Positions 1 to 64,000 of a stretch of 64,000 nucleotides of DNA are shown piece by piece. How positions within the stretch are numbered: position 1 is the first letter of the stretch; every line of letters begins with the position of its first letter. The notes beneath the pieces were generated by a model. The model was not told where the DNA came from and searched no databases. It saw nothing but the letters and a program-made list of their open reading frames with translations. A program made the translations under genes and the position numbers. The stretch comes from Leptolyngbyaceae cyanobacterium (GTDB lineage: Bacteria; Cyanobacteriota; Cyanobacteriia; Phormidesmidales; Phormidesmidaceae): positions 640,001 through 704,000 of the forward strand of contig CBDHHL010000032.1 of assembly GCA_965263355.1 (NCBI GenBank), written 5' to 3'.

Positions 1-709
1 TGTGGCAATTCACAACACCAGGTACCCGCATCACTTCACGATGGATTAACTCCGGCGCAATGGCCATTTCATCTACTAGCCAAGGTAAATTGGCAGATAA
101 CACAACCCAACCACTGTGAAGTACCAAAATTGCTACGGGCAAAGCCATCACCATATCCAACCAACCAATTCCTCGCCAAACACCGATTAAACCAGCAATA
201 ACGACGATCGTGATCCAGATATCGCTCATCGTATGGTGAGCATCAGCAATCAAAAGCTGACTACCCAAACGCACACCCACACGTCTTTCGTAAACCGCAA
301 CGATAATATTGATCCCCAACACCAATAGCATGATCCAAAGGGCACCAGGCGTTAGTTCCACAGAATCTGCCCCAAGCAACAAGCGCTCAAACGCTCCCCT
401 TAAGATTTCAAAGCAAGCAATACCTAAAAACGCAGCAATACCTAAAGCACCAACTGCCTCATATTTTTGATGACCATAGGGGTGCTCTCGGTCAGGTTTT
501 GGTGATGCCAACTGGTTTGTGACCAGCCCTAAAACGTTATTAGCACTATCTGTAACACTATGGAGCGCATCCGCCAGTAAACTTAAGGATCCTGTCCAAA
601 AGCCGACAAATACCTTGAGAACCATCACTAAAAGATTGAGAAACAGGGTAATTAGTAGAACCTGCCTCACTTCAGACTGATAGCTACCACCAGAAACTTC
701 AGTAGACAT
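1..709 (-). CDS. Cation diffusion facilitator (FieF-like) transporter, 3' end outside window
   Basis: Not in ORF track. Manual translation from ATG at 709: MSTEVSGGSYQSEVRQVLLITLFLNLLVMVLKVFVGFWTGSLSLLADALHSVTDSANNVLGL...KPDREHPYGHQKYE, containing the CDF motifs ADALHS and HPYGH. Confidence 0.9.
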   Translation of the reverse strand, partial: MSTEVSGGSYQSEVRQVLLITLFLNLLVMVLKVFVGFWTGSLSLLADALHSVTDSANNVLGLVTNQLASPKPDREHPYGHQKYEAVGALGIAAFLGIACFEILRGAFERLLLGADSVELTPGALWIMLLVLGINIIVAVYERRVGVRLGSQLLIADAHHTMSDIWITIVVIAGLIGVWRGIGWLDMVMALPVAILVLHSGWVVLSANLPWLVDEMAIAPELIHREVMRVPGVVNCH

Positions 710-1027
710 GCACGACTTCTCCGCAGCATGTCTAATAGTAGCGAAAGAGGTTACCCAACGGGCATTAAGCTGCTAAACAGACAATCCAACAATTCCACAG
801 GATTTTATAAACTGATAGGGTTAGCGTACACTCGATATGTCAGTCCTTATTGCTTTAGTAATACTTTCCATTAGTCTAGGGCTATGCTACTTAATCGATG
901 GTCTTCCCCATCTGTGGCCCAGTCTGTCGATTGCTCCGATATGGCTATGGTTATTTTTGGGCTCAATGGTTTTGAGCTGGTTTATGCAGGACAGCTAACT
1001 GATTTTTACATAAGGTTATAACAAGCC

Positions 1028-1354
1028 ATGGCTAGAAACTTTGACCTGGAACAATTAGAGCAGCTTGCTGGTGGTGATAAAACATTTGAAAAAGAACTGT
1101 TGCAGATGTTTATAAGTGATACAGAAAATAGCCTCAGTCAGCTAGCAACTGCAATTAGCATGGAAAATCAAACAGCCATACAAGAACTTGCGCACTATAT
1201 CAAAGGCGCAAGTGCAAATGTTGGTGCAGTAGGGATGTCTGCAGCAGCAGCCAAGCTTGAGATGCTAGCCCAAAAAGGGAGCCTCAGGTCAGCTCCTGAC
1301 AACCTTATAAAACTGCAGGCTTTACATCAAGAGGTTAGACGTTTAGTCCGTTAA
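1028..1354 (+). CDS. Stand-alone Hpt (histidine phosphotransfer) domain protein
   Basis: AHYIKGASANVGA Hpt motif in a 108 aa helical protein. Confidence 0.9.
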   Translation: MARNFDLEQLEQLAGGDKTFEKELLQMFISDTENSLSQLATAISMENQTAIQELAHYIKGASANVGAVGMSAAAAKLEMLAQKGSLRSAPDNLIKLQALHQEVRRLVR

Positions 1355-1389
1355 CAAGGTCAAACGGGGCTTGCTAAACATGCTTCTCT

Positions 1390-1429
1390 AAATTAGAGAC
1401 CCAAAGCTTAAGCCCTGGGTCTCTAATTT
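1390..1429. terminator. Inverted repeat between convergent genes, probable bidirectional terminator
   Basis: AAATTAGAGACCCA (1390-1403) and TGGGTCTCTAATTT (1416-1429) form a 14 bp perfect stem. Confidence 0.6.
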
Positions 1430-1462
1430 GGCAAAACTTACCTACCTATCGAAGACTTTTCT

Positions 1463-1879
1463 TTAGACAGATGTACGGCTTTCAGTTGGCTCAGTAGTGC
1501 CATAAAGTTCTGGCAAATCACGCGATGGTGGCAGTGTTTTGGATTCACGGGTTTCAATATAGCCCGTATAGTAGGCACCGGGTTCAATTTCTAAGGCACC
1601 TGCCACAACGTCTCCTTCTAACCGGGCAGTGCTACTCAACGTCAGTTTACCTTCTGCATATACCCGCGCTTTCAAAACTCCTTGAACCGATATGTTTTGA
1701 GCGCGAACTTCTTGGCCTTCCACCAAACCGGTTTTAGAAATTTCTAGATCTCCCTGGATATCAACAATTCCATGAACGATACCATCAACAACTAACTTAC
1801 CTTCTGCATGTATATTGCCCTCTAGTTCACATGTTTTGCTGAGATACGTAAAACTAGTCGCTGGCTTTCGCTTAAACAT
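1463..1879 (-). CDS. Bactofilin (polymer-forming cytoskeletal protein)
   Basis: Beta-helix repeats LEGNIHAEGKLVVDGIVHG and ARLEGDVVAGALEIEPGAYYTG; start trimmed to the ATG of MFKRK. Confidence 0.88.
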   Translation of the reverse strand: MFKRKPATSFTYLSKTCELEGNIHAEGKLVVDGIVHGIVDIQGDLEISKTGLVEGQEVRAQNISVQGVLKARVYAEGKLTLSSTARLEGDVVAGALEIEPGAYYTGYIETRESKTLPPSRDLPELYGTTEPTESRTSV

Positions 1880-2280
1880 AAACACAGTAATGAGTACCCG
1901 TTCGGCTGGACAGTAATAATAATCGAAGGTTCCTACGGGGTAAGGCCCCAGATGCACACTTAATCTGAAACGTTTGCTATTGAACCATGGCTCAAAATTT
2001 TACCTTCTAAGCATTAACAAGCTGAGTAACAATTAAACAACTTTCTTTTCAAACTTTAAGGCTTTTCTTGCCTAAACTTTAGCATCAAGTTTTTAATTCA
2101 GACTGTTGCTTAGGCTATTTGTTTACTTGATTTTTTATACAAGGGGTCTAAAAAATCGTCCATATACGTAGATAACTCCTTAAATAAGACACCATCAGAT
2201 AGTACGCGCAGGCATCGCAGGTAAGGGTTCCATAACTTTAATTTTCTTGAATAAGTAAAATTTAAAGACCTTATAAAGGC

Positions 2281-2970
2281 TTATCCCAAGAGGCTGGTTA
2301 ATGCTAAAGCCATAGCAGCTGAACCAATCGGGACAGTTAGATTATCAATGCCATATTTGGAAACGGCTTCGAGAGCTGTGGCTGCGATCGCAACCCCCAA
2401 GGCCACCCCCATAAGCGCCCAGCTCATGCCCCATAACCCGCCCAAGACAACTAATACGACTAGGGCACTTGCGATCGCCATAGTGCAACTACCTTCCCAA
2501 CTTTTTTGCTCACCCCAAAGCTCGTACCTGTGGCGACCCCAACGCTGTCCTACCAAAGCCGCCAAACCATCTCCCCAGCACATAATCAAGATACCGATCA
2601 CTCCAAAATATGGATATTTCTGAGGCCAGCACCAGCCCATTAGCACACCTATACTAACTGCATAAAAAAAAGTACCCCAGCTACGACGTCCTACACTGTT
2701 AATACCTGGCAAAATCGGAAACCGATAGGAAATTAGAGCGATCCCGGCAAATATAACGGCGGCGGCTACACCCATCCAAGCAGGTAACCTTAACCACCAA
2801 GCCAGCAAAATTACGTGTCCTGCACCAATATGGACAATCTTACGGGTAATTTCTGGACCATACCCCAGCCGTCGCGCCCCTTCAGAAGCACTGCCAATCA
2901 ATAACAACCAGACCAATACCAGTCCTACCTGCCAGCCGTAAACGGATAATCCAATGTCTAATTGCCCCAT
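2281..2970 (-). CDS. Phytol kinase / SEC59-VTE5 family polyprenol kinase
   Basis: TRKIVHIGAG, WGDGLAALVG, KSWEGS and GIDNLTVP motifs; multiple TM helices. Confidence 0.85.
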   Translation of the reverse strand: MGQLDIGLSVYGWQVGLVLVWLLLIGSASEGARRLGYGPEITRKIVHIGAGHVILLAWWLRLPAWMGVAAAVIFAGIALISYRFPILPGINSVGRRSWGTFFYAVSIGVLMGWCWPQKYPYFGVIGILIMCWGDGLAALVGQRWGRHRYELWGEQKSWEGSCTMAIASALVVLVVLGGLWGMSWALMGVALGVAIAATALEAVSKYGIDNLTVPIGSAAMALALTSLLG

Positions 2971-3092
2971 GCGCTATCAGCCAAATCCCCTCAACGCGAT
3001 TGTAAAGCCTACATCAGATCCTTACTCAATGCGGTTCCCCTATCACCCTCAGACTGCTATCTTGATGGGGAAATTCAGTCACAAGCCACCGC

Positions 3093-3821
3093 ATGGGGAA
3101 TACCTACAAGCGAGTACTACTAAAACTTAGCGGCGAAGCCCTGATGGGCAAACTGGCCTACGGCATTGACCCAACTATAGTAGATGCCATCGCCCAGGAA
3201 ATTGCAGCCACCATCACTCAAGGAGTTCAAATTGCTATCGTCGTTGGCGGAGGCAATATTTTTCGAGGCGTAAAAGGCGCTGCCTCAGGCATGGATCGCG
3301 CTACAGCAGACTATATTGGCATGCTTGCCACGGTCATGAACGCCATGACCTTACAAGATGCCCTAGAACGTATTGATGTACCTACTAGAGTCCAGACAGC
3401 CATTTCTATGCAGGAAATGGCTGAGCCCTATATTCGCAGAAGAGCCATTCGTCACCTTGAAAAAAATCGAGTTGTCATCTTTGGCGCTGGTTCCGGTAAT
3501 CCATTCTTTACAACCGATACTACCGCTGCCCTCCGTGCAGCTGAAATTAGCGCCGAGGTACTCCTTAAAGCCACCAAGGTAGATGGCGTTTATGATTCTG
3601 ACCCTAAAACTAATCCCAACGCAAAACGTTATACCAGTTTGACCTATAGTCATGTTCTAGCCAAAGATCTCAAAGTGATGGATGGTACAGCCATTGCACT
3701 GTGTAAAGATAACAACATCCCCATCATGGTGTTTAATCTAGCTGTTGCTGGCAATATTCAACGAGCCATGACTGGGGAACCAATTGGCACGATTGTGGGA
3801 GGATCTTGTGAAGTTAGCTGA
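3093..3821 (+). CDS. pyrH: UMP kinase
   Basis: [23 protein letters not shown] and GNPFFTTDT motifs; followed by frr. Confidence 0.98.
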
Positions 3822-4365
3822 TATTAACGATGTAGAGCAGGCGATGCAAAAGGCGGTTGAAGCCACTAAGCGTTCTTTCAACACCATCCGCACTGGGCGC
3901 GCCAACGCATCCTTATTGGATCGTATTTCCTTTGATTATTACGGTGCCCCTACACCATTGAAATCAATGGCTAGCATCAGCACCCCTGACCCAAGTACGC
4001 TAATGATTCAGCCCTACGATGCTAGCATTCTCAGCCAAATTGAGAAGGCGATTTCTCTGTCTGATGTTGGCCTAGTGCCAAACAACGATGGTTCAGTTAT
4101 TCGGTTAAATATTCCACCCTTAACCACCGAACGTCGTAAAGAATTTGTCAAACAGGCCAGTAAGTACGCTGAAGAAGGGCGTGTAGCCATTCGTAACGTT
4201 AGACGGGACGGCATGGAATTTGCTAAAAAGCAAGAAAAAAGTGGTGACTTATCTGAAGATGAAGCTCGCGATTTGCAAGATCAGGTCGAAAAGCTAACTA
4301 AGCAATACATTCAGAATGTCGATAAGGCATTTGAAGATAAGGAAAAGGAAATCATGAAGGTTTGA
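3808..4365 (+). CDS. frr: Ribosome recycling factor
   Basis: [12 protein letters not shown] and [11 protein letters not shown] motifs; GTG at 3808 preceded by GGAGG, overlapping the pyrH end. Confidence 0.97.
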
Positions 4366-4477
4366 TTCAATAGCATTCAGATTCTAAAAAGAAAAAGCTA
4401 CCTAGCTCCCAATTGCGCTGACTCCAAGATTTAGTAGCCACAGCCCCTTAAAATAAAGCGGGTCATATCAGGAGTGC

Positions 4478-5611
4478 ATGATGTTTGACTGTATCGTCGT
4501 AGGCGCTGGACCTGCAGGTAGTACAACCGCGTATCAGCTAGCAAAGCAGGGCCACTCTATATTGCTCATTGAAAAGCATGACCTCCCCCGCTACAAGCCT
4601 TGTACGGGGGCTGTGGCACCAAGTATCGCCAACTGGCTTGACTTTGATATCACACCCGCTATCGATCAAAAGCTGCGTCGTATTCGTTACACTTGGCAGC
4701 TGACTGATCCCATTGACTCAGAAATCGAAACCGATGAGCCCATATGGGTTGTTCGTCGTGATGTCTTTGATCAATACTTAGTTGACCAAGCCTACAGGCA
4801 GGGTGTAACCATCAGAGATAGTACACCTGTTTTAAGCATAGAGTTCAAAAGCAAAACTTGGACAGTCAACACGGCAAACGGGTCATTCGTTACCCGTTAT
4901 CTAGTAGCCGCTGACGGGGCCGATGGTCCAATGGCTAAATGGCTGGGATTTAAATCTGAAAAAGTGCGTCAGAGTTATGTTCTAGAGCTGGATTTACCTG
5001 CACCTGTTGACAATCCCACCATGTCATTTGAATTTGGCTTGGTTAAGCAAGGTTGCCTTTGGAACTTTCCAAAACAACAGCGTTATTCCCTAGGCATTGC
5101 TCGTTTCTTGGGCGATACTCTCAAAAATCCAGAAAAATCTTTAGCTACCTATGCCGAAGCATTAGGGACCCATATCGAAGCAGGCCAACTCTATACCCAT
5201 GGCCTTAAACTTTGGAATGGCAATCGCCCTCTCCATACAAACCAAGCACTCTTAGTGGGTGAAGCAGCTGCCCTGGTAGATCCCATGACTGCCGAAGGTA
5301 TTCGTCCTGCAATTTTTAGCGGGATTAAAGCTGCCATGGCTATCAACAGTGCCTTGAAGGGAAATGAACAATCTCTGGCCAACTACAGCCAGACCATTCA
5401 CAATGAATGGGGCAATGACATCCAGTGGAGTCAGCGCATTGCCAACGTGTTTTTCCGCATACCTAAAATTGGCTATCGAGTTGGCATCAAGCGACCAACT
5501 GCAACTAAACGATTGGGCCAACTACTAACTGGTGAAATCCACTACGCCGACTTAGCCAATCGAGTGATAAAACGCCTCAGTAGTGGCTTTTTACCTGGCA
5601 GAGAGAGCTAA
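4478..5611 (+). CDS. Geranylgeranyl reductase family FAD-dependent oxidoreductase
   Basis: VVGAGPAG Rossmann motif, PRYKPC, LVAADGA and LLVGEAAALVDPMTAEGIRPA. Confidence 0.88.
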   Translation: MMFDCIVVGAGPAGSTTAYQLAKQGHSILLIEKHDLPRYKPCTGAVAPSIANWLDFDITPAIDQKLRRIRYTWQLTDPIDSEIETDEPIWVVRRDVFDQYLVDQAYRQGVTIRDSTPVLSIEFKSKTWTVNTANGSFVTRYLVAADGADGPMAKWLGFKSEKVRQSYVLELDLPAPVDNPTMSFEFGLVKQGCLWNFPKQQRYSLGIARFLGDTLKNPEKSLATYAEALGTHIEAGQLYTHGLKLWNGNRPLHTNQALLVGEAAALVDPMTAEGIRPAIFSGIKAAMAINSALKGNEQSLANYSQTIHNEWGNDIQWSQRIANVFFRIPKIGYRVGIKRPTATKRLGQLLTGEIHYADLANRVIKRLSSGFLPGRES

Positions 5612-5904
5612 GCAATCTTTTTTCAAGCAGAGTGGTTATTTTTACCGACTTAAGTAAACAATAATCATTTATTGTAGAAAATAAAAATTAAAACCTTATC
5701 AAAAAAATTCACAAGTAAATCCTTGGAACAGTATACGAGATTGCAATTTATATAAAGCAAATCTTTAGATTAAACATTTTAAGAATATTTTGTCTAAACA
5801 TATTCTTCACAAGACTAATAACTTTTATATTTTAAATTTCCGGCAGTTTGGTCATTTCTAGAACCACATAAAAGTGTCTAAAAATACGCGGGACTAGGGC
5901 TCTG

Positions 5905-5948
5905 GCGACAGCGGGGATCGCCTGCCAAGAGGCGATCCCCGCTGTCGC
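5905..5948. repeat. Perfect 19 bp GC-rich inverted repeat
   Basis: GCGACAGCGGGGATCGCCT-gccaag-AGGCGATCCCCGCTGTCGC within an AT-rich intergenic region. Confidence 0.85.
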
Positions 5949-6024
5949 TGTAACTTTTGACACATTGTCGCAAACATAAGAGCTTGTCATAATTAAGACC
6001 TACCTGTTTTTTTAATAAGTTCTT

Positions 6025-6213
6025 ATGAATACTGTGATTCAAACTGTCCATTGCCCAAACTGTGGTCAATCCGCTGAGCGGCATTATTTAAACAATCAGC
6101 AATTAACCCGAACTCAATGTTCAAGCTGTGATTACTTAATGATTGTTTGTCAAAAAACTGGCAAAGTTATCGAAGCATATGCCCCAGGAATCGCTTCAGT
6201 GATGGCTAGCTAA
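6025..6213 (+). CDS. Small zinc-ribbon protein of a conserved cyanobacterial type
   Basis: CPNCG...CSSCDYL two CxxC pairs, ending TGKVIEAYAPG; 62 aa. Confidence 0.75.
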   Translation: MNTVIQTVHCPNCGQSAERHYLNNQQLTRTQCSSCDYLMIVCQKTGKVIEAYAPGIASVMAS

Positions 6214-6276
6214 CATTAAATGAGCAAATGGCAAATCCCTATAAAAATTGGAGAACAAGTTTTCTACAGCCTGAGA

Positions 6277-7335
6277 CTAAGCTTCAACTTTGGATGCGCG
6301 TAACTGCCCACAAGCCGCATCTTTTTCTAGCCCCCGTGAATAACGAACACTGACAGCAATTCCTGACGTTTTTAAGCGGTCAGTAAATTGGTTAATACGT
6401 TTACGTGAAGGACGCTGATAGTCTACTTCATCGATAGGATTATAGGGAATTAAGTTGACATGGCTTTGAAATCCACGCAGTAACTGCGCCAACTCACCAG
6501 CGTGGTCTTCACAGTCATTCAAACCTGCTAGCAAAATATACTCGAACGTAACACGACGCCCTGTAATAGCAACATATTCACGACATTCATCCAGTAAATC
6601 TGCCAAGGGATATTGTTGTGCACTGGGAATCAACTGCGTTCGTAGTATTTGATTAGAGGCATGGAGACTGACAGCTAATGTTACTTGCAACTGATGCTGG
6701 GCAAGTCGACGAATTTTCCCTGGAATCCCAACTGTAGAAATAGTGATGCTGCGCTGACCAATACCAATATCCTGGTTAAGGCATTTCACTGCTGCCACAA
6801 CATTTTCTGTATTGATCAACGGTTCTCCCATACCCATAAAAACAATATTGCTAACCCGCTGCTTAAAGGCTGCTTGCACAGTCAGCACCTGGTCAACAAT
6901 TTCATGAACAGCTAAATTGCGAATAAATCCACCTTTACCCGTTGCACAAAAATCACAGGCCATGGGACATCCTACTTGAGATGACACACAGACGGTCAGA
7001 CGTTTGTCCGTTGGCATGCCAACGGCCTCAATCATTTGCCCATCGCCTAAGCGCAACAAGAACTTAACCGTTTGATCAGCAGCCACAGAGCGATGATGAA
7101 TTTCAGAGCGACCAACAAAAACGCTCTCCATCTCCTGACGCCAGACTTTTGGAAAAACTGTAATGTCTGTTAATGAACGAGCACCCTTGCTGTATAACCA
7201 CTGGTGCAGTTGCTTACCTCGATAGGCAGGCTGTCCCTGGGTCTTCACCCAATCAGTCAACTCAGCTTGGTTCATCCCTAGAAGAGGACGCTGAGGTGAT
7301 TCATTGATTTGAGCACCATCTAAGGTAACAACCAT
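6277..7335 (-). CDS. rlmN: 23S rRNA (A2503-C2) methyltransferase, radical SAM
   Basis: [25 protein letters not shown] and AACGQL motifs. Confidence 0.97.
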
Positions 7336-7442
7336 GGTTAAAGCTAATAAAAAGTAGTCCAGGGCAATTGCCAGAACTACATCTTAGATGATGATGAGGG
7401 GTAGTCGGCAGCATGTCACCATTCACCCCTCATTTCATCACT

Positions 7443-8261
7443 TTAATTATTAGCCTCAGGATTGTCATTAATCAGGTCAACTAATCCTTCGGTCAATGCC
7501 CTGGGATCCATAAAGACAACCTTAGAATTATCACTTTCACCTAGCTTTTGATTTGCATCTACATAACGCTGAGCAATCAAAAACTTCATAATGTCACCTT
7601 GGCTTAGCTGACCATCAAACGCCTGAGAAATCAGACGCATCGACTGAACATTACCCTCTGCTTCCAGGATAGCGGCCTCCTTTAAACCTTCGGCTTTAGT
7701 AATTGCAGCCCGTTTAGCAATTTCAGCGGCCTGCTCAAGTCGCATAGATTCTTCCACTTCAGATGGGATTTTAATCTCTTGAACTTCTACACGATTTACC
7801 TTGACCCCCCAAGGTTCAGTCGCCTCATCTAAGACATCAAGCAAAGCCTTATTGATAGCTTCTCTGGAGGAGAACGTTTCCTGGAGGTCCATCTTACCGA
7901 TTTCAGACCGTAGCGTTGTAACGACTAATTCCTGGATAGCAGTTTCCACGTCTTCAATGGCATAGTAAGTTTTCTCAAGGTCCAGAATACGCCAATAAAT
8001 CACAGCATCTATCTCAACATTGACGTTATCTCGAGTAGTGCCACTTCTGGGTTCAATATCTAAAATTTGTTCCCGTAGCGTATCTTCAATCACTAAAGAA
8101 TCGAGCAGCGGCACGATGAAATTAACACCTGGTTCTAAGGTGGAGCGGTAACGCCCCAATCGCTCTATCAAGGCTGCATTGCCTTCTTTGACAACCCTGA
8201 CAGAACCAACTGAGTAGCCAATAATTATTAACGAGAGAATAGCAAGAATAGAAGAGCCCAT
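7443..8261 (-). CDS. SPFH / band-7 (stomatin/paraslipin-like) protein
   Basis: N-terminal TM, IERLGRY...LEPG, TTLRSEIGKM and TEPWGVKVNRVE; start trimmed to MGSSIL. Confidence 0.92.
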   Translation of the reverse strand: MGSSILAILSLIIIGYSVGSVRVVKEGNAALIERLGRYRSTLEPGVNFIVPLLDSLVIEDTLREQILDIEPRSGTTRDNVNVEIDAVIYWRILDLEKTYYAIEDVETAIQELVVTTLRSEIGKMDLQETFSSREAINKALLDVLDEATEPWGVKVNRVEVQEIKIPSEVEESMRLEQAAEIAKRAAITKAEGLKEAAILEAEGNVQSMRLISQAFDGQLSQGDIMKFLIAQRYVDANQKLGESDNSKVVFMDPRALTEGLVDLINDNPEANN

Positions 8262-8414
8262 GGGGAACTGGAGCGCTAGCGCAATGAAATGAATGTGCTC
8301 ATGGATAACACATCTTTTGAGTTTCTGTCTAGCGTACGATACGGAAATTGGGATAATCTGCGTGTCAAATACCCTCAGTACTTGACACGCCATTACTCAT
8401 AACAACCAACATTC

Positions 8415-9152
8415 ATGTCAGAAAAGTTAATAGTCCAACATGTTATGCAACATATTAGGTCTACAACTAATTGGTTAGGAGCACTTACGTTCGTTTTAGG
8501 GCTAGGATTTGAGGCAGGCTATGGGTCAAAAGTAATGGCCCAGCATAGCCACAGTGGCTGTTATATCAAAGATGAAAATGGTGATTTGTATGATCTTGGT
8601 TTGCTTTGTACAGTTCCTGATGATCGCAATGTTGAACCAATCTTGCAAACCGGTGATGTCCAGGTAACGCTACGTTGGAATACTAGGGATGATTTAGATT
8701 TAATCGTTGTGGATCCAGCCGGTAGTGTCGTGGATTTTGGTTCCCCCAGATCGCCTTCGGGGGGACAACTGGATGTGGATGCCAACAGCTTTTGCCAAAC
8801 TCAAAATTTTTCCCCGGTTGAAAATATCTTTTGGCCAACGGGAACAGCTCCCGTTGGTCAGTATTTGGCTTACGTTACCCTGGCAATACCCTGTAGTTTA
8901 GAAAACTTAGTCAGTAGTGATATCACCGCTGCTAATAACGCGTATGGAGCCCTGGAAGTCCCCTATACACTAACCATTTTGAATGAAGGGGAAACGACAA
9001 CCTATGATGGCATTAGCAGACCTGAAGAATTTGGAGTGGACTATCCTTTTCAGGTAGGCCCATCAGCTGGAACGACTCCCCCTTCCTTGTCTGAAACAGA
9101 GCCGCCTAAAGATAGTTTAGAATTGCCTAGTTTTGGGTTACCGGAATTGTAA
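8415..9152 (+). CDS. Exported protein with YfaP/DUF2135-like domain
   Basis: GDVQVTLRWNTRDDLDLIVVDP...GGQLDVDAN...VENIFWP pattern; signal-like N-terminus. Confidence 0.6.
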   Translation: MSEKLIVQHVMQHIRSTTNWLGALTFVLGLGFEAGYGSKVMAQHSHSGCYIKDENGDLYDLGLLCTVPDDRNVEPILQTGDVQVTLRWNTRDDLDLIVVDPAGSVVDFGSPRSPSGGQLDVDANSFCQTQNFSPVENIFWPTGTAPVGQYLAYVTLAIPCSLENLVSSDITAANNAYGALEVPYTLTILNEGETTTYDGISRPEEFGVDYPFQVGPSAGTTPPSLSETEPPKDSLELPSFGLPEL

Positions 9153-9175
9153 GAGCGGCAATGCTCTTTGCTGTA

Positions 9176-9901
9176 CTAACGACGACGACCTTGGTTGAAA
9201 GGGCCTTGCCCTCTAGGAAATAGCCCTAGTAATGGACCTAGCACCACACCGAATACAAATCCACCTGCATGGGCCCAGTAAGCAACACCGCCTGAGCCCA
9301 TATCAGCATTGGCACCTAGGCTAGCAACGCCATAGAAAGCCTGCTGTACAAACCACCAGCCTAGAAAAAAGACGGCTGGAATACGCACGGTCGTAAAGAT
9401 AAAAAATAATGGTAAGAGTGTGAGAATCTGAGCCTTAGGAAAACGAATGATATAGGCTCCCATGACACCTGCGATCGCACCACTGGCTCCTAACGTCGGC
9501 ACCATAGACGCTGGCGCAAAGACCCACTGGGCCATGCCTGCCAATGCCCCACAGGCCAGATAAAATACAATAAATCGCCCGTGCCCCAGCTGGTCTTCAA
9601 TATTGTTACCAAAAATCCAAAGGTAGAGCATGTTGCCCCCCAGGTGGGCAAAGCCACCATGGAGAAACTGGGAACTGATTAAGGTAAACCACTCACCGAT
9701 AGGATTCACAGACTGCCCACCAAAGCTCTCTGTAAGCTCAGCTGGGACAATGGCCCATACATTAAAAAACTGATTTAGGGCTTCTTCTCCCATACCCTGG
9801 AGAGAAAGTTCGTATACAAAAATCAAGACATTGAGAACAATCAACACAAACACTACATAGGGCGTTGTGCGGGTTGGATTATTGTCGCTTAAGGGAACCA
9901 C
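9176..9901 (-). CDS. Rhomboid family intramembrane serine protease
   Basis: FLHGGFAHLGGNM, GASGAI (catalytic Ser) and AYWAHAGGF (catalytic His). Confidence 0.95.
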   Translation of the reverse strand: MVPLSDNNPTRTTPYVVFVLIVLNVLIFVYELSLQGMGEEALNQFFNVWAIVPAELTESFGGQSVNPIGEWFTLISSQFLHGGFAHLGGNMLYLWIFGNNIEDQLGHGRFIVFYLACGALAGMAQWVFAPASMVPTLGASGAIAGVMGAYIIRFPKAQILTLLPLFFIFTTVRIPAVFFLGWWFVQQAFYGVASLGANADMGSGGVAYWAHAGGFVFGVVLGPLLGLFPRGQGPFNQGRRR

Positions 9902-10015
9902 AGAACAGTAGATAAGCTGGCTACTTACCTATTGTCGGTGATGAGTTTTGATACGCGCAAGCACATGGCCTTGGACCCCTATCTTAAGTTTTGAATTTTA
10001 AGTTTTAAGACCTTC

Positions 10016-10939
10016 CTACGCCGCCTTAGATTCACTGGGTTTACCGCCCCAGACCGCCTTAATTGTGTCTAAAAAAGCAAACACTGATGGTGGCTGCAAT
10101 GCATCCACCAGGGTAATAACGCCAATCACCCGTTCAAACGGTTCTGGCAGTTGAGCAACCGTAATATCGTCAGGAATGGGTTCAGCGGCCAATCGAGCCA
10201 TAATTGTCGCGCCTAACCCCCGTCGTACCATGCTGACAATGGTCGAGTCTTCGCGCACATCGTAGGCCACGTTAATCGGCTGATTATGGCGTGTTAAATA
10301 ATTCTCAATGTTGTAACGACAGCCATCGCCTGGAGGCGTTTGAATCAAGGGATAATTAAATAACTGCTCCCAGGTCAGCTGGGCATCTATTGGTTTTGCG
10401 GTGGGCGGTAACAATACTACATATTCATCTCGCAATAATTCCCACGCATCAAACTCAGCACTTGCCGGTAAATAGCTAAAGCCAATATCAAGCCGCCCCT
10501 GACGGAGATGGTCTTCAACCCGGTAGTAATGATTAAACTCTTCGATAGTGACGCTGATGCCAGGGTACTGCTGGCGGAAACGTTCAATTACAGCAGGTAA
10601 AATATGGGTGGCGACACTACGAAAGCCACCCATACGTACCTGGCCTGATTGCAAGCCTTTGGCTAACTGGGCCTGCTGACAAATTTTGTCTAACCGCTCC
10701 AATACTTGTTGGGCTTCAACGGTAATGGCTTCACCCACTGGGGTAAGTACAGCGCCCTGGCGACCTCGGTTGAGGAGGATAACTCCGAGTTCAGTTTCTA
10801 GGGTGGCGATCGCATGGCTCACCGCCGATTGGGATAGGTCTAATTGCAAAGCTGCATCGCTAAAGGTACCGGTCTTAGCAATAGCCACCAGCGCCCTTAG
10901 TTGGGAAAGTTTAAGTCGATTGGGATTGCTCTCGGCCAT
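10016..10939 (-). CDS. LysR-family transcriptional regulator
   Basis: N-terminal HTH FSDAALQLDLSQSAVSHAIATLETELG plus substrate-binding domain. Confidence 0.95.
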   Translation of the reverse strand: MAESNPNRLKLSQLRALVAIAKTGTFSDAALQLDLSQSAVSHAIATLETELGVILLNRGRQGAVLTPVGEAITVEAQQVLERLDKICQQAQLAKGLQSGQVRMGGFRSVATHILPAVIERFRQQYPGISVTIEEFNHYYRVEDHLRQGRLDIGFSYLPASAEFDAWELLRDEYVVLLPPTAKPIDAQLTWEQLFNYPLIQTPPGDGCRYNIENYLTRHNQPINVAYDVREDSTIVSMVRRGLGATIMARLAAEPIPDDITVAQLPEPFERVIGVITLVDALQPPSVFAFLDTIKAVWGGKPSESKAA

Positions 10940-11184
10940 GGAGCCCCTAAAAATTGGATGATGCCTAAAAACGCATCCAAGGTAAACACCCTAAGGTTGT
11001 TTCAAAACTATAGTTTTTGAATATGGACACGATCTATTTAGATATTGCCTTAGGGTGCTCAATAAAATCGATTAAATCCATCTATACCTTTCATACAACC
11101 TTTGCAGCAGACCTCTTGATTTGTTCAGTTGCTAACCCATAAACTAAGCAACTGGGAATCAGAACTACAGCCAGAGACAGGACT

Positions 11185-12177
11185 ATGGGTCTAATCAGTA
11201 TTCGCCCTGAAGGGTTGTATTGTGAAGCTGGCAATTTTTATATTGATCCTTGGCGCTCAGTAGAAACGGCACTGATTACCCACGCCCATTCTGATCATGC
11301 TCGCGCTGGTTCAAGGCATTATTATGCGATCGCAACCTCAGACGGCATTTTACGTAAACGCCTGGGCAAAGACATTCAACTAACATCTACGCAATATGGC
11401 AAAAAAATCAAACTAGGTAACACCTGGGTTTCATTTCATTCAGCCGGTCATGTACTCGGCTCAGCCCAGATTCGAGTGGAGCACAGAGATGAAGTTTGGG
11501 GCATTTCAGGAGACTATAAACGGTGTGCAGACCCGACCTGTGAGCCCTTTGAGGTGGTGGAATGCGACACGTACATCACAGAAGCCACCTTTGGATTACC
11601 CATCTATCGTTGGCAGTCAGGAACAACAACAGCCGAGCAAATCTATCATTGGTGGCACAGCGATTTAGAACGCCCATCATTGTTATTTTGTTATTCCTTT
11701 GGCAAGGCCCAGCGAGTGTTGGCAGAGCTGACTCAGTTTACCGATAAAACTGTCTATGTCCATGGAGCAGTACAAGCTCTGACAGATATTTATCGAGAGG
11801 TGGGCATACAAATGCTCCCTACTGTACCCACCAGTCAAACAGAGAAATCCTACAAGTTTCAGGGAGACTTGATAATTGCTCCCCCATCAGGCCATCGTTC
11901 CTCTTGGATGAAACGATTTAAGCGCCCCCAAACAGCCTTTGCCTCAGGATGGATGGCAGTAAGAGGTGCCCGTCGTCGCCGAGGATATGAACGGGGATTT
12001 GTTCTCTCAGATCACGCCGATTGGCCCAGTCTCATCAAAACCGTCAAGCAAACCAACGCTAAAACAGTCTACGTCACCCACGGGCAAAACGATGTTCTGT
12101 CACGTTATCTTACAGAGCAGTTGGGCATTAATGCCATGCCATTAGATACCCTATTCGAAGGCGAGGTAGACACTTAA
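11185..12177 (+). CDS. Ligase-associated DNA damage response exonuclease (metallo-beta-lactamase fold)
   Basis: ITHAHSDH, AGHVLGSAQ, TEATFGLP, FASGWM and LSDHADW motifs. Confidence 0.88.
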   Translation: MGLISIRPEGLYCEAGNFYIDPWRSVETALITHAHSDHARAGSRHYYAIATSDGILRKRLGKDIQLTSTQYGKKIKLGNTWVSFHSAGHVLGSAQIRVEHRDEVWGISGDYKRCADPTCEPFEVVECDTYITEATFGLPIYRWQSGTTTAEQIYHWWHSDLERPSLLFCYSFGKAQRVLAELTQFTDKTVYVHGAVQALTDIYREVGIQMLPTVPTSQTEKSYKFQGDLIIAPPSGHRSSWMKRFKRPQTAFASGWMAVRGARRRRGYERGFVLSDHADWPSLIKTVKQTNAKTVYVTHGQNDVLSRYLTEQLGINAMPLDTLFEGEVDT

Positions 12178-12253
12178 GAAACCGATTAATTAACTATTTA
12201 TCTCACTCGTCACTTGCCTAAAATGCTTAAGAATTTGTAGTGCAGTAGCAAGC

Positions 12254-12431
12254 TCACACTTGGAATAAATAACGCCGCCGCAGCTCATGCAACGCCATTT
12301 GGTCAGACTCTACCAGACTTAGAAAATCCCTCTGCCACTCCGCAAAAAATCCCTCATCCTCATTGCAGTGTCAAGTTAAAGCGTCGTTCTACTTCAGCAA
12401 GGGTAGTAATTGCTTCAATAGCAACTGTCAT
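12254..12431 (-). pseudogene. Truncated, frameshifted remnant of a cyanobacterial 'restriction endonuclease subunit R'-like small protein
   Basis: Manual translation: MTVAIEAITTLAEVERRFNLT, frameshift near 12365, then NEDEGFFAEWQRDFLSLVESDQMALHELRRRYLFQV-stop. This matches the family N-terminus as I recall it. Confidence 0.6.
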
Positions 12432-12803
12432 GGGAAGGGCGATATGCGATTTGCACAATACTAGCAAACCCAGAGAATAGCTATCATCTAAAACTTTGGA
12501 AACAGGATAGTCGCCTAGGAACTAACGCTGAGTAACTTTGCAGAAAACTACAAAGTCCATGGCTGTTTTTATCAACGAAACTGCAGAATTTGATTATTGT
12601 CGAACAGGCTGCTCAAAAACTAATGTAGAAACACTGATAGATAGGGTTTTCTGACATTTGGAAATGTTCTGTCATCGGTACTAACGAAATGCCTTAAATA
12701 ACCTTGTGCATCTAAGTAGCAAAAACGCGTCAAATAAATGTTGGGGGCAACTGACCGTTAATGCTTTAGCATCTACAACAGCCATAGATAGTGAACATGA
12801 ACC

Positions 12804-13493
12804 ATGGGCCCCACATCCAACGAAACACCTGCCGGTAAAATCCTGATTGTTGACGATCACCAGGTCGTCCTGAGTGGCACCATCGATATCCTGCGTCAAC
12901 ACTACCCAACCTATGACTTATTAACGGCTAAAACAGCCCAGGAAGCGCTTGAGAAATTAGCCAACCATCGACTTGACCTGGCGATTTTAGACCTGTCTAT
13001 TCCTGACGCGTTACACCAGGATGCCAAGGTGGAAACTGGCATTGAGCTACTTAGGCAAGTGATGAAACACTACCCCGAGCAAAACATTGCCATCCAAAGC
13101 ACCTACATCAAGGCTCTAGTTCGAGTTAGATCCGAGATCGACAGCCATCAGGGTGGCTTTACCATCGTCGATAAAAGCATGTCTAGCCAGGACATTTTTC
13201 AGCGCATTGATGGTGCCTTAAAAGGATTTAGCCATACCCGAGGCATTAAAGCACTACAGGCTGGCATCGAACTAAAACCCGAATGGCTACAGGTTCTCAC
13301 CTTTGCGTTTCATGAAGGTCTACAGGACAAAGCCATTGCCCAAGCACTGAGCGTACAACCCAGCACAATTCGCCATTACTGGAATAAACTCTACGACGTG
13401 CTGGAAATAGACCCTGAGCTAGACAAAAAGGAAGGAAAAAATCTGCGTAGCCTAACTGAAATCCGTGCCCGTGAGCGAGGGCTACTGGACTAA
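12804..13493 (+). CDS. NarL/LuxR-type DNA-binding response regulator
   Basis: KILIVDDH, LAILDLSIP (phospho-Asp) and C-terminal HTH GLQDKAIAQALSVQPSTIRHYW; TAATG overlap with the kinase. Confidence 0.9.
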   Translation: MGPTSNETPAGKILIVDDHQVVLSGTIDILRQHYPTYDLLTAKTAQEALEKLANHRLDLAILDLSIPDALHQDAKVETGIELLRQVMKHYPEQNIAIQSTYIKALVRVRSEIDSHQGGFTIVDKSMSSQDIFQRIDGALKGFSHTRGIKALQAGIELKPEWLQVLTFAFHEGLQDKAIAQALSVQPSTIRHYWNKLYDVLEIDPELDKKEGKNLRSLTEIRARERGLLD

Positions 13494-15460
13494 TGGACGC
13501 TGCTGGATTAGTAGAAGAACGGAGTCGCTGGGGAGAACTTTTAGAAAAGCTCAAAACAGGACTCTGGGGGATCGGTATTGTCGCATCCATCATAGGTGCC
13601 CGTTCCTTAGGCGCATTTCATGTTTTGGAACTTATGGCGTTAGATCGCCTATTTGCCACGCAGCTATCCTTTGAAACAGGCGATAAGGCCATCACGATCG
13701 TTGAAATTGGCCCTAACTATGCTGATGGTTCTGAAGAACAGGGCTACACCATTGATGCCACATCGTTGGCAGACGTCTTAGACAATATCTTCAAAAATGA
13801 ACCGGCTGTTGTTGGTGCAGATATCTTGTCTTATCGAATTACAGGAGATATTCAAAATAACCTGCTACCAACTATTGAAAAACATTCCAACCTGATTACA
13901 GTCGAGGGGATTTTAGCTAATCCAGCAGAGCCATTACCGGGTCTCTCTGAAACGCAATTAGCACAGCAAGTTGGATTTAATGACTTGGTTATTGATCAAG
14001 ATGGTACTGTTCGTCGTGCCCTTTTAGATGCCTATAAAAATGAAGAATATAGGACATCCTTTGCTATTCAGGTAATTCAGAGCTACTTCAAACGTGAAAA
14101 CTCCAGTGGTGAACGACTTGAATTGAAAAATGGTACTAAGGATTCAGCCACTATGAGTTTTGGAGAGGTTGAAATTCCAAGAATTAAAGCTGGATATGGA
14201 TATACTAGCGGTGATGTATTTAGTCTCCAAACCCTCATTAACTATCGAGGTCAGGTAAAACCATTTAAAGTTATTAGTGCGACTGATTTACTCACCTCCC
14301 AAAACGATCAAAATGACCTAATTAAAGATAAGGTCGTTATTATCAGCTTGGTAGGTTCACCTCACGACTATAAAATTCCACTAACCGTATTTAATCGTTT
14401 AATAGATAATTCTCAACTAGTTAACGGTGTCGAGATCCAGGCCTACGTTATCAATCAAGTTATTAAAGCAGTAGAAGATCAGCAACCACTTGTTTGGACT
14501 AATCGAACAGTTCAATATATATTCTTGCTATCTTTGTCAATTCTTAGCATTGTTGCTAGCAGATTTTCAAGGGATGTAATTAGTGGCTTTATTCAATTAT
14601 CGATTATTACTTTTTTAAGTATTTTACTTAGCTATATCCTATTGATGCAGATAGGTCTCTGGTTACCTCTGTCAGCTACCCTTGCGGCTGTCACTTCCAA
14701 TGGTCTTATCTACATTAACTATGCTCAAAATGAGCGTCGTTGGACTAGGTTAATAGCTCAACGAAACCTTGCTCTTGAAAAGGAACGCCATCTATCTGAA
14801 AAATTGGCTTTTGAACGGCAAAAAACGATAGAAAATGTATTTGACTCCATTCATAATGGCCCCTTGCAAACCTTAGCTAATTTATTAAGACGTACTCGCG
14901 ATGAGACAATTGGACTATCCGATATTTGTCTAAGCTTAGAGGATCTAAACCGTGAAATTCGCTATATCGGTGACTCTATTAAGCAAGATGCCACGGAGAA
15001 AAAGGAACGTCTTGATGTTAGCTATGCAGGGACTAAATTTGATTTAAATATTCCTCTTCAAGAGCTATTTCAGGAAGTTTATGATGCAATGTTGTCAAGA
15101 CCTTTATTAGGATTTTCAGACCTCAAGTTCACTATCATATCGTTTGAGCCAATTGAGACAGAAATGCTCAATGTTGAAGTTAAGCGTAAACTATGTAGAT
15201 TTCTAGAAGAAGCCCTAGGAAATGTTGGAAAACATGCTGTTGGAGCTACACGGTTAGTGGTGACCGGAAAAACTAAAGACAACTATTATGAGTTAACCGT
15301 AGCTGATAACGGTCCCGGTTTTCCTCATCATGATACTGAAGCTGGTGAAGGCACCCGTATCGGTAAGGAAATTGAAAAATTAACTCGAGGTAAATTTGTA
15401 CGTAGACAAAATGTACCTAAAGGTTTCTTCTGTCAATTAACGTTTCCGATATCAATCTAA
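13493..15460 (+). CDS. CHASE2-domain sensor histidine kinase
   Basis: CHASE2 motifs LELMALD, PAVVGADI, VGFNDLVIDQDGTVRRALL and GVEIQA; about 3 TMs; H-box IHNGPLQ; ATPase motifs EEALGNVGKHA and DNGPG. Confidence 0.88.
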   Translation: MDAAGLVEERSRWGELLEKLKTGLWGIGIVASIIGARSLGAFHVLELMALDRLFATQLSFETGDKAITIVEIGPNYADGSEEQGYTIDATSLADVLDNIFKNEPAVVGADILSYRITGDIQNNLLPTIEKHSNLITVEGILANPAEPLPGLSETQLAQQVGFNDLVIDQDGTVRRALLDAYKNEEYRTSFAIQVIQSYFKRENSSGERLELKNGTKDSATMSFGEVEIPRIKAGYGYTSGDVFSLQTLINYRGQVKPFKVISATDLLTSQNDQNDLIKDKVVIISLVGSPHDYKIPLTVFNRLIDNSQLVNGVEIQAYVINQVIKAVEDQQPLVWTNRTVQYIFLLSLSILSIVASRFSRDVISGFIQLSIITFLSILLSYILLMQIGLWLPLSATLAAVTSNGLIYINYAQNERRWTRLIAQRNLALEKERHLSEKLAFERQKTIENVFDSIHNGPLQTLANLLRRTRDETIGLSDICLSLEDLNREIRYIGDSIKQDATEKKERLDVSYAGTKFDLNIPLQELFQEVYDAMLSRPLLGFSDLKFTIISFEPIETEMLNVEVKRKLCRFLEEALGNVGKHAVGATRLVVTGKTKDNYYELTVADNGPGFPHHDTEAGEGTRIGKEIEKLTRGKFVRRQNVPKGFFCQLTFPISI

Positions 15461-15625
15461 ATCAGTAATAAATCAGACATTTAACCCATCCTTTTATCTC
15501 AAAATAATTATATAAAGGAGTAAGGGAATAAAGACTATTTACTTGTTTTTTTATTCCTAATAAATAGACAATATTTAAGATGTCAGGCAAACATCTATCC
15601 ACGTCAACCTAATAATTTCTAGGAG

Positions 15626-15808
15626 GTGATTAAAACGTCTGCATTAAGCATAACAAAGCGGCTATGGCTCAATTTAGTTATAGCAACATTCATTTCCCTG
15701 CCCATCATTCCTTTGACGGGTATTGCTGCTAACGCTAATTTTGAACCGCAACTACCGCGACCAGATCCTGGCCAGCCTACTGGTAGGACAGGGAGTTCTA
15801 CTCGCTGA
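15626..15808 (+). CDS. Predicted secreted peptide precursor (signal peptide plus 23 aa Pro/Gly-rich peptide ending GSSTR), resembling the DUF928 N-terminal motif
   Basis: Basic n-region, hydrophobic h-region LWLNLVIATFISLPIIPLTGI and A-N-A cleavage site; perfect SD AGGAGGTGAT at 15621-15630; strong terminator directly after. Exact start codon uncertain. Confidence 0.7.
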   Translation: MIKTSALSITKRLWLNLVIATFISLPIIPLTGIAANANFEPQLPRPDPGQPTGRTGSSTR

Positions 15809-15841
15809 ATTTCCTAATTGGAAATGATTTAGATCACATAG

Positions 15842-15877
15842 GCGTGGTGATTTTATGCAAAATCACCACGCTTTTTT
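15842..15877 (+). terminator. Rho-independent terminator after the peptide gene
   Basis: GCGTGGTGATTTT-atgc-AAAATCACCACGC followed by TTTTTT. Confidence 0.9.
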
Positions 15878-16150
15878 AGTAAAGTCAACTGCACTTTGTA
15901 GAAAAGTAGAAAGGCCTTTAAAGAGAAGATGTAGTACGGCTGGAGAAAAGGTAACAGAGAACTGCATAAAAGCAAATTGTTTTGATAAAGAGCCTTAGGT
16001 ATTCTGTAATTGTTCGATAAACATTAGTGATTTGGCTTACTTTTTTGCTTATCTCACTGATTTACATCTGAACCGTTATTACAAGGTCAGATGATTTATG
16101 TCACTGCTGACCGACGACTGCTTCCTTATTGTGATCTTGGAGCTTGTGCA

Positions 16151-16294
16151 ATGCCTTTCCTACCATTTTTCACAGTTTGTCTGGCCTTTTTTCTCTTCTC
16201 CGAAGTTTTGACTCCCAAGCCCCAGTCTAAGCAAAAGGAAACAAAAGATAACGCTACCAAACTGTTAATCGAGTTGAAAAACGCCGATAGTTGA
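16151..16294 (+). CDS. Small single-TM protein (47 aa)
   Basis: MPFLPFFTVCLAFFLFSEVLTPKPQSKQKETK...; GGAG 8 nt upstream of ATG 16151; hydrophobic N-terminus followed by a Lys-rich tail. Confidence 0.5.
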   Translation: MPFLPFFTVCLAFFLFSEVLTPKPQSKQKETKDNATKLLIELKNADS

Positions 16295-16619
16295 TTAACT
16301 CAGCAATTATTTGATTTAAGCACTAACTAACCTAGTTTGAGAGGACTTCACCATGATCGTTCTATCTTCAATGACAGCAATGAGAACACAGCGTCTAGAG
16401 TTATTCGCGACCTTGGTGATGTCCTTGTGGAATAAGCTCAAACAGCAACCAGGGTGTGAAGCGGATTGCTACTAATATCACATATTTATCTAATACGTTT
16501 TTGGTGTTGTTGATTGTAGGGATGACCGCATCTGAAAAGCGTTAACTCATTACTAACGCAACAGATCGCAACATTTTCTGGATCAGCAACGGTATTTCTC
16601 AAGTTTTGCTGTGACAGTC

Positions 16620-16659
16620 AGGGGTAAAGTTCGCTAAAAGGCGGCTTTGCTCCTTTTTC
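16620..16659. terminator. Probable terminator between convergent units
   Basis: AGGGGTAAAGTTCGC...GCGGCTTTGCTCCT stem (with G-U pairs) followed by a T-run. Confidence 0.5.
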
Positions 16660-16673
16660 TTAAGTTTTACAGA

Positions 16674-18011
16674 CTATTGGTTTTGTTCGTCACGGTTAAA
16701 GCGGAGATTGTCGAGGGTTTGTCCCGGCGGGAGATCGACAAACACTCGATCGCCTGGGGTGACACCTTCTAAAATTTGGATTTGCTTTCCTACTTGGGGA
16801 CCTAGGGTGACAGGGCGAAAGCGAATGTTCTTTTCCTTTTTATCGGGGACGAGGACACCGGTTTCTCCGCCTTGGGTGACAACAGCAACAGCAGGCACAA
16901 CAAGGGCATCACTCAGGCGATCACCCAAAAACGCCACGTCTACATTCATATTTGAGCGCAGCTGCTCTAGTCCATTTTCTAGACGCACCCGGACTTGGAA
17001 AATGGTGACATTTTGACGTTCAATGGCTTCTGGAGCAATTAAACGCACGGTTCCTTTGAATATTATTTCAGGATAGGTTGGCGATATAATCTCTACGGAT
17101 TGACCTACCTGAATCTGTCCTAAGTCAGCTTCGGGTACCTCGGCAATAACCTCTAACCCATCGGCAATGGCAACAATGGCACTGGAGGTAGCTGAGGCTG
17201 CTTCTGAAGCGGACGTAGTCGGGGTGACAAAGGCTCCAACTGTGGCAAATTTTTGGGTTACAACTCCCCCAAATGGTGCACGGATAATTGTATTGTCAAT
17301 ACGGGTTTGAATAGCCGAAATTTGTCCCCGTGCCCGCTCAACACGGGCACGAGCCTGGACGACATCTTCTGGATCTGGGTCATCTGCCAAATCTGCCAGG
17401 CGTTGCTGGGCCTCGACAACGCGTGCTTCTAGTTGTTTGACATTGGCTTGGGCACTATCAACAGCATTTTCGCTGTTGTCGAGTTCACGGGCAGAAATCG
17501 CTCCTTGGCGATAGAGATTGAGATCGCGTTCTAAATCTCCTTCCACCAGACCCAATCGTGCCTCAGCCTCTACCAGTTGCGATCGCACCGCCGCCAAATT
17601 GGCCTGGGACTGGGCTAACTGCGGTTGCTCTGCCCCCTGCAACAAATCCTGCAGTTGAGCCTCGGCTTCCGCTAAATTCGCTTGGTTTTGTTGCAGCTGA
17701 GCATCGAGATCATCAATATCCATGCGAGCAACCACCTGACCTTGCTCGACTACATCCCCCTGTTCGACCAACAGTTCATCCACAATGCCTGAATTTTTAG
17801 GACTCAGGTTGACTATCCTAAACGCTTCTACCTCACCACTGGCATTGATGCGAATCGTTACTTCCGTTGACTCTACTGGCACTGTCAACGCGGTCACATC
17901 GTAGTTGTTGCTGCGGTAACGTCGCACGGCAATTGCACTGATGCCGATAATTGCGATCGCAACACCGCCCATAATCCACAGCAGAGACCGCTGTTTATAA
18001 ACCCATTTCAC
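16674..18011 (-). CDS. Efflux transporter periplasmic adaptor subunit (HlyD/MFP family)
   Basis: N-terminal TM, lipoyl half-motifs (GIVDELLVEQGDVVEQGQVVA, IRAPFGGVV), long coiled-coil hairpin, ALVVPAVAV. Confidence 0.92.
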   Translation of the reverse strand: MKWVYKQRSLLWIMGGVAIAIIGISAIAVRRYRSNNYDVTALTVPVESTEVTIRINASGEVEAFRIVNLSPKNSGIVDELLVEQGDVVEQGQVVARMDIDDLDAQLQQNQANLAEAEAQLQDLLQGAEQPQLAQSQANLAAVRSQLVEAEARLGLVEGDLERDLNLYRQGAISARELDNSENAVDSAQANVKQLEARVVEAQQRLADLADDPDPEDVVQARARVERARGQISAIQTRIDNTIIRAPFGGVVTQKFATVGAFVTPTTSASEAASATSSAIVAIADGLEVIAEVPEADLGQIQVGQSVEIISPTYPEIIFKGTVRLIAPEAIERQNVTIFQVRVRLENGLEQLRSNMNVDVAFLGDRLSDALVVPAVAVVTQGGETGVLVPDKKEKNIRFRPVTLGPQVGKQIQILEGVTPGDRVFVDLPPGQTLDNLRFNRDEQNQ

Positions 18012-18100
18012 TCGCTAATAACTCCATGGTAATGCCCGAGATAACTAGATTCACAAGCCCGTATTGTTGTCCCTATGTAGCTTAGCGAAAGAACGCTCTA

Positions 18101-18796
18101 TCAGGCTGAAACCCAAGCCGCTAGATTTTCTCGGGATTGGCATTCAAACCGCTGGCAAAAAATCGACGAACGATACAGAACAGAACGGTCTAAAAACTCA
18201 GTTAACAAGGCCTGCCGCTTAGCTCGATACACCGTTTCCGGCATCCAGGCATATTCTTGACGGATCTGATGGTTATAGTGCAAAAACCGTTGAGCACTAG
18301 CCCCTAAAATAGCCAGGTCGATATCCACCATCAAGTTAGTCAGCTCAGCCATTCCACCGGGCTGAGACTCGGCAAAATGACAGGTGGCCATAATCAATGA
18401 ATCAACCCAGTTAATCTGAGCGACTTCCCTCCCATGCGTTTGGAGAAATAAAATCGCCTGGTCAGCACTTTGTCGTTCATTGTCAAACCCTTGAGGGTGA
18501 TAAACCACGTCGTGGTACCACAGTGCCATCTCTAGCACTAAAGACCATTGAGGGGGCATAGACCTATGCTCAATAGCCCAGTCCAGCAGGTTTAGACATT
18601 CATTAATATGCTGAGCAGTGTGATACGCCCGATGGGCCTCGGCGTAGGCAGCAGCAATCCGCTTAAATTCCAATTCGATTGCCGCCTGATCATCTATGCC
18701 AAATTGTCGACACAGGCAATGCCAACGGGACAAACTTAAGCTTCGATCAGACTTCAAAAGTCTATTAGTTGTTACCAGACAATACCGATTGGCCAT
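18101..18796 (-). CDS. HD-superfamily metal-dependent phosphohydrolase (COG4339-like); true start probably slightly downstream
   Basis: YAEAHRAYHTAQHI, ALWYHDVVY, DNERQSA, DIDLAILG and IRQEYAW motifs. Confidence 0.8.
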   Translation of the reverse strand: MANRYCLVTTNRLLKSDRSLSLSRWHCLCRQFGIDDQAAIELEFKRIAAAYAEAHRAYHTAQHINECLNLLDWAIEHRSMPPQWSLVLEMALWYHDVVYHPQGFDNERQSADQAILFLQTHGREVAQINWVDSLIMATCHFAESQPGGMAELTNLMVDIDLAILGASAQRFLHYNHQIRQEYAWMPETVYRAKRQALLTEFLDRSVLYRSSIFCQRFECQSRENLAAWVSA

Positions 18797-20489
18797 TCCC
18801 AGACAATACCGCCGTCAGCCCAGCTGGCACCAATGCGGCCGCCTGATTACGAGAAAAGTCTGCTAACGCAGTCCAGGCCGCATCAATCAGTTGATTGGGC
18901 TGCAGATCATCCTTCACCAAATCCCACAAACGGGACACTTCTTCGGTGTGAAGACGATTGTCCTCGGTGAGGGCTGCCAAAATTTGCTGACGCAAATACT
19001 GACCTTCATCGGACATCAAAAACTGCATCCCTAACCCAGCGGTGGGAATCAAGTTAAATCCTTGATCACTTTGGGCAATGCGAATCATGTTCTCAAGGCG
19101 CTGCCACTGAAAACGACCATCCTTAAACAACACCTCAATGAGTCGCTGTCGTAGGGACTCGGTTTCTCCCATTAACAATCGCCGTGCCACATAGGGATAG
19201 GCAATTTCTACAATTTTGAACTCTGGATTTAGGGTAAGGGCTAGCCCCTCCTGGGTCACCAGGGAACGAATAATTAGGGCAAACTTGGCCGGTACGCGGA
19301 AGGGATATTCATACATCACCTCTGAGAATTTATCGGTAATGCTCTTAAAGTTGAAATCACCAACACTTTCACCAATGGCACCGTCAAATACAGCTTGCAG
19401 AGCAGGCACAATGGGACGAACATCGACATCAGGGGTAAGAAAACCTAATTTGACAAAGTCATCGGCAAGTTTGTCATATTCCTGATTGATCAAATGGACA
19501 ACTGAGTCCACCAGGGTTTCCTTCATCTCCTGGGTAAGCTGATCCATCATGCCAAAGTCGATGTAAGCCATCATCCCATTAGGCATGGCAAAAAGGTTAC
19601 CGGGGTGGGGGTCAGCATGGAAAAAACCAAACTCCAACAGCTGCCGTAACCCTGAAGACACCCCAATCGTAACCAGGTCGTCAGAATTCAGCCCCGCTGC
19701 CTTGACCCGCTCAATGTCGGTCAGCTTGATTCCATCAATCCATTCCAGGGTAAGCACCCGAGTGCTGGTGTAACGCCAGTAGATCGCAGGTACCTTGACT
19801 TTAGGATCATCCGCAAAGTTGGCCGCAAACGCTTCAGCATTACGGCCTTCATTCAGGTAATCAATTTCTTCAAATAGCTTGGAGCCAAACTCATCCACAA
19901 TCAGGGTGAGGTCATGGCCAAGGTTAAGGGGCAACCAGGGGGCAATCCAACCGGCGGCCCAACGCATTAGATACAGATCGCGGCAAATAATCGGCACCAG
20001 CCCAGGACGCTGCACTTTGACCGCAACTGTTTCACCTGTATAAAGTCGGGCCCTATATACCTGACCCAGGCTAGCTGCCGCCACTGGTTCAGGTGAAATG
20101 TAACTATAAACTTCTTCCGGGGTACGCCCCAATTCTTTTTCAATAATCAGGCTAGCTAGGTGGCTGTCAAACGGTGGCAGCTGATCTTGCAGTTTAATGA
20201 GTTCGTCTAAAAATTTGGGATTAACTAAATCAGGTCTGGTGGAGAGGGCCTGTCCAACTTTAATAAACGTAGGCCCCAGATCCGTTAGTATCTTGCGTAG
20301 CTGAGACGCTCGCCTGGATTCATTGGTTTCTTGCCGTCCCAGGGCTCTATCAAACAGTAAGCCTAGGACAAAACTACCTAACATCAAGGCAACGGAAAAG
20401 GCCCGCCATAGAACGGTCCAAAGACGAAAACGATAGTGATCTGCGATCGCAACCGCGTCATATCGCCTCATCTTGTCAAGCTCAGCCAT
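18765..20489 (-). CDS. ABC1/AarF/UbiB atypical protein kinase
   Basis: LGPTFIKVGQALSTRPDL, AAASLGQVY, VAVKVQRP, FFHADPHPGN and YIDFGMM. Confidence 0.95.
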   Translation of the reverse strand: MAELDKMRRYDAVAIADHYRFRLWTVLWRAFSVALMLGSFVLGLLFDRALGRQETNESRRASQLRKILTDLGPTFIKVGQALSTRPDLVNPKFLDELIKLQDQLPPFDSHLASLIIEKELGRTPEEVYSYISPEPVAAASLGQVYRARLYTGETVAVKVQRPGLVPIICRDLYLMRWAAGWIAPWLPLNLGHDLTLIVDEFGSKLFEEIDYLNEGRNAEAFAANFADDPKVKVPAIYWRYTSTRVLTLEWIDGIKLTDIERVKAAGLNSDDLVTIGVSSGLRQLLEFGFFHADPHPGNLFAMPNGMMAYIDFGMMDQLTQEMKETLVDSVVHLINQEYDKLADDFVKLGFLTPDVDVRPIVPALQAVFDGAIGESVGDFNFKSITDKFSEVMYEYPFRVPAKFALIIRSLVTQEGLALTLNPEFKIVEIAYPYVARRLLMGETESLRQRLIEVLFKDGRFQWQRLENMIRIAQSDQGFNLIPTAGLGMQFLMSDEGQYLRQQILAALTEDNRLHTEEVSRLWDLVKDDLQPNQLIDAAWTALADFSRNQAAALVPAGLTAVLSGNGQSVLSGNN

Positions 20490-21020
20490 ACGTTTCTCCT
20501 AAGCAAAACGCCCAGTCAAGAAGGCACGGTGACACTTGGGTGGGACGAGTATCATCAGCCTTCGTCCTAAGCAATCGAACAATGGATCTAACTAGAGATA
20601 GCCCACTATCCAACAGTAAACATCTTAATCATAGTATAGGTAAATACACTTTTATTTAGATTTACTGTTGGCAACTCAATCCATTCAATCTAGTATCAAA
20701 ACCCAAAATTAGAATAAAAACGATAGTCATGAATGCTTAGCAGAGCCTCAATTATAAAAATTCGACTAAAAAAAAGAGAGTACCAATATTGGCAACTCTC
20801 CAGACAGATCTTTAATGCAAGCAAATTAAAAACTAAAACGACATCACTTGCTTACAGACTAGTGAGCTGTCAAGGATTTAATTTTGGGATGACAGAGGTG
20901 ATTAACAAAATAGCTTTTATCAGCGAAACACAACTCACTAATCACCGTTCACTACTCAATGTCTTTCCCGAAATTTATGGCTTGACACAATACGAGTCAA
21001 ATGTCGAACTCGTCAGACAT

Positions 21021-21368
21021 TTAAATGATGGCATTCAGGATAGACGTCAGAACTGATAGCAAAAAAGCACCGATAATTGCACTCCAGATGCCCCAACGTA
21101 GCCGAAAACCCTCAACTAACTTGGCAGATAGACCGAACAGGATGAGATTTAGTAAAAAAGTACCCAGAGTAATTAGCCAAAGCAAACCACCCAAAATGGG
21201 TAAACCTAAAATGACATTGGCAACACCGTTTAGAACACCGAAAACCAAGGCAGTAATCGCCGTCTTGCCAAAGCTGTCAGACTCTACACCAGTGGGTAAG
21301 AAGGTGATAATCACCAAAGCGATTGTGGTAATTAACCAGGCAACAATAAAGGGAACGAGAAAGTCCAT
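21021..21368 (-). CDS. Four-TM membrane protein, YvlD / 'phage holin family'
   Basis: GVESDSFGKTAITALVFGVLN, ITLG and LVEGFRLRWGIWSAIIGA. Confidence 0.8.
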   Translation of the reverse strand: MDFLVPFIVAWLITTIALVIITFLPTGVESDSFGKTAITALVFGVLNGVANVILGLPILGGLLWLITLGTFLLNLILFGLSAKLVEGFRLRWGIWSAIIGAFLLSVLTSILNAII

Positions 21369-21491
21369 TGCAGGGCTCCTTAGAAGCGATAACTACGGAA
21401 TATCCGTATTTACTCGTAGCGATTTCGATTGAAGTATATCAAACTTGTTCTCTATACGTAATTAAAGGAGTGTTAAGAGCAATGCCTTTAA

Positions 21492-22166
21492 TTACGGCAG
21501 TTTCAGCCGGTAATACTGACTCAGGCGCTGTTGAAACTGCCCCCAGTGCTGGTCTAATTTATGTGGTGTGAGTGTAAAAAGCTGCGCTGGGTGGTCTTCC
21601 AGAGCAATAGCCACCATCGCCCGTTCCACCTTGATATCGTAATCTCGATACACCCAATTCACCGCCCAACAGTAGGCCGCCACCTGTAAAAAATAGTCTT
21701 CGATCCAGTTTGCTTGCTTAGGACGGCGAGCCGTTTTCCAATCACACACTACCAGCTCCCCGTCATAGACCATCAGCGCATCGGGGTAGCCAGCAAATTT
21801 AAGCGGGTGCCACACTGCGCCTTCAACTAGAAAAACGTCATCTATGTTCTCAAGTATCGGTTCAATCGATGCCCAAAATCCTTCGGTACCCTCGGGTAGC
21901 GTCCAGTCCTCCTGACGTAGATAGGCCTTAATCACCTTGTGGATTTTGGTCCCAGACCGCGAGGCCTTAGTTGTGATCCGATTAGCTTCATCGGTGCCTA
22001 CTCGTTCTCGCCAACGCCATAGCCGTTCTTTTGCTTCCCATGGCTTTGTGGCAGACAAAATCGTGGTTACCCCAGGTAGCCGCTGCCCCTCTATCTCATA
22101 GTGACGACGACGATTTACTGATACCTGCTTTGCTTTGAAATGGGGTAATAAAGGCATTGCATGCAA
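21492..22166 (-). CDS. PD-(D/E)XK exonuclease family protein
   Basis: LPGVTTIL, GTKIH, VEG..., AGYPD...DWKT and YFLQVAAY motifs. Confidence 0.85.
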   Translation of the reverse strand: MHAMPLLPHFKAKQVSVNRRRHYEIEGQRLPGVTTILSATKPWEAKERLWRWRERVGTDEANRITTKASRSGTKIHKVIKAYLRQEDWTLPEGTEGFWASIEPILENIDDVFLVEGAVWHPLKFAGYPDALMVYDGELVVCDWKTARRPKQANWIEDYFLQVAAYCWAVNWVYRDYDIKVERAMVAIALEDHPAQLFTLTPHKLDQHWGQFQQRLSQYYRLKLP

Positions 22167-22171
22167 TACCC

Positions 22172-24256
22172 TTACTTAACGGCAAAGGATTCAATCATCC
22201 ACCTATCATCTTGCTTTTTGAGATTATATTCAACCGTCAGCTGCTCTTGATAAGACGCTCCATCACTCAGCACACCAAATTCATAAGCTTCAGCGACTTC
22301 TTCTACCTCAGCCGTTACCCGAATTTGCTCCTCACTCAATTCTTCAGCCGATAGATTCTGAATAGTTTGCTGATATTCAACATGGACACCATCCCGTTGG
22401 TTTTTCTCTACTCGACCAATCCATTCAGACAAGGCTGGTTCGATCAAAATTTCAGATAGGGCATCAATATTCCATTGGGGCCCCATAGCTTCAGACTTGG
22501 CTTGATACCAATTTTGAATAGCCCCCTCTGCAATCACCTGAACATCATCACTGGCGGCTGGTGAAAGCTCTTCAGACGGGAGTTCGATAGGTGGACTGGC
22601 CACATCAATATCTAACGGATCGCCTTTGAGCTGAGGTCCACCAAACAGCCCACCAAACAAATTCAATAGCTGAACCACGATAAACCCTAGCAATCCCAGC
22701 CCAAGTAGCCCCAGCAAGAGGACAAGGGCCAAACGGCCCCACTTAGGAGACGACGAACGCCGCCGCGATTTTGTCACCGACTCGTCAAACCCAACGGTAG
22801 CCGTCAGGTCATCCTCTAGTTGCCCGTCTGGTGATAGGTTAGACACCTCTTCAGGGGTATAAGCAGGCGTATTGTGGGAAACTGCCGCCGCCCCTACGCC
22901 TACAGCAGCTGCAGTCCCCAAGCCGATAGACTGTCCAGTCCCAAAAGATGGGCGACCATAGTCCGAAGTGCCATAGTCTGAGGTGCCATAGCCTGAAGCT
23001 CCGTAATCTGAAGTCTTGTAATCTGAAATGCCATAGTTGGAGGAGCCAAAGCGCCCTGCAGAAACCGTATCTTCCGTGGGCATTGCTTCTAGATAAGCCT
23101 GCACCTGCTCATTAGCAAAATAGTCTTTAAGAGTGACGTTGCTTTGATCTAAATCCCTGAAAAAGGGAAAAACATCTTGCTGTAGCCAACGCTCGGTGTA
23201 AAGACATAGCCCTGGCAATAGATCGGGGGCACCAGCAGAATGCTCCTTAATAAAGGATATGGGCTCATCTTCATGGCTACGCTCTAGGGCATAGGTAGCT
23301 TCTTCCGTTTGCCCCAATAACACCGCACATACGGCCTGTTCTAGATATACATCCTGACGCTCAGTCAAAAGAGCCAGCCTCTGCTTAGCTTGGCGGACAA
23401 GATTGGGCTGATGCCTAGCAAAGCCTCTGGCTAAAAGCGCGTAGACAGATAGATAAATACCAACGGATGAAGGCCGTTGAGCCTCAGTTGCAAAAATTTC
23501 CTGCTGTTCTGCAGAGGTCAAATAGCTACGTAACTGCTGTACAAAGCGCAGAAAATCCTCGACGTTTAACCCCGAGGCATCATCATTGGCACCATCGATG
23601 CCGCCCCGTGCCTGTAGCATGGATTTCAACAGAGCGATACCTTGCTGTCTGGCCAGCTTATCCGCTAAGGGGCGAGCCACAAGCTCTAAAATTCGATATG
23701 GCTTAAGCTTATCGAGGTCCGCCTGGATATCCGCTTGCATCTCAGGAAATAAGTTTTCCCGAATCATTAACTCCTGACCAGTTGCCAATGACTCGGCCGC
23801 ATTTTCATACTGGTGCTGCTGCCATTGTTCTCGCCCTAGCTCTAAACACGCTAACCCAATCGTTAAAACGACATCAGCCAGTGCTTCCTGGGAATTCCCT
23901 TCTAATTCACCAGCGCCACTGCTCAGGTACGGGCGTCCTAGACGAATGACCAGCTCATATTCACCCAATTCCAGCAAAATGAGTAATGCCCCAATCAGCT
24001 GTTGCTCATAAATTTCGATGGTAGCCGTTTCAGTTCTTGCAGCCAGTAGCTGAGCATCGTAAGCTTGACGCGTTCCAGAGTCCTTTAAGGCCACATAAGC
24101 GGCATCAATCAACTGTTTTCGCGATTGAATTGCAAATTCTGAGTATTCTCGACGAGGTAGCTGTAGAGTACGGTCACGGTGAGCTTGCTCCAGTTGTTCC
24201 GCTGTCGCTTGCATGGGCAACCCCAGAATTCGGTAATAATCTAGCGGAATTTGCAC
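22172..24256 (-). CDS. ftn2: Cell division protein Ftn2/ZipN (ARC6 homologue): J-like domain, TM, C-terminal periplasmic domain
   Basis: MQIPLDYYRILGLP...AHRDRTLQLPRREYS, LKPYRILEL and DLLPGLCLYTERWL; C-terminal WYQAKSEAMGP. Confidence 0.92.
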   Translation of the reverse strand: MQIPLDYYRILGLPMQATAEQLEQAHRDRTLQLPRREYSEFAIQSRKQLIDAAYVALKDSGTRQAYDAQLLAARTETATIEIYEQQLIGALLILLELGEYELVIRLGRPYLSSGAGELEGNSQEALADVVLTIGLACLELGREQWQQHQYENAAESLATGQELMIRENLFPEMQADIQADLDKLKPYRILELVARPLADKLARQQGIALLKSMLQARGGIDGANDDASGLNVEDFLRFVQQLRSYLTSAEQQEIFATEAQRPSSVGIYLSVYALLARGFARHQPNLVRQAKQRLALLTERQDVYLEQAVCAVLLGQTEEATYALERSHEDEPISFIKEHSAGAPDLLPGLCLYTERWLQQDVFPFFRDLDQSNVTLKDYFANEQVQAYLEAMPTEDTVSAGRFGSSNYGISDYKTSDYGASGYGTSDYGTSDYGRPSFGTGQSIGLGTAAAVGVGAAAVSHNTPAYTPEEVSNLSPDGQLEDDLTATVGFDESVTKSRRRSSSPKWGRLALVLLLGLLGLGLLGFIVVQLLNLFGGLFGGPQLKGDPLDIDVASPPIELPSEELSPAASDDVQVIAEGAIQNWYQAKSEAMGPQWNIDALSEILIEPALSEWIGRVEKNQRDGVHVEYQQTIQNLSAEELSEEQIRVTAEVEEVAEAYEFGVLSDGASYQEQLTVEYNLKKQDDRWMIESFAVK
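22956..23045 (-). repeat. Six degenerate 15-nt tandem units inside ftn2 encoding xSDYG-like pentapeptides
   Basis: Protein reads SSNYG-ISDYK-TSDYG-ASGYG-TSDYG-TSDYG; DNA units ccatagtccgaagtg, ccatagtctgaggtg, etc. Confidence 0.85.
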
Positions 24257-24826
24257 AGTGACTTCCTTAGCATTCGAATTGACTTCAGCTTATGTGTGAG
24301 ACCTTGCAAAACGTTAGTACAGGTATTGGTAAACACCCTAATAAAAGAATGTATAGAAACTACCTGAGCCAGGTGAAACAGTTGTCTACATTTAAACCGC
24401 ATACATAATAGCGATGAAATGCTTATTTTTGAAAGCCTACAGCAATGAATCGATTTTTCAGACAATTTACCAAGGAAATTAAGGCTATAAACCCACGGTT
24501 TTTCTCAGGTGTTTTCACGTACAACAGTACTCGTAAATATATCCCTGTTGATAGTTAGCCCACCTTGGCAGTACTTGAATATTTAATTGTTACCAAAGAC
24601 TGTAGGATTCATTTATCAACCACACTTATCAAGACATAAACAAATATTCGAAATAGATTACATGTCATCAGTCACCGGGAAAGCTAGATTCTCGTCTAAA
24701 ATTATGTTCGGTTGATTTTAGATTGATCAGGCTAACAAGCATCCGCGTTATCGCGTAGTGATCATGAACTGATCACTTTTTTGGAATAATTACAATTTGT
24801 ATTGCGGCGAGGCGACTGGCAAGCCA

Positions 24827-25855
24827 ATGGTTCAGGAACGGACATTACCAACATTTCAAGCAACTTCGGCAAAGCTCGATAAGCAGGAGGGCCTGAGGCT
24901 ATATGAGGATATGGTCCTAGGTCGCTACTTTGAAGATAAGTGTGCCGAAATGTACTATCGGGGCAAAATGTTCGGATTTGTACATCTTTATAACGGTCAA
25001 GAAGCCGTCTCTACCGGCGTTATCAAATCCATGCGCCCCGACGACTATGTATGCAGCACCTATCGTGACCACGTCCATGCTCTGAGTGCTGGCGTATCTG
25101 CAAGCGCTGTCATGTCTGAGCTATTTGGTAAAGAAACTGGCTGCAGCAAAGGCCGAGGTGGCTCAATGCACATGTTTTCTAAAGAGCACAATCTGCTGGG
25201 GGGGTTTGCCTTTATCGGTGAAGGTATTCCGGTTGCCTTAGGGGCTGCATTCCAGTCACGCTATCGTCGTGATGCCCTGGGAGACACCTCTGCGGATCAA
25301 GTAACTGCTGCGTTCTTTGGAGATGGCACTACTAACAATGGTCAGTTTTTTGAATGCTTGAATATGGCAGTTCTCTGGAAGCTACCTATCTTGTTCGTAG
25401 TAGAAAACAATAAGTGGGCGATTGGCATGGCCCACGAACGGGCGTCTTCACAAACTGAGATTTACCGCAAAGCTAGCGTCTTTGGCATGCCGGGCTATGA
25501 AGTTGACGGGATGGATGTGTTAGCTGTACGTGAGGTAGCCCAGGCAGCGATTGCCCGTGCCCGCGCTGGGGAAGGTCCCACCTTGATTGAATGTTTGACG
25601 TACCGTTTCCGGGGTCACTCATTGGCGGATCCAGATGAGTTGCGATCGCAGGCCGAAAAAGACGAATGGCAGGCTCGTGATCCCATCATTCGCATGGAAG
25701 CCTATCTGATCGAACAAAACCTGGCCGATGACGCTGAGCTGAAGGCAATCAAAAAGCGCATCGAAGCCCATATAGAAGAGGCCGTTGCATTTGCCGAGTC
25801 AAGCCCTGAACCCTCTCCCGATGAACTTCATCGCTACATTTTTGCTGAGAACTAG
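24827..25855 (+). CDS. pdhA: Pyruvate dehydrogenase E1 alpha subunit
   Basis: [21 protein letters not shown] motif GDG...NN and [11 protein letters not shown]; start trimmed to MVQERT. Confidence 0.97.
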
Positions 25856-25907
25856 TCAGTCGGTGGTTAAAGGAATCGCAGTTAGCAAGTTATTAACAGG
25901 TATCTAA

Positions 25908-26891
25908 ATGGCAGAAACACTTTTATTTAATGCCCTGCGGGAAGCCGTAGATGAAGAAATGGGACGGGACGAAACTGTCTTTGTTCTAGGTGAAGACGTT
26001 GGCCATTACGGCGGTTCCTACAAGGTCACCAAAGGGCTATACGACAAGTACGGTCCCCTGCGTGTACTAGACACCCCGATTGCTGAAAACAGCTTTACCG
26101 GGATGGCCGTAGGGGCTGCCATGACCGGTCTAAAGCCCATTGTCGAAGGGATGAATATGGGCTTTTTGCTGTTGGCCTTTAACCAAATTGCTAACAATGC
26201 AGGCATGCTGCCCTACACCTCTGGCGGCAACTATCACATCCCCATGGTAATTCGAGGCCCAGGGGGGGTAGGACGTCAATTAGGTGCAGAACATTCGCAA
26301 CGCCTAGAAGCTTATTTTCAGGCTGTACCGGGTCTTAAGATCGTGGCTTGTTCTACGCCTTACAACGCAAAGGGCCTCCTTAAGTCGGCTATTCGTGATA
26401 AAAACCCCGTACTCTTCTTTGAGCACGTGTTGCTCTATAACCTTAAAGAAGATCTGCCCAATGATGAGTATTTGGTGCCGCTAGATAAGGCAGATGTGGT
26501 CCGTTCAGGTAAGGACGTAACTATTTTGACCTATTCCCGTATGCGTCACCATGTCTTACAGGCACTCAAGGGAATTGAATCTCAAGGGTTTGACCCAGAG
26601 GTGATTGATCTAATTTCTTTGAAACCCATTGACTACGACACCATTGGTGCATCCATTCGCAAGACCCACCGAGTCATCATTGTTGAAGAATGCATGCGCA
26701 CTGGGGGGATCGCTGCGGAGATTATCGCCTCTATCAATGATCGATTCTTTGATGAGCTAGATGCTCCGGTGATGCGTCTGTCTTCCCAGGATATTCCGAC
26801 TCCCTACAATGGCCGCTTGGAAAGTCTAACCATTGTACAACCCAAGCAAATTGTGGAAGCCGTTGAAAAAATGATGACGGCTCTGGTGTAG
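25908..26891 (+). CDS. pdhB: Pyruvate dehydrogenase E1 beta subunit
   Basis: [20 protein letters not shown] and GAEHSQ; follows pdhA. Confidence 0.97.
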
Positions 26892-26910
26892 ACCATCGCT
26901 CAAACTCGAT

Positions 26911-26946
26911 AAAAAGCACAGGGAATGTTTTTCTCTGTGCTTTTTT
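26911..26946 (+). terminator. Rho-independent terminator after pdhB
   Basis: AAAAAGCACAGGGAA-tgttt-TTCTCTGTGCTTTTTT. Confidence 0.8.
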
Positions 26947-27054
26947 ATTTCTAACAGAAGATTAATAGGGTCAAGAACGGCAACCTATAATAGGATGTTC
27001 TGTTGGAGAGCCACACGTACAAGGACCGGTGTATGGATAGTAGGGAGAAGGACC

Positions 27055-28488
27055 ATGGGTAAATATCGCTCGATGCTGGTAGTCATTGTTGGACTTGCGA
27101 TCGCAGCAGTGTTTACCATTGTGCAACTACCGACTCAACTGGGATTAGATCTGCGCGGTGGTTCCCAACTCACCCTTCAAGTACTTACCAACGAACAAGT
27201 CACCCAAATCTCCGAACGGGAGCTAGAAGCTGTCCAGCGAGTTATCGAAAATCGCGTTAATGGTTTGGGGGTCTCTGAAGCGATCGTTCAAAGTTCTGGC
27301 CAAGATCAGTTATTAATCCAACTACCGGGTGTTAGCGATCCTGCCCAGGCCCAGCGAGTTTTAGGAGGCACAGCCCAGCTTGAGTTTCGTCCTCAGAAAC
27401 CAGGTACTGAAGGTCAGCTAAGAGCGATCTCAGATATTGTTAACCAGCAAGAGGTCCAACAGGCAACTATCCTGGCAGTTGGCAACGAGAACATTACCGA
27501 GGAACAACTGGCTGAGCTTGATAAGGTTACAACCGACCTACAAGCGAGTCGTGAAACATTGCTTGAGCTTTTTGACGATACCGAACTAACTGGGGACAAG
27601 CTTACAGATGCCCTGGCTAGCCCCCTGGGCACCAGCCAAGCATGGCAAGTGTCAATTTATTTCAACAACGAAGGCGGCGATCTTTTCACCGAAATGACTC
27701 GCAATATTGCAGGTACAGGTCGAGTTTTAGGTATTTTCCTAGATAATCGTCTGATCAGTGCCCCCACAGTCGATGTACAGTATGCTGCCACCGGCATTCC
27801 CGGCAACAGTGCTACCATTTCCGGTGATTTTAATGCCGAAGCTGCTAGAGACTTAGAAATTCAACTACGGGGTGGGGCCTTGCCAGTCCCCGTAGAAGTC
27901 GTTGAAAATCGTACAGTAGGAGCTACCCTTGGTCGAGATAGTATTCAACGCAGCCTCTATGCCGGTATTGCAGGCTTGGTACTTGTACTCGTCTTTATGG
28001 CCGTTTACTATCGCCTACCCGGACTCTTAGCTAACATAGCCTTAGTGATTTATGCCCTTCTCACTTGGGCTGCTTACAACATTTTGGGCGTCACCATGAC
28101 TCTGCCCGGTATTGCTGGGTTTATCTTGAGTATCGGCATGGCTGTGGATGCAAACGTGCTTATATTTGAGCGTACCCGTGAAGAATTAAGAGCTGGTAAA
28201 ACTCTCTATCGCTCAGTAGAATCAGGTTTTTATCGAGCTTTCTCCAGTATTCTCGATAGTAACGTCACCACTCTCATTGCCTGTGCCGCACTGTTCTGGT
28301 TTGGCGCTGGCTTAGTCAAAGGATTCGCCCTCACCCTAGCTGTGGGTGTTGCCGTCAGCCTATTTACAGCCTTCACCTGTACCCGCAATCTCCTCTTTTT
28401 TATCATTAGCTTTCCGCAATTTCGTAAGGTGGGTTACTTTGCACCAAGTCTAGCCACCGATTTAACCTCTACTTCACAGCCGTCATGA
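27055..28488 (+). CDS. secD: Protein translocase subunit SecD
   Basis: [17 protein letters not shown] and [13 protein letters not shown]; start trimmed to MGKYR. Confidence 0.97.
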
Positions 28489-29435
28489 AACTGAACGTCG
28501 TTAAACAACGGGGCATTTGGTGGCTCCTTTCCGGTCTCCTGGTATTAGTTAGCATTGCCGTCATGGCATTGTCTTGGCAACAGTTTAATGGTCCTGTTAA
28601 ACCAGGCCTAGACTTTATTGGCGGCACTCGTCTGCAGCTAGAACGAAGCTGTACTGACAATACAGACTGTACTAATCCCATTGATATTGCCGATGTCCGA
28701 GCTATTTTGGATGAACAGGAACTGGAGGGCAGCAGCCTGCAATTGGTGGGTGACACCGGGCAAGCCCTATCGATTCGTACCCGAAACTTAACTGTAGACG
28801 AGCAGTCAACCCTACGTTCAGCATTAGAAGAAAATCTGGGTCAGATAGATCCCACAGCATCCAAAATCGATGTAGTTGGCCCCACTATTGGGAAACAGCT
28901 CTTAGTAGCGGGCTTACTATCCCTATTAGTTGCCTTTGCGGGCATTACTGTCTATCTAAGCCTCAGGTTCAAGTTTGACTACGCTCTGTTGGCTCTGCTG
29001 GCCCTGATCCACGACGTTGTTATTACCCTCGGTATCTTTTCTATTTTGGGCCTTACCCTTGGTTACGAAGCAGACAGCCTTTTCATCGTAGCGCTGCTCA
29101 CAATCGTAGGCTTTTCTGTCAACGATACGGTGGTGATTTACGATCGCATCCGTGAAAACTTCAAACTAATGCCTGACCAGGATGTGGCCCAAATTGTTAA
29201 TGATGCCGTTAACCAAACCTTGGGTCGCTCCATTAACACCACCATGACAACAGTGCTGCCTCTGTTAGCCATTGTGATTTTTGGCGGAGATACGCTTAAA
29301 TTCTTTGCTCTGGCATTAATCGTTGGCTTTTTAGCAGGGGCCTATTCTAGTATTTTTATTGCCAGTACGTTATTAGCTTGGTGGCGCTCTGGCTCTAACT
29401 CAAATACTGATATGGCTACACCAGCCATGGAATAG
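28485..29435 (+). CDS. secF: Protein translocase subunit SecF
   Basis: GLDFIGGT and [20 protein letters not shown] overlap with secD. Confidence 0.97.
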
Positions 29436-29466
29436 GGCAAGTCATCGGACTGGGGAAATTGCTAAA

Positions 29467-29886
29467 ATGTGGAACGTGACTTCTTCCAAAGGTTCCAAAA
29501 ACACCGAAAGTACTTACACCAGCATCGCGACAGAGAGGGCGATTGAATCCCTGCGACAACATGCCCTAACAACTTGGTGGCGATTAACTGTGGCTGTGTG
29601 GTTAACTATTGGTCCCTTAACACTATGGCAGCTACGTTCTGAAATCAGTTTACTATTGGACTATTTCACCTGGACCTCGGTTTACTATGGGTTGAAATAC
29701 AATCTTTTAGGGGCGTTGGGGTTCTTTATCTGCATAGGTCTGGCTAGTACTCTATTGCTCCGAGAGATTCGCCATCTAACCTTAGGTATTTCCCCTGTCG
29801 AACGCAAACGTTTAGAAAGTCAGCTGGCCCAAATTCGTCGCCAAGGTTCTTCCCATCCATTGTGGTCCTTGGTCAATCGTCCATAG
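29467..29886 (+). CDS. Hypothetical two-TM membrane protein
   Basis: Two hydrophobic segments; DYFTW and C-terminal QIRRQGSSHPLW resemble a conserved cyanobacterial family as I recall it. Confidence 0.65.
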   Translation: MWNVTSSKGSKNTESTYTSIATERAIESLRQHALTTWWRLTVAVWLTIGPLTLWQLRSEISLLLDYFTWTSVYYGLKYNLLGALGFFICIGLASTLLLREIRHLTLGISPVERKRLESQLAQIRRQGSSHPLWSLVNRP

Positions 29887-29891
29887 AGGCA

Positions 29892-29939
29892 TGAAAATTC
29901 TGTAGGGATGCTCCATGGAACGTCCCTACAGAATTTTCA
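29892..29939. repeat. REP-like palindrome (GTAG class), may also act as a terminator
   Basis: TGAAAATTCTGTAGGGATGCTCCATGGAACGTCCCTACAGAATTTTCA is a near-perfect 48 nt palindrome. Confidence 0.7.
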
Positions 29940-30015
29940 ATAATTGCAAACTCGATAGCTATCGTTGTAATACCATCGCTAAAATGTCGAGTCTGTAATC
30001 TATAGCTCTATACCT

Positions 30016-30600
30016 ATGGAACTTACGACCAATCGATTAATAATTCGCCATTGGCATCCAATTTACGATGCTCAACAGGCGTTTGATGTTTATGGTGATC
30101 TACGGGTAACTCGTTGGCTGCAAGGCAATCCCGACAGCTCTATTCGAAACACTCAAGAACGGTTGCAAAGCTACTGCGATCGCTGTGCTGACGGTCTTGG
30201 CATTTGGGCCGTGGTTGAAAAAGCAATTGGTCGTGCTATCGGCAGCATTTTGCTTGTACCTTTACCCAACAGCGACAAGACAAACAGCGGCAAAATTGAA
30301 ATTGGCTGGCATTTTCGTCCTGCTAGTTGGGGCTATGGTTATGCAACTGAAGCTGCCAATGCCATCCTCAACTACGGCTTTCAAGCCCTGGAACTGCCCA
30401 TAATCTATGCTGTTACCACACCGGATAATATTCGCTCCCAGAGGGTCATGACTCGATTGGGTATGCAGGCTGTAGGCTTTACCAATGACTATTATGATTG
30501 CCTTTTACAGTTGTACCGCTTAGCCGCTGAAGATTATTCATCAGGCCAGCTAGCATCAATGGTTGATAAGACCATATCAATGTCTGCACCACTTACATAA
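30016..30600 (+). CDS. GNAT N-acetyltransferase (RimJ/RimL type)
   Basis: LTTNRLIIR, EIGWHFRPASWGYGYATEAA and NIRSQRVMTRLGM; 3' end overlaps the convergent gene by 67 nt. Confidence 0.9.
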   Translation: MELTTNRLIIRHWHPIYDAQQAFDVYGDLRVTRWLQGNPDSSIRNTQERLQSYCDRCADGLGIWAVVEKAIGRAIGSILLVPLPNSDKTNSGKIEIGWHFRPASWGYGYATEAANAILNYGFQALELPIIYAVTTPDNIRSQRVMTRLGMQAVGFTNDYYDCLLQLYRLAAEDYSSGQLASMVDKTISMSAPLT

Positions 30601-31799
30601 TTCACCATCTCAGTCCAAAAGGTCCCTGTGCCCACAGCTGCAGGCATCAGATCAGAGCCATCAAACCGAACGGTTTCAGCCTGCGCTAAAATCGCTGCCA
30701 TTTGTCTCACACCATCATTAGGATAAACGGCCAAATCTACCTCTCGATGAGGACTGATATAACCACGAGCAGCCCAACTTTCATGGGGCACCACTGTAGT
30801 CAGGTAGGTCATTGCCGCTTTCGCAGCAGGGGTATTGTTAGTTATGGCAATCACTAAACCACCGGTCAGAAGTGGCGCATTTGGGCCATCTCCTGGTAAT
30901 AAAAAGACCTGAGTATCTTTACCTGGTTCAACAGCCTCCGGTAAAAAGTCAGTAATGAAGCTGGCTTGACGATGTAAATAACACCCTGGAGGTTCATCGA
31001 ACATAGGAGCTGGGGCATCACCAAACGGGGTACTAATAGCTCCAACAATGCCACCATAGACATAACTGTCGTTACGAACAAGTTCTCCAAAAGTTTGCAT
31101 AGCCTCTTTTACCGGTGGAGAATTAAATGGAATCTCATGGGCAACCCACTGGTCGTATATTTCGGGGCCAGCTGTCCGCAACAGAATATCTTCTACCCAA
31201 TCGGTACCTACCCAGCCACTGGCGTCCCCATTCTCCATGCCCAAACACCAGGGGGTTTTTCCCTCTGCACCAATTCTCTTGGTGAGGGTCATCAGCTCAT
31301 CCCAACTAGTGGGAATGTCATACCCAGCCGCCTCAAATACATCAGGCCTATACCAAACTAAACTTTTTGGATCAGACCGCATCCATAAACCATAGATTTG
31401 TTTGTCCACAGTGCTCAAGTTCACCCAATCGGGGCCAAACGCTGTTGTTAATACCTCTAGATCAACAACATCATTCAAAGGCGTAAGTGCCCCTTCCCTT
31501 GCCAAATCTCTCATTAGACCAGGCTGTGGGAACATGGCTAGGTCTGGGACATCTCCACCTGCCACGCGAATTGGTAACACTGTGGTAAAAGCATCTGTTC
31601 CCTCGTAAACCACCTCAATTCCAGTCTCGGCTGTAAACGGGGCAAACGCCTCTTCAACAATCTCCTCTCCCACCCCCGTTAGAGAGCCTAAAATCACCAG
31701 AGTATTCTCATCACGGTTATTCTGAGGTGCACCATCACAGGCTGTCAACAACAATAACAATCCACTGAAGATGCGAAGGGAAAGAGAAGTAAATTTCAT
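30534..31799 (-). CDS. Sugar ABC transporter substrate-binding lipoprotein (alpha-glucoside AglE/GgtB-like)
   Basis: Lipobox LTAC; FPQPGL, KSLVWY, PWCLGME, GWVGTDWVED and RFDGSDLMP. Confidence 0.85.
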   Translation of the reverse strand: MKFTSLSLRIFSGLLLLLTACDGAPQNNRDENTLVILGSLTGVGEEIVEEAFAPFTAETGIEVVYEGTDAFTTVLPIRVAGGDVPDLAMFPQPGLMRDLAREGALTPLNDVVDLEVLTTAFGPDWVNLSTVDKQIYGLWMRSDPKSLVWYRPDVFEAAGYDIPTSWDELMTLTKRIGAEGKTPWCLGMENGDASGWVGTDWVEDILLRTAGPEIYDQWVAHEIPFNSPPVKEAMQTFGELVRNDSYVYGGIVGAISTPFGDAPAPMFDEPPGCYLHRQASFITDFLPEAVEPGKDTQVFLLPGDGPNAPLLTGGLVIAITNNTPAAKAAMTYLTTVVPHESWAARGYISPHREVDLAVYPNDGVRQMAAILAQAETVRFDGSDLMPAAVGTGTFWTEMVNYVSGADIDMVLSTIDASWPDE

Positions 31800-31880
31800 G
31801 ACATCTATGTTGGTTGCTTTTAATAATTTATCCCTGGTCGGAGCATTGCATGTTTTGTAGTGACATCACGTGCAATGCTA

Positions 31881-32663
31881 CTAACTAGAGGCGCTGGTGT
31901 AAAACCTTAGGGCAAATCGCCAAAATAGACGAGATATTTGCAATAGGCCAAAGGCGAGTACACAGGACCCTGCGAGCCATGAAACCTCGATTCGATTAAG
32001 GAATACCTGGGCAGGTACCGTTGTCAGAAAGGCCACCGGAATCACAAAGGTGAAAAAGATACGAAAGGCTGCCGGATACGCCACGATCGGAAATCGTCCG
32101 GCTTCTAAAAAGCCACGTAGCACTTCGGTCACGTTGTAGATTTTGACAAACCAAATACTGGTAGCCCCTAACATAAACCAAAGGCTATATAGGCTCATAA
32201 AGCCTAAAGCAAGTGGCACCAACGCCACTACATAGTTGGTAAATCCTAATCCTAACTGTCTACCAGCATATGAAACCATCACAGCTCCCAATATCAAGTC
32301 TGGAAACCCCCAGGGTGAAATAGTGCGTGTGGATAACCAAAACTGTGAATTAATCGGCTTTAGCAGCACAAAATCTAAGGTGCCTTCTTGCACATGCTGG
32401 ACAATTCGATTTAGGTTAGGGCTTAAAAATGTAGCAGCAAACCCCTGCAGCATGGTGAACACACCTAATACCACTAAGGATTCTTGCCACTCCCAGCCTT
32501 GAAACTCATAGCCTGTGCGGTAAAACAAAAATAGCCCAAATAAACTGCCACCCAAGGCTGTTAAGCTACTCAGGGTGGCAATTAAAAAATTTAGGCGATA
32601 TTCAAGTTCAGCTGCGATCGCAACTTCCCAAAACAGCCGCAATACCCTTAAATACCGCCGCAC
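31881..32663 (-). CDS. ABC-2 type transporter permease (DUF990-like)
   Basis: ELEYRLNF, GTLDFVLLKPINSQF, GRFP and C-terminal YTSASS. Confidence 0.88.
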   Translation of the reverse strand: MRRYLRVLRLFWEVAIAAELEYRLNFLIATLSSLTALGGSLFGLFLFYRTGYEFQGWEWQESLVVLGVFTMLQGFAATFLSPNLNRIVQHVQEGTLDFVLLKPINSQFWLSTRTISPWGFPDLILGAVMVSYAGRQLGLGFTNYVVALVPLALGFMSLYSLWFMLGATSIWFVKIYNVTEVLRGFLEAGRFPIVAYPAAFRIFFTFVIPVAFLTTVPAQVFLNRIEVSWLAGSCVLAFGLLQISRLFWRFALRFYTSASS

Positions 32664-32728
32664 TGTTACCTACTCCAAGTCATCAGCTCTATCGTACCAA
32701 CATACCTTGGAAGAATGTACAGGTGTTT

Positions 32729-32764
32729 TATAAATCATGCGTTCCATGGAACACATGATTTATA
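32729..32764. terminator. Palindrome immediately after the sigma factor stop codon
   Basis: TATAAATCATGCGTTCCATGGAACACATGATTTATA near-perfect palindrome. Confidence 0.5.
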
Positions 32765-33484
32765 TTAAGCGGAGTGTTGACCATCGATATAACGTTTCAA
32801 CTCACCTTGCAAACGATAGCGAGCCCGAGCAATGCGAGATTTAACAGTACCTAAGGAAACACCTGTAATCTCAGCAATCTCTTCGTAGGGTAGTCCCTGA
32901 ATTTCTCTCAACACAATTGTGGTTCGGAACACTTCAGGCAATTCAGCAATAGCAGCTTGCAAACGCTCATAAAACTCATGGGTCATCATCGTATCTACAG
33001 GGCTAGGGTCGTCTGACGCAATTTCCCAATCAACCTGACCATCATCTAAATGACGAGGCGCATCCAGAGACAATGTGCCTGCGTGACGCTTACGCTTGCG
33101 TAGTTCGTCATAAAACAGATTAGTAGTAATACGACTCATCCAACCCTTAAACTTCACAGGTGACTGCAGACGATTCAAATTTCGATAAACACGAATCCAA
33201 ACCTCTTGAGCCAAATCGGCCCGATCAGACCAATCTGGAGCCAGATGATAAAGCTGGCGATCTACATGGGATTTGTATCGACGCATAAGCTCCGAAAACG
33301 GTGCCTGCTCTGGATAACGATGACGCTGACAAATGTTAATTAGCTCGGCTAGATCTAATTGGTTAAGCTGCTCAGCCACAAGCTTTTGGCTACTAGACTG
33401 AACTGCTTGAAAAGGAGAAAGTTGAGTGACGGAATCAAGAGTTCCAGTAGCTAGAGCGCGTGCGTCAAGTTGGATAGTAGTCAT
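32765..33484 (-). CDS. ECF sigma-70 factor, SigG-like
   Basis: DLAQEVWIRVYR, WMSRITTNLFYDELRKRKR and region 4 YEEIAEITGVSLGTVKSRIARAR. Confidence 0.9.
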   Translation of the reverse strand: MTTIQLDARALATGTLDSVTQLSPFQAVQSSSQKLVAEQLNQLDLAELINICQRHRYPEQAPFSELMRRYKSHVDRQLYHLAPDWSDRADLAQEVWIRVYRNLNRLQSPVKFKGWMSRITTNLFYDELRKRKRHAGTLSLDAPRHLDDGQVDWEIASDDPSPVDTMMTHEFYERLQAAIAELPEVFRTTIVLREIQGLPYEEIAEITGVSLGTVKSRIARARYRLQGELKRYIDGQHSA

Positions 33485-33936
33485 AATAAAAACAATTCAG
33501 GAAGCTGTTTTATACCGGGGGCCAAATTGATTAGGCATGGCACCTAATTTCTGTTAGCAAGAATAGCTATGAGCTAAACCTAGAAGAACAAAGCTCTTCG
33601 TAAATATCACTGAGCTTGCCGACTAGTGTAATAAACGCTACTTCTAACAAACATCAGCCATCTAACCGAGCGTTTTTCTTAATAAAACTCTCATTACTAC
33701 TTTAGTCTTTGGTCTATGGTTAGTCCGTAAAGTGTTAGTTAAGAGATACGCAATAAACGCTTTTATCTAGGAAGAAAGTTCAACTTAGTAGGTGAAAACA
33801 TGGAGTTTATAAAGACAGCTAGGCCAAACATAAATCTATGACAAATAAGCCACATATCAACTTTGTATAGACACTCTTGATTTCACCTTCTCTACATATA
33901 CTTAGGTATCCTATGTGCTGTTGTGACAACAATTAC

Positions 33937-34737
33937 CTAAGCCCCCATACCCGAGTATCGCTTTAACCCTTGACGCCATAGCCAACGGTTAACACTCCAA
34001 AAAATTAAGCACCACAATAATGTCATGGCCGTACTTTTGCCGATATCTACTGGTAAACCCACCATTAGACTAGCTGGTACATAAATTAGATACGGAAACG
34101 GCGTCCACATTACTACGGAGCGGACAGCATCAGGAAATAAGACCAGAGGTGCCACCATGCCTGAGAAGAAGGTGTAAAGCAAAAATGAAAATTGTTCAAT
34201 TGCGATCGCTCGTTCCAACCAGAATGCTGCCATGGCATAGGTGTACTGCATTAAAAAGCGCAGACCAAAGGCCAATGCCGTCAACAGTAACCCCCAACCC
34301 AGATGAACAGGCTGTTGTCTTGCCACCGGATATAACATCAAAAATAGCCCCACTAAGACAGCTATAAACGGTAATCGCGCTAAACGTTCAGCTAAATGGG
34401 AAGAAAAATGACGCCAGCCTGGATCTAGGGGTTGTAATAGTAGCGGCGATAGTTTACCTTCCAACACTTCTCGCTCAAAATCCCAAATCACCCATACAAC
34501 CGTTAGTTGACGCACTACAAACACAGCCAGAAAATAGCGCACCACATCGTCAGAGGTAAGTTCAAACTGACCACTACGGGCCGCTTCTTGCCACACTCCC
34601 ATGAGAATCAAGGGAAATGAGCCAGAAAGAACCCAAAACATGAGTTCGGCTCGATACTCAAGCATGTAGGCATAATAAACCGACAGTAACGTCGGGATTA
34701 CTCGTAACAGACGCTGAAGGTAACCGAACAAAGGCAT
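33937..34737 (-). CDS. ABC-2 type transporter permease (DUF990-like), partner of 31881-32663
   Basis: YMLEYRAE, EGKLSPLLLQPLDP, FSGMVAPL, TPFPY and C-terminal YSGMGA. Confidence 0.88.
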   Translation of the reverse strand: MPLFGYLQRLLRVIPTLLSVYYAYMLEYRAELMFWVLSGSFPLILMGVWQEAARSGQFELTSDDVVRYFLAVFVVRQLTVVWVIWDFEREVLEGKLSPLLLQPLDPGWRHFSSHLAERLARLPFIAVLVGLFLMLYPVARQQPVHLGWGLLLTALAFGLRFLMQYTYAMAAFWLERAIAIEQFSFLLYTFFSGMVAPLVLFPDAVRSVVMWTPFPYLIYVPASLMVGLPVDIGKSTAMTLLWCLIFWSVNRWLWRQGLKRYSGMGA

Positions 34738-34809
34738 GGGGCAATTACAGCAGGCATAAAATCAGTGTAGTTGGTTATGCTGACGATAAGGGTGATAGAG
34801 GGTCAAACA

Positions 34810-35229
34810 ATGCTCAGGATTTCTAACCAGGTGACAATACCCGATTGTGAAATTGAACTGCAAGCGGTTAGAGCGCAGGGTGCAGGTGGCCAAAACGTAA
34901 ATAAGGTGGCCACCGCCATCCACCTACGGTTTGATATCCCCGCATCATCTTTACCGGAACATTACAAAACCAAGTTATTGGCACTAAACGATAGTCGAAT
35001 GACCAAAGACGGTGTCATCAATATTAAGTCCCAGGCTCACCGCACTCAGCTCCGTAATAAGACTGACGCTTTAGAACGACTGCAGCAGCTGATTCGAGCA
35101 GCCATGGTGGTGAAGAAAAAGCGCAAACCTACAAAACCCAGTAAAGCGGCTAAACAACGACGTCTTGATAGCAAAGCTAAACGAAGCCAACGTAAAACAT
35201 CACGCGGTCGCGTTAGCTACGAGGAATAG
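34810..35229 (+). CDS. arfB: Alternative ribosome rescue peptidyl-tRNA hydrolase ArfB (YaeJ)
   Basis: RAQGAGGQNVNK (GGQ motif) and basic tail RKPTKPSKAAKQRRLDSK; start trimmed to MLRISN. Confidence 0.93.
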   Translation: MLRISNQVTIPDCEIELQAVRAQGAGGQNVNKVATAIHLRFDIPASSLPEHYKTKLLALNDSRMTKDGVINIKSQAHRTQLRNKTDALERLQQLIRAAMVVKKKRKPTKPSKAAKQRRLDSKAKRSQRKTSRGRVSYEE

Positions 35230-35234
35230 ATGCC

Positions 35235-35651
35235 ATGGCGACCAAAGACCGATACCATGATGCTGTACGTAACGCCATTATTAAGGATGGCTGGACCATT
35301 ACCCATGATCCGCTCTATCTGGACTTTGATAGTGCGAGAGTGCAGGTGGACTTAGCAGCAGAAAGATTAATTGCAGCTCAGCGCGGTGCAGAACAAATTG
35401 CCATTGAGATCAAAAGTTTTTTATCCGCTTCCACTATCTATGAATTTCATCTTGCAGTGGGACAGTGCATGAGCTATCGCATTGCTTTACGCGCCCAAGA
35501 ACCCGAGCGACAGCTCTATCTTGCCGTGCCCAACTTCACCTATGAAGCATTCTTTAGTCGACCTTTAGCTAAAGAAACCACCGAAGAAGCCAAAATAAAG
35601 TTATTAGTCTACGATCCAGAGCAGGAGGCGGTTGATAGATGGATAAACTAG
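35235..35651 (+). CDS. xisH: XisH family protein
   Basis: KDRYHDAVRNAIIKDGWTITHDPL, DLAAE, IAIEIKSF, FHLAVGQ and EPERQLYLAVP. Confidence 0.93.
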   Translation: MATKDRYHDAVRNAIIKDGWTITHDPLYLDFDSARVQVDLAAERLIAAQRGAEQIAIEIKSFLSASTIYEFHLAVGQCMSYRIALRAQEPERQLYLAVPNFTYEAFFSRPLAKETTEEAKIKLLVYDPEQEAVDRWIN

Positions 35652-35974
35652 ATCAGTATCGCCAATGGATTCAAGAACTTCTGTTGGAATATGCCAATGT
35701 AACGCTAGCGAATGAAGCTATCAAGGTATACAAATTTTTTGATGCTGAAGGCGATCATTATCAGGTCTTCCATGCTGGTTGGTCCAAGACCCGTCGGATT
35801 TTTGGGCCGTTGATCCACATCGATATTTTGGATGGCAAGCTGTGGATTCAGCATGATGGCACTGAGGTAGGCATTGCCAATCGGTTGCTAGAGTTAGGGA
35901 TTCCAGCAGAGGACATTGTGCTGGGGTACCATGCCCCCTTTATGCGACAGCACGATGGATTTTCGGTTGGGTAA
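35639..35974 (+). CDS. xisI: XisI family protein
   Basis: MDKLDQYR, DHYQ, IHIDILDGKLWIQHDGTEVGIA and DIVLGYH; overlaps xisH. Confidence 0.93.
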   Translation: MDKLDQYRQWIQELLLEYANVTLANEAIKVYKFFDAEGDHYQVFHAGWSKTRRIFGPLIHIDILDGKLWIQHDGTEVGIANRLLELGIPAEDIVLGYHAPFMRQHDGFSVG

Positions 35975-36024
35975 ATTACTTTTTAGTACACTAGATTTTT
36001 ATAATCCTTCTGAGATGGGACTCC

Positions 36025-36960
36025 ATGAAGTTCTGGTTGTTGTGTCTGATTAGTTTAGGTTGTCTTGGCATTGGTTGCCTTGCGGCTGTTAAAATTGCGG
36101 CCCGACTATACAGCTTGGATATAGGAACTGGGGTTAGCCAACCTCAAGTGTCGAAGCATGAAAATATGGATACATCACAAAGAGAACAGTGACACAAGAG
36201 GCCCTTGATCACTTCACAAGGCCATAGAGTGAACAACGTGGTCTAGACTCTATAGAATCCAATAGAAGCTCTATACTGATCAACGCTTCCATCGATGAAC
36301 TCGCCAGTGTGTTACAGGGCATTGCCCTTGAATCTAAGAAGAGTGTTTTAGATTCTTCTATTGATAGAACGGATTGTTTCTTTTTGACTTATCAACTCGT
36401 TGGGCAACATTGGTCCACTGTTTTACAACAATGCAATCAACCCACTGAAGCAGAACTCTCAGCGCTTTTAGATAAGCCTGTTATAGAGTTAAATGTGAGC
36501 GATGGTGCAAACTTTATTGGTTATCGATTGTTTGAACAAGGCGAACTCATGGAATACTTTCAGGCATCAGAAGAAGATAACTACCAAGTAAACAACAAGT
36601 ATGAATTGGCTCTTGAAAAATACATACTGCAACCTTATCCAATAGACCCTGAATATCCTGAAGAAGTGCTAATACAGACAGCCTATTTTTGGTCGCGTGA
36701 GCATCAGATGACCGCTGAGGATATTGGTAATATCTGGGATTTTGTCAATATCTTCTTAGAAAAACAAGATGCTTACGATCCAGCCTTCGATTTCGGGGAT
36801 TTTCTTGGCGACTACAATCCTCAGCAGAGTAAGCACTACCAAATTTCTATGTCCAAATTCTACAATGTTGCTTGGTTACGATGAAAGCTCTGGACGCAAT
36901 CAGACAGTAACGTTTGAACCTGAATTTGTCAGGGTAGATTATTTCCGATTTGGCAACTGA
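36025..36960 (+). pseudogene. Disrupted hypothetical gene with signal-like N-terminus (two frameshifts and one nonsense codon)
   Basis: MKFWLLCLISLG... from 36025 stops at 36192. The frame of ORF 36309 reads upstream as TQEALDHFTRP*SEQRGLDS with TAG at 36225. The C-terminus ...EPEFVRVDYFRFGN lies in another frame ending at 36960. Confidence 0.6.
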
Positions 36961-36963
36961 TTC

Positions 36964-38514
36964 CTAAGCCCTGATCACAGTAACAGAATACTGTCGTTCC
37001 GAAACAACCGTCTTTACCGCAAGTCTCTCTTCAATCGGTAATGTCTGCGAACGACGGTCAAAAATCACCAGCCAACCGCTGTTCTGCTTTAGACGAGCCA
37101 GGTAGCTATCCAACTGCTCCAAACCTTTTGCCAATGGGTCAGCCTTTTTATCACGCCATACTTTGAGTTCGATACCCAGGGTGATGTCGCCATAGCGGAG
37201 GCAAAGGTCCATGCGATCGCTACCTATCGCATACTCCCGCTCCAGCGTACCACCGCCATTAATCACCCGATGCAAAAATGCCATCAGCACCAGATGAGGC
37301 GCAATTTCATGGTAAGCCGCACTGTTTAACAACGGTTCACCATGCTGTCGCCAGAACGTTAAAAATGCATCTAGCAATGCCTGTGTATCCAGCTTTCCAT
37401 CCGCCGTTAGCCAGGAGGGCGAAATCGTCGGCAAACTATCCTGGGGACCTTGCACCAAAAATCGAAGTAAAACTTCTCGGTAAATCGGGTTAGCCACCAA
37501 AAGACCTCCCCCCTGGGGACGCTTAAGCAATCCCAAATCCACTAAATACTGTCGATCATCATTGGAGGTAACCGGTAGCGATAATCCTGCCAACATCGGT
37601 TCCATAATGGCCTTGACCCGTTGCTCTCGTAATCGTTCCGCCAAACTATCAAGGTGAGTATCTCGGCGCTCCAGGAGAATCTCTTTGGCCTGTTGGACCA
37701 ACTCTAGCGTAATTGTTGTTGTTGGTTCTGGTGCGAGCACTTCAACCAGTTGTCGGGCCAGGGCATTGACCAACCAAGGTTGTCCGTTAGTCAGCTCAAA
37801 CACCAAGTTTACAGCGTCCTGAGAGAATACCTGCCCCGTCTCATCCGTATGCTGCTGGTAAAGCTCAGCTACTTCTTGTGGTGTAAAATCTCGCATCGTA
37901 ATGGACTCCGCCTTAATGTTAAACGGACTCGACGTATTCAAACGGTCACTACCTCCTGATGCCACCTTGTAGTCCCGCACATCACGTAGACCGATGAGCG
38001 CCACAGACTGAGGAAATGCCTTCGGACGACTACGAAAGCCATTGCGCAGCTGGCGTAATACTGATATCTGTGCTCCATTTTGTAATGTGTCAATTTCATC
38101 AACAAACAGTACCAATGGTCTAGGAATTGCCTGACTCCATGTCTTAAGGGCAGCCTCAATGCGCTGACCCACAGCTGCATCAGGCCAGGATGGTGGCCAA
38201 CAATCTGCTGGTAGATAAATTTCAGCATCGTTACGCCAGCTAGCCAATAATGCCAACTCTGTAGTACCTGGCTCATGGGAAAACGGAGCCCCTAATTCTG
38301 CTGAGACCATCACTGCAGCATATTGTCCTGCAGCTGTTAACTTTTGGGCTAATGCCAACATTGATGTAGTTTTACCAACCTGGCGCGGTGCGTGTAAGAC
38401 AAAATAGTTCCGCTGGGCAATTAATCGCTCTATATTCGGAAGCCGGTCATCGGATACTACTGTGTAATGGATATCAGGCTGGCAAGGACCTGTCGTATTA
38501 AACCAACGAGACAT
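36964..38514 (-). CDS. AAA-type ATPase with C-terminal PD-(D/E)XK-like domain
   Basis: FNTTGPC, Walker A APRQVGKT, Walker B LFVDEID, SPFNIK; C-terminal REYAIGSDRMDL...GIELK...QLDSY. Confidence 0.82.
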   Translation of the reverse strand: MSRWFNTTGPCQPDIHYTVVSDDRLPNIERLIAQRNYFVLHAPRQVGKTTSMLALAQKLTAAGQYAAVMVSAELGAPFSHEPGTTELALLASWRNDAEIYLPADCWPPSWPDAAVGQRIEAALKTWSQAIPRPLVLFVDEIDTLQNGAQISVLRQLRNGFRSRPKAFPQSVALIGLRDVRDYKVASGGSDRLNTSSPFNIKAESITMRDFTPQEVAELYQQHTDETGQVFSQDAVNLVFELTNGQPWLVNALARQLVEVLAPEPTTTITLELVQQAKEILLERRDTHLDSLAERLREQRVKAIMEPMLAGLSLPVTSNDDRQYLVDLGLLKRPQGGGLLVANPIYREVLLRFLVQGPQDSLPTISPSWLTADGKLDTQALLDAFLTFWRQHGEPLLNSAAYHEIAPHLVLMAFLHRVINGGGTLEREYAIGSDRMDLCLRYGDITLGIELKVWRDKKADPLAKGLEQLDSYLARLKQNSGWLVIFDRRSQTLPIEERLAVKTVVSERQYSVTVIRA

Positions 38515-38544
38515 AAGCGGCTTAGCGACTACGATAGTCAAACT

Positions 38545-40449
38545 CTAAGATGATTCTGGATGAAAGTATTCATAAATTTGCTGGGCTAGCTGGGGACCGA
38601 TGCCGGATACAGCGGTTAATCGTTCTACGCTGGCCTCACGGATATAGTCAATAGACCGAAACTCTGCTAGCAGCATCTTTTGCCGATGATGGCCCAGACC
38701 AGGAATTTCACTCAGACGAGAACGTCGCATGCGGTCTGTACGTTTTTTGCGATGAAAGCTGACAGCAAATCGGTGGGCTTCATCGCGCAGCCGTCGCAAT
38801 AGCAGCACCCCCGGTTGTTCCGCCTCGGTGGGTAAGGGGGTTGACTCTTCAGGTAAAAAGATCTCTTCTCGCTTTTTAGCCAGACTGACCACATGCAATT
38901 CACTCAGCAGGTTCAATTCTTTCAGAACCTCAACCACGGCTGATAGCTGACCTTTACCACCGTCAATCATGACCAGGTCAGGCCAATCTGGATTACCAAT
39001 CCGTTCCTTTGATGGGTCTTCTGCATACTTACGAAACCGACGACGAATCACCTCGGCCATGCTGGCAAAGTCATCGGAATGACCGCTGGTAACTTTAGGA
39101 TTTTTGATTTTGTAATGGCGATAGTGCTGCTTGGCCGGCAGACCATCGACAAACACCACCTGAGATGCCACAGCATCGGAACCTTGAATGTGGGAAATGT
39201 CATACCCCTCAATTCGTTTTGGCTGCCCTGGTAAATCTACGATCTCTGCCAGGTCTTGCATGGCCTGATTATTACGATCAGCAAATCGCTGGGTCCGGGC
39301 TAGCTCATACTGGGCATTGCGCTCCACCATTTCCACCAGTTCTGCTTTGGACTGTCGTTGAGGTACTTCAATGGTTACTTTACGCCCCTTCTGCTGGGTG
39401 AGAAACTCTGCCAGCATGTCGGCATCCGGTAACGGATGCTGCACCATAATTTCGCTGGGAATTTCTACCGCATCGACCTTGGGGTAATGCTCCTCCAGGA
39501 CTCGCTGAAGAATTTGTCCCGGTGAACCGGACTCAGTCTCGGCAACAAACCCCAGGCGGCCTACCAAACGACCGGCGCGAATTTGAAAGAGCTGAATGCA
39601 GGTATGCTGATCGTCGCCAGATAGTGCGATCGCATCCCGAGAAATCGTATCATCTGGCAGCGCCACCTTTTGATGGGCACTCAGGGTTTGCAAACCGCGA
39701 ATTTGGTCCCGCAACTTAGCCGCCTGTTCAAAATTAAGCTTTTCAGCCGCCCTTTCCATTTGGACAGTTAAGATCGACTCCAACTCCTGGACTCGCCCTT
39801 GAAAAACCATGGCAACCCTTTGGACAATCTTGTGATAATCCTCTGGCGTGATCAGCGCCTGGCACACACCAGGACATTGACCAATATCATAATTAAGACA
39901 GGGCCGATCTTTAAATAAGGGCTGACGTCGCTGCCGCAACGGAAATATTTTTTTCGAAATATGCAGCGTCCGGCGTAGTAACCCCGTATCAACATAAGGA
40001 CCGTAGTAGCGATCTTTCTTAGTCGTTTTGCGGCGCTTGCGGGTAATAAAAATTCGCGGGTAGTCTTCAGACCAGGTAATGCAAAGGTAGGGATACTTTT
40101 TATCATCCTTAAGCAGCACATTAAAATAAGGTTGATGCTGCTTAATTAGGTTGGCTTCCAGAGCCAGGGCCTCTGCCTCGGTGTCGGTAACGATAAATTC
40201 AATATCGACTACCTGGGTCACCATCACCGCAATGCGGGGAGTATGCTGCTGCTGACCATCCCTAAAATAGGAACGCACTCGATTGCGCAGGCTTTTAGAC
40301 TTACCGATATAAAGGATTTGATCATCCCCATCCCGCATAAAGTAAACACCTGGTTCCTGGGGAATTTCCTTGAGGCGAGTTTCTAAGCGTTCAGCGTCTT
40401 TTAATAGCGTCTTAACAGTAGCAGCGGAAGGCACCAAGAGTCTCTCCAC
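38545..40449 (-). CDS. uvrC: Excinuclease ABC subunit C
   Basis: GIY-YIG motif PGVY...[45 protein letters not shown] and HhH tail. Confidence 0.98.
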
Positions 40450-40518
40450 ATCAGTTCTATTAGAAAAGGGTTGTCCATTGCCTTTTTATTCTGCATACAT
40501 TTGTCCTAACCAGGTCAG

Positions 40519-40800
40519 CTAGAACATCTTTAGTAGCCCTTGCTGTCCTACAAAAATTTCTCGCAACAAACTAATAAATGCAACCCAAATGATTGGAGAA
40601 ATATCCACCCCCCCAAAAGGTGGAATCACCTTACGCACTGGAATCAAAAAGGGCTCAGTCGGCCAATAGACCAAATTGAAGGGAAATTTAGTGGATTCCG
40701 CCTCTGGATACCAAGTCAAAACGATGCGGAAAATAAACAATAAGGTCATCACCGCTAGCAGCGGCCCAACGATCCAATTGCTAATCACGATACCTGACAT
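40519..40800 (-). CDS. YggT family membrane protein
   Basis: RIVLTWYP, PTEPFLIPVRKVIPPFGGVDISPI. Confidence 0.92.
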   Translation of the reverse strand: MSGIVISNWIVGPLLAVMTLLFIFRIVLTWYPEAESTKFPFNLVYWPTEPFLIPVRKVIPPFGGVDISPIIWVAFISLLREIFVGQQGLLKMF

Positions 40801-41049
40801 CGTCAAACGTCCTCGTTAAATGAGTAATTCACTTTAAGGATTGTAAAGCTTAGTTTAATGATCAGGCACTTCAAATCCATGAACTTTTTGATTAAAAATC
40901 TAAAAAACCTTGATACAAAAGCATTTAGCGATTTCAAAGTATCTGTACCTTGACTTTGGTCAAAATTAAAAGGCTTCTCAAGGTTAACGTTGCTCGATAC
41001 TATATTAAGCAAGCATTACAAACGTTTGCGGATCTAAAGAGTTGAGGCC

Positions 41050-41166
41050 ATGACACCATCACTAACTAATTTCTTATTGAGCCTGGTCGCTGGCGCTGCA
41101 ATTGTAGTTATTCCAGCAACTGTCGCTCTCGTATTTATCAGTCAACGCGACAAGATTAAGCGCTAA
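41050..41166 (+). CDS. psbX: Photosystem II reaction centre protein X
   Basis: Not in ORF track. Manual translation [38 protein letters not shown]; lies between yggT and ycf66. Confidence 0.95.
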
Positions 41167-41260
41167 GCCTTCATACATCTAGCTTGAAATAGGTGACACT
41201 GTTTTAAGCCTAGGCAAGGCTACAGATAATTTCCTGGTCAATGTTTTGTGTAAATGAACC

Positions 41261-41290
41261 GAGAGTACAGCGTGAGCTGTGCTCTTTTTT
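41261..41290 (+). terminator. Rho-independent terminator after psbX
   Basis: GAGAGTACAGC-gtga-GCTGTGCTCT followed by a T-run. Confidence 0.75.
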
Positions 41291-41306
41291 ATGGCTAATA
41301 TGAAAT

Positions 41307-41357
41307 CCTGATGGTTGCCCCGATATCATGGGGCAACCATCAGGGATTGCCCTTACG
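41307..41357. repeat. 15 bp inverted repeat overlapping a REP-like element
   Basis: CCTGATGGTTGCCCC-gatatcat-GGGGCAACCATCAGG; the right arm continues GATTGCCCTTAC. Confidence 0.65.
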
Positions 41358-41570
41358 GGTCAATGTATTTTTAATCGGAGTTATCGGAGTTAATGGATGC
41401 GGGCTTGGCATAACTCATTGTTCCTATGGGTTACAAATAAACCTCTGATATACAGTTAATTTGCCAAAAGACAAATCCATTGCTGCCCGCTACGATAGAA
41501 TTGGTGGCCATGGATTGTCATATCATGCACAACGCTGATTAGAGGGCAACCATCATATGAGGAAGCAATT

Positions 41571-42443
41571 GTGAATTTTGGTACTCCTGTCCCGCTACTG
41601 GTTGGATTAATACTCATTCTCGGTGCGGTTGGGTTATTTTTTCTAGACAAATACAAACCTGGCTATGCACGCAGCTCTGACAAGGTTTACTCGATTTTGC
41701 TTTTGCTGTCTGGCATTTTTCTGCTAGCCCATTTGAATATGGAGCTTTTAGCTTCCTTTCAGCAGGTCATGCTAGTGGGCATGCTAACCACCCTGATTAT
41801 CAATGACATCACTAAGCGTGAATCTAACCGTAATACGACTCGTTCCATAGATCGCGATGGCCCTCCAAGACGTTATGATGAGCGGCCAAGGCGAGTTTAT
41901 CGAGCTGAATTAGATGATTGGGATGCCCCTGGGCCACCCCGCATTCCTAGCGATCGCTATAGCAACGAACCCTACAGCGATCGCTACGATTCCCGGCCAT
42001 TGGAACCTCGGACAGCGCCTTATGATGAGCGTCGTCGACCACCGGCTCGTTTACAGCCAAGTCCGCAGGGGAGAGGGCAGTTTGATAATTATGCTGGCGA
42101 TCGCAACCGTCCAGAGCCCCGTCCAAATGAGCGGCCAGATAGGTTCTACAGCAATCCTCGCTATGATCAAGCAGGTCCGCAAGCTCCCAACAATCGTCCT
42201 CAGCAACAACCACAACCACCCATCCCCACAGGCAATGGAGCCGCTCATAGTTTAGGCGGTTTACCACAACAGCCCCCTAGAAATACTGAGCCTCGTAACG
42301 AGCGTCCTCCACTAAATGTTCAACCTCGACCTCAAGACGCTAGCGAAGGTAGTTATACAAATTTTCGTCCAGCACCTTCTGATAGTGGCGATTCAGCTCC
42401 CTATTCCGATACTCCACCACCGCAGCCACCGGCCAATTATTAA
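41571..42443 (+). CDS. Ycf66 family protein with long Pro/Arg-rich disordered tail
   Basis: MNFGTP N-terminal hydrophobic domain, D.VYS.LLLLSG.FL and FQQVML; located after psbX. Confidence 0.75.
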   Translation: MNFGTPVPLLVGLILILGAVGLFFLDKYKPGYARSSDKVYSILLLLSGIFLLAHLNMELLASFQQVMLVGMLTTLIINDITKRESNRNTTRSIDRDGPPRRYDERPRRVYRAELDDWDAPGPPRIPSDRYSNEPYSDRYDSRPLEPRTAPYDERRRPPARLQPSPQGRGQFDNYAGDRNRPEPRPNERPDRFYSNPRYDQAGPQAPNNRPQQQPQPPIPTGNGAAHSLGGLPQQPPRNTEPRNERPPLNVQPRPQDASEGSYTNFRPAPSDSGDSAPYSDTPPPQPPANY

Positions 42444-42493
42444 CCACCTTACTTACACTAGCCTTTTCATTAGGAACATAAATATCACCACCA

Positions 42494-42742
42494 ATGGTCA
42501 GAAAAAAACCTACCCAAGCCCACATCACCAAGCTCATTTCTAAAAGCCAGTCAGAATTCCTGAAAGCACGGACAAAAAAGCAGACGGAATACTATATGGG
42601 AGCAAAGTTAATTGAGGTAGGCATCAACCCCGATCAGGCGATTTATCGCTGGAAGGTTGTCGACAAAGGTCTAAAGGAAGAATGGACTTACAGCGCCTAC
42701 TGGGGTGATAGTAAGGAAAAAATAGAAGCGGCAGAGGGATAA
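42494..42742 (+). CDS. Hypothetical protein (82 aa)
   Basis: Fills the gap between genes; protein-like composition with YYMGAKLIEVG and WTYSAYWG. Confidence 0.65.
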   Translation: MVRKKPTQAHITKLISKSQSEFLKARTKKQTEYYMGAKLIEVGINPDQAIYRWKVVDKGLKEEWTYSAYWGDSKEKIEAAEG

Positions 42743-42743
42743 C

Positions 42744-43214
42744 TCAGGCGTTATACTTAATGACCTCAACCTGTTTCAGCAAGCGACCATCAAGCGGTTG
42801 ATTGAGTAAGACCATCGTAGTTGTTTCATTTTCTGAAAACCCAACCCGCTCATAGAAGTGTTTCTGATTGGTTGTCATCAGATAGACACGCTCAACGTTA
42901 CTCATATGGGGATGGCTTAAAACCGTTTCCACTAACTTGCGGCCAAAGCCAGCCCCCTGATAGTCATCGTGAATAACGACATCCCAAATAGTGGCCCGAT
43001 AGACACCATCGGATGTGGCCCGCGCAAAACCAATCAGCTTATTTCCATGCCAGGCCGTTACCACAGGGCAGCTGTAATTAATGGCTTTAGCTAAATCCTC
43101 AAACCGTCGATCAGCCGCCCAAAAAGCGGAATGATTTAAAAGATTTCTAAGTTGCTCCAAATCCTTGGCAGCTAATGCTTCAGTGTAGCGAAATTGAACA
43201 GGCTGAAAACTCAT
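42744..43214 (-). CDS. GNAT N-acetyltransferase
   Basis: LIGFARATSDGVYRATIWDVVIHDDYQGAGFGRKL and FYERVGF; start trimmed to MSFQP. Confidence 0.9.
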   Translation of the reverse strand: MSFQPVQFRYTEALAAKDLEQLRNLLNHSAFWAADRRFEDLAKAINYSCPVVTAWHGNKLIGFARATSDGVYRATIWDVVIHDDYQGAGFGRKLVETVLSHPHMSNVERVYLMTTNQKHFYERVGFSENETTTMVLLNQPLDGRLLKQVEVIKYNA

Positions 43215-43640
43215 AGACTTTAGAGCAAAGAAATAAACCTTACACACGTCCAGAACAGTCGCTTTCCTGATAAAAAATCTACAGGTTGCAATTTGAACGT
43301 GGTTTCAAATCGTTGAGCAAGTCAAACGACAGAGACAAATATCTGTCTATACTCAAACGTGACAGGAAAACTTAAACACTGCCCTAGCATACTTAGGCCA
43401 GCGAAGAACATCTATCAAAGTCTTTGATACTTGGTATCAAGAAATACAATTTCAACTACAATAATTTGGCCCAGTTACGCTTGTCTAGATTAAACGCCGT
43501 AACCTATCCCTAACCTCCACAACTACCACTGCTTGCGAGTGAGGTAAACCGTCCATGATCAGGGGGTTTATAGGCTTAGGATATCTAGATAAGATAAGTA
43601 TCGAGGTATAGTACCCACACCCGCCGTTTACTGCCCGGAC

Positions 43641-46451
43641 ATGCTGAAACGACTTTTAGGCGATCCCAACGCTCGCAAGCTCAAACGCTATCAACCCGAT
43701 GTTAAAGAGATCGCCCTCCTAGAAGAGGAAATCAAGGCCCTCTCTGATAACGAGCTGCGGGGTAAAACCGCCGAGTTTAAGAAGCGGCTTGAAGATGGCG
43801 AAGACCTAGATGATTTACTTACCGAAGCCTTCGCCGTTGTACGTGAAGCCGGCATTCGCGTCCTAGGCATGCGTCATTATGACGTACAGCTTATCGGTGG
43901 CATGGTCCTCCACGATGGCCAGATTGCCGAAATGAAAACTGGTGAGGGAAAAACCCTGGTAGCCACCCTACCGGCTTACCTAAATGCCCTATCCGGCAAA
44001 GGGGTACACATCGTCACTGTAAATGACTATCTGGCCCGTCGTGATGCCGAATGGATGGGACAAGTACATCGTTTTCTGGGATTGTCGGTAGGCCTAATCC
44101 AGCAAGGTATGAGTCCGACAGAACGTCGCAAAAACTACGCCTGCGACATTACCTATGGCACCAATAGTGAGTTTGGCTTTGACTATTTGCGCGACAATAT
44201 GGCTTCTTCCATTGAGGAAGTGGTGCAGCGTCCGTTTAATTTTTGCATTATTGATGAAGTCGACTCCATCCTGGTAGACGAAGCCCGTACACCGCTAATT
44301 ATCTCGGGTCAGGTAGACCGTCCCCAGGAAAAATACGAGGCCGCAGCGGAGCTTGCTCGTCAGCTTGAGACCGAAGTTGACTACGAAGTCGATGAAAAAG
44401 CCCGTAACGTACTGCTCACCGACGAAGGCTTTGAAAAAGCTGAAAACCTTTTAGGGGTAAACGACCTATTTGACCCAAAAGATCCCTGGGCCCATTTTGT
44501 TTTTAACGCAGTTAAGGCAAAGGAGCTATTTGTTAAAGACGTTAACTACATTGTTCGGAATGACGAAGTCGTCATCGTCGATGAATTTACCGGACGGGTA
44601 ATGCCTGGGCGTCGTTGGAGTGATGGTTTACACCAGGCTATTGAAGCCAAAGAGCGAGTACCTATCCAACCGGAAACCCAAACACTGGCATCAATTACCT
44701 ATCAAAACTTCTTTTTGCTTTATGACAAGCTTTCAGGGATGACCGGTACAGCCAAAACTGAAGAAGCTGAATTTGAAAAGATTTACGACATTGAAGTTAC
44801 GGTTATTCCAACTAATCGCCCCATCGCCCGTACGGACAGATCGGACGTAGTCTATAAAACCGAACCTGCCAAATGGAAGGCCATTGCCCAGGAATGTGCA
44901 GAAATGCATGAAACCGGTCGACCTGTCCTTGTAGGTACCACTAGCGTCGAAAAGTCAGAACTTTTGTCAGGGCTGCTACAACAACTCAATGTGGCACATA
45001 ATCTGCTTAACGCTAAGCCAGAAAACGTTGAACGAGAGTCAGAAATTGTTGCCCAGGCAGGCCGTAGCGGTGCAGTCACCATTGCCACCAACATGGCTGG
45101 ACGGGGAACCGATATTATTCTTGGGGGCAACGCTGACTACATGGCTCGTCTGAAAATAAGAGAATATCTGATGCCCAAAATCGTTCGGCCTGATGATGAG
45201 CAAGGTTTTGGTATGGCCAGGGTAGCGGCAGCTGGTGGTAGTAGAACATCCGCTAAGGGCTTCCAAAGCAATGGCAAAAAGCAAAAGACCTGGAAAGCAT
45301 CTCCTGAAATCTTTCCCACTGAGCTATCTAGTGAAGCCGAAAAGACATTAAAAGAAGCTGTCGCCTTTGCTGTTAAAACCTACGGTCCTCAAAGCTTGTC
45401 CGAACTAGAGGCCGAGGATAAAATCGCTACTGCTGCTGAAAAAGCGCCTATTGAAGATCCAGCCATTCAAAAGCTACGAGAAGTTTACAAACTGATTTTG
45501 GCTGAATATGAAGCCTTTACTGACGCTGAACACGACAAGGTGATTGAGCTAGGCGGATTACACGTAATCGGCACCGAGCGCCATGAGTCACGTCGGGTAG
45601 ACAATCAGCTGCGCGGTCGAGCGGGTCGCCAGGGTGACCCAGGGTCAACCAAGTTCTTCTTGAGTTTGGAAGATAATTTGTTAAGAATCTTTGGTGGCGA
45701 CCGTGTTGCGGGTCTGATGAATGCCTTCCGTGTGGAAGAAGATATGCCCATTGAGTCAGGGATGCTCACCCGTTCTCTAGAAGGGGCACAGAAAAAGGTC
45801 GAAACCTATTACTACGATATTCGTAAGCAAGTCTTTGAGTATGACGAGGTAATGAATAACCAACGTCGTGCAATCTATGCCGAGCGGCGACGTGTACTGG
45901 AAGGTGACAAACTCAAAGAGCTGGTGATTGGTTATGGTGAGCAGACAATGGATGACATTGTTGAAGCTTACATTAATCCTGAACTGCCTCCCGAAGAATG
46001 GGATCTCGACAATATTGTTGGCAAGGTCAAAGAGTTTATTTATTTGCTTGAAGACCTAACAGCCGACCAATTAGACAACCTCTCCATGGGAGAAATCAAA
46101 ACCTTCCTCAGAGAGCAGGTACACATTGCCTACGATATTAAAGAGGCCCAGGTGGACAAGATGAAGCCAGGTCTGATGCGTGAGGCAGAGCGATTCTTTA
46201 TCTTGCAGCAGGTAGATACTCTCTGGCGTGAACACCTGCAACAAATGGATGCCCTACGGGAAACTGTTGGCCTACGGGGCTATGGTCAGAAGGATCCGTT
46301 GATTGAGTATAAGAGTGAAGGTTACGAGGTCTTTTTGGACATGATGACTGGCATTCGCCGTAATGTGGTGTATACCATGTTCCAATTCCAACCTCAGCCA
46401 CCACCGCAGGCCGTCCAGGCGGATGGTCCAATCGATGTTGAAGTAGTTTAG
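43641..46451 (+). CDS. secA: Preprotein translocase ATPase SecA
   Basis: [35 protein letters not shown] and [22 protein letters not shown]. Confidence 0.99.
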
Positions 46452-46457
46452 GTATAT

Positions 46458-46487
46458 TAGGGGCATTTCCTTGTGGATGCCCCTTTT
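46458..46487 (+). terminator. Probable terminator after secA
   Basis: AGGGGCATTT-ccttgt-GGATGCCCCT followed by TTT. Confidence 0.6.
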
Positions 46488-46563
46488 GAAATTGTTAGCT
46501 TCGCTTGTTTGATATTGCATAGGGGTAGGCATAAAGCTCTAACCCTATGAGGGTTTTCAAATA

Positions 46564-46911
46564 TTACCCATACTGTTCCAAGTACAGATTTACATCCTCA
46601 ATAATTCGCATTAGTTCAGCCTCTGTGGTCAAACGAATACGGTCATCGCGTACCGTAATCAAAAGTTTGGCTGCAAAGGGGCTGGGCCAAATATTAGGGT
46701 TACAGAAAATCTCAAGGAAAACATCTCCTGTGTGGCGATACTCTGTGGGTTTGACTGGTTTGGGCCTGCCCGCACCTACCGTAGCTGCAGCTGAAGTCTT
46801 CAGCGTTTTGGTCAGTGCAGTTAATGCAGCCTTCAGCTCTTGGGCTGCTGCCACGGAAAAACTAAATTGGACCGAGCCCTGAACTAAATTGAGGGTAAGT
46901 TGGGAAGCCAT
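46564..46911 (-). CDS. Conserved cyanobacterial hypothetical protein
   Basis: LTLNLVQGSVQFSFS and EYRHTGDVFLEIFCNPNIWPSPFAAKLLITVRD. Confidence 0.75.
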   Translation of the reverse strand: MASQLTLNLVQGSVQFSFSVAAAQELKAALTALTKTLKTSAAATVGAGRPKPVKPTEYRHTGDVFLEIFCNPNIWPSPFAAKLLITVRDDRIRLTTEAELMRIIEDVNLYLEQYG

Positions 46912-47107
46912 GGAAACTAGCGATGATGATTGCTTGCTGATCGTAACGCTAGCCTTTATTTAACAGCGCTACTGTCATAAAGTTTTAGGTTCCGGGCCTC
47001 TGCTAGGTAAGTTTTTGCAACTTTTGTTGCACCAGGTTACTAATACGGTTTGAATATCGATATAACTATCAAAACTTTTACCATCCACCGTCAAACAGGA
47101 GACATCA

Positions 47108-47398
47108 ATGGTTGTAACCTGCGTCTATGTATTTGTGAAACCAGAGCATGTAGATGATTTTATTGTAGCCACAAAGGCAAATCACATCGGCTCTGTCCAG
47201 GAACCAGCTAACATCCGGTTCGATTTTCTGCAGGACCCAGATGATCCAACCAAGTTTATGCTCTACGAAGCTTATGAAACTGCAGAGAGTGCAGCTGCCC
47301 ACAAAAAAACTGAGCACTATCTAACCTGGCGAGAAACTGTTGCTGCCTGGATGGCTCAGCCTCGCCAAGGTAAGCCATATAATGTCATTGCTCCCTAA
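47108..47398 (+). CDS. ABM-domain protein (putative quinol monooxygenase / LsrG-like)
   Basis: VKPEHVDDF, EPANIRFD, FMLYEAY and AHKKTEHYLTWR; AGGAG SD. Confidence 0.88.
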   Translation: MVVTCVYVFVKPEHVDDFIVATKANHIGSVQEPANIRFDFLQDPDDPTKFMLYEAYETAESAAAHKKTEHYLTWRETVAAWMAQPRQGKPYNVIAP

Positions 47399-47409
47399 GG
47401 AGCTGAGAC

Positions 47410-48520
47410 CTGACTAGCTTTTGCCTCCAATTTACTTTGGTGGCAAACGGTTAATTCCCTCCAGTCTCTACAAAAAACGGGTAAACTGACGCAAATTGAG
47501 GTAAATCTCCAACAGGTTGGGCTGACCTATGAGATTGTCATCTGCCCTGGAGAACCCACACCCACTTTTATCGATGAAACGTGTAAAACCTATAGTGAGT
47601 CAGGCATTCAAGCGATAGTGGGGATCGGCGGCGGCAGTGTTGTGGATGCGGGCAAGGCGATTTCTGCCATGCTTCCCCATAACAATTCCATCATGGACCA
47701 CCTGGAAGGGGTGGGTAAAGGGATTCCTCATAGTGGAGAAAAAGTCCCCTACTTGGCAGTTCCTACCACCTCTGGCACTGGCAGTGAAGTGACTAAAAAT
47801 GCTGTTATTAGTGAGATAGGCCCCCAAGGCTTCAAGAAATCCATCCGCCATGAAAATTTTATCCCTGACGGTGTAATTGTCGATAGTGAGCTACTCACGA
47901 CCTGTCCACCCCACATTACAGCAGCCTGTGGATTAGATGCCTTTACCCAACTCCTTGAACCCTATTTATCTCCTACAGCCAGCCCAATAACTGATGCTTT
48001 AGCCTGGAGTGGGTTAACAGCGATTGCCCCCAATTTATTGGCAGCTTGTGGTGAGGGGGCTAACAACTTGGCCGTACGCGAAGCAATGGCCTACGGTTCA
48101 TTGCTTTCAGGCATCTGTTTAGCTAATGCAGGGCTAGGAATTGTCCATGGGTTAGCGTCATCGATAGGGGGCTTTTTCCCAATTCCCCACGGTGTTGTCT
48201 GCGGTACTTTGTTAGCGGCAGCCAATGAAACTAATTGGCAAGCACTTTTGGACCGGGAGCCAGAAAATCCAGCTATAGCGAAGCTGGCAAAATTGGGAGC
48301 TTTTTTGGATGATAGTCCAGGAAAAGCGTCTCAGGAATATGGTGAAGGCCTGTGTAAAGTTTTGTGGAACTGGACTGAAAAGCTTGCTCTACCCAAGCTA
48401 GGTAAATATAGGGTTGAAGCCTCAGATCTGGATCGGATAGTGGCCAAAACTCGTAATCGAAATAATCCTATTCAACTGACCCAAAGTGAGATTAAAAATC
48501 TTGTGTTGTCTCGCATCTGA
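47410..48520 (+). pseudogene. Iron-containing alcohol dehydrogenase with damaged 5' end
   Basis: Intact core motifs GEPT, GIGGGSVVDAGK, PTTSGTGSEVT, GLDAFTQ, GIVHG and PHG. The reading frame is open from 47414 without a start codon, and the N-terminal LPPIYFG (47421) lies in another frame. Confidence 0.7.
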
Positions 48521-48604
48521 TTCGTTGATTGATACTACAACAATACCGTAGGGAGGAAGCCTTGCTCGACTTCGCGATGGCCTATGCTATTTGCAAAAAT
48601 GTTG

Positions 48605-49057
48605 TTAACTATGAATATTTCGCACGATCCAATAGCTAATAGATAACGCCAAAATCGCGATCGCTAAACCAATTAAGCTAAGACCCGTTACTTTTTCTAG
48701 ATCCAGAATAATAATTTTACGAGCCACTGCCGTTAGCGACGTAACAATCACTAGCTCCACCTGCACCACATGTTTTTTCAAGTAGGCAGTAATATTTTCT
48801 AAAATCTCTAGGGCAATTAAGACACTTAGAAATAACCCAAAAATTTCGCTGAGAGTGTTTTTGAAAAAGCCTTCTGGACTGGGTTCCCAGAGTGCCACAG
48901 CCAAGAAACGCGCCAAATCAACCATGATCACAAAGATCACGACAAGCATAGCAATGGACAATAGCTTTGAAACAATAGTTTCTACATTATCTATACCATG
49001 CAGAAAACTTTCTGCACTTAGCCATCTCCATCGATTGCCATTTTGATTACCACCCAT
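48605..49057 (-). CDS. Phosphate-starvation-inducible PsiE family membrane protein
   Basis: FLSVLIALEILENITAYL and TSLTAVARKIIILD. Confidence 0.85.
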   Translation of the reverse strand: MGGNQNGNRWRWLSAESFLHGIDNVETIVSKLLSIAMLVVIFVIMVDLARFLAVALWEPSPEGFFKNTLSEIFGLFLSVLIALEILENITAYLKKHVVQVELVIVTSLTAVARKIIILDLEKVTGLSLIGLAIAILALSISYWIVRNIHS

Positions 49058-49140
49058 ATCAGTGCTCCAGATAACGGCTCCCTTCTAGGAAAACTACTAT
49101 ACAGTTAGCAAGGCAAGGGCACAGTATCGTTAATGAATGC

Positions 49141-49163
49141 TAGGTGGGCACCGCCCACCCTAT
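49141..49163. repeat. Short REP-like palindrome
   Basis: TAGGTGGGCACCGCCCACCCTAT (GGTGGGC-acc-GCCCACC), just downstream of the DUF937 gene. Confidence 0.55.
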
Positions 49164-49174
49164 ATCTGGACGAT

Positions 49175-49687
49175 TTACATAAATCGACCGGCCATCTTCA
49201 ATATATCGCCCATATCCACATCCCCATCACCGTCGCCATCTAGGAACGCGGTAACCAGTGGATTGCCCTGTGCTTGAGTACCTGTTTTTGCAGACCCCTG
49301 GTTCAAAAATTTCATCACAATAGGCAAAACCATTGGTAGCATGGCGACTACCTGAGTCGCATCCAGACCCGTTTTTTGAGCAACCGCTGTGGCTATTTCA
49401 GTTTGCTGGTCAGGGCTAAATAGTTTGGGCAGTACACCAGCACCATCAGTGGTACCTTGCTTAACCAGGTCAAGCACTGCATCCAAACCCTGGGTTTGCT
49501 GTTTTTCGCGTAATGCCGATTTAACAAAGCCACCGAGCACTGAAGCTGCTTGCTCAGTAGCAGAGCTATTTGCATTATTTGACTGAGCAACCTGCTGCGC
49601 CATCGATACAATTTGGCCAAGCTGACCAATGCTGGCTTCACGATTAGGGTCCTGAATGGCTCCCATTACTTGATCAAATATGCCCAT
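49175..49687 (-). CDS. DUF937 family protein
   Basis: MGIFDQVMGAIQDPN, MLPMVLPIVMKFL and FLDGDGDGDVDMGD; start trimmed. Confidence 0.75.
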   Translation of the reverse strand: MGIFDQVMGAIQDPNREASIGQLGQIVSMAQQVAQSNNANSSATEQAASVLGGFVKSALREKQQTQGLDAVLDLVKQGTTDGAGVLPKLFSPDQQTEIATAVAQKTGLDATQVVAMLPMVLPIVMKFLNQGSAKTGTQAQGNPLVTAFLDGDGDGDVDMGDILKMAGRFM

Positions 49688-49882
49688 GGGAAATAAACAT
49701 GTCCTTGGTAAGCAACAATTGGCGGTACTGATCCACCTTGTGTATAGTAGGACGCTAAACTGGCCCAGACACAAAATTGCCAGCTTCATTTTATGAATAA
49801 ACCTATCCACATTTAGTACATTCGTTTTTTCGTAGAAGAACCCACAGGTTTCAACTTGGCTGTGGTTTGTCAGCCATATGGC

Positions 49883-49920
49883 TAAATCACCTTCGAAACT
49901 ATAAATTACCTTCGAAACTA
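49883..49920 (+). repeat. 19-nt tandem duplication just upstream of a start codon
   Basis: TAAATCACCTTCGAAACTA followed by TAAATTACCTTCGAAACTA (one mismatch). Confidence 0.85.
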
Positions 49921-49923
49921 CAT

Positions 49924-51372
49924 ATGAAGCGACCTTTAATCATTGCTATTGCAGTTTTGATTTTTCTCGGTGTGCTGCTGTGGCTCATCAGCACATTGGG
50001 AAGTCTCTATGCTGGCCTATCAACCCTACATCCCTGGATAGCCCAGGCAATTACAATATTAATTGTGTTGCTTATGCTGGTGGCACTTGGCGTAGTTGCT
50101 TACTACGGCTGGTTGTTTCTACGACCACGCCATCGGGCTCAACCTCCCCCCCTGCCAAAAACCACTAATGACGCTGCCATCACCCATCTGCAAACCCTTG
50201 ATCAGCAACTTAGCCTAATTTCAGATGAAGTTACCCGACAAGCCTTAGTTAAACGGGCCAAAACCGTTACCCATGCATTTGAACAGCAAAAACTGCATTT
50301 GGTAATCGTAGGCAGCGGTTCGGTGGGTAAAACATCGCTGGTCAATGCGCTGATGGGGGAAATGGCTGGGAAAACAGCCGTTACCAAAGGGACAACCACT
50401 CAACGGCAAGATTATCGGGTGGCGATTCCAGCCATTAATGGGGAAATTATTCTCACCGACAGTCCAGGCTTACTCGATGCTGGGGCTACGGCTCTGACCA
50501 GTCGAGAACTGGCTACCCAGGCAGATTTACTGCTATACGTTGTTGATAACGATCTGCATCGAGCCCAATACGAAATTTTGATGCAACTGCTGGCAGTGGG
50601 TAAACGAACTCTTTTGGTATTTAACAAGACTGACCTATACACCGATGACGAGGTGCAGTTATTAGTGGACCGACTCAGGCAACGGGTAAACCGACAGATG
50701 GATGAAAATGATGTGATTGCGATCGCAGCCCAACCAAAACACGACACCATCCCCGATATCCAACCCTTGATCGACCGCATCATTGCCATCCTCCGTGTCG
50801 AAGGCCATGACCTGATCGCCAACAACATTTTGTTACAGACCCAGCGCCTTAGCCTCGAAGCAAAACAACTGATCAGCCAACAACGCCAAAAACAGGCCGA
50901 TGCCATAATTGATCGCTATCAGTGGGTTGGTGCAGGAGTATTGGCCGCAACCCCGCTGCCGGTGGTGGATATGTTAGCCACCGCCGCCATCAATACCCAA
51001 ATGGTCATGGAATTAGGCAACGTCTATGGTATCGCCGTTAGCATTGAGGATGCCCGGACCTTAGCCATTTCCCTAGCAAAAACCATGGGTAGTTTAGGGC
51101 TAGTAAAAGGAGCCCTAAAACTATTAACCATTGGTCTGCAAACAAATTTGGCCACCGCTGTTGCTGGGAAACTGCTGCAGGGCATCAGCGCAGCCTATCT
51201 CACTCGCATTGCAGGCAAAAGCTTTGTGGACTATTTCGAAAATCAACAAGCCTGGGGCGATGGCGGAATACAAGCGGTTGTGGAGAAACACTATCAGCTG
51301 AATCGTCGAGACCAAATTGTGCAGCAATTTATTCAACAAGCGATGACGTCTATGGACAACATCACTACGTAA
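49924..51372 (+). CDS. Membrane-anchored GTP-binding protein with C-terminal DUF697 (YcjF-like) domain
   Basis: Two N-terminal TMs, G1 GSGSVGKTS, G3 DSPG, G4 NKTD, and ATPLPVVDML. Confidence 0.85.
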   Translation: MKRPLIIAIAVLIFLGVLLWLISTLGSLYAGLSTLHPWIAQAITILIVLLMLVALGVVAYYGWLFLRPRHRAQPPPLPKTTNDAAITHLQTLDQQLSLISDEVTRQALVKRAKTVTHAFEQQKLHLVIVGSGSVGKTSLVNALMGEMAGKTAVTKGTTTQRQDYRVAIPAINGEIILTDSPGLLDAGATALTSRELATQADLLLYVVDNDLHRAQYEILMQLLAVGKRTLLVFNKTDLYTDDEVQLLVDRLRQRVNRQMDENDVIAIAAQPKHDTIPDIQPLIDRIIAILRVEGHDLIANNILLQTQRLSLEAKQLISQQRQKQADAIIDRYQWVGAGVLAATPLPVVDMLATAAINTQMVMELGNVYGIAVSIEDARTLAISLAKTMGSLGLVKGALKLLTIGLQTNLATAVAGKLLQGISAAYLTRIAGKSFVDYFENQQAWGDGGIQAVVEKHYQLNRRDQIVQQFIQQAMTSMDNITT

Positions 51373-51597
51373 TTAAACATTACTTGTAGCGAAAACGGTT
51401 ATTACTACTACTCCTAACTACAATCTCAGCTTGACGTAGCATGTAGGTTGTGAATATGGTTATCGATTTGTAGATTTAAAAACTGCTATCCTTCGCTATA
51501 GCAGAAACCTATTAGTCAAAACCAAACCAGTACCTGAGAACTCAATTCTGGGTACTCAAACTTCATCACTGGTATTTCCCATAAGCCTACATTTACA

Positions 51598-52548
51598 ATG
51601 ACTATTAATAATGCTCAGTCTGCCTCCGATACCGTTCGGTCTGCCAAACGCACACCGACCTTTTTAATTATTGGGGTTCAAAAAGCAGGCACCACATCTA
51701 TTTATAACTACCTCAAACAACACCCCCAGGTTTACATGAGTCCTGTTAAGGAAACGGGTTTTTTTGAACGGGATTGGGAGCAAGAACCCACCGACGTACA
51801 GCGGCGTAAAAAAAACGGTATCGTTACTTGGAACCAATATCAGGAGCTATTTGGCCCAGCCACAGATAAGCATATTGCCCTAGGTGAAGCATCCCCCAAC
51901 TACATGTTTCACTATCGAGCAGCCAGTAAGCAAATCCAACGACGATTACCCAATGCAAAGCTTATTGCTGTCCTCAGAAATCCAGTACAACGAGCTTGTT
52001 CTGACTATTTGATGAACATGCGCGATGCCATCGGCAAGCAAACCCCCCTAGCAGAACAGGTTCGGAATCGAGGCAACTCATCCTATGTGTTACTAAAAGG
52101 TAACTATTACGACCAAATAAAGCACTTTATTGATGTGTTTGGTCACCAACAGGTAGATGTCTTTCTCCATGATGATCTGCGTAAAGACTCTCAGCAGTTT
52201 ATGCAAACGATGTATCAATCCATCGGAGTTAATCCCGACTTTGTCGCCAACACATCCCAAAAAGCACAGACTGCTAAGGTGCCGAAAAACCAAACCCTTA
52301 ATCGGCTCTTAAAGACCAAAAACCCGCTCCGTACAGTTGCTACTAGCATTATGCAAATCGTACCGTCAGATCTGCGACATCAGCTTCGTGATCGTTTAAT
52401 TTCCTTTAATTCTCAAGACAAAGGTCAAGCAACGTTCACAGAGGAAGATATCGTTCTGCTACAGAAGTACTATCGCGAAGATATCTTGAAACTACAGGAT
52501 TTGCTCCAGAGGAATTTATCGGCCTGGTTAAATGATACTAGTTATTAG
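51598..52548 (+). CDS. Sulfotransferase
   Basis: PAPS motifs IIGVQKAGTTS and LRNPVQRACS, plus HPQVYMSPVKE and GEASPNY. Confidence 0.9.
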   Translation: MTINNAQSASDTVRSAKRTPTFLIIGVQKAGTTSIYNYLKQHPQVYMSPVKETGFFERDWEQEPTDVQRRKKNGIVTWNQYQELFGPATDKHIALGEASPNYMFHYRAASKQIQRRLPNAKLIAVLRNPVQRACSDYLMNMRDAIGKQTPLAEQVRNRGNSSYVLLKGNYYDQIKHFIDVFGHQQVDVFLHDDLRKDSQQFMQTMYQSIGVNPDFVANTSQKAQTAKVPKNQTLNRLLKTKNPLRTVATSIMQIVPSDLRHQLRDRLISFNSQDKGQATFTEEDIVLLQKYYREDILKLQDLLQRNLSAWLNDTSY

Positions 52549-52562
52549 AAAGTCCTAAAAAT

Positions 52563-52718
52563 CTAACCTAAAAGTCCCAAAATATAGGTCAGGCTGCTAA
52601 TCGGTGCTGGCACCATTTCACCACGAAAGTCGAGTAGTTGCACGAGCAACAGGTAAGCTACGGCTAGCAATAATGAAATTGCGCCTGTAATAATCGCAAT
52701 AATTTTTGAACGATTCAT
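52563..52718 (-). CDS. Small conserved cyanobacterial membrane protein (51 aa)
   Basis: Not in ORF track. Manual translation MNRSKIIAIITGAISLLLAVAYLLLVQLLDFRGEMVPAPISSLTYILGLLG; I recognise LLDFRGEM.PAP as a cyanobacterial small-protein motif. Confidence 0.75.
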   Translation of the reverse strand: MNRSKIIAIITGAISLLLAVAYLLLVQLLDFRGEMVPAPISSLTYILGLLG

Positions 52719-52893
52719 ATTAAACGAGGTAACCTATCGTATTGGCATAGTGTGGCAGGGTAAGCGTAAAAGTGATTTTAAAGCTCTAATACTTTATGCT
52801 CTAGGGTAAGCTGCTTCCCAATCCACCTTATTCACTATACCGACTAGACCATACGCGTGCAGCGCCCCATTTAGGGGCGTATTTTGTGAGGTA

Positions 52894-53880
52894 ATGAACA
52901 CCGTTTTTCCCACTGATGCTAATCCGTCTGCCATTGTGCATCGTCCGGTTATCGTTAAGACTCAGGATCTCAGTAAGATCTATCGCACCGGGTTTTGGCT
53001 AAACCAACAGGTAGCCTCACTAAAGTGCTGTTCATTGGAGATTTATAAAGGCGAAACGTTTGGACTATTAGGCCCTAACGGTGCGGGTAAAACTACATTA
53101 CTCAAACTGCTATTGGGCATTACTCGGCCCTCTTCAGGCAGTGCTCAGTTACTAAATCAACCCGCTGGCAATCAGACCGTCAAACAGCAGATCGGCTATT
53201 TACCCGAAAATCCTTACTTCTATGATTATCTGACTGGCTGGGAGTTTTTAACGTATTCCGCCGGTCTATTTAATATTCCGCCCCCCGTATATAAGGGGCG
53301 CATTCCTGAGCTGTTGGATAGGGTGGGGCTGTCTCGTCACACTGCGATCAAAAAGCAGTTGCGACAGTACTCTAAGGGAATGCTGCAGCGCATTGGCATG
53401 GCTCAAGCATTGATCAACGACCCAGACATTATCTTCTTGGATGAACCAATGTCTGGATTAGACCCCACTGGTCGTTATCAAGTGCGAGAAGTGATTTTAT
53501 CTCTAAAAGACCAGGGTAAAACAATTTTCTTTAACAGTCATATCCTGACAGATGTAGAAGTTATTTGCGATCGCATTGCAATTCTCAACCAAGGCAAACT
53601 CATTTGCCAAGGTAACCTGCATGATCTCCTGGGAACAGCCAACGCTTACTTTGTTAAAGGTCAGGGGGGCAGCTTAGATGTACTCAAAAAATGGCTCGAA
53701 AACCTTACCTTTGAAGGAGGCTACTGGCAGGGTTATCTCCACGGCAATCCCCACGACTTTCTAGCCAGCGTACACCTAATGAATGGTCGTTTGATTACCC
53801 TGGATTTGCGTCGGTTATCCCTCGAAGAGTTTTTTATTCAGCAGCTCAATCAGCAAAAGCAAACCCCAAACAAAAATTGA
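52894..53880 (+). CDS. ABC transporter ATP-binding protein
   Basis: GPNGAGKTT, YSKGMLQR, FLDEP and H-loop NSH. Confidence 0.95.
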   Translation: MNTVFPTDANPSAIVHRPVIVKTQDLSKIYRTGFWLNQQVASLKCCSLEIYKGETFGLLGPNGAGKTTLLKLLLGITRPSSGSAQLLNQPAGNQTVKQQIGYLPENPYFYDYLTGWEFLTYSAGLFNIPPPVYKGRIPELLDRVGLSRHTAIKKQLRQYSKGMLQRIGMAQALINDPDIIFLDEPMSGLDPTGRYQVREVILSLKDQGKTIFFNSHILTDVEVICDRIAILNQGKLICQGNLHDLLGTANAYFVKGQGGSLDVLKKWLENLTFEGGYWQGYLHGNPHDFLASVHLMNGRLITLDLRRLSLEEFFIQQLNQQKQTPNKN

Positions 53881-53964
53881 CACTATTTTTTTATCAATAG
53901 GGGTAAAACATCCCAAAATAGCTCTACACTAAAAGGCTACTCCTGTATTGACTAAACATTCGTT

Positions 53965-54948
53965 ATGGTCGAAGTCTCTACCACTACATTTATTGATCGC
54001 TCCCATTGGGGACGTATCCAAGTTTCTGGGGCCGATCGACTGCGCTTTCTCCATAACCAAACCACTAATGATTTTGAGTCATTGGCTCCCGGTCAGGGCT
54101 GTGAAACCGTATTTGTCACCTCCACCGCCCGCACGTTAGATCTAGCCAGTGCTTATGTAAATGACGATAGCGTTTTGCTAATGGTATCTCCCGACATGGC
54201 ACCGGAGCTAATTGCCTGGATGGACCGATACATCTTTTTTGCCGACAAAGTTACCCTGAGCGATCAAACTGACACCACATTTGCCATTACCCTTTTGGGT
54301 CCTGAAACTGATCAGCTTTTAACTAAACTTGAGCTACCTCAACCTGATCGTAGTTCCTGCAGCCATATCCATACTCGTTGGCCCATCGAGAACATCAACA
54401 TTCAAATCGTTAGAGAAACAGGTATAGCTATGCATGGCTATACCCTGATAGGGCCTCAAAAACAAAAAACAGTTCTACAAAACTGGCTGATAGAACATCA
54501 GGTGACGGCTCTATCTCCCCAAGCATGGGAAGTACTGCGAATTCGTCAAGGCCGCCCCATGCCTAATCAGGAACTAACGGACAAAGATAACCCCTTAGAA
54601 GCAGGTCTATGGCATACCGTTTCCTTTGAAAAGGGCTGTTATATCGGCCAGGAAACTATAGCCCGACTCAACACCTATCAGGGGGTAAAAAAACAACTTT
54701 GGGGCTTCCAAATCAGTCAACCAGTAACCGCTAATGTTTCTATCAAACTAGACGGCACTCAGGTGGGTAGACTTACTAGCGTAGCTGCTGACAATACAGG
54801 CATTTGGGCATTAGGATACCTACGTACTAAAGCCGGTGGCGCAGGATTAACCGTAGATATAGAAGACACTACAGCTAAGGTGATTGAGCTACCGTTTTTA
54901 TCCCGTGGTTATTTGGCAAACAGCCAGCCTCCAGTAACCTCGACTTAA
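53965..54948 (+). CDS. ygfZ: Folate-binding protein YgfZ (GcvT family)
   Basis: GADRLRFLHNQTTN and the signature KGCYIGQE. Confidence 0.92.
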   Translation: MVEVSTTTFIDRSHWGRIQVSGADRLRFLHNQTTNDFESLAPGQGCETVFVTSTARTLDLASAYVNDDSVLLMVSPDMAPELIAWMDRYIFFADKVTLSDQTDTTFAITLLGPETDQLLTKLELPQPDRSSCSHIHTRWPIENINIQIVRETGIAMHGYTLIGPQKQKTVLQNWLIEHQVTALSPQAWEVLRIRQGRPMPNQELTDKDNPLEAGLWHTVSFEKGCYIGQETIARLNTYQGVKKQLWGFQISQPVTANVSIKLDGTQVGRLTSVAADNTGIWALGYLRTKAGGAGLTVDIEDTTAKVIELPFLSRGYLANSQPPVTST

Positions 54949-55289
54949 CTCAATAGATAAGAATGTTATTTTTTAAGGTTTTCTCAGGATTTTCTGTTTT
55001 TAGCAGAACAACTAATGGCTACAATAAATGAAAAGCATAGCTTTGCTCTGCAGATGCAAAATTTCTTAGAAAATTTTTCTGAGCTGAAAGACTAGGGCTA
55101 GCATGGGTACTCTGAAAGTAACCTGAGTGGTTCATGTCAGTTTGGTTCTAACAAACGCTCGTATCTGCAGAATTGGGCTAGCACCATCAGGTTTGAAAAA
55201 ACTTTTTTTTGACTATGCCTATCTCAAGACAGGCATAGTCGGTTTCATATCAATGTGGCAAATAACAATTTTATTTAGAGGCTTAAGTC

Positions 55290-55838
55290 ATGGCAGCATC
55301 CCTTTGGAGACTACCGCTTGATCGAGCAGTTCGCTACGCTGTTAGCGATGCTCTAGCGTCCGTCAAATCCCATGTGTACGATTTAGAGTACAACCAACGT
55401 CGGTCTCCCCAGGAAGTAGTGACCTGGAATAATTATCTGGCCGACTTGAGGGCTCTACACCAGTTGCTACTCAATTTACCTAGCTTAGAAACAGCCCAAT
55501 GGTTGACTGATGACCAGGCCTATGGCGCTCCCACATTCACCCCATTTGTCCATGGCATCACCGATGCTAGGACCAGCATTCGACGCGTTCATAATTGGTT
55601 ACTTTCCCTCCCTCAGAAAACAGCTGTAGATAGTACATATGAATTCGAAGACAAATCTGTTCTATCAGAACAGCAACACTATGCTTATCAGATTGACAAA
55701 GCCCTAACCAAGCTCCAGATGTTGCCTACTCCTGGTAGTGAGGCATGGTATGCAACATATGAGCCGACTCTGGAGCATTCTCTAACGCCGTTAACCACAA
55801 CAGCACCACAGCAAACCTTAGAACCTGCTGTAGCCTAA
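55290..55838 (+). CDS. Hypothetical protein
   Basis: 182 aa ORF with GAGG upstream and a terminator downstream; no motif recognised. Confidence 0.6.
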   Translation: MAASLWRLPLDRAVRYAVSDALASVKSHVYDLEYNQRRSPQEVVTWNNYLADLRALHQLLLNLPSLETAQWLTDDQAYGAPTFTPFVHGITDARTSIRRVHNWLLSLPQKTAVDSTYEFEDKSVLSEQQHYAYQIDKALTKLQMLPTPGSEAWYATYEPTLEHSLTPLTTTAPQQTLEPAVA

Positions 55839-55899
55839 TCTAATCCGGCTTGGTTTTTTCTGCTTGGTATTGCTTTACATTGTATGCTGAATTATCCAC

Positions 55900-55931
55900 A
55901 AAGGGAGCTGCCATAAAAGGCGGCTCCCTTT
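55900..55931 (+). terminator. Probable terminator
   Basis: AAAGGGAGCTGCC-ataaaa-GGCGGCTCCCTTT. Confidence 0.7.
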
Positions 55932-56075
55932 AGTGTTTTGTATCAGTTCAACCTTTATGACTTACAACAAGACAACCTTCTGGATATAGGCCCATACGGA
56001 CAAGGACGATGGGACTTTCCGATGTCTTCCGGGCACTCTACTGGTTGAATTAAGCCAGAATGGACATCTCCAATA

Positions 56076-58667
56076 ATGATGATGCAGAAATGGTTAAATC
56101 AGCTGCTCAAACAAACCTTTATGGGGCAAAAGCTACTGAAATGGTGGCTATACTCTGTGATGATTTGTCTGCTAATTATTCTAACTAGACCTAGTTTGGC
56201 AATCCAAACACCGCCAGATTTGCTGCCAGATTCACTTTTGAGCTACGGCCATCAAGCCTATGCATCAGGCCAATTCCACTTAGCAAGACAGCAGTGGCAA
56301 CAGGCGGCCCATCACTATAGCCAGCAACAAAAACCGGCTGAAACCGCATTGAGCCTAAGCTATTTAGCGCTTTCTTACCAGGAATTGGGACAATGGCAAA
56401 AGGCCAAGCAAACTATTGAGCAAAGTTTAGCGCTATTAGAAGCCCATGGACCAGCACCTAAGATCCAGGCCCATGTGCTTAATACCTATGGCAATATTCA
56501 ACTTGCTTTGGGACAACCAGAAGCTGCCCTAGCTACATGGCAAGAAGCCACCACCTACTATCAACAACTTGAAGATCAGGTAGGTCAGCTAGGCAGTCAA
56601 TTAAATCAGGCCCAGGCCATGCAGACCCTAGGGTTTTATCGCCGTGCCAAAACCTTATTGGATGAGCTGACAATCCAAGTTAATCAGCAGTCTGACTCAC
56701 TACTAAAAGCGACAACACTACGTAGTTTAGGCAACTTACTTCAGATAACAGGTAGTCTTGAGCAAGCTCAGACCCTGCTCGAACAAAGTTTAGCAATTAC
56801 TAAAACCCTAAACCAACCAGCGGAAACAAGTAAAACCCTCTTTGCCTTAGCCAATAACTTCAGAGCCCGTCATCAACCGGAGCAAGCTTTGGAGATTTAC
56901 CAACAGTTGATCGTTCTCACAGACAGTCCTCCAGATCGGCTTGAGACTCAACTTAATTTGTTAAGTCTACTGGTGGAATTACAACGATGGGAAGTTGTTC
57001 AACCGCTATTGACTGAATTGAGTCAGCAGTTACCCGATTTACAAGCTAGCCGACCTGCCATTTACAGTCGGGTAAATTTTGCTGAAAGTGCACTTAAATT
57101 TAATCAGGAACGCCCCAATGAAATACCAGCTATTTCTATCCATCATTTAGCCGAGCTGTTAGCTCAAGGAGCGCAGCAGGCACACGCATTACATGACTCG
57201 CGGGCTGAGTCCCTAGCATTGGGTCAACTGGGCAAGTTATATATAACAACCCAACAGTGGCATAATGCGACTGATGTCACACAAAAGGCAATTCACCTGG
57301 CAAAACGTAGCCATGCTCGAGATATTAGCTATCGTTGGCAGTGGCAGTTAGGCGACATCTATCAGCAAAAACAACAGCCACAGCATGCGATCGCAACCTA
57401 TACCGAAGCTGTTGACACCCTTTCCTCCGTACGCGCAGATCTATTAGCGACTAATTCTGAACTCCAGTTCAGCATCAAAGAAAAAGTTGAACCACTCTAC
57501 CGTGATTTAGTCGGTCTGCTATTAAAGCCAGAAGTCCCTGATCAAAAAGCGTTAATACAAGCTCGTAATCTGATTGAAGATCTACAGCTAGTCGAATTAG
57601 AAAACTATTTTCGGTCTGCATGCATTGACACCCAAGCCAAACAAGTTGATCAAATTGATCCACATGCCGCAGTTATTTATCCCATCATTCTGTCAGATCG
57701 GCTAGAAATTGTTCTAGCATTACCCAACCAACCACTCAGCCACTATCGCACCGAAATACCCGATACTGAACTCGAAAATACCCTCAATCAGTTTTTTATT
57801 GCCTTTAATCCAGCTTTGTCCAATCAACGACGGCTGCAACTCTCAAAACAACTATACGACTGGTTAATTCAACCAGCTGCTGCTGAGTTAGCGCAGCATA
57901 ATATCAAAACCCTGGTATTCGTGCTGGATGGCAAACTAAGAAATATTCCCATGGCAGCCCTCTACGATGGCGAAAAATATCTAATAGAAACCTACAGCGT
58001 TGCGTTGACCCCTGGCTTAGAACTAATGGGTCCTCATTTTCACCAGCCCAAACCCCTAGAGGCTCTGATCCTGGGGGTCAGCGAACCACGCCAAGGATTT
58101 TCTCCCCTCCCAGGTGTAAAAGATGAGATTGAAAAAATTGCCGCCAATGTCGAACAAGCCCAGGTATATATCAATCAAGCATTCACTAAACAAACCTTTA
58201 AAGATCAACTCAAAGCCACTCCCTATCCCATTCTGCATCTTGCCACTCACGGCCAATTCAGCTCAGAGCTAGCTAGTACTTTTTTACTAGCCTGGGATGA
58301 AACCATCACCTTAGAAGATTTAGACACCCTCTTAACAGATCGGCGACTGCAGAACAACAATCCGATTGAGCTAATGGTTTTGAGTGCTTGTCAAACTGCC
58401 GAGGGAGATGATCGAGCTACCTTAGGATTAGCGGGTATGGCAATCAAGTCTGGAGCCCGTAGCACCCTAGCGACCTTATGGTCAGTCAATGATAAATCTA
58501 CAGTCCAACTGATCAACTATTTTTATGACGCTCTAAGCAATACAGAGGTCTCAACCACCAAAGCCGAAGCTCTTCGTCAAGCACAAATTTCCCTAATTAA
58601 AAACAAACACTATTCACATCCATTCTATTGGGCTCCCTTTGTACTGATTGGGAATTGGCTAACTTAA
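56076..58667 (+). CDS. TPR-repeat plus CHAT (caspase-like, clan CD) protease with predicted signal peptide
   Basis: Many TPR-like helices; catalytic His in HLATHG (H725) and Cys in LSACQTA (C772); GARSTLATLWSV and HPFYWAPFVLIGNW; N-terminal KWWLYSVMICLLIILTRPSLA. Confidence 0.92.
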   Translation: MMMQKWLNQLLKQTFMGQKLLKWWLYSVMICLLIILTRPSLAIQTPPDLLPDSLLSYGHQAYASGQFHLARQQWQQAAHHYSQQQKPAETALSLSYLALSYQELGQWQKAKQTIEQSLALLEAHGPAPKIQAHVLNTYGNIQLALGQPEAALATWQEATTYYQQLEDQVGQLGSQLNQAQAMQTLGFYRRAKTLLDELTIQVNQQSDSLLKATTLRSLGNLLQITGSLEQAQTLLEQSLAITKTLNQPAETSKTLFALANNFRARHQPEQALEIYQQLIVLTDSPPDRLETQLNLLSLLVELQRWEVVQPLLTELSQQLPDLQASRPAIYSRVNFAESALKFNQERPNEIPAISIHHLAELLAQGAQQAHALHDSRAESLALGQLGKLYITTQQWHNATDVTQKAIHLAKRSHARDISYRWQWQLGDIYQQKQQPQHAIATYTEAVDTLSSVRADLLATNSELQFSIKEKVEPLYRDLVGLLLKPEVPDQKALIQARNLIEDLQLVELENYFRSACIDTQAKQVDQIDPHAAVIYPIILSDRLEIVLALPNQPLSHYRTEIPDTELENTLNQFFIAFNPALSNQRRLQLSKQLYDWLIQPAAAELAQHNIKTLVFVLDGKLRNIPMAALYDGEKYLIETYSVALTPGLELMGPHFHQPKPLEALILGVSEPRQGFSPLPGVKDEIEKIAANVEQAQVYINQAFTKQTFKDQLKATPYPILHLATHGQFSSELASTFLLAWDETITLEDLDTLLTDRRLQNNNPIELMVLSACQTAEGDDRATLGLAGMAIKSGARSTLATLWSVNDKSTVQLINYFYDALSNTEVSTTKAEALRQAQISLIKNKHYSHPFYWAPFVLIGNWLT

Positions 58668-58905
58668 ACCACAGCCAAGTTAAAACCTATAGTCTCTTCC
58701 ACAGCCCACCGTCCTTGAATAAATCAAGTTAGCCATATGCCCCGTGTAAACACGGAGATTTTTTACTAATATCGAAACACCAAATACAATCTTCACATCT
58801 ATTTCCGTTAAAACACATAAATTTTCTCCTATTCACTTTGTTAGGTTAGTAAAAACAACTACATAGGATGTATTCATTATCCTACTGCTGTTTTTATAGG
58901 CGAAC

Positions 58906-59625
58906 ATGATTAGACTTATGGTGCGACATTACATAACAACTGGCATCGCAATATCGGCGATTTTATTGAGCTGTGGCACTGCTATGGCCGAAATTTCAAC
59001 AGAAAATCTAAATGCTACGTCATTACCAACGAATGACTGGTCTTTCTGGCCAACGGATGACGATAAAGCACCCAACAATACGGTCAGCGGCGCATCTCGA
59101 GGGAGTTGTTCCAACGACCAAGTAATTGCCCTATTACCCAGTTCTCAATATGGGCTTACCAGCAAATCTCATCCTGAGATATTAGTAGCTACCACCTCAG
59201 TGGATACAACGGATCAAGCACTTTTTAGCATGCAATCAGCAGACGGTTACTACTACGAAACCTATATTGAATTACCAGATACCCCAGGCATCATCAATAT
59301 TGCACTACCGAGTGAGGCTCCGGCCTTAGATGTTAATCAGCTCTACCAATGGTCATTAGTCTTGATGTGTAATAACCAATTAAGACCTGACAGCCCTGCA
59401 ATACAGGGATGGATCCAGACACAACCAATCAACAGTAACATCACCACACCTTCTATAGAACAGGCCATCGAGTATCGAGAAGCTCATTTGTGGTATGACA
59501 TGGTTGCATTATTGGCAGAACTACGACGACAAGAACCAACAAATCAAGCTGTTTATGAAGCTTGGCAAGGCGTTTTAGCTGGCCTTGAACTGATGGCTGT
59601 AGTGTATGAGCCGATTATTAAATAG
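58906..59625 (+). CDS. DUF928 domain protein with predicted signal peptide
   Basis: SGASRGSC, ALLP...GLTSKSHP, PGIINIALP, LYQWSLVLMC, QGWIQ, LWYD and W..VL...EL; typical position between CHAT and CHASE2 genes. Confidence 0.85.
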   Translation: MIRLMVRHYITTGIAISAILLSCGTAMAEISTENLNATSLPTNDWSFWPTDDDKAPNNTVSGASRGSCSNDQVIALLPSSQYGLTSKSHPEILVATTSVDTTDQALFSMQSADGYYYETYIELPDTPGIINIALPSEAPALDVNQLYQWSLVLMCNNQLRPDSPAIQGWIQTQPINSNITTPSIEQAIEYREAHLWYDMVALLAELRRQEPTNQAVYEAWQGVLAGLELMAVVYEPIIK

Positions 59626-59683
59626 CTGCTCTCTTGGCTGTGGGGGGCATGCTAAAAGAAACTCTTTGGCATCAAAATTGGGT

Positions 59684-61429
59684 ATGTTGCGATTGGGATG
59701 GCAAATTCGCCAACTAGGAGGAATTCTAGCCGTTTCATGTGGTATTTCAACACTAGTGATAGCTATTAGCATCACAGGAATATTGCAACCCTTAGAATGG
59801 TTTGCATTCGACCGTCTACTACAGCAGAAGGCCGCTGATACGCTTGATTCACGTTTCTTGATCGTCACCATCGGAGAGGAAGATCTGAGAAACCTTGGTG
59901 AATGGCCAATTTCTGATGGCAAAATGGCCAGTATGCTGCAAGAACTGCAGCGCCATCAACCTCGGGTCATCGGTATAGATATTTATCGAGATCTACCCGT
60001 TGGCACCGGACGTGAGCAGCTTAAAGCGGCCTTTCAAACTATTCCTAATATCGTTGGAGTAGAAAAGGTCATTGGTGAACCGGTACCACCACCGCCTGAA
60101 CTTGATCCACACCATCAAGTCGGCATGACTGATTTAGTTGCTGATGCTGACGGACGCATCAGACGAGGTTTATTGGCCATCCAATGCGATAAAGAACAAC
60201 AGCTGTGTAATGAAAACGAACATCAACAAATCAAATATGGATTAGCCACGAAGTTGGCTTTGATCTATTTAGAATCTGAACAGATTTATCCCCAGACAAT
60301 AGACAAAGACCGTTTACGACTGGGGCAAGCTATCTTGAAACGCTTAGCTGCTAATGATGGTGGTTATGCCAATGTGGATGCAGAGAGCACTCAAATTCTA
60401 ATCAACTATCCGGCAGGTCAATTATTTTTTGAGACCGTAACGTTTTCACAGGTCCTTAATGGAGAGGTATCTACCCACAAAATCCAGGATAAAGTCGTTC
60501 TGATTGGCGCAACAGCAGTTAGCCTAAATGACTTGCTATATACTCCCATGAGTTTGGAGGAACGCCTGCCGGGTGTATTTATCCATGCACATATTGCCAG
60601 CCAATTAATTGGCAGTGCCCTTAATGAACGTAGGCCCTTAAACGGAGCTTCTCCATGGGTTAAAAGCTTGTGGATTCTGCTATCAACCAACCTGGCTGTT
60701 ATCTTAGTGTCTTGGATTACAAACAAAGGAGGCCTATATCGACAAAAGAGTCTATTCTCCCTGGCATTTATCATGCCATGTGTATGGTCTGGAGTAATTG
60801 GGGTTACCTACGGCTTTTTGCTTATGGGCCTATGGTTACCCATAGCAGCATCCCTACTATCGATTTCTTCTTCTTCAATCCTATTGTTACTTCGACAAAA
60901 CCAGCAGCTCCATGGCTTAGCCTCTATCGATGGCCTCACTCGCATTGCGAATCGTCGTTCCTTCGACCATTACCTGCAACAATGCATTTATCTCCAAGAA
61001 AAACTAGCCCTCGTGCTCTGTGATGTAGATTATTTCAAACGTTATAACGATACCTACGGTCATCAAGAAGGGGATAAATGCCTGAGATTAGTAGCTAAAA
61101 CCCTAGAGCAAGGGGTACGACGCAGTGATTTTGTTGCTCGCTATGGTGGAGAAGAATTTGTGATTGTGTTACCAAATACAGAGACCTCCATGGCCTATGG
61201 AATTTTAGAGCGAGTTCAAAAACAGATAGCCAATTTGGAAATTGCCCATACAGCTTCGGAGGTTAGTGATTATGTGACCTTGAGCTTTGGTCTGGTGACT
61301 GTGGATAACCTGAAAGGTATTTCAGCCAAAGCCATCATTGAATGGGCTGATCACGCTTTATATCAAGCTAAAAAACTGGGACGCAACCGGGTTTCTGCAA
61401 CTATCTTTCCTCAAGATAGCTCACTTTAG
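59684..61429 (+). CDS. CHASE2-GGDEF diguanylate cyclase (start uncertain, 59606 or 59684)
   Basis: CHASE2 motifs LEWFAFD, PRVIGIDIYRDLP, DADGRIRR and PGVFIHA; 3 TMs; DGLTRIANRR, DVDYFKRYNDTYGH, RxxD I-site RRSD and GGEEF. Confidence 0.92.
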   Translation: MLRLGWQIRQLGGILAVSCGISTLVIAISITGILQPLEWFAFDRLLQQKAADTLDSRFLIVTIGEEDLRNLGEWPISDGKMASMLQELQRHQPRVIGIDIYRDLPVGTGREQLKAAFQTIPNIVGVEKVIGEPVPPPPELDPHHQVGMTDLVADADGRIRRGLLAIQCDKEQQLCNENEHQQIKYGLATKLALIYLESEQIYPQTIDKDRLRLGQAILKRLAANDGGYANVDAESTQILINYPAGQLFFETVTFSQVLNGEVSTHKIQDKVVLIGATAVSLNDLLYTPMSLEERLPGVFIHAHIASQLIGSALNERRPLNGASPWVKSLWILLSTNLAVILVSWITNKGGLYRQKSLFSLAFIMPCVWSGVIGVTYGFLLMGLWLPIAASLLSISSSSILLLLRQNQQLHGLASIDGLTRIANRRSFDHYLQQCIYLQEKLALVLCDVDYFKRYNDTYGHQEGDKCLRLVAKTLEQGVRRSDFVARYGGEEFVIVLPNTETSMAYGILERVQKQIANLEIAHTASEVSDYVTLSFGLVTVDNLKGISAKAIIEWADHALYQAKKLGRNRVSATIFPQDSSL

Positions 61430-62461
61430 GGGTAAACAAATAATGAAAGTAGCTCCTTTGTGAGCATTATCATACAAAAGTTGGCCATGGTGTTTCTCGA
61501 CAACGATTTGGTAGCTGAGGGCCATCCCTAAACCTGTTCCTTTACCTACTGGCTTAGTACTAAAAAACGGATCAAATATTTTTTCTTGAACATGGGAGGG
61601 AATACCTGGGCCATTGTCTGAAATTTCGATAATGACTTGTTCATTTTGATGGCGAGTGACAATCTTAATCTCAGGTTCTTTCACCCTGGCATCTCTCAAT
61701 GCATCAATGGCATTGGCCAGAATATTCATAAATACTTGATTAATCTGGCCAGCATAACAAGCAACTTGAGGCAACGGACTATAGGATTTAGTTACTCGAA
61801 TTTCAGAACAGTCAGAACTGGCTTTTAACCGATGGCCTAAAATCACCAAGGTACTGTCTAATCCAGCATGTAGATCAACTAGCTTGTACTCTGCTTCGTC
61901 CATGCGTGAAAATGTGCGCAATGAAAGAACAATCTCTCTAATGCGTTCAGCTCCCATACGCATTGACGACATCACCTTAGGCAAGTCATCTCTCAAAAAC
62001 TCTAGCTCAATAGTATCAATACAGTCCTTAACTTCAGGAGTTTGTTCTAGATAACATGCTTGATATACCGACACTAGAGTGAGCAAATCTTCCATGTACT
62101 GTTGTGCATACTCAAGGTTGCCATAGATAAAGCTAACAGGATTATTAATTTCATGGGCTACCCCTGCAACCAATACCCCAAGAGCTGACATTTTTTCTGC
62201 CGTTAGCAGCCGTGACTGCATCGCTCGTACATCATCTAAGGCTTGTTCCAGCTCTTGACTGCGCGCCTGTAGTGCCTGTTCAGACTGCTGTGCTTCTTGT
62301 ACCGCTTTAGACAGTAAAGACTCTGACATTTGGCGACTTTGGTGTAAGCGCTCAAGAATTCGCTCTTGGCGTAACAATGTCTTCTTAAGTTTGCGATTTT
62401 CCTTATCTAAGGTCTTGAGTTGCTCAGTTAGAGCTTGTTCCTTAGGGGATAGCTCTGTCAC
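61421..62461 (-). CDS. Cytoplasmic histidine kinase (coiled coil, HisKA, HATPase)
   Basis: AGVAHEINNP, NQVFMNILANAID, DNGPG, FDPFFSTKPVGKGTGLG; no TM or sensor domain. Confidence 0.93.
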   Translation of the reverse strand: MTELSPKEQALTEQLKTLDKENRKLKKTLLRQERILERLHQSRQMSESLLSKAVQEAQQSEQALQARSQELEQALDDVRAMQSRLLTAEKMSALGVLVAGVAHEINNPVSFIYGNLEYAQQYMEDLLTLVSVYQACYLEQTPEVKDCIDTIELEFLRDDLPKVMSSMRMGAERIREIVLSLRTFSRMDEAEYKLVDLHAGLDSTLVILGHRLKASSDCSEIRVTKSYSPLPQVACYAGQINQVFMNILANAIDALRDARVKEPEIKIVTRHQNEQVIIEISDNGPGIPSHVQEKIFDPFFSTKPVGKGTGLGMALSYQIVVEKHHGQLLYDNAHKGATFIICLPLK

Positions 62462-62463
62462 AG

Positions 62464-63618
62464 TTAATCTACTCCAAGTAACAGAGTAACTAGCGTTTCT
62501 TGATGAAAAAAGGATTTTCCCTGCATCTTAAGGGGGGCAATTTCACCATAGGCATAAAAGCCAACCATTGGCATAGCAGGGTCTAAAAACTGTTGTCCCA
62601 AGGCATATTCTTCCTTAGCTCGCCCTCCCAAAATCCAGCGTCTGGCTGCACAAGATATTAGAAAAGCAACTGCTGGCTGCTGACCAGGGTAATGGGCTAC
62701 GGCCTGTTCAATGGAAGATTTGGCGGCAATAATAATTTGATCGTGGGTAGCGTAGGTAATTTGTACTCTGGCCTGTTCAGGGACTTCTCCCATAAAATGA
62801 ATACTATTGGTATTGAGGTCCCATTGATTAGCGGCACGCAAGTAAAATCTGTCACTGCCTTTTTCATAGACAGCAAGGGGATACTCACCATAAATTGGCT
62901 GGGTACCTGTATATTCTTGAAAAAACTGGACAGCAGGCTGATGGTCTATTTCGTGGACAATTTCTCTATCTGCTTTTGTAACAATGGCAGGGCGACTGAG
63001 AGGTTGCCAGCCACTGGCAACCCCGTGGGATAGTTTAAGGCTGTCTCCACAAAATGCCAAAATAGGCAGCCCGTTGTGTACGACCTCTCCCTGATAAAAC
63101 TGATGGGTCTGTTGAAACTGATATTGATCACCAGCAAGACCACCAATAATGGGCGTTTCAGTAGAAAGTTTTGTCTGGATTTGTCGTAGGGAAACCTCTG
63201 TTCCGTCAGCTAGGCCATCAGGTAGGACGATACAAAGTTTAATGTCTTGCAAATTATCTATCTTTAGACTGTCTATTGCTTGGTTCGCTGCTGCTTTTGC
63301 ATCCTCAGACAAATTTCGGCCTAACCCGGCATGGATGGTAATGGTATCAGAGCAAAATAGCGTTAGGGTAATAGAATCTTCTTGAAATCCCTGTTCTGAG
63401 GATATTTCACCATCGGTCGTACAGCCAATGAGCTGAATGCCTGGAAATACGGTTTGGATACGTGCCAAAATCATCCCATAGTTAAAGTCCACTGCGGCAA
63501 AAAGGATACCGGCTTGGGGTAATTGATTATCTAATTGGGCGTGACACTGGTCTAAAATTTCTGCGATCGCATCTTCAGAGTCAATATCTGTACTGTGCCC
63601 AACAATGGCCTTAAACAT
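62464..63618 (-). CDS. FIST N/C domain sensory protein
   Basis: LIGCTTDGEI, PIIGGLAGD, GWQPL, EIDHQPA, SCAAR and GFYAYGEIAP. Confidence 0.9.
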   Translation of the reverse strand: MFKAIVGHSTDIDSEDAIAEILDQCHAQLDNQLPQAGILFAAVDFNYGMILARIQTVFPGIQLIGCTTDGEISSEQGFQEDSITLTLFCSDTITIHAGLGRNLSEDAKAAANQAIDSLKIDNLQDIKLCIVLPDGLADGTEVSLRQIQTKLSTETPIIGGLAGDQYQFQQTHQFYQGEVVHNGLPILAFCGDSLKLSHGVASGWQPLSRPAIVTKADREIVHEIDHQPAVQFFQEYTGTQPIYGEYPLAVYEKGSDRFYLRAANQWDLNTNSIHFMGEVPEQARVQITYATHDQIIIAAKSSIEQAVAHYPGQQPAVAFLISCAARRWILGGRAKEEYALGQQFLDPAMPMVGFYAYGEIAPLKMQGKSFFHQETLVTLLLGVD

Positions 63619-63844
63619 ATGCTTACAAATTCAGAATTCTTATAGAGTTTTCCCGAAACCACCTAACATCAGGGTGTATTTTTTAGTACTGGGATAGATC
63701 TTTATATTGGGGTAGACGCAATATAGTGCTCTGCACCGTAGTTAAAAATTGCGGCACCAACGAACAATTCATATTCCATTTGTGTGTAGATTAAACCTTA
63801 AACATGGTTTAACATTCCAAATCATTCACTAAAATACTTGTCCA

Positions 63845-64000
63845 GTGTCTTCGCACCCGCCAACTAAGCCTTTAAAGTCAGAAAGTAGCCCAACTCCCCC
63901 GTCGGGCTACGGTCCTCTGCTGATCACAATGATCATGTTTCTGGGAGTGAGTGGGGTACTGTTCCACTGGTCATCCCCAAATATCCATTGGCCCTATCGC
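63845..64000 (+). CDS. Possible 5' end of a membrane/exported protein running out of the window
   Basis: Open frame from GTG 63845: VSSHPPTKPLKSESSPTPPSGYGPLLITMIMFLGVSGVLFHW..., with a hydrophobic stretch. Confidence 0.35.
   Translation, partial: MSSHPPTKPLKSESSPTPPSGYGPLLITMIMFLGVSGVLFHWSSPNIHWPYR

Follow-up and report, generated by a model that had tools for sequence, protein, structure and literature searches.

The window, which is the whole 64-kb stretch of DNA analysed, contains a cassette of three genes. A response regulator gene (12804-13493, forward strand) is followed by the gene for a CHASE2 sensor histidine kinase (13493-15460, forward strand), which it overlaps in the sequence TAATG such that the stop codon TAA (13491-13493) has one base in common with the ATG at 13493, and then by a small open reading frame (ORF). 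The coupled pair and the 60-codon ORF reported in the first-pass annotation were all found in place. The regulator was matched by Pfam Response_reg (E = 2.7e-12) and comprises a receiver domain and a NarL/UhpA-like C-terminal part, with full-length matches in NCBIfam to the MadR, ErdR and UhpA types, all under the cut-off. Its identity is 89-95% across 15 orthologous loci, a range from which L013 was left out because the gene ends at the contig edge. The kinase was matched by Pfam CHASE2 (E = 1.9e-37; residues 30-352) and HATPase_c (residues 564-637), and partially by UhpB, NarX and MctS in NCBIfam. With hydrophobic stretches read off the sequence, it has the layout of CHASE2 sensors (PF05226), i.e. 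an N-terminal membrane segment, CHASE2, more membrane segments and an output domain, the ectodomain lying at approximately residues 43-345 and being followed by transmembrane segments (approximately 345-415) and a NarX/UhpB-like kinase core. Kinase orthologues (n = 16) are 62-77% identical, and the gene order regulator-kinase-peptide is kept in 17 of 17 loci.

The small gene and its flanking signals

As probably translated, the small ORF spans 15635-15808 (forward strand), which corresponds to 57 codons from a conserved ACG plus the stop codon; read mechanically from a GTG, the ORF spans 15626-15808 and 60 codons. At 16 of 16 orthologous loci, and also in the more distant genomes L082 and L085, the gene lies 130-174 nt 3' of that for the kinase; it accompanies its CHASE2 kinase, always as a short gene, in 19 of 19 loci. 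A search of 150 genomes of the order gave 15 strong matches, in which the gene is single-copy per genome, and three weak matches (L083, L084 and L086) that were set aside as noise. The dN/dS values of 0.04-0.37 indicate purifying selection; in the mature part there are 5 changes between L010 and L011, synonymous without exception, and between L002 and L003 there are 10 synonymous and 3 non-synonymous ones. The small ORF (15626-15808) is a real gene and a conserved one.

An extended Shine-Dalgarno sequence, AGGAGGTGAT (15621-15630, forward strand), which we take to be complementary to the 3' end of 16S rRNA, is kept in 17 of 17 loci and occurs once in the 64-kb window against 0.15 occurrences expected by chance. 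The first-pass annotation had placed a perfect Shine-Dalgarno sequence at a GTG start, of which the former was upheld and the latter was not, the true start probably being the conserved ACG. The GTG is unlikely as a start because it overlaps the Shine-Dalgarno sequence, and initiation most likely occurs at 15635 because this fourth codon is conserved (ACG in 14 of 17 loci, ATG in 2 and ATA in 1, with an invariant third base) and because, at the distant locus L082, a spacer 2 nt shorter puts the GTG out of frame with the ACG still in frame. The sequence of the mature peptide is unaffected by the choice of start codon.

Between the stop codon and the terminator lies a box, GAAATGATTTAGATCACA (15821-15838, forward strand), near-invariant in 12-13 orthologues, with no structural covariation among the orthologues compared. 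The strong terminator previously ascribed to the peptide gene itself (15840-15879, forward strand) consists of a hairpin (15840-15873) with a stem of 15 pairs, 6 of them G-C, followed by a T-run, and its stem covaries, with compensatory changes at 7 of 14 pairs in 12 orthologues. Rfam gave no match at E <= 1 over 15400-16700; a promoter scan gave 10 promoter-like sites against 11.1 expected, and no promoter was assigned.

Pfam assigned no family at E <= 0.01 to the 60-residue ORF. A word-indexed protein search using the peptide alone gave nothing at near lengths, and a search of longer proteins with the peptide alignment gave no match, which is weak evidence by the nature of this search. A single-sequence phmmer search of 1.84 billion proteins gave eight matches, with no DUF928 among them; six are family members of 54-106 residues and two (P0002 and P0005) are long proteins aligned solely on the hydrophobic part of the query, P0005 being repetitive. 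No description of such a CHASE2-linked peptide gene was found in the literature searched.

Residues 1-37 of the 60-codon numbering (15626-15736, forward strand) have the features of a signal peptide, with a K/R n-region, a hydrophobic core of 18 residues and, at the end, the A35-N36-A37 site noted earlier, in which both Ala residues are invariant across 17 sequences. From these features we infer export of the precursor and cleavage after A-N-A. The predicted mature peptide, NFEPQLPRPDPGQPTGRTGSSTR (23 residues; 15737-15805, forward strand), would be a free-standing DUF928-type tail. The family consensus is [FY]xP..PPD.G(Q)...R.GS[ST]R, and the C-termini of the 17 aligned peptides read RTGSSTR, RAGSTR, RFGSSR and similar. 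The terminal Arg, central to the first-pass proposal, is present in 15 of 19 loci, the remaining four ending in H, Y, S and Y; an essential role for it is not supported.

Kinase regulation by small membrane proteins is well established, and the hydrophobic segment is conserved like the mature tail (mean pairwise identity 61% and 49%, respectively), so that an uncleaved signal might be considered, with a small membrane-anchored protein modulating the kinase via transmembrane contacts in an MgrB/PhoQ-like manner and the periplasmic tail being secondary. However, the A-x-A site does not vary, selection on the periplasmic tail is purifying, and this tail looks like that of a soluble protein. DUF928 proteins are soluble and exported and have their tail at, or close to, the N-terminus of the mature chain; membrane anchoring is therefore judged very unlikely.

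Likeness to the DUF928 tail

A full-length DUF928 protein is encoded in the window at 58906-59625 (forward strand; Pfam DUF928, E = 7e-43). On its 5' side lies a gene for an exported TPR-CHAT protease (56076-58667; CHAT, E = 1.1e-67), the N-terminus of which contains a hydrophobic, signal-like segment, and on its 3' side a gene for a CHASE2-GGDEF receptor (59606-61429; CHASE2, E = 5e-60; GGDEF, E = 8e-50). DUF928 proteins usually partner CHASE2 sensors in genomes; DUF928 is found at most 6 kb from CHASE2 for 65 of 76 matches in five related genomes and for 35 of 50 in five diverse genomes. The only apparent mention of DUF928 in the literature searched is, judging by its title, a survey of prokaryotic WD40 proteins. 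In the AlphaFold2 model of the window's DUF928, the chain is unstructured through R65 (pLDDT block means 47-65), and the ordered core begins just after this residue; the core is modelled as a beta-sandwich with three helices, its best PDB match being a carbohydrate-binding module (8wae, E = 6e-5).

The tail module of this protein, WSFWPTDDDKAPNNTVSGASR (residues 45-65; 59038-59100, forward strand), aligns with the peptide in register. A pattern common to the DUF928 tails of 19 paralogues, [FY]xP..G.P..R..GG[ST]R, has its last residue at Pfam position 6, and among these tails FIPPEDSGQPRTNRAGGRR (L017, L022 and L026) comes closest to the F.P.PPDSGQP...R.GS.R of the peptides. Against the tail profile the peptide is matched along the full 22 positions, and the final Arg of both the peptide and the window's DUF928 falls on the last one, which reproduces the in-register match of the first-pass annotation. 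When the profile was built from the 19 DUF928 tails only and run over 9150 six-frame segments, three peptides were in the top five, behind the window's own DUF928, with E-values of 0.066, 0.083 and 2.4, the last being that of the window's peptide. The full-length DUF928 profile matches 16 of 17 small ORFs at signal-peptide and tail positions (E = 0.08-49). Conversely, a peptide profile searched against 30 DUF928 paralogues had its best match in the N-terminal tail in 21, elsewhere in 7 and nowhere in 2, all scores being weak, and a profile of peptides and DUF928 N-termini used in the word-indexed protein search found solely a partial DUF928 (P0010). The similarity is short, Pro/Gly/Ser-rich and individually non-significant (E = 0.066 to 2.4); the match between peptide and tail is above chance as a pattern and weak as a score.

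The peptide ORF falls below the DUF928 (PF06051) gathering score of 26 bits, against 147 bits for the window's true DUF928, and has no folded core (conserved Cys, beta-sandwich and helices) after the Arg. Four DUF928 paralogues have 3-5 tandem tails, which argues that the tail is a separable unit. Sequence comparison thus supports the peptide as a stand-alone copy of the DUF928 N-terminal tail that would end where the DUF928 fold starts, and the AlphaFold2 model agrees with the earlier statement that the peptide stops at the Arg beyond which DUF928 continues into its fold.

Since the ORF resembles the first part of DUF928 only, it could in principle be the remains of a truncated DUF928 gene, now without function, as the first-pass annotation had considered, but the data contradict this reading and leave it scarcely credible. 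No core-like sequence was found 3' of the stop in any frame at 17 loci, so the ORF is no recent DUF928 pseudogene; moreover, the same stop position class recurs in 19 genomes despite kinases only 62-77% identical, dN/dS is well below 1, and the Shine-Dalgarno sequence, start context and terminator are all conserved.

Predicted docking and alternative readings

Co-folding of the CHASE2 ectodomain with peptide residues 31-60 gave a score of 0.67 (runs 0.61-0.73), this being the model's own confidence for a 30-residue partner that includes 7 signal-peptide residues, whereas the best of three controls, which include no scrambled or non-cognate tail, gave 0.00. In a benchmark, 116 of 157 solved complexes attained this mark, as did 2 of 215 mismatched pairs, a calibration that is rough here as custom alignments were used. 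At least 89% of contacts are common to the runs, with a partner pLDDT of at least 64, and the peptide residues touching the ectodomain are 38-43, 45-46, 48, 50 and 52-60. The peptide is therefore predicted to dock on the CHASE2 ectodomain. The ectodomain itself was modelled using AlphaFold2 with a mean pLDDT of 59 and a pTM of 0.68; Foldseek found no match in the PDB at E <= 0.001 and no fold was assigned. A view of CHASE2 as a caspase-like pseudo-protease was likewise unsupported by the Foldseek search of the PDB. We know of no solved CHASE2 complex.

Residues conserved to at least 90% number 17 among the 46 in contact and 57 among the 257 others (Fisher p = 0.028). The contact residues form a general CHASE2 signature and are equally conserved in 30 CHASE2 domains without a nearby partner gene; pocket conservation therefore does not single out peptide-binding sensors, and the pocket residues tested gave no distinction between partnered and orphan CHASE2 domains.

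On balance we lean, somewhat more than evenly, towards the reading that a Sec-exported DUF928-tail peptide of ~23 residues docks on the CHASE2 ectodomain of the upstream kinase and sets kinase activity. The precursor would be exported by the Sec system and cut after A-N-A by signal peptidase I, freeing the ~23-residue peptide into the periplasm, where it would act within the producing cell or filament. Its C-terminal G-S-S/T-R would be placed against the family-wide conserved kinase residues D110, N163-D164-L165, D168, G312 and Q316, and its variable middle against variable ectodomain residues; docking would set the activity of the kinase towards the NarL-type regulator, and the peptide would replace the DUF928 partner in this CHASE2 kinase family. 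Actual binding, any effect on the kinase and the direction of that effect are inferred. The original proposal of the peptide as ligand of the adjacent kinase has gained the co-fold result and the linkage in 19 of 19 loci, binding itself standing as a model prediction.

Pairwise identity averages 57% in the ectodomain and 81% in the cytoplasmic part of the kinase. Divergence of the ectodomain and of the mature peptide is much more rapid than that of the cytoplasmic half and of the regulator. In a partial Mantel test of peptide against ectodomain distance, with the cytoplasmic part controlled, r was 0.42, a value reached by 1 of 5001 permutations in a test known to be liberal for related sequences; the reverse test, of peptide against cytoplasmic part, was also positive (r = 0.27).

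Fast and joint divergence of peptide and ectodomain, as in pherotype systems, would also suit a diffusible quorum signal that leaves the cell and reports density to other filaments in the style of Com or Agr, as would the position of the peptide gene beside a kinase-regulator pair and a conserved intergenic region 5' of it that could carry its own promoter. However, the conserved neighbourhood contains no gene for an exporter, a maturation enzyme or an outer-membrane channel: the neighbours of the locus encode an RMMBL hydrolase, a lone HlyD-type adaptor, a 231-residue protein, an ABC1 kinase and an ARC6-like division protein, and neither a C39-ABC exporter nor an AgrB-like maturation/export gene is among them. 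Furthermore, at ~2.3 kDa the peptide should be too large for the porins of a diderm cell. Such a signal is considered quite unlikely, and the quorum-sensing-like circuit suggested at first pass, with no dedicated export or processing gene nearby, was left unsupported.

The tail might instead be a recognition tag for common periplasmic processing, sorting or anchoring machinery, such as an Arg-directed CHAT protease, in which case nearness to CHASE2 genes would reflect a common pathway and not direct contact. In keeping with this, the motif is short with a basic residue last, the window's DUF928 adjoins the exported TPR-CHAT protease, and the tandem tails, each ending in S-R, resemble a multi-site precursor. 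On the other hand, no CHAT gene was found in the stretches read at the peptide locus or at loci of CHASE2-GGDEF mini-genes, a stand-alone tag without cargo has no obvious use, and the co-fold puts the tail on CHASE2 with controls at 0.00. A tag function is accordingly regarded as unlikely, and docking on CHASE2 remains the preferred reading.

A second, unrelated mini-gene family, ending in GSGTR-stop, was found 3' of CHASE2-GGDEF genes; both families adjoin CHASE2 genes without a DUF928 neighbour. Rows L123, L125 and L128 were taken in a wrong overlapping frame and carry no information on how the peptide ends. The anticipated recurrence of small ORFs beside CHASE2 was thus seen in this additional family but in few loci, as a mini-ORF is present in 3 of 52 other CHASE2 loci without a nearby DUF928 and those three are mutually orthologous. 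A strict regular expression and two profiles run over 20 DUF928-less CHASE2 loci (genomes G001 and G004) found no mini-gene, and general enrichment of mini-ORFs beside CHASE2 is modest.

More broadly, it is possible, though doubtful, that the [FY]xP...GG[ST]R tail serves cyanobacterial CHASE2 sensors in general as their genetically encoded ligand. DUF928 would then be a pro-ligand whose carbohydrate-binding-module-like core governs presentation of the tail or, alternatively, its release by exported CHAT proteases cutting after Arg, and the free-standing peptides of the first family and the GSGTR family would be ready-made ligands in lineage-specific peptide-receptor pairs. As filamentous cyanobacteria have one common periplasm, such peptides could signal from cell to cell within a filament.

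Comparison with known systems

CHASE2 was defined in 2003. Its ligands are still stated as unknown in the accessible part of a 2023 paper (PMC10581220). The locus provides a testable candidate for what CHASE2 sensors bind: because the question is reduced to a synthesisable 23-residue peptide and one ectodomain, binding, specificity and kinase response are directly measurable, and because the predicted contact surface is conserved throughout CHASE2, the result should extend to many cyanobacterial CHASE2 cyclases, diguanylate cyclases and kinases. If true, the proposal would add a case in which a two-component system of a diderm bacterium is fed by a peptide that the cell encodes itself and exports through Sec.

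The only studied CHASE2 pathway found in the literature searched, as far as the accessible part of its source goes, is that of the Sinorhizobium meliloti cyclases CyaD1, CyaD2 and CyaK, in which the stimulus is the plant ribosomal protein uL2 acting via outer-membrane NsrA, i.e. a foreign signal, and the output is cAMP (PMC13001267). There too the signal is of protein nature, and the same part of that source mentions neither a self-encoded peptide nor DUF928 (PMC13001267). In heterocyst-forming cyanobacteria, according to the accessible part of a further source, PatX/PatS is a small protein that carries a Sec-type signal peptide and has to enter the periplasm; the active piece of PatX is a short Gly/Ser/Thr-rich C-terminal part ending in Arg, HRGTGR, and the peptide is processed by the peptidase PatP and acts on cytoplasmic HetR (PMC12756182). 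The present peptide resembles PatX/PatS, as described there, in a short Gly/Ser/Thr-rich end in Arg; its precursor has a signal-like N-terminus with an invariant A-x-A, and its export is predicted. However, by inspection RG[ST]GR is present in 0 of 17 peptides, and the partner gene here encodes a CHASE2 kinase and not HetR.

In the Gram-positive ComC/ComDE and AgrD/AgrCA systems, a small precursor gene lies beside the genes for a receptor kinase and a regulator; export depends on a dedicated protein, ABC or AgrB, and the sensor is polytopic in the membrane. The present small precursor gene likewise lies beside a presumed receptor kinase and a regulator, and peptide and sensor part likewise diverge faster than the rest of the cassette, but here there is a Sec signal, no dedicated exporter nearby, a periplasmic CHASE2 sensor and a cell with an outer membrane. 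MgrB and SafA, which act on PhoQ, are uncleaved membrane proteins not known to be encoded in a conserved cassette with the kinase; they are unrelated in sequence to the peptide and resemble it in that a tiny self-encoded protein tunes a sensor kinase from the envelope side, as is proposed here. Compared with the DUF928 (PF06051) proteins encoded beside CHASE2, the peptide is without the whole folded core and any Pfam match but ends on the same Arg as their tail, and both carry a Sec signal peptide followed by [FY]xP..G.P..GG[ST]R and are encoded next to the gene for a CHASE2 sensor.

The regulator-kinase-peptide gene cassette

The cassette begins with a response regulator gene (12804-13493; Response_reg, E 2.7e-12), which overlaps through a TAATG the gene of a CHASE2 histidine kinase (13493-15460; CHASE2 E 1.9e-37, HATPase_c), NCBIfam returning only sub-threshold matches, of the NarL/UhpA type for the regulator and of the NarX/UhpB type for the kinase. 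A spacer of 165 nt separates the kinase gene from a small ORF of 60 codons (15626-15808), which matched no Pfam or NCBIfam family and is followed by a hairpin of 15 pairs with a T-run (15840-15873). The kinase was used as the query against representative genomes, yielding 16 loci with kinase identities of 62-77% from marine Leptolyngbyaceae, among them Leptothoe sp. PORK10 BA2, Adonisia turfae, Leptolyngbya sp. PCC 7375, Leptolyngbya sp. Heron Island J and several MAGs. The regulator precedes the kinase in all 16 (the copy in locus L013 being cut by the contig end), and the small ORF is present in every one, 130-174 nt 3' of the kinase gene.

The small ORF is a real gene. Values of dN/dS were 0.04-0.37 across it and were low in the mature part as well, and compensatory changes were found at 7 of the 14 pairs of the terminator stem (covariation). 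When 150 genomes from the order were searched in six frames, the peptide gene gave 15 strong matches, each in a different genome, and two more distant matches (loci L082 and L085), both directly behind an orthologous kinase gene. Against 1.84 billion representatives, exhaustive phmmer searching identified only six annotated relatives, with lengths of 54-106 residues.

Translation probably starts at a non-AUG codon, the ACG at 15635-15637, because this codon is conserved, the GTG of the small ORF overlaps the Shine-Dalgarno (SD) sequence and the GTG of L082 is out of frame. The ACG lies 8 nt after AGGAGG, behind a perfect SD of 10-11 nt; the sequence AGGAGGTGAT at 15621-15630 occurs in a single copy in the 64-kb window. 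Among 17 loci this fourth codon reads ACG in 14, ATG in two (L010, L011) and ATA in one (L015); as a Thr codon it never departs from G in the third base, while nearby Thr codons vary. With the spacer of L082 2 nt shorter, the ACG and a subsequent TTG remain in frame. The choice of start codon leaves the mature peptide unchanged. Behind its basic n-region, the N-terminus has a hydrophobic core and an A-x-A motif, both Ala residues of which are invariant across 17 sequences; the precursor would thus be exported and cleaved, leaving predicted peptides of 21-27 residues, in the window NFEPQLPRPDPGQPTGRTGSSTR.

Several conserved elements were noted downstream. Between the peptide stop codon and the terminator lies a box, GAAATGATTTAGATCACA (15821-15838), which is a palindrome, TGATTTAAATCA, in most orthologues, shows no sign of structural covariation and could serve as a binding site for a protein. 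A conserved non-coding block behind the terminator (15880-16010), with neither an Rfam match nor covariation, holds the inverted repeat CTTTGTA-N6-TACAAAG (15894-15913, one arm degenerate) and could function as operator or promoter for the next small gene. The latter is a conserved 47-codon ORF (16151-16294, +; MPFLPFF...) with one hydrophobic segment, a Lys-rich tail (KPKKKEKKD..IEL in relatives) and no Pfam or NCBIfam match; it was identified by eye in 13 of the 14 loci reaching that far (missing in L010) and also in L082, and by tblastn in 9 of 16 loci. An HlyD-type adaptor gene (16674-18011, -), with no adjoining ABC or permease gene in the window, is conserved at about 80% identity in 14 of 16 loci, where it faces the cassette in convergent orientation.

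Likeness of the peptide to the DUF928 tail

The sole DUF928 protein of the window (58906-59625) is encoded within a TPR-CHAT / DUF928 / CHASE2-GGDEF row. Comparison with five related genomes, with 11-21 DUF928 matches in each, identified N-termini consisting of a signal peptide and a tail, [FY]xP[PTQ]..[DR]G.P..R..GG[ST]R, whose last Arg corresponds to position 6 of the DUF928 Pfam model; G.C and then the core come after it. The subfamily FIPPEDSGQPRTNRAGGRR (L017, L022, L026) is nearest to the F.P.PPDSGQP...R.GS.R of the peptides. In four paralogues (L030, L034, L037 and L038, from genomes G004, G001, G005 and G002, respectively) three to five tandem tails, with units reading ..GGGSRIGFTPPPEN..GGSR.., precede the core, an arrangement that resembles either a precursor with several copies or an arm for multivalent docking.

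An AlphaFold2 model of the window DUF928 protein (mean pLDDT 84, pTM 0.81) bears out the claim of the first-pass annotation that the peptide stops where the DUF928 fold begins, since the first 40 modelled residues, up to R65, are predicted to lack secondary structure (block pLDDT 47-65) and the ordered core starts immediately after R65. The core was modelled as a beta-sandwich with a three-helix bundle; its nearest PDB match was 8wae, a porphyran-binding carbohydrate-binding module (E 6e-5), with CARDB, fn3 and the Wzt carbohydrate-binding domain next in rank, and the 8wae match is, as judged from the model, a generic fold likeness.

In statistical terms, the sequence likeness between peptide and tail is that of a short motif. 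With a profile made from 19 DUF928 tails and none of the peptides, E values were 0.066 for L004, 0.083 for L005 and 2.4 for the window peptide (9150 segments). In the opposite direction, the peptide profile had its best match within the tail region for 21 of 30 DUF928 paralogues, ending exactly on the Arg in five. A full-length DUF928 profile matched 16 of 17 small ORFs at signal and tail positions (E 0.08-49); this profile included one CHASE2-DUF928 fusion frame, which accounts for its CHASE2 matches. The same profile matched nothing downstream of the 17 small ORFs, and therefore no DUF928 core remnant, of the kind that a recent truncation would leave, follows the stop codon.

DUF928 and small ORFs beside CHASE2 genes

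In the five related genomes a DUF928 match lies within 6 kb of 65 of 122 CHASE2 matches, and a CHASE2 match within 6 kb of 65 of 76 DUF928 matches; the corresponding counts in five diverse cyanobacterial genomes, most of them a single contig, were 34/66 and 35/50. The kinase family studied here consists of CHASE2 genes lacking a DUF928 neighbour. Tail profiles were used to scan 52 other such loci, of which the 20 from G001 and G004 contained no mini-gene, while three matches came from the 32 loci of the diverse genomes. These three are orthologous CHASE2-GGDEF genes, each followed by a same-strand small ORF ending in ..Y.PPNYG.PDS..GSGTR-stop (SSGTM in one). Members of this family (L098:3055-3315, -; L117:2922-3158, -; L102:7392-7613, +; also L119-L130) would be small exported-type proteins of about 75-90 residues, encoded directly behind the CHASE2-GGDEF genes. 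Strong matches numbered 11 among 121 sampled cyanobacterial genomes; among the 12 loci displayed, seven end in G-[ST]-G-T-R-stop (three rows being uninformative owing to a wrong frame) and nine have an upstream same-strand ORF with a GGDEF motif. Given this second family, tails encoded on their own beside CHASE2 genes arose on at least two occasions, but they are not the rule. The expectation of mini-genes beside other CHASE2 genes thus held to the extent that a second family exists, but only 3 of the 52 DUF928-less loci, orthologous to one another, carried one.

Two further arrangements were observed. A single frame at L042 (G005:C278:9122-11263), interrupted by the contig end, combines a CHASE2 domain and membrane segments with a hydrophobic stretch of signal-like character and an entire DUF928, tail included, and may be a natural CHASE2-DUF928 fusion. 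The TPR-CHAT protease beside the window DUF928 gene (56076-58667) has a hydrophobic, signal-like N-terminal segment, ..WWLYSVMICLLIILTRPSLA, and is therefore probably exported into the compartment that DUF928 and CHASE2 occupy.

Predicted docking of the peptide on the CHASE2 ectodomain

The ectodomain, taken as kinase residues 43-345 with an 18-row alignment, was co-folded with peptide residues 31-60, for which the alignment had 16 rows; the score was 0.67 (runs 0.61-0.73), the best of three controls scoring 0.00. This score is the model's own confidence and not a measurement. Of 157 solved complexes 116 scored as high, as did 2 of 215 mismatched pairs, a calibration that is rough here since the alignments were self-made. 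At least 89% of contacts agreed between runs, with a partner pLDDT of at least 64. Nearly the whole mature peptide is placed in contact with the ectodomain, most tightly through T55-S58 against ectodomain residues 121-125, 68 and 270-274 (N163-D164-L165, D110, G312 and Q316 in kinase numbering). Conservation of at least 90% was found for 17 of 46 contact residues versus 57 of 257 others (p 0.028); the contact residues represent a general CHASE2 signature, equally conserved in CHASE2 domains with no partner gene nearby.

Divergence was unevenly distributed over the cassette: the response regulators are 89-95% identical to the window copy, and mean pairwise identity was 81% for the cytoplasmic half of the kinase, 61% for the signal peptide, 57% for the ectodomain and 49% for the mature peptide. 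Peptide distances track ectodomain distances when the cytoplasmic part is controlled for (partial Mantel r 0.42); as the reverse partial test gave a positive value too (r 0.27) and related sequences make the test liberal, this correlation is suggestive only.

The best reading is that a periplasmic peptide would dock on the adjacent CHASE2 sensor, replacing the DUF928 partner in this kinase family. The quorum-sensing-like circuit proposed in the first-pass annotation, with the peptide as a signal, agrees with the gene order but lacks any support beyond it: no exporter or maturation gene lies near the cassette, and an outer membrane surrounds the cell. In the open literature searched, no peptide ligand or partner protein of CHASE2 was found, and the sole mention of DUF928 was, by title, in a survey of prokaryotic WD40 proteins. 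Published work states that CHASE2 ligands are unknown (PMC10581220), reports that CHASE2 cyclases of S. meliloti respond to the plant protein uL2 via NsrA (PMC13001267) and shows that PatX is exported and processed to HRGTGR (PMC12756182).

Follow-up and report, generated by a model that had tools for sequence, protein, structure and literature searches.

HetF of Anabaena PCC 7120 carries a cyanobacterial CHAT domain with a His/Cys dyad and is reported to cut a dedicated substrate, PatU3, after Arg (R117|S118). HetF is anchored in the membrane, a periplasmic location is described only for its TPR part, and PatU3 is destroyed once cut (PMC9457339). The locus presented here likewise encodes a cyanobacterial CHAT protease with such a dyad and a putative dedicated substrate cut after Arg, but here a signal-like N-terminus precedes the entire TPR-CHAT part, and the proposed product of the cut is a ligand. 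No internal membrane helix of the HetF type, separating CHAT from periplasmic TPRs, was found in this protein. The TPR-CHAT architecture, an allosterically switched protease and signalling by a single cut are also described for Craspase (Csx29 with Csx30) and for separase, which are cytoplasmic or nuclear (PMC9729208, PMC10317155). Cleavage after Arg is not a property of Csx29 (PMC9729208), which counts against release of the DUF928 arm at R65 as proposed below. The marks of a Craspase (type III-E CRISPR) locus, a gRAMP effector and Csx30, were not found among the ORFs scanned.

The PatX-PatP-HetR system of the filamentous cyanobacterium Nostoc PCC 7120 is reported to combine a small Sec-exported precursor, an exported peptidase and a short Arg-ended peptide, as we propose here. 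PatX needs RG(S/T)GR and targets the transcription factor HetR, whereas the proposed target here is a membrane receptor; the word 'CHAT' does not occur in the main text of its paper (PMC12756182). A PatX/PatS-family reading was rejected because RG(S/T)GR is absent from the translations of the DUF928 arm and the mini-peptide. MtxA of magnetotactic bacteria (PDB 4Z29) is exported, has Ig-like and TPR-like domains, and its gene adjoins that of a CHASE2 adenylate cyclase; it has a long, partly beta-rich N-terminal region in place of the short arm of DUF928, and the accessible part of its description mentions neither a protease nor a peptide ligand (PMC4439547). In the NsrA - CyaD1/CyaD2/CyaK - Clr system of Sinorhizobium meliloti, CHASE2 cyclases answer a protein signal relayed across the envelope. 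There the input is a plant protein acting via an outer-membrane barrel, and the accessible text names no direct CHASE2 ligand and mentions neither DUF928 nor CHAT (PMC13001267). Dgc2 of Leptolyngbya boryana is, like the receptor described here, a CHASE2-GGDEF cyclase of a filamentous cyanobacterium, and it suppresses motility and biofilm. It differs in having PAS/PAC; its paper states that the CHASE2 ligand is unknown and, in the accessible text, does not mention DUF928 or CHAT (PMC10581220). By analogy, control of motility or biofilm is a likely kind of output here.

The window, a stretch of 64,000 nucleotides from a Leptolyngbyaceae cyanobacterium, contains TPR-CHAT, DUF928 and CHASE2-GGDEF genes as a co-oriented trio on the + strand (56076-61429), identified from ORFs and Pfam (Table 1). 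A sequence-only reading had located these three genes and their motifs, and they were present as it described; it proposed that the protease cuts DUF928 to release a peptide that switches the cyclase. Comparative evidence favoured this core idea, and several specifics failed. No paper describing a CHAT-DUF928-CHASE2 module was found in literature searches, although supplementary tables of caspase and CHASE2 surveys may mention such neighbourhoods. The trio looks like an undescribed signalling chain. The flanking ORFs encode a GCV_T-domain protein, an unassigned 182-aa product, a histidine kinase and a FIST protein (Pfam). The hairpin upstream of the CHAT gene is the probable 5' boundary of the module; a scan for promoters and terminators gave no excess over shuffles (terminator-like sites in the region, 6 vs 5.3).

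Table 1. Features of the module and of the second CHASE2 locus in the window
Feature	Position	Strand	Basis
Response regulator, second locus	12804..13493	+	Pfam Response_reg; kept upstream of kinase in related loci
CHASE2 histidine kinase, second locus	13493..15460	+	Pfam CHASE2 and HATPase_c; H454 invariant
Mini-gene, signal peptide and arm, stop right after Arg	15626..15808	+	Conserved in related loci
Terminator-like hairpin	55900..55931	+	13-pair stem, T-rich tail; consensus match only
TPR-CHAT cysteine protease, predicted exported, 863 aa	56076..58667	+	Pfam TPR and CHAT; hydrophobic N-terminus
Predicted CHAT signal peptide, residues 1-42	56076..56201	+	Hydropathy and small-residue end; inferred
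CHAT active-site region, E684, H725, C772, D806	58125..58493	+	Conservation in 34 related CHAT domains
DUF928 precursor (signal, disordered arm, body with Ig-like and helical parts), 239 aa	58906..59625	+	Pfam, AlphaFold2
Arm, residues 29-65, proposed ligand	58990..59100	+	Conserved F-x-P...P..T..GASR unit 47-65 ending at R65
CHASE2-GGDEF membrane diguanylate cyclase, 607 aa	59606..61429	+	Pfam, motifs, conservation in 87 CHASE2 domains

The DUF928 protein matched PF06051 with E 7e-43 (147 bits, cut-off 26). Its signal-like N-terminus, judged from hydropathy, and R65 were present as the sequence-only reading had described; C23 as a lipoprotein cysteine was rejected, as this residue is not conserved. 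AlphaFold2 gave a pLDDT below 50 over most of residues 1-65 and a folded chain thereafter, and predicted disorder ended at 65. Among 150 distant representatives F47 was kept in 146, P56 in 143 and R65 in 148; R65 was invariant in 22/22 close relatives, and the arm Arg, scored by eye, was kept in 61 of 64. The Arg side of the predicted R65|G66 cut site is thus near-invariant, while G66 is not (Gly in 73/150); the residue after the Arg was small (G, S, D, N or T) in 178 of 198 units. The conserved unit runs for about 18-21 aa from Phe/Tyr to Arg and not for the roughly 37 aa first suggested. Tandem Arg-ended units, in 2-8 copies, were found in 23 of the 150 representatives and resemble a polyprotein precursor, with the next Phe lying 2-5 residues past the Arg at 63 of 67 junctions. 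The Arg was followed by Pro in 5 of 59 motif matches, which may resist cleavage, as Arg-Pro bonds may do with trypsin-like enzymes. No longer DUF928 fusions were found among 7,999 candidates, which is weak evidence.

The CHAT gene product matched PF12770 with E 1e-67 (229 bits, cut-off 24), with the TPRs first, the CHAT domain C-terminal and a weaker internal hydrophobic stretch at 531-549. The expected hydrophobic stretch at its signal-like N-terminus was present by hydropathy alone, and of the 25 CHATs encoded no more than 1.5 kb from DUF928, 24 have a hydrophobic N-terminus. The His/Cys dyad (H725/C772) is intact and was kept in 34/34 related CHAT domains, together with E684 (34/34) and D806 (33/34). 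By topology, without superposition, E684 and D806 occupy the places of the alpha-1 and L5 acids of MALT1, TbMCA2 and RgpB, and by analogy with clan CD topology (PMC4357240) they may bind the P1 Arg; an equivalent of separase D2151 could not be placed in the CHAT domain. A PDB sequence search with the single CHAT domain gave nothing real, and one with the CHAT profile gave two weak matches, both to CRISPR TPR-CHAT. A metagenome scan with the domain returned 4 loci, short or distant, that were left out of the counts. TPS-CHAT fusions precede DUF928-CHASE2-GGDEF in two loci (L158 and L159).

In the receptor, Pfam recognised CHASE2 (E 5e-60) and GGDEF (E 8e-50), and the GGDEF domain scored 158.6 bits against TIGR00254 (cut-off 37.4). 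D125 and DxDGxxRR lie in CHASE2, and the inhibitory site RxxD (505-508) and the active-site motif GGEEF (514-518), features of active diguanylate cyclases, are both present. The domains and motifs had been read correctly; the three transmembrane segments had been an incomplete count, since a further hydrophobic segment lies at the N-terminus in addition to the three that follow CHASE2. Translation probably starts at ATG 59684, because the ortholog in L157 has 574 aa. The receptor model had a pLDDT of 92; its CHASE2 part had no Foldseek match at E 0.001, and the best VIA-align Z of 4.8, to Mur-ligase C-terminal domains, is below the tool's meaningful level.

On these comparative grounds we consider it somewhat probable that the DUF928 arm is a CHASE2 ligand released by CHAT at R65. 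DUF928 would be exported as a precursor, and its disordered arm closes with a conserved unit of about 19 residues (F/Y-x-P-P ... small-small-S/T-R). Some cue would switch on the exported TPR-CHAT via its TPR region, or via a surface-filament domain in related loci, and the protease would cut DUF928 after R65 in the periplasm. Once freed, the arm would bind CHASE2 in the adjacent receptor and change c-di-GMP synthesis, up or down; in other loci arm input would act on kinases or further outputs. From mini-genes such as 15626-15808 the arm would be made directly, with signal peptidase alone required.

DUF928 was found within 5 kb of CHASE2 in 44 of 52 cases in a first set (about 3% expected) and in 66 of 94 in a second. 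Across 40 sampled cyanobacterial genomes other than the window's own, DUF928 and this CHAT type occurred together in the same 13 and neither occurred in the remaining 27; their copy numbers were correlated (rho 0.92), and genome size was no explanation. CHASE2 was present in 39 of the 40, of which 26 had no DUF928.

In the second locus, kinase D110 corresponds to D125 of the cyclase; a PDB sequence search with this kinase matched the ATPase domain only. The mini-gene behind it probably starts at ACG 15635 and encodes 57 aa. GGAGGTG and 7 bases precede the start, which is ACG in the window and in 10 of 13 related loci listed, ATG in 2 and ATA in 1. The mini-gene had no Pfam or NCBIfam match and the Atlas held no usable match for its peptide; against a profile of DUF928 arms it scored above 1998 of 2000 shuffles. 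An HMM of DUF928 arms missed the mini-genes of the kinase loci. In a position-weight test used instead, 13 of 21 had at most 11 of 2000 shuffles scoring as high, and those of L009 and L012 were not distinct from shuffles. A mini-gene rule, written after mini-genes had been seen, gave 33 matches in 58 kb directly behind kinases vs 8 in the other 2.35 Mb of these loci. In this kinase family the arms of DUF928 share the mini-gene layout and likewise adjoin the signal. Behind CHASE2 kinases like that of 13493, DUF928 is replaced by these signal-plus-arm mini-genes: 33 of 78 kinase loci had a mini-gene only, 35 had DUF928 and 10 had neither (4 of the mini-genes were added by eye), and CHAT occurred in 0/33 mini-only loci vs 22/35 with DUF928. 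The suggestion that the mini-gene at 15626 is an arm equivalent needing no protease fits its match to the DUF928 arm, its taking the place of DUF928 in related loci and the absence of CHAT. In L234 another Arg-stop mini-gene was found, about 2.9 kb downstream of a CHASE2-PAS-GGDEF gene.

Every kinase whose partner is DUF928 or a mini-gene stopping at the Arg register has Asp at the D110 site (54/54), but of the 15 paired with extended mini-genes that have no terminal Arg motif, 12 have His or Asn there. This covariation was not reproduced in an independent set, in which 6 of 61 paired receptors had no Asp and 5 of these 6 had partners that keep the Arg; in L229 the sole partner is Arg-less and the receptor has Asp. 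In the tree all DUF928-only kinases formed one supported clade and Asp loss fell in two clades, so the mini-gene/DUF928 and Asp contrasts rest on few independent events.

A general rule that CHASE2 loci carry either CHAT plus DUF928 or a stand-alone peptide did not hold. About half of the DUF928-CHASE2 cases (20/44 and 31/66) had no CHAT within 8 kb, and a mini-gene was seen in just 5 of 44 DUF928-less CHASE2 loci. Moreover, only 39 of 121 CHATs lay within 8 kb of DUF928, and CHAT proteases may therefore have other substrates. These counts, and the TPS-CHAT fusions in L158 and L159, would suit an arm that is the CHASE2 ligand while attached, with DUF928 presenting it, repeats raising avidity, and CHAT acting on another substrate (e.g. 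the secreted filament often fused to CHAT) or ending the signal by cutting at the Arg. The ends of the mini-genes bear on this in both directions. Of the 35, 15 have their stop codon immediately after the Arg and 5 more at the same register, with TAA, TAG and TGA all used, an exactness needless for a tethered ligand; those 5 end in H, Y, S, Y and Q with the receptor Asp retained, and the other 15 run on for 8-20 residues. A free C-terminal Arg, once taken as general, is thus missing from 20 of 35. As small residues dominate after the Arg and DUF928 shares its 13 genomes with this CHAT type, we regard an attached ligand as unlikely.

The DUF928 body is itself conserved (C68 118/150, C155 113/150, W196 148/150) and weakly resembles the C-terminal domain of MtxA, whose gene precedes a CHASE2 cyclase. 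The Foldseek query TM-score was 0.38, the highest listed, at E 3e-3 and rank 37, and the Atlas score of 0.77 is a lead only; there was no Pfam MtxA match to DUF928 at E 0.001 and no match in a PDB sequence search. CHAT might accordingly cut at R65 to make the folded body or a new N-terminus the active species, or to remove an inhibitory arm, with the mini-genes as antagonists or decoys. This is quite improbable, since the 33 mini-only kinase loci keep the arm alone, the body being absent within the fetched DNA, and the position after the Arg is variable, which a fixed new N-terminus would not be. A third reading is that the arm addresses the protease only, as bait or securin-like inhibitor, with CHASE2 responding to a different input and the genes sharing no more than their regulation. 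In its favour, the motif resembles a site for clan CD cleavage within a disordered segment (PMC10317155) and many CHASE2 genes have no arm-bearing neighbour. It is very improbable, because genes for the arm alone sit behind CHASE2 kinases but in no case with CHAT, the link of DUF928 to CHASE2 is closer than that to CHAT (66 vs 41 of 94), and the Asp covaries within the kinase family.

Extending the reading of the arm as a ligand freed by CHAT, we tentatively suggest, at a little under even chance, that DUF928 proteins are bacterial pro-hormones from which an exported caspase-like protease frees one or, in repeat forms, up to nine Arg-ended peptides, ligands of a large cyanobacterial CHASE2 class via the conserved Asp. 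Up to 17 precursor paralogs per genome would feed c-di-GMP, kinases and further outputs through parallel channels; some lineages would have ended the gene at the Arg, dropping the protease step, and others would have changed peptide and pocket together. Gram-positive peptide pheromone two-component systems also use an exported precursor, a processing protease and a membrane receptor, and eukaryotic polyprotein hormone precursors repeat one peptide within a single precursor, as do the repeat forms of DUF928. To our knowledge these systems share none of the protein families of the module. The logic proposed from genomic comparison resembles known peptide signalling, but no described system is known to employ the same families in such roles.

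As a sensor domain CHASE2 is widespread, and its fold has no clear match among solved structures. The finding names candidates for a 19-residue ligand, for a receptor residue (D125), for the protease and for the cut site. If true, filamentous cyanobacteria would gain a protease-gated route from peptide to second messenger, likely steering gliding and biofilm. A function would be assigned to DUF928 and to many exported CHAT proteases, and the logic of a precursor with repeats would be found in Gram-negative bacteria.

The three co-oriented genes that the sequence-only reading had described, for a TPR-CHAT protease, a DUF928 precursor and a CHASE2-GGDEF cyclase, were all found in the window, and H725 and C772 of CHAT, R65 of DUF928 and both cyclase motifs were borne out at their positions. 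The cyclase has three hydrophobic segments after CHASE2, in line with the three TMs that had been claimed, and one further hydrophobic segment before CHASE2 that the claim lacked. Hydrophobic stretches open both the CHAT and the DUF928 proteins, and this hydropathy points to export of both. Among named relatives, Leptothoe and Leptolyngbya-type cyanobacteria come closest.

Coordinates of the module, its neighbors and related features (window positions unless a locus handle, L001 and so on, marks a related locus fetched for comparison)
Feature	Position	Remarks
182-aa ORF	55290-55838	upstream of CHAT; no Pfam or NCBIfam match
TPR-CHAT gene	56076-58667	co-oriented with the other two module genes
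DUF928 gene	58906-59625	co-oriented with the other two module genes
CHASE2-GGDEF gene (receptor)	59606-61429	co-oriented; RxxD 505-508, GGEEF 514-518
FIST-domain gene and histidine kinase	61421-63618	converge on the cyclase gene and overlap its stop by 9 bases
Response regulator, second locus	from 12804	
CHASE2 histidine kinase, second locus	from 13493	
Small ORF (mini-gene), second locus	15626-15808	
Two more small ORFs behind the mini-gene	16091-16294, 16353-16475	conserved in L001-L013, L017; one ~45 aa, hydrophobic then basic, one ~41 aa with a Cys-rich end
TPS secretion domain-CHAT fusions	L158:3378-8018, L159:3054-7625, L166, L172	1,290-1,550 aa; directly adjoin DUF928
Extended mini-genes	L020, L021, L023-L027, L032, L037, L041, L043, L048, L051, L060, L074	His/Asn receptors in 12/15

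Full-text search for DUF928 yielded a single paper, which in the part available reports one Nostoc cluster with a CHASE2 gene and a DUF928 gene and proposes no mechanism (PMC5587647). No description of a DUF928-CHAT-CHASE2 module was present among the literature matches listed, mostly open-access main texts without supplements. In the excerpt of the Dgc2 paper the CHASE2 ligand is stated as unknown (PMC10581220). Judged from excerpts, the cyanobacterial precedent that comes closest in function is PatX-PatP (PMC12756182), and the EACC2-caspase-CHASE2 fusions have a different arrangement from the window module (PMC8195603).

The proposed ligand is the arm of DUF928 (residues 29-65). An AlphaFold2 model gave pLDDT <50 over most of residues 1-65 and a folded remainder, a beta sandwich followed by helices, for which Foldseek returned generic Ig-like matches; the top query TM-score among the matches listed, that of the MtxA C-terminal domain (rank 37), was only 0.38. 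The arginine taken as the cleavage site was kept, with R65 invariant in all 22 close relatives aligned out of 30 and present in 148 of the best 150 representatives of 4,859 matches. In the same 150, F47 (146), P49 (138) and P56 (143) were also conserved, and therefore the unit spans Phe to Arg; its length was 18-20 residues in 191/198 units found by pattern. The glycine of the R65|G66 site did not hold, since Gly followed Arg in only 73/150, and in 178 of the 198 units the next residue was G, S, D, N or T. Under a strict pattern, 23 of the best 150 representatives carried two to eight tandem units each, the next Phe lying 2-5 residues past Arg at 63 of 67 junctions, and a looser pattern found nine in the representative P0201. 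Multi-peptide precursors have their units laid out in tandem. The DUF928 layout looks like that of such a precursor, and a multivalent tether would look similar. Two representatives, P0107 and P0109, contain two complete DUF928 modules per chain, each with its own arm.

Behind CHASE2 histidine kinases we found small ORFs encoding a signal peptide and an arm without the DUF928 body (mini-genes). The kinase-alignment scan gave at least 560 confirmed stretches, of which the best 78 loci were used. The rule for signal-plus-arm ORFs, written after examples had been seen, matched 33 times in the 58 kb directly behind the kinases as compared to 8 times in 2.35 Mb elsewhere in the same loci. Strictly applied, it gave 29 loci with a mini-gene only, 35 with DUF928 (two also with a mini-gene) and 14 with neither; four of these 14 (L009, L023, L032 and L037) have a mini-gene just outside the rule, so that the adjusted counts were 33, 35 and 10. 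CHAT was present in 22/35 DUF928 loci and in 0/33 mini-only loci, in agreement with the claim that the mini-gene locus carries no protease gene; less than 3.5 kb of downstream DNA was present in 3 of these 33 and in 6 of the 13 DUF928 loci that lack CHAT. The broader claim, that CHASE2 loci carry either CHAT plus DUF928 or a stand-alone peptide, failed on the DUF928-CHASE2 cases of two genome sets, where 20 of 44 and 31 of 66 have no CHAT within 8 kb, and on the DUF928-less CHASE2 loci of five genomes, where a mini-gene was found at only 5 of 44, four being kinase loci already counted.

Fifteen of 35 mini-genes stop straight after Arg. Five more end at that register, their last residue being H, Y, S, Y or Q, and the other 15 are extended by 8-20 residues with no terminal Arg motif and mostly a hydrophobic residue in its place. 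TAA, TAG and TGA are all used after the Arg codon, and therefore the stop position is under selection. In DUF928 proteins of that kinase family the same layout is found straight behind the signal. The window peptide outscored 1998/2000 shuffles against a profile of 26 arms from these DUF928 proteins, and two mini-genes were not distinct. Mini-gene and DUF928 stand in tandem at L029 and L026, and at L234 an Arg-stop mini-gene follows a CHASE2-PAS-GGDEF gene at a distance of ~2.9 kb. In the kinase tree, which is unrooted and gives no direction, all 33 DUF928-only receptors form one supported clade, and the split between mini-gene and DUF928 thus took few events.

The start of the window mini-gene is probably ACG 15635. 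Seven bases after a GGAGGTG comes ACG, both in the window and, of the 13 related loci displayed, in 10; two others have ATG there and one has ATA. The near-cognate ACG behind a perfect GGAGGTG (window 15623-15637, L001-L017) was thus seen in 11/14 loci, window included, and could be a throttle on peptide output. One His-type kinase, at L039, has no mini-gene, and its downstream region (9900-11100) resembles by eye an insertion-sequence remnant.

Kinase D110 and cyclase D125 correspond to one CHASE2 position, which closes a beta strand in a model of high confidence (pLDDT 92); comparison of the CHASE2 model with solved structures gave no clear match. The residue was Asp in 54/54 kinases paired with DUF928 or register-stop mini-genes and His or Asn in 12/15 paired with extended ones; the column ranked second of 312 at separating the pairing classes, and the Asp loss falls in two clades of the tree. 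A switch of ligand specificity is possible in the extended pairs. The covariation was not reproduced in an independent set (60/63 paired regions taken, 61 scorable receptors), in which Asp was found in 55/61 and the partners of five of the six non-Asp receptors keep Arg; unpaired receptors of this set had Asp in 34/42. Because of this failure, and of a Val receptor paired with an Arg-bearing mini-gene at L129, D125 is only a candidate ligand contact.

Across 34 related CHAT domains taken from fetched loci, H725, C772 and E684 were invariant and D806 was kept in 33. In Arg-specific clan CD enzymes, acidic residues of helix alpha-1 and of loop L5 hold the P1 Arg, according to the excerpt of PMC4357240. 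By topology, without superposition, E684 and D806 would fit these places; an equivalent of separase D2151 could not be placed. From excerpts, the cyanobacterial CHAT protease HetF cleaves PatU3 after R117 (PMC9457339) and CRISPR TPR-CHAT does not cleave after Arg (PMC9729208), and therefore family membership alone does not settle specificity. The window CHAT may require an activator; HetF was assayed as its isolated catalytic domain. The N-terminus was hydrophobic in 24/25 CHATs within 1.5 kb of DUF928. The same triad occurs at L157, and at L158 and L159 DUF928 and the cyclase lie behind a TPS-CHAT fusion; such fusions suggest a surface filament as trigger or alternative substrate.

In the five genomes, picked from kinase loci, 44/52 DUF928 genes lay within 5 kb of CHASE2 (~3% expected) and 25/52 had a strong CHAT match no more than 8 kb away (3-7% expected), and 44/87 CHASE2 matches had no DUF928 nearby. 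Among 40 further genomes across the phylum, 13 had DUF928, the same 13 had this CHAT type (E at most 1e-60), and the other 27 had neither. DUF928 copy numbers correlated with CHAT (rho 0.92) and CHASE2 (0.96), against 0.21 for genome size, with P values that overstate since the genomes are related. In these 40 genomes, with 23 weaker CHASE2 matches left out, 66 of 94 DUF928 genes were near CHASE2 and 41 near CHAT; only 39/121 CHATs had DUF928 nearby.

The functional product would be the arm up to Arg, its target CHASE2, and CHAT would free it from DUF928; export, cleavage and binding are steps that we infer. The strongest single argument for this reading is that signal-plus-arm genes lie behind CHASE2, stop in the Arg register in 20/35 and never have CHAT beside them. 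We lean towards release of the arm by CHAT. A ligand acting while still attached to DUF928 is unlikely but a serious alternative, kept in play by the strongest counter to release, that 20/35 mini-genes lack the terminal Arg and CHAT often lies elsewhere; the tandem units would suit a multivalent tether too. That the DUF928 body, which the mini-genes lack, is the active species is improbable, and the mini-genes behind CHASE2 make a lack of any direct link between arm and CHASE2 very improbable. The observation made from the sequence was confirmed, and its interpretation, supported in part, is still the best explanation.

On 56 fetched DUF928-less CHASE2 loci the rule flagged four ORFs, of which those at L234 and L263 look like arms. 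CHASE2 genes of DUF928-less genomes (L289-L292) scored 42-62 bits against the receptor-class profile, one below threshold, and therefore represent a separate CHASE2 class with another input. The simplest reading of the evidence is an arm freed by CHAT and addressing CHASE2; as CHASE2 was found in 39/40 genomes, the proposal concerns one large receptor class and not the whole family.
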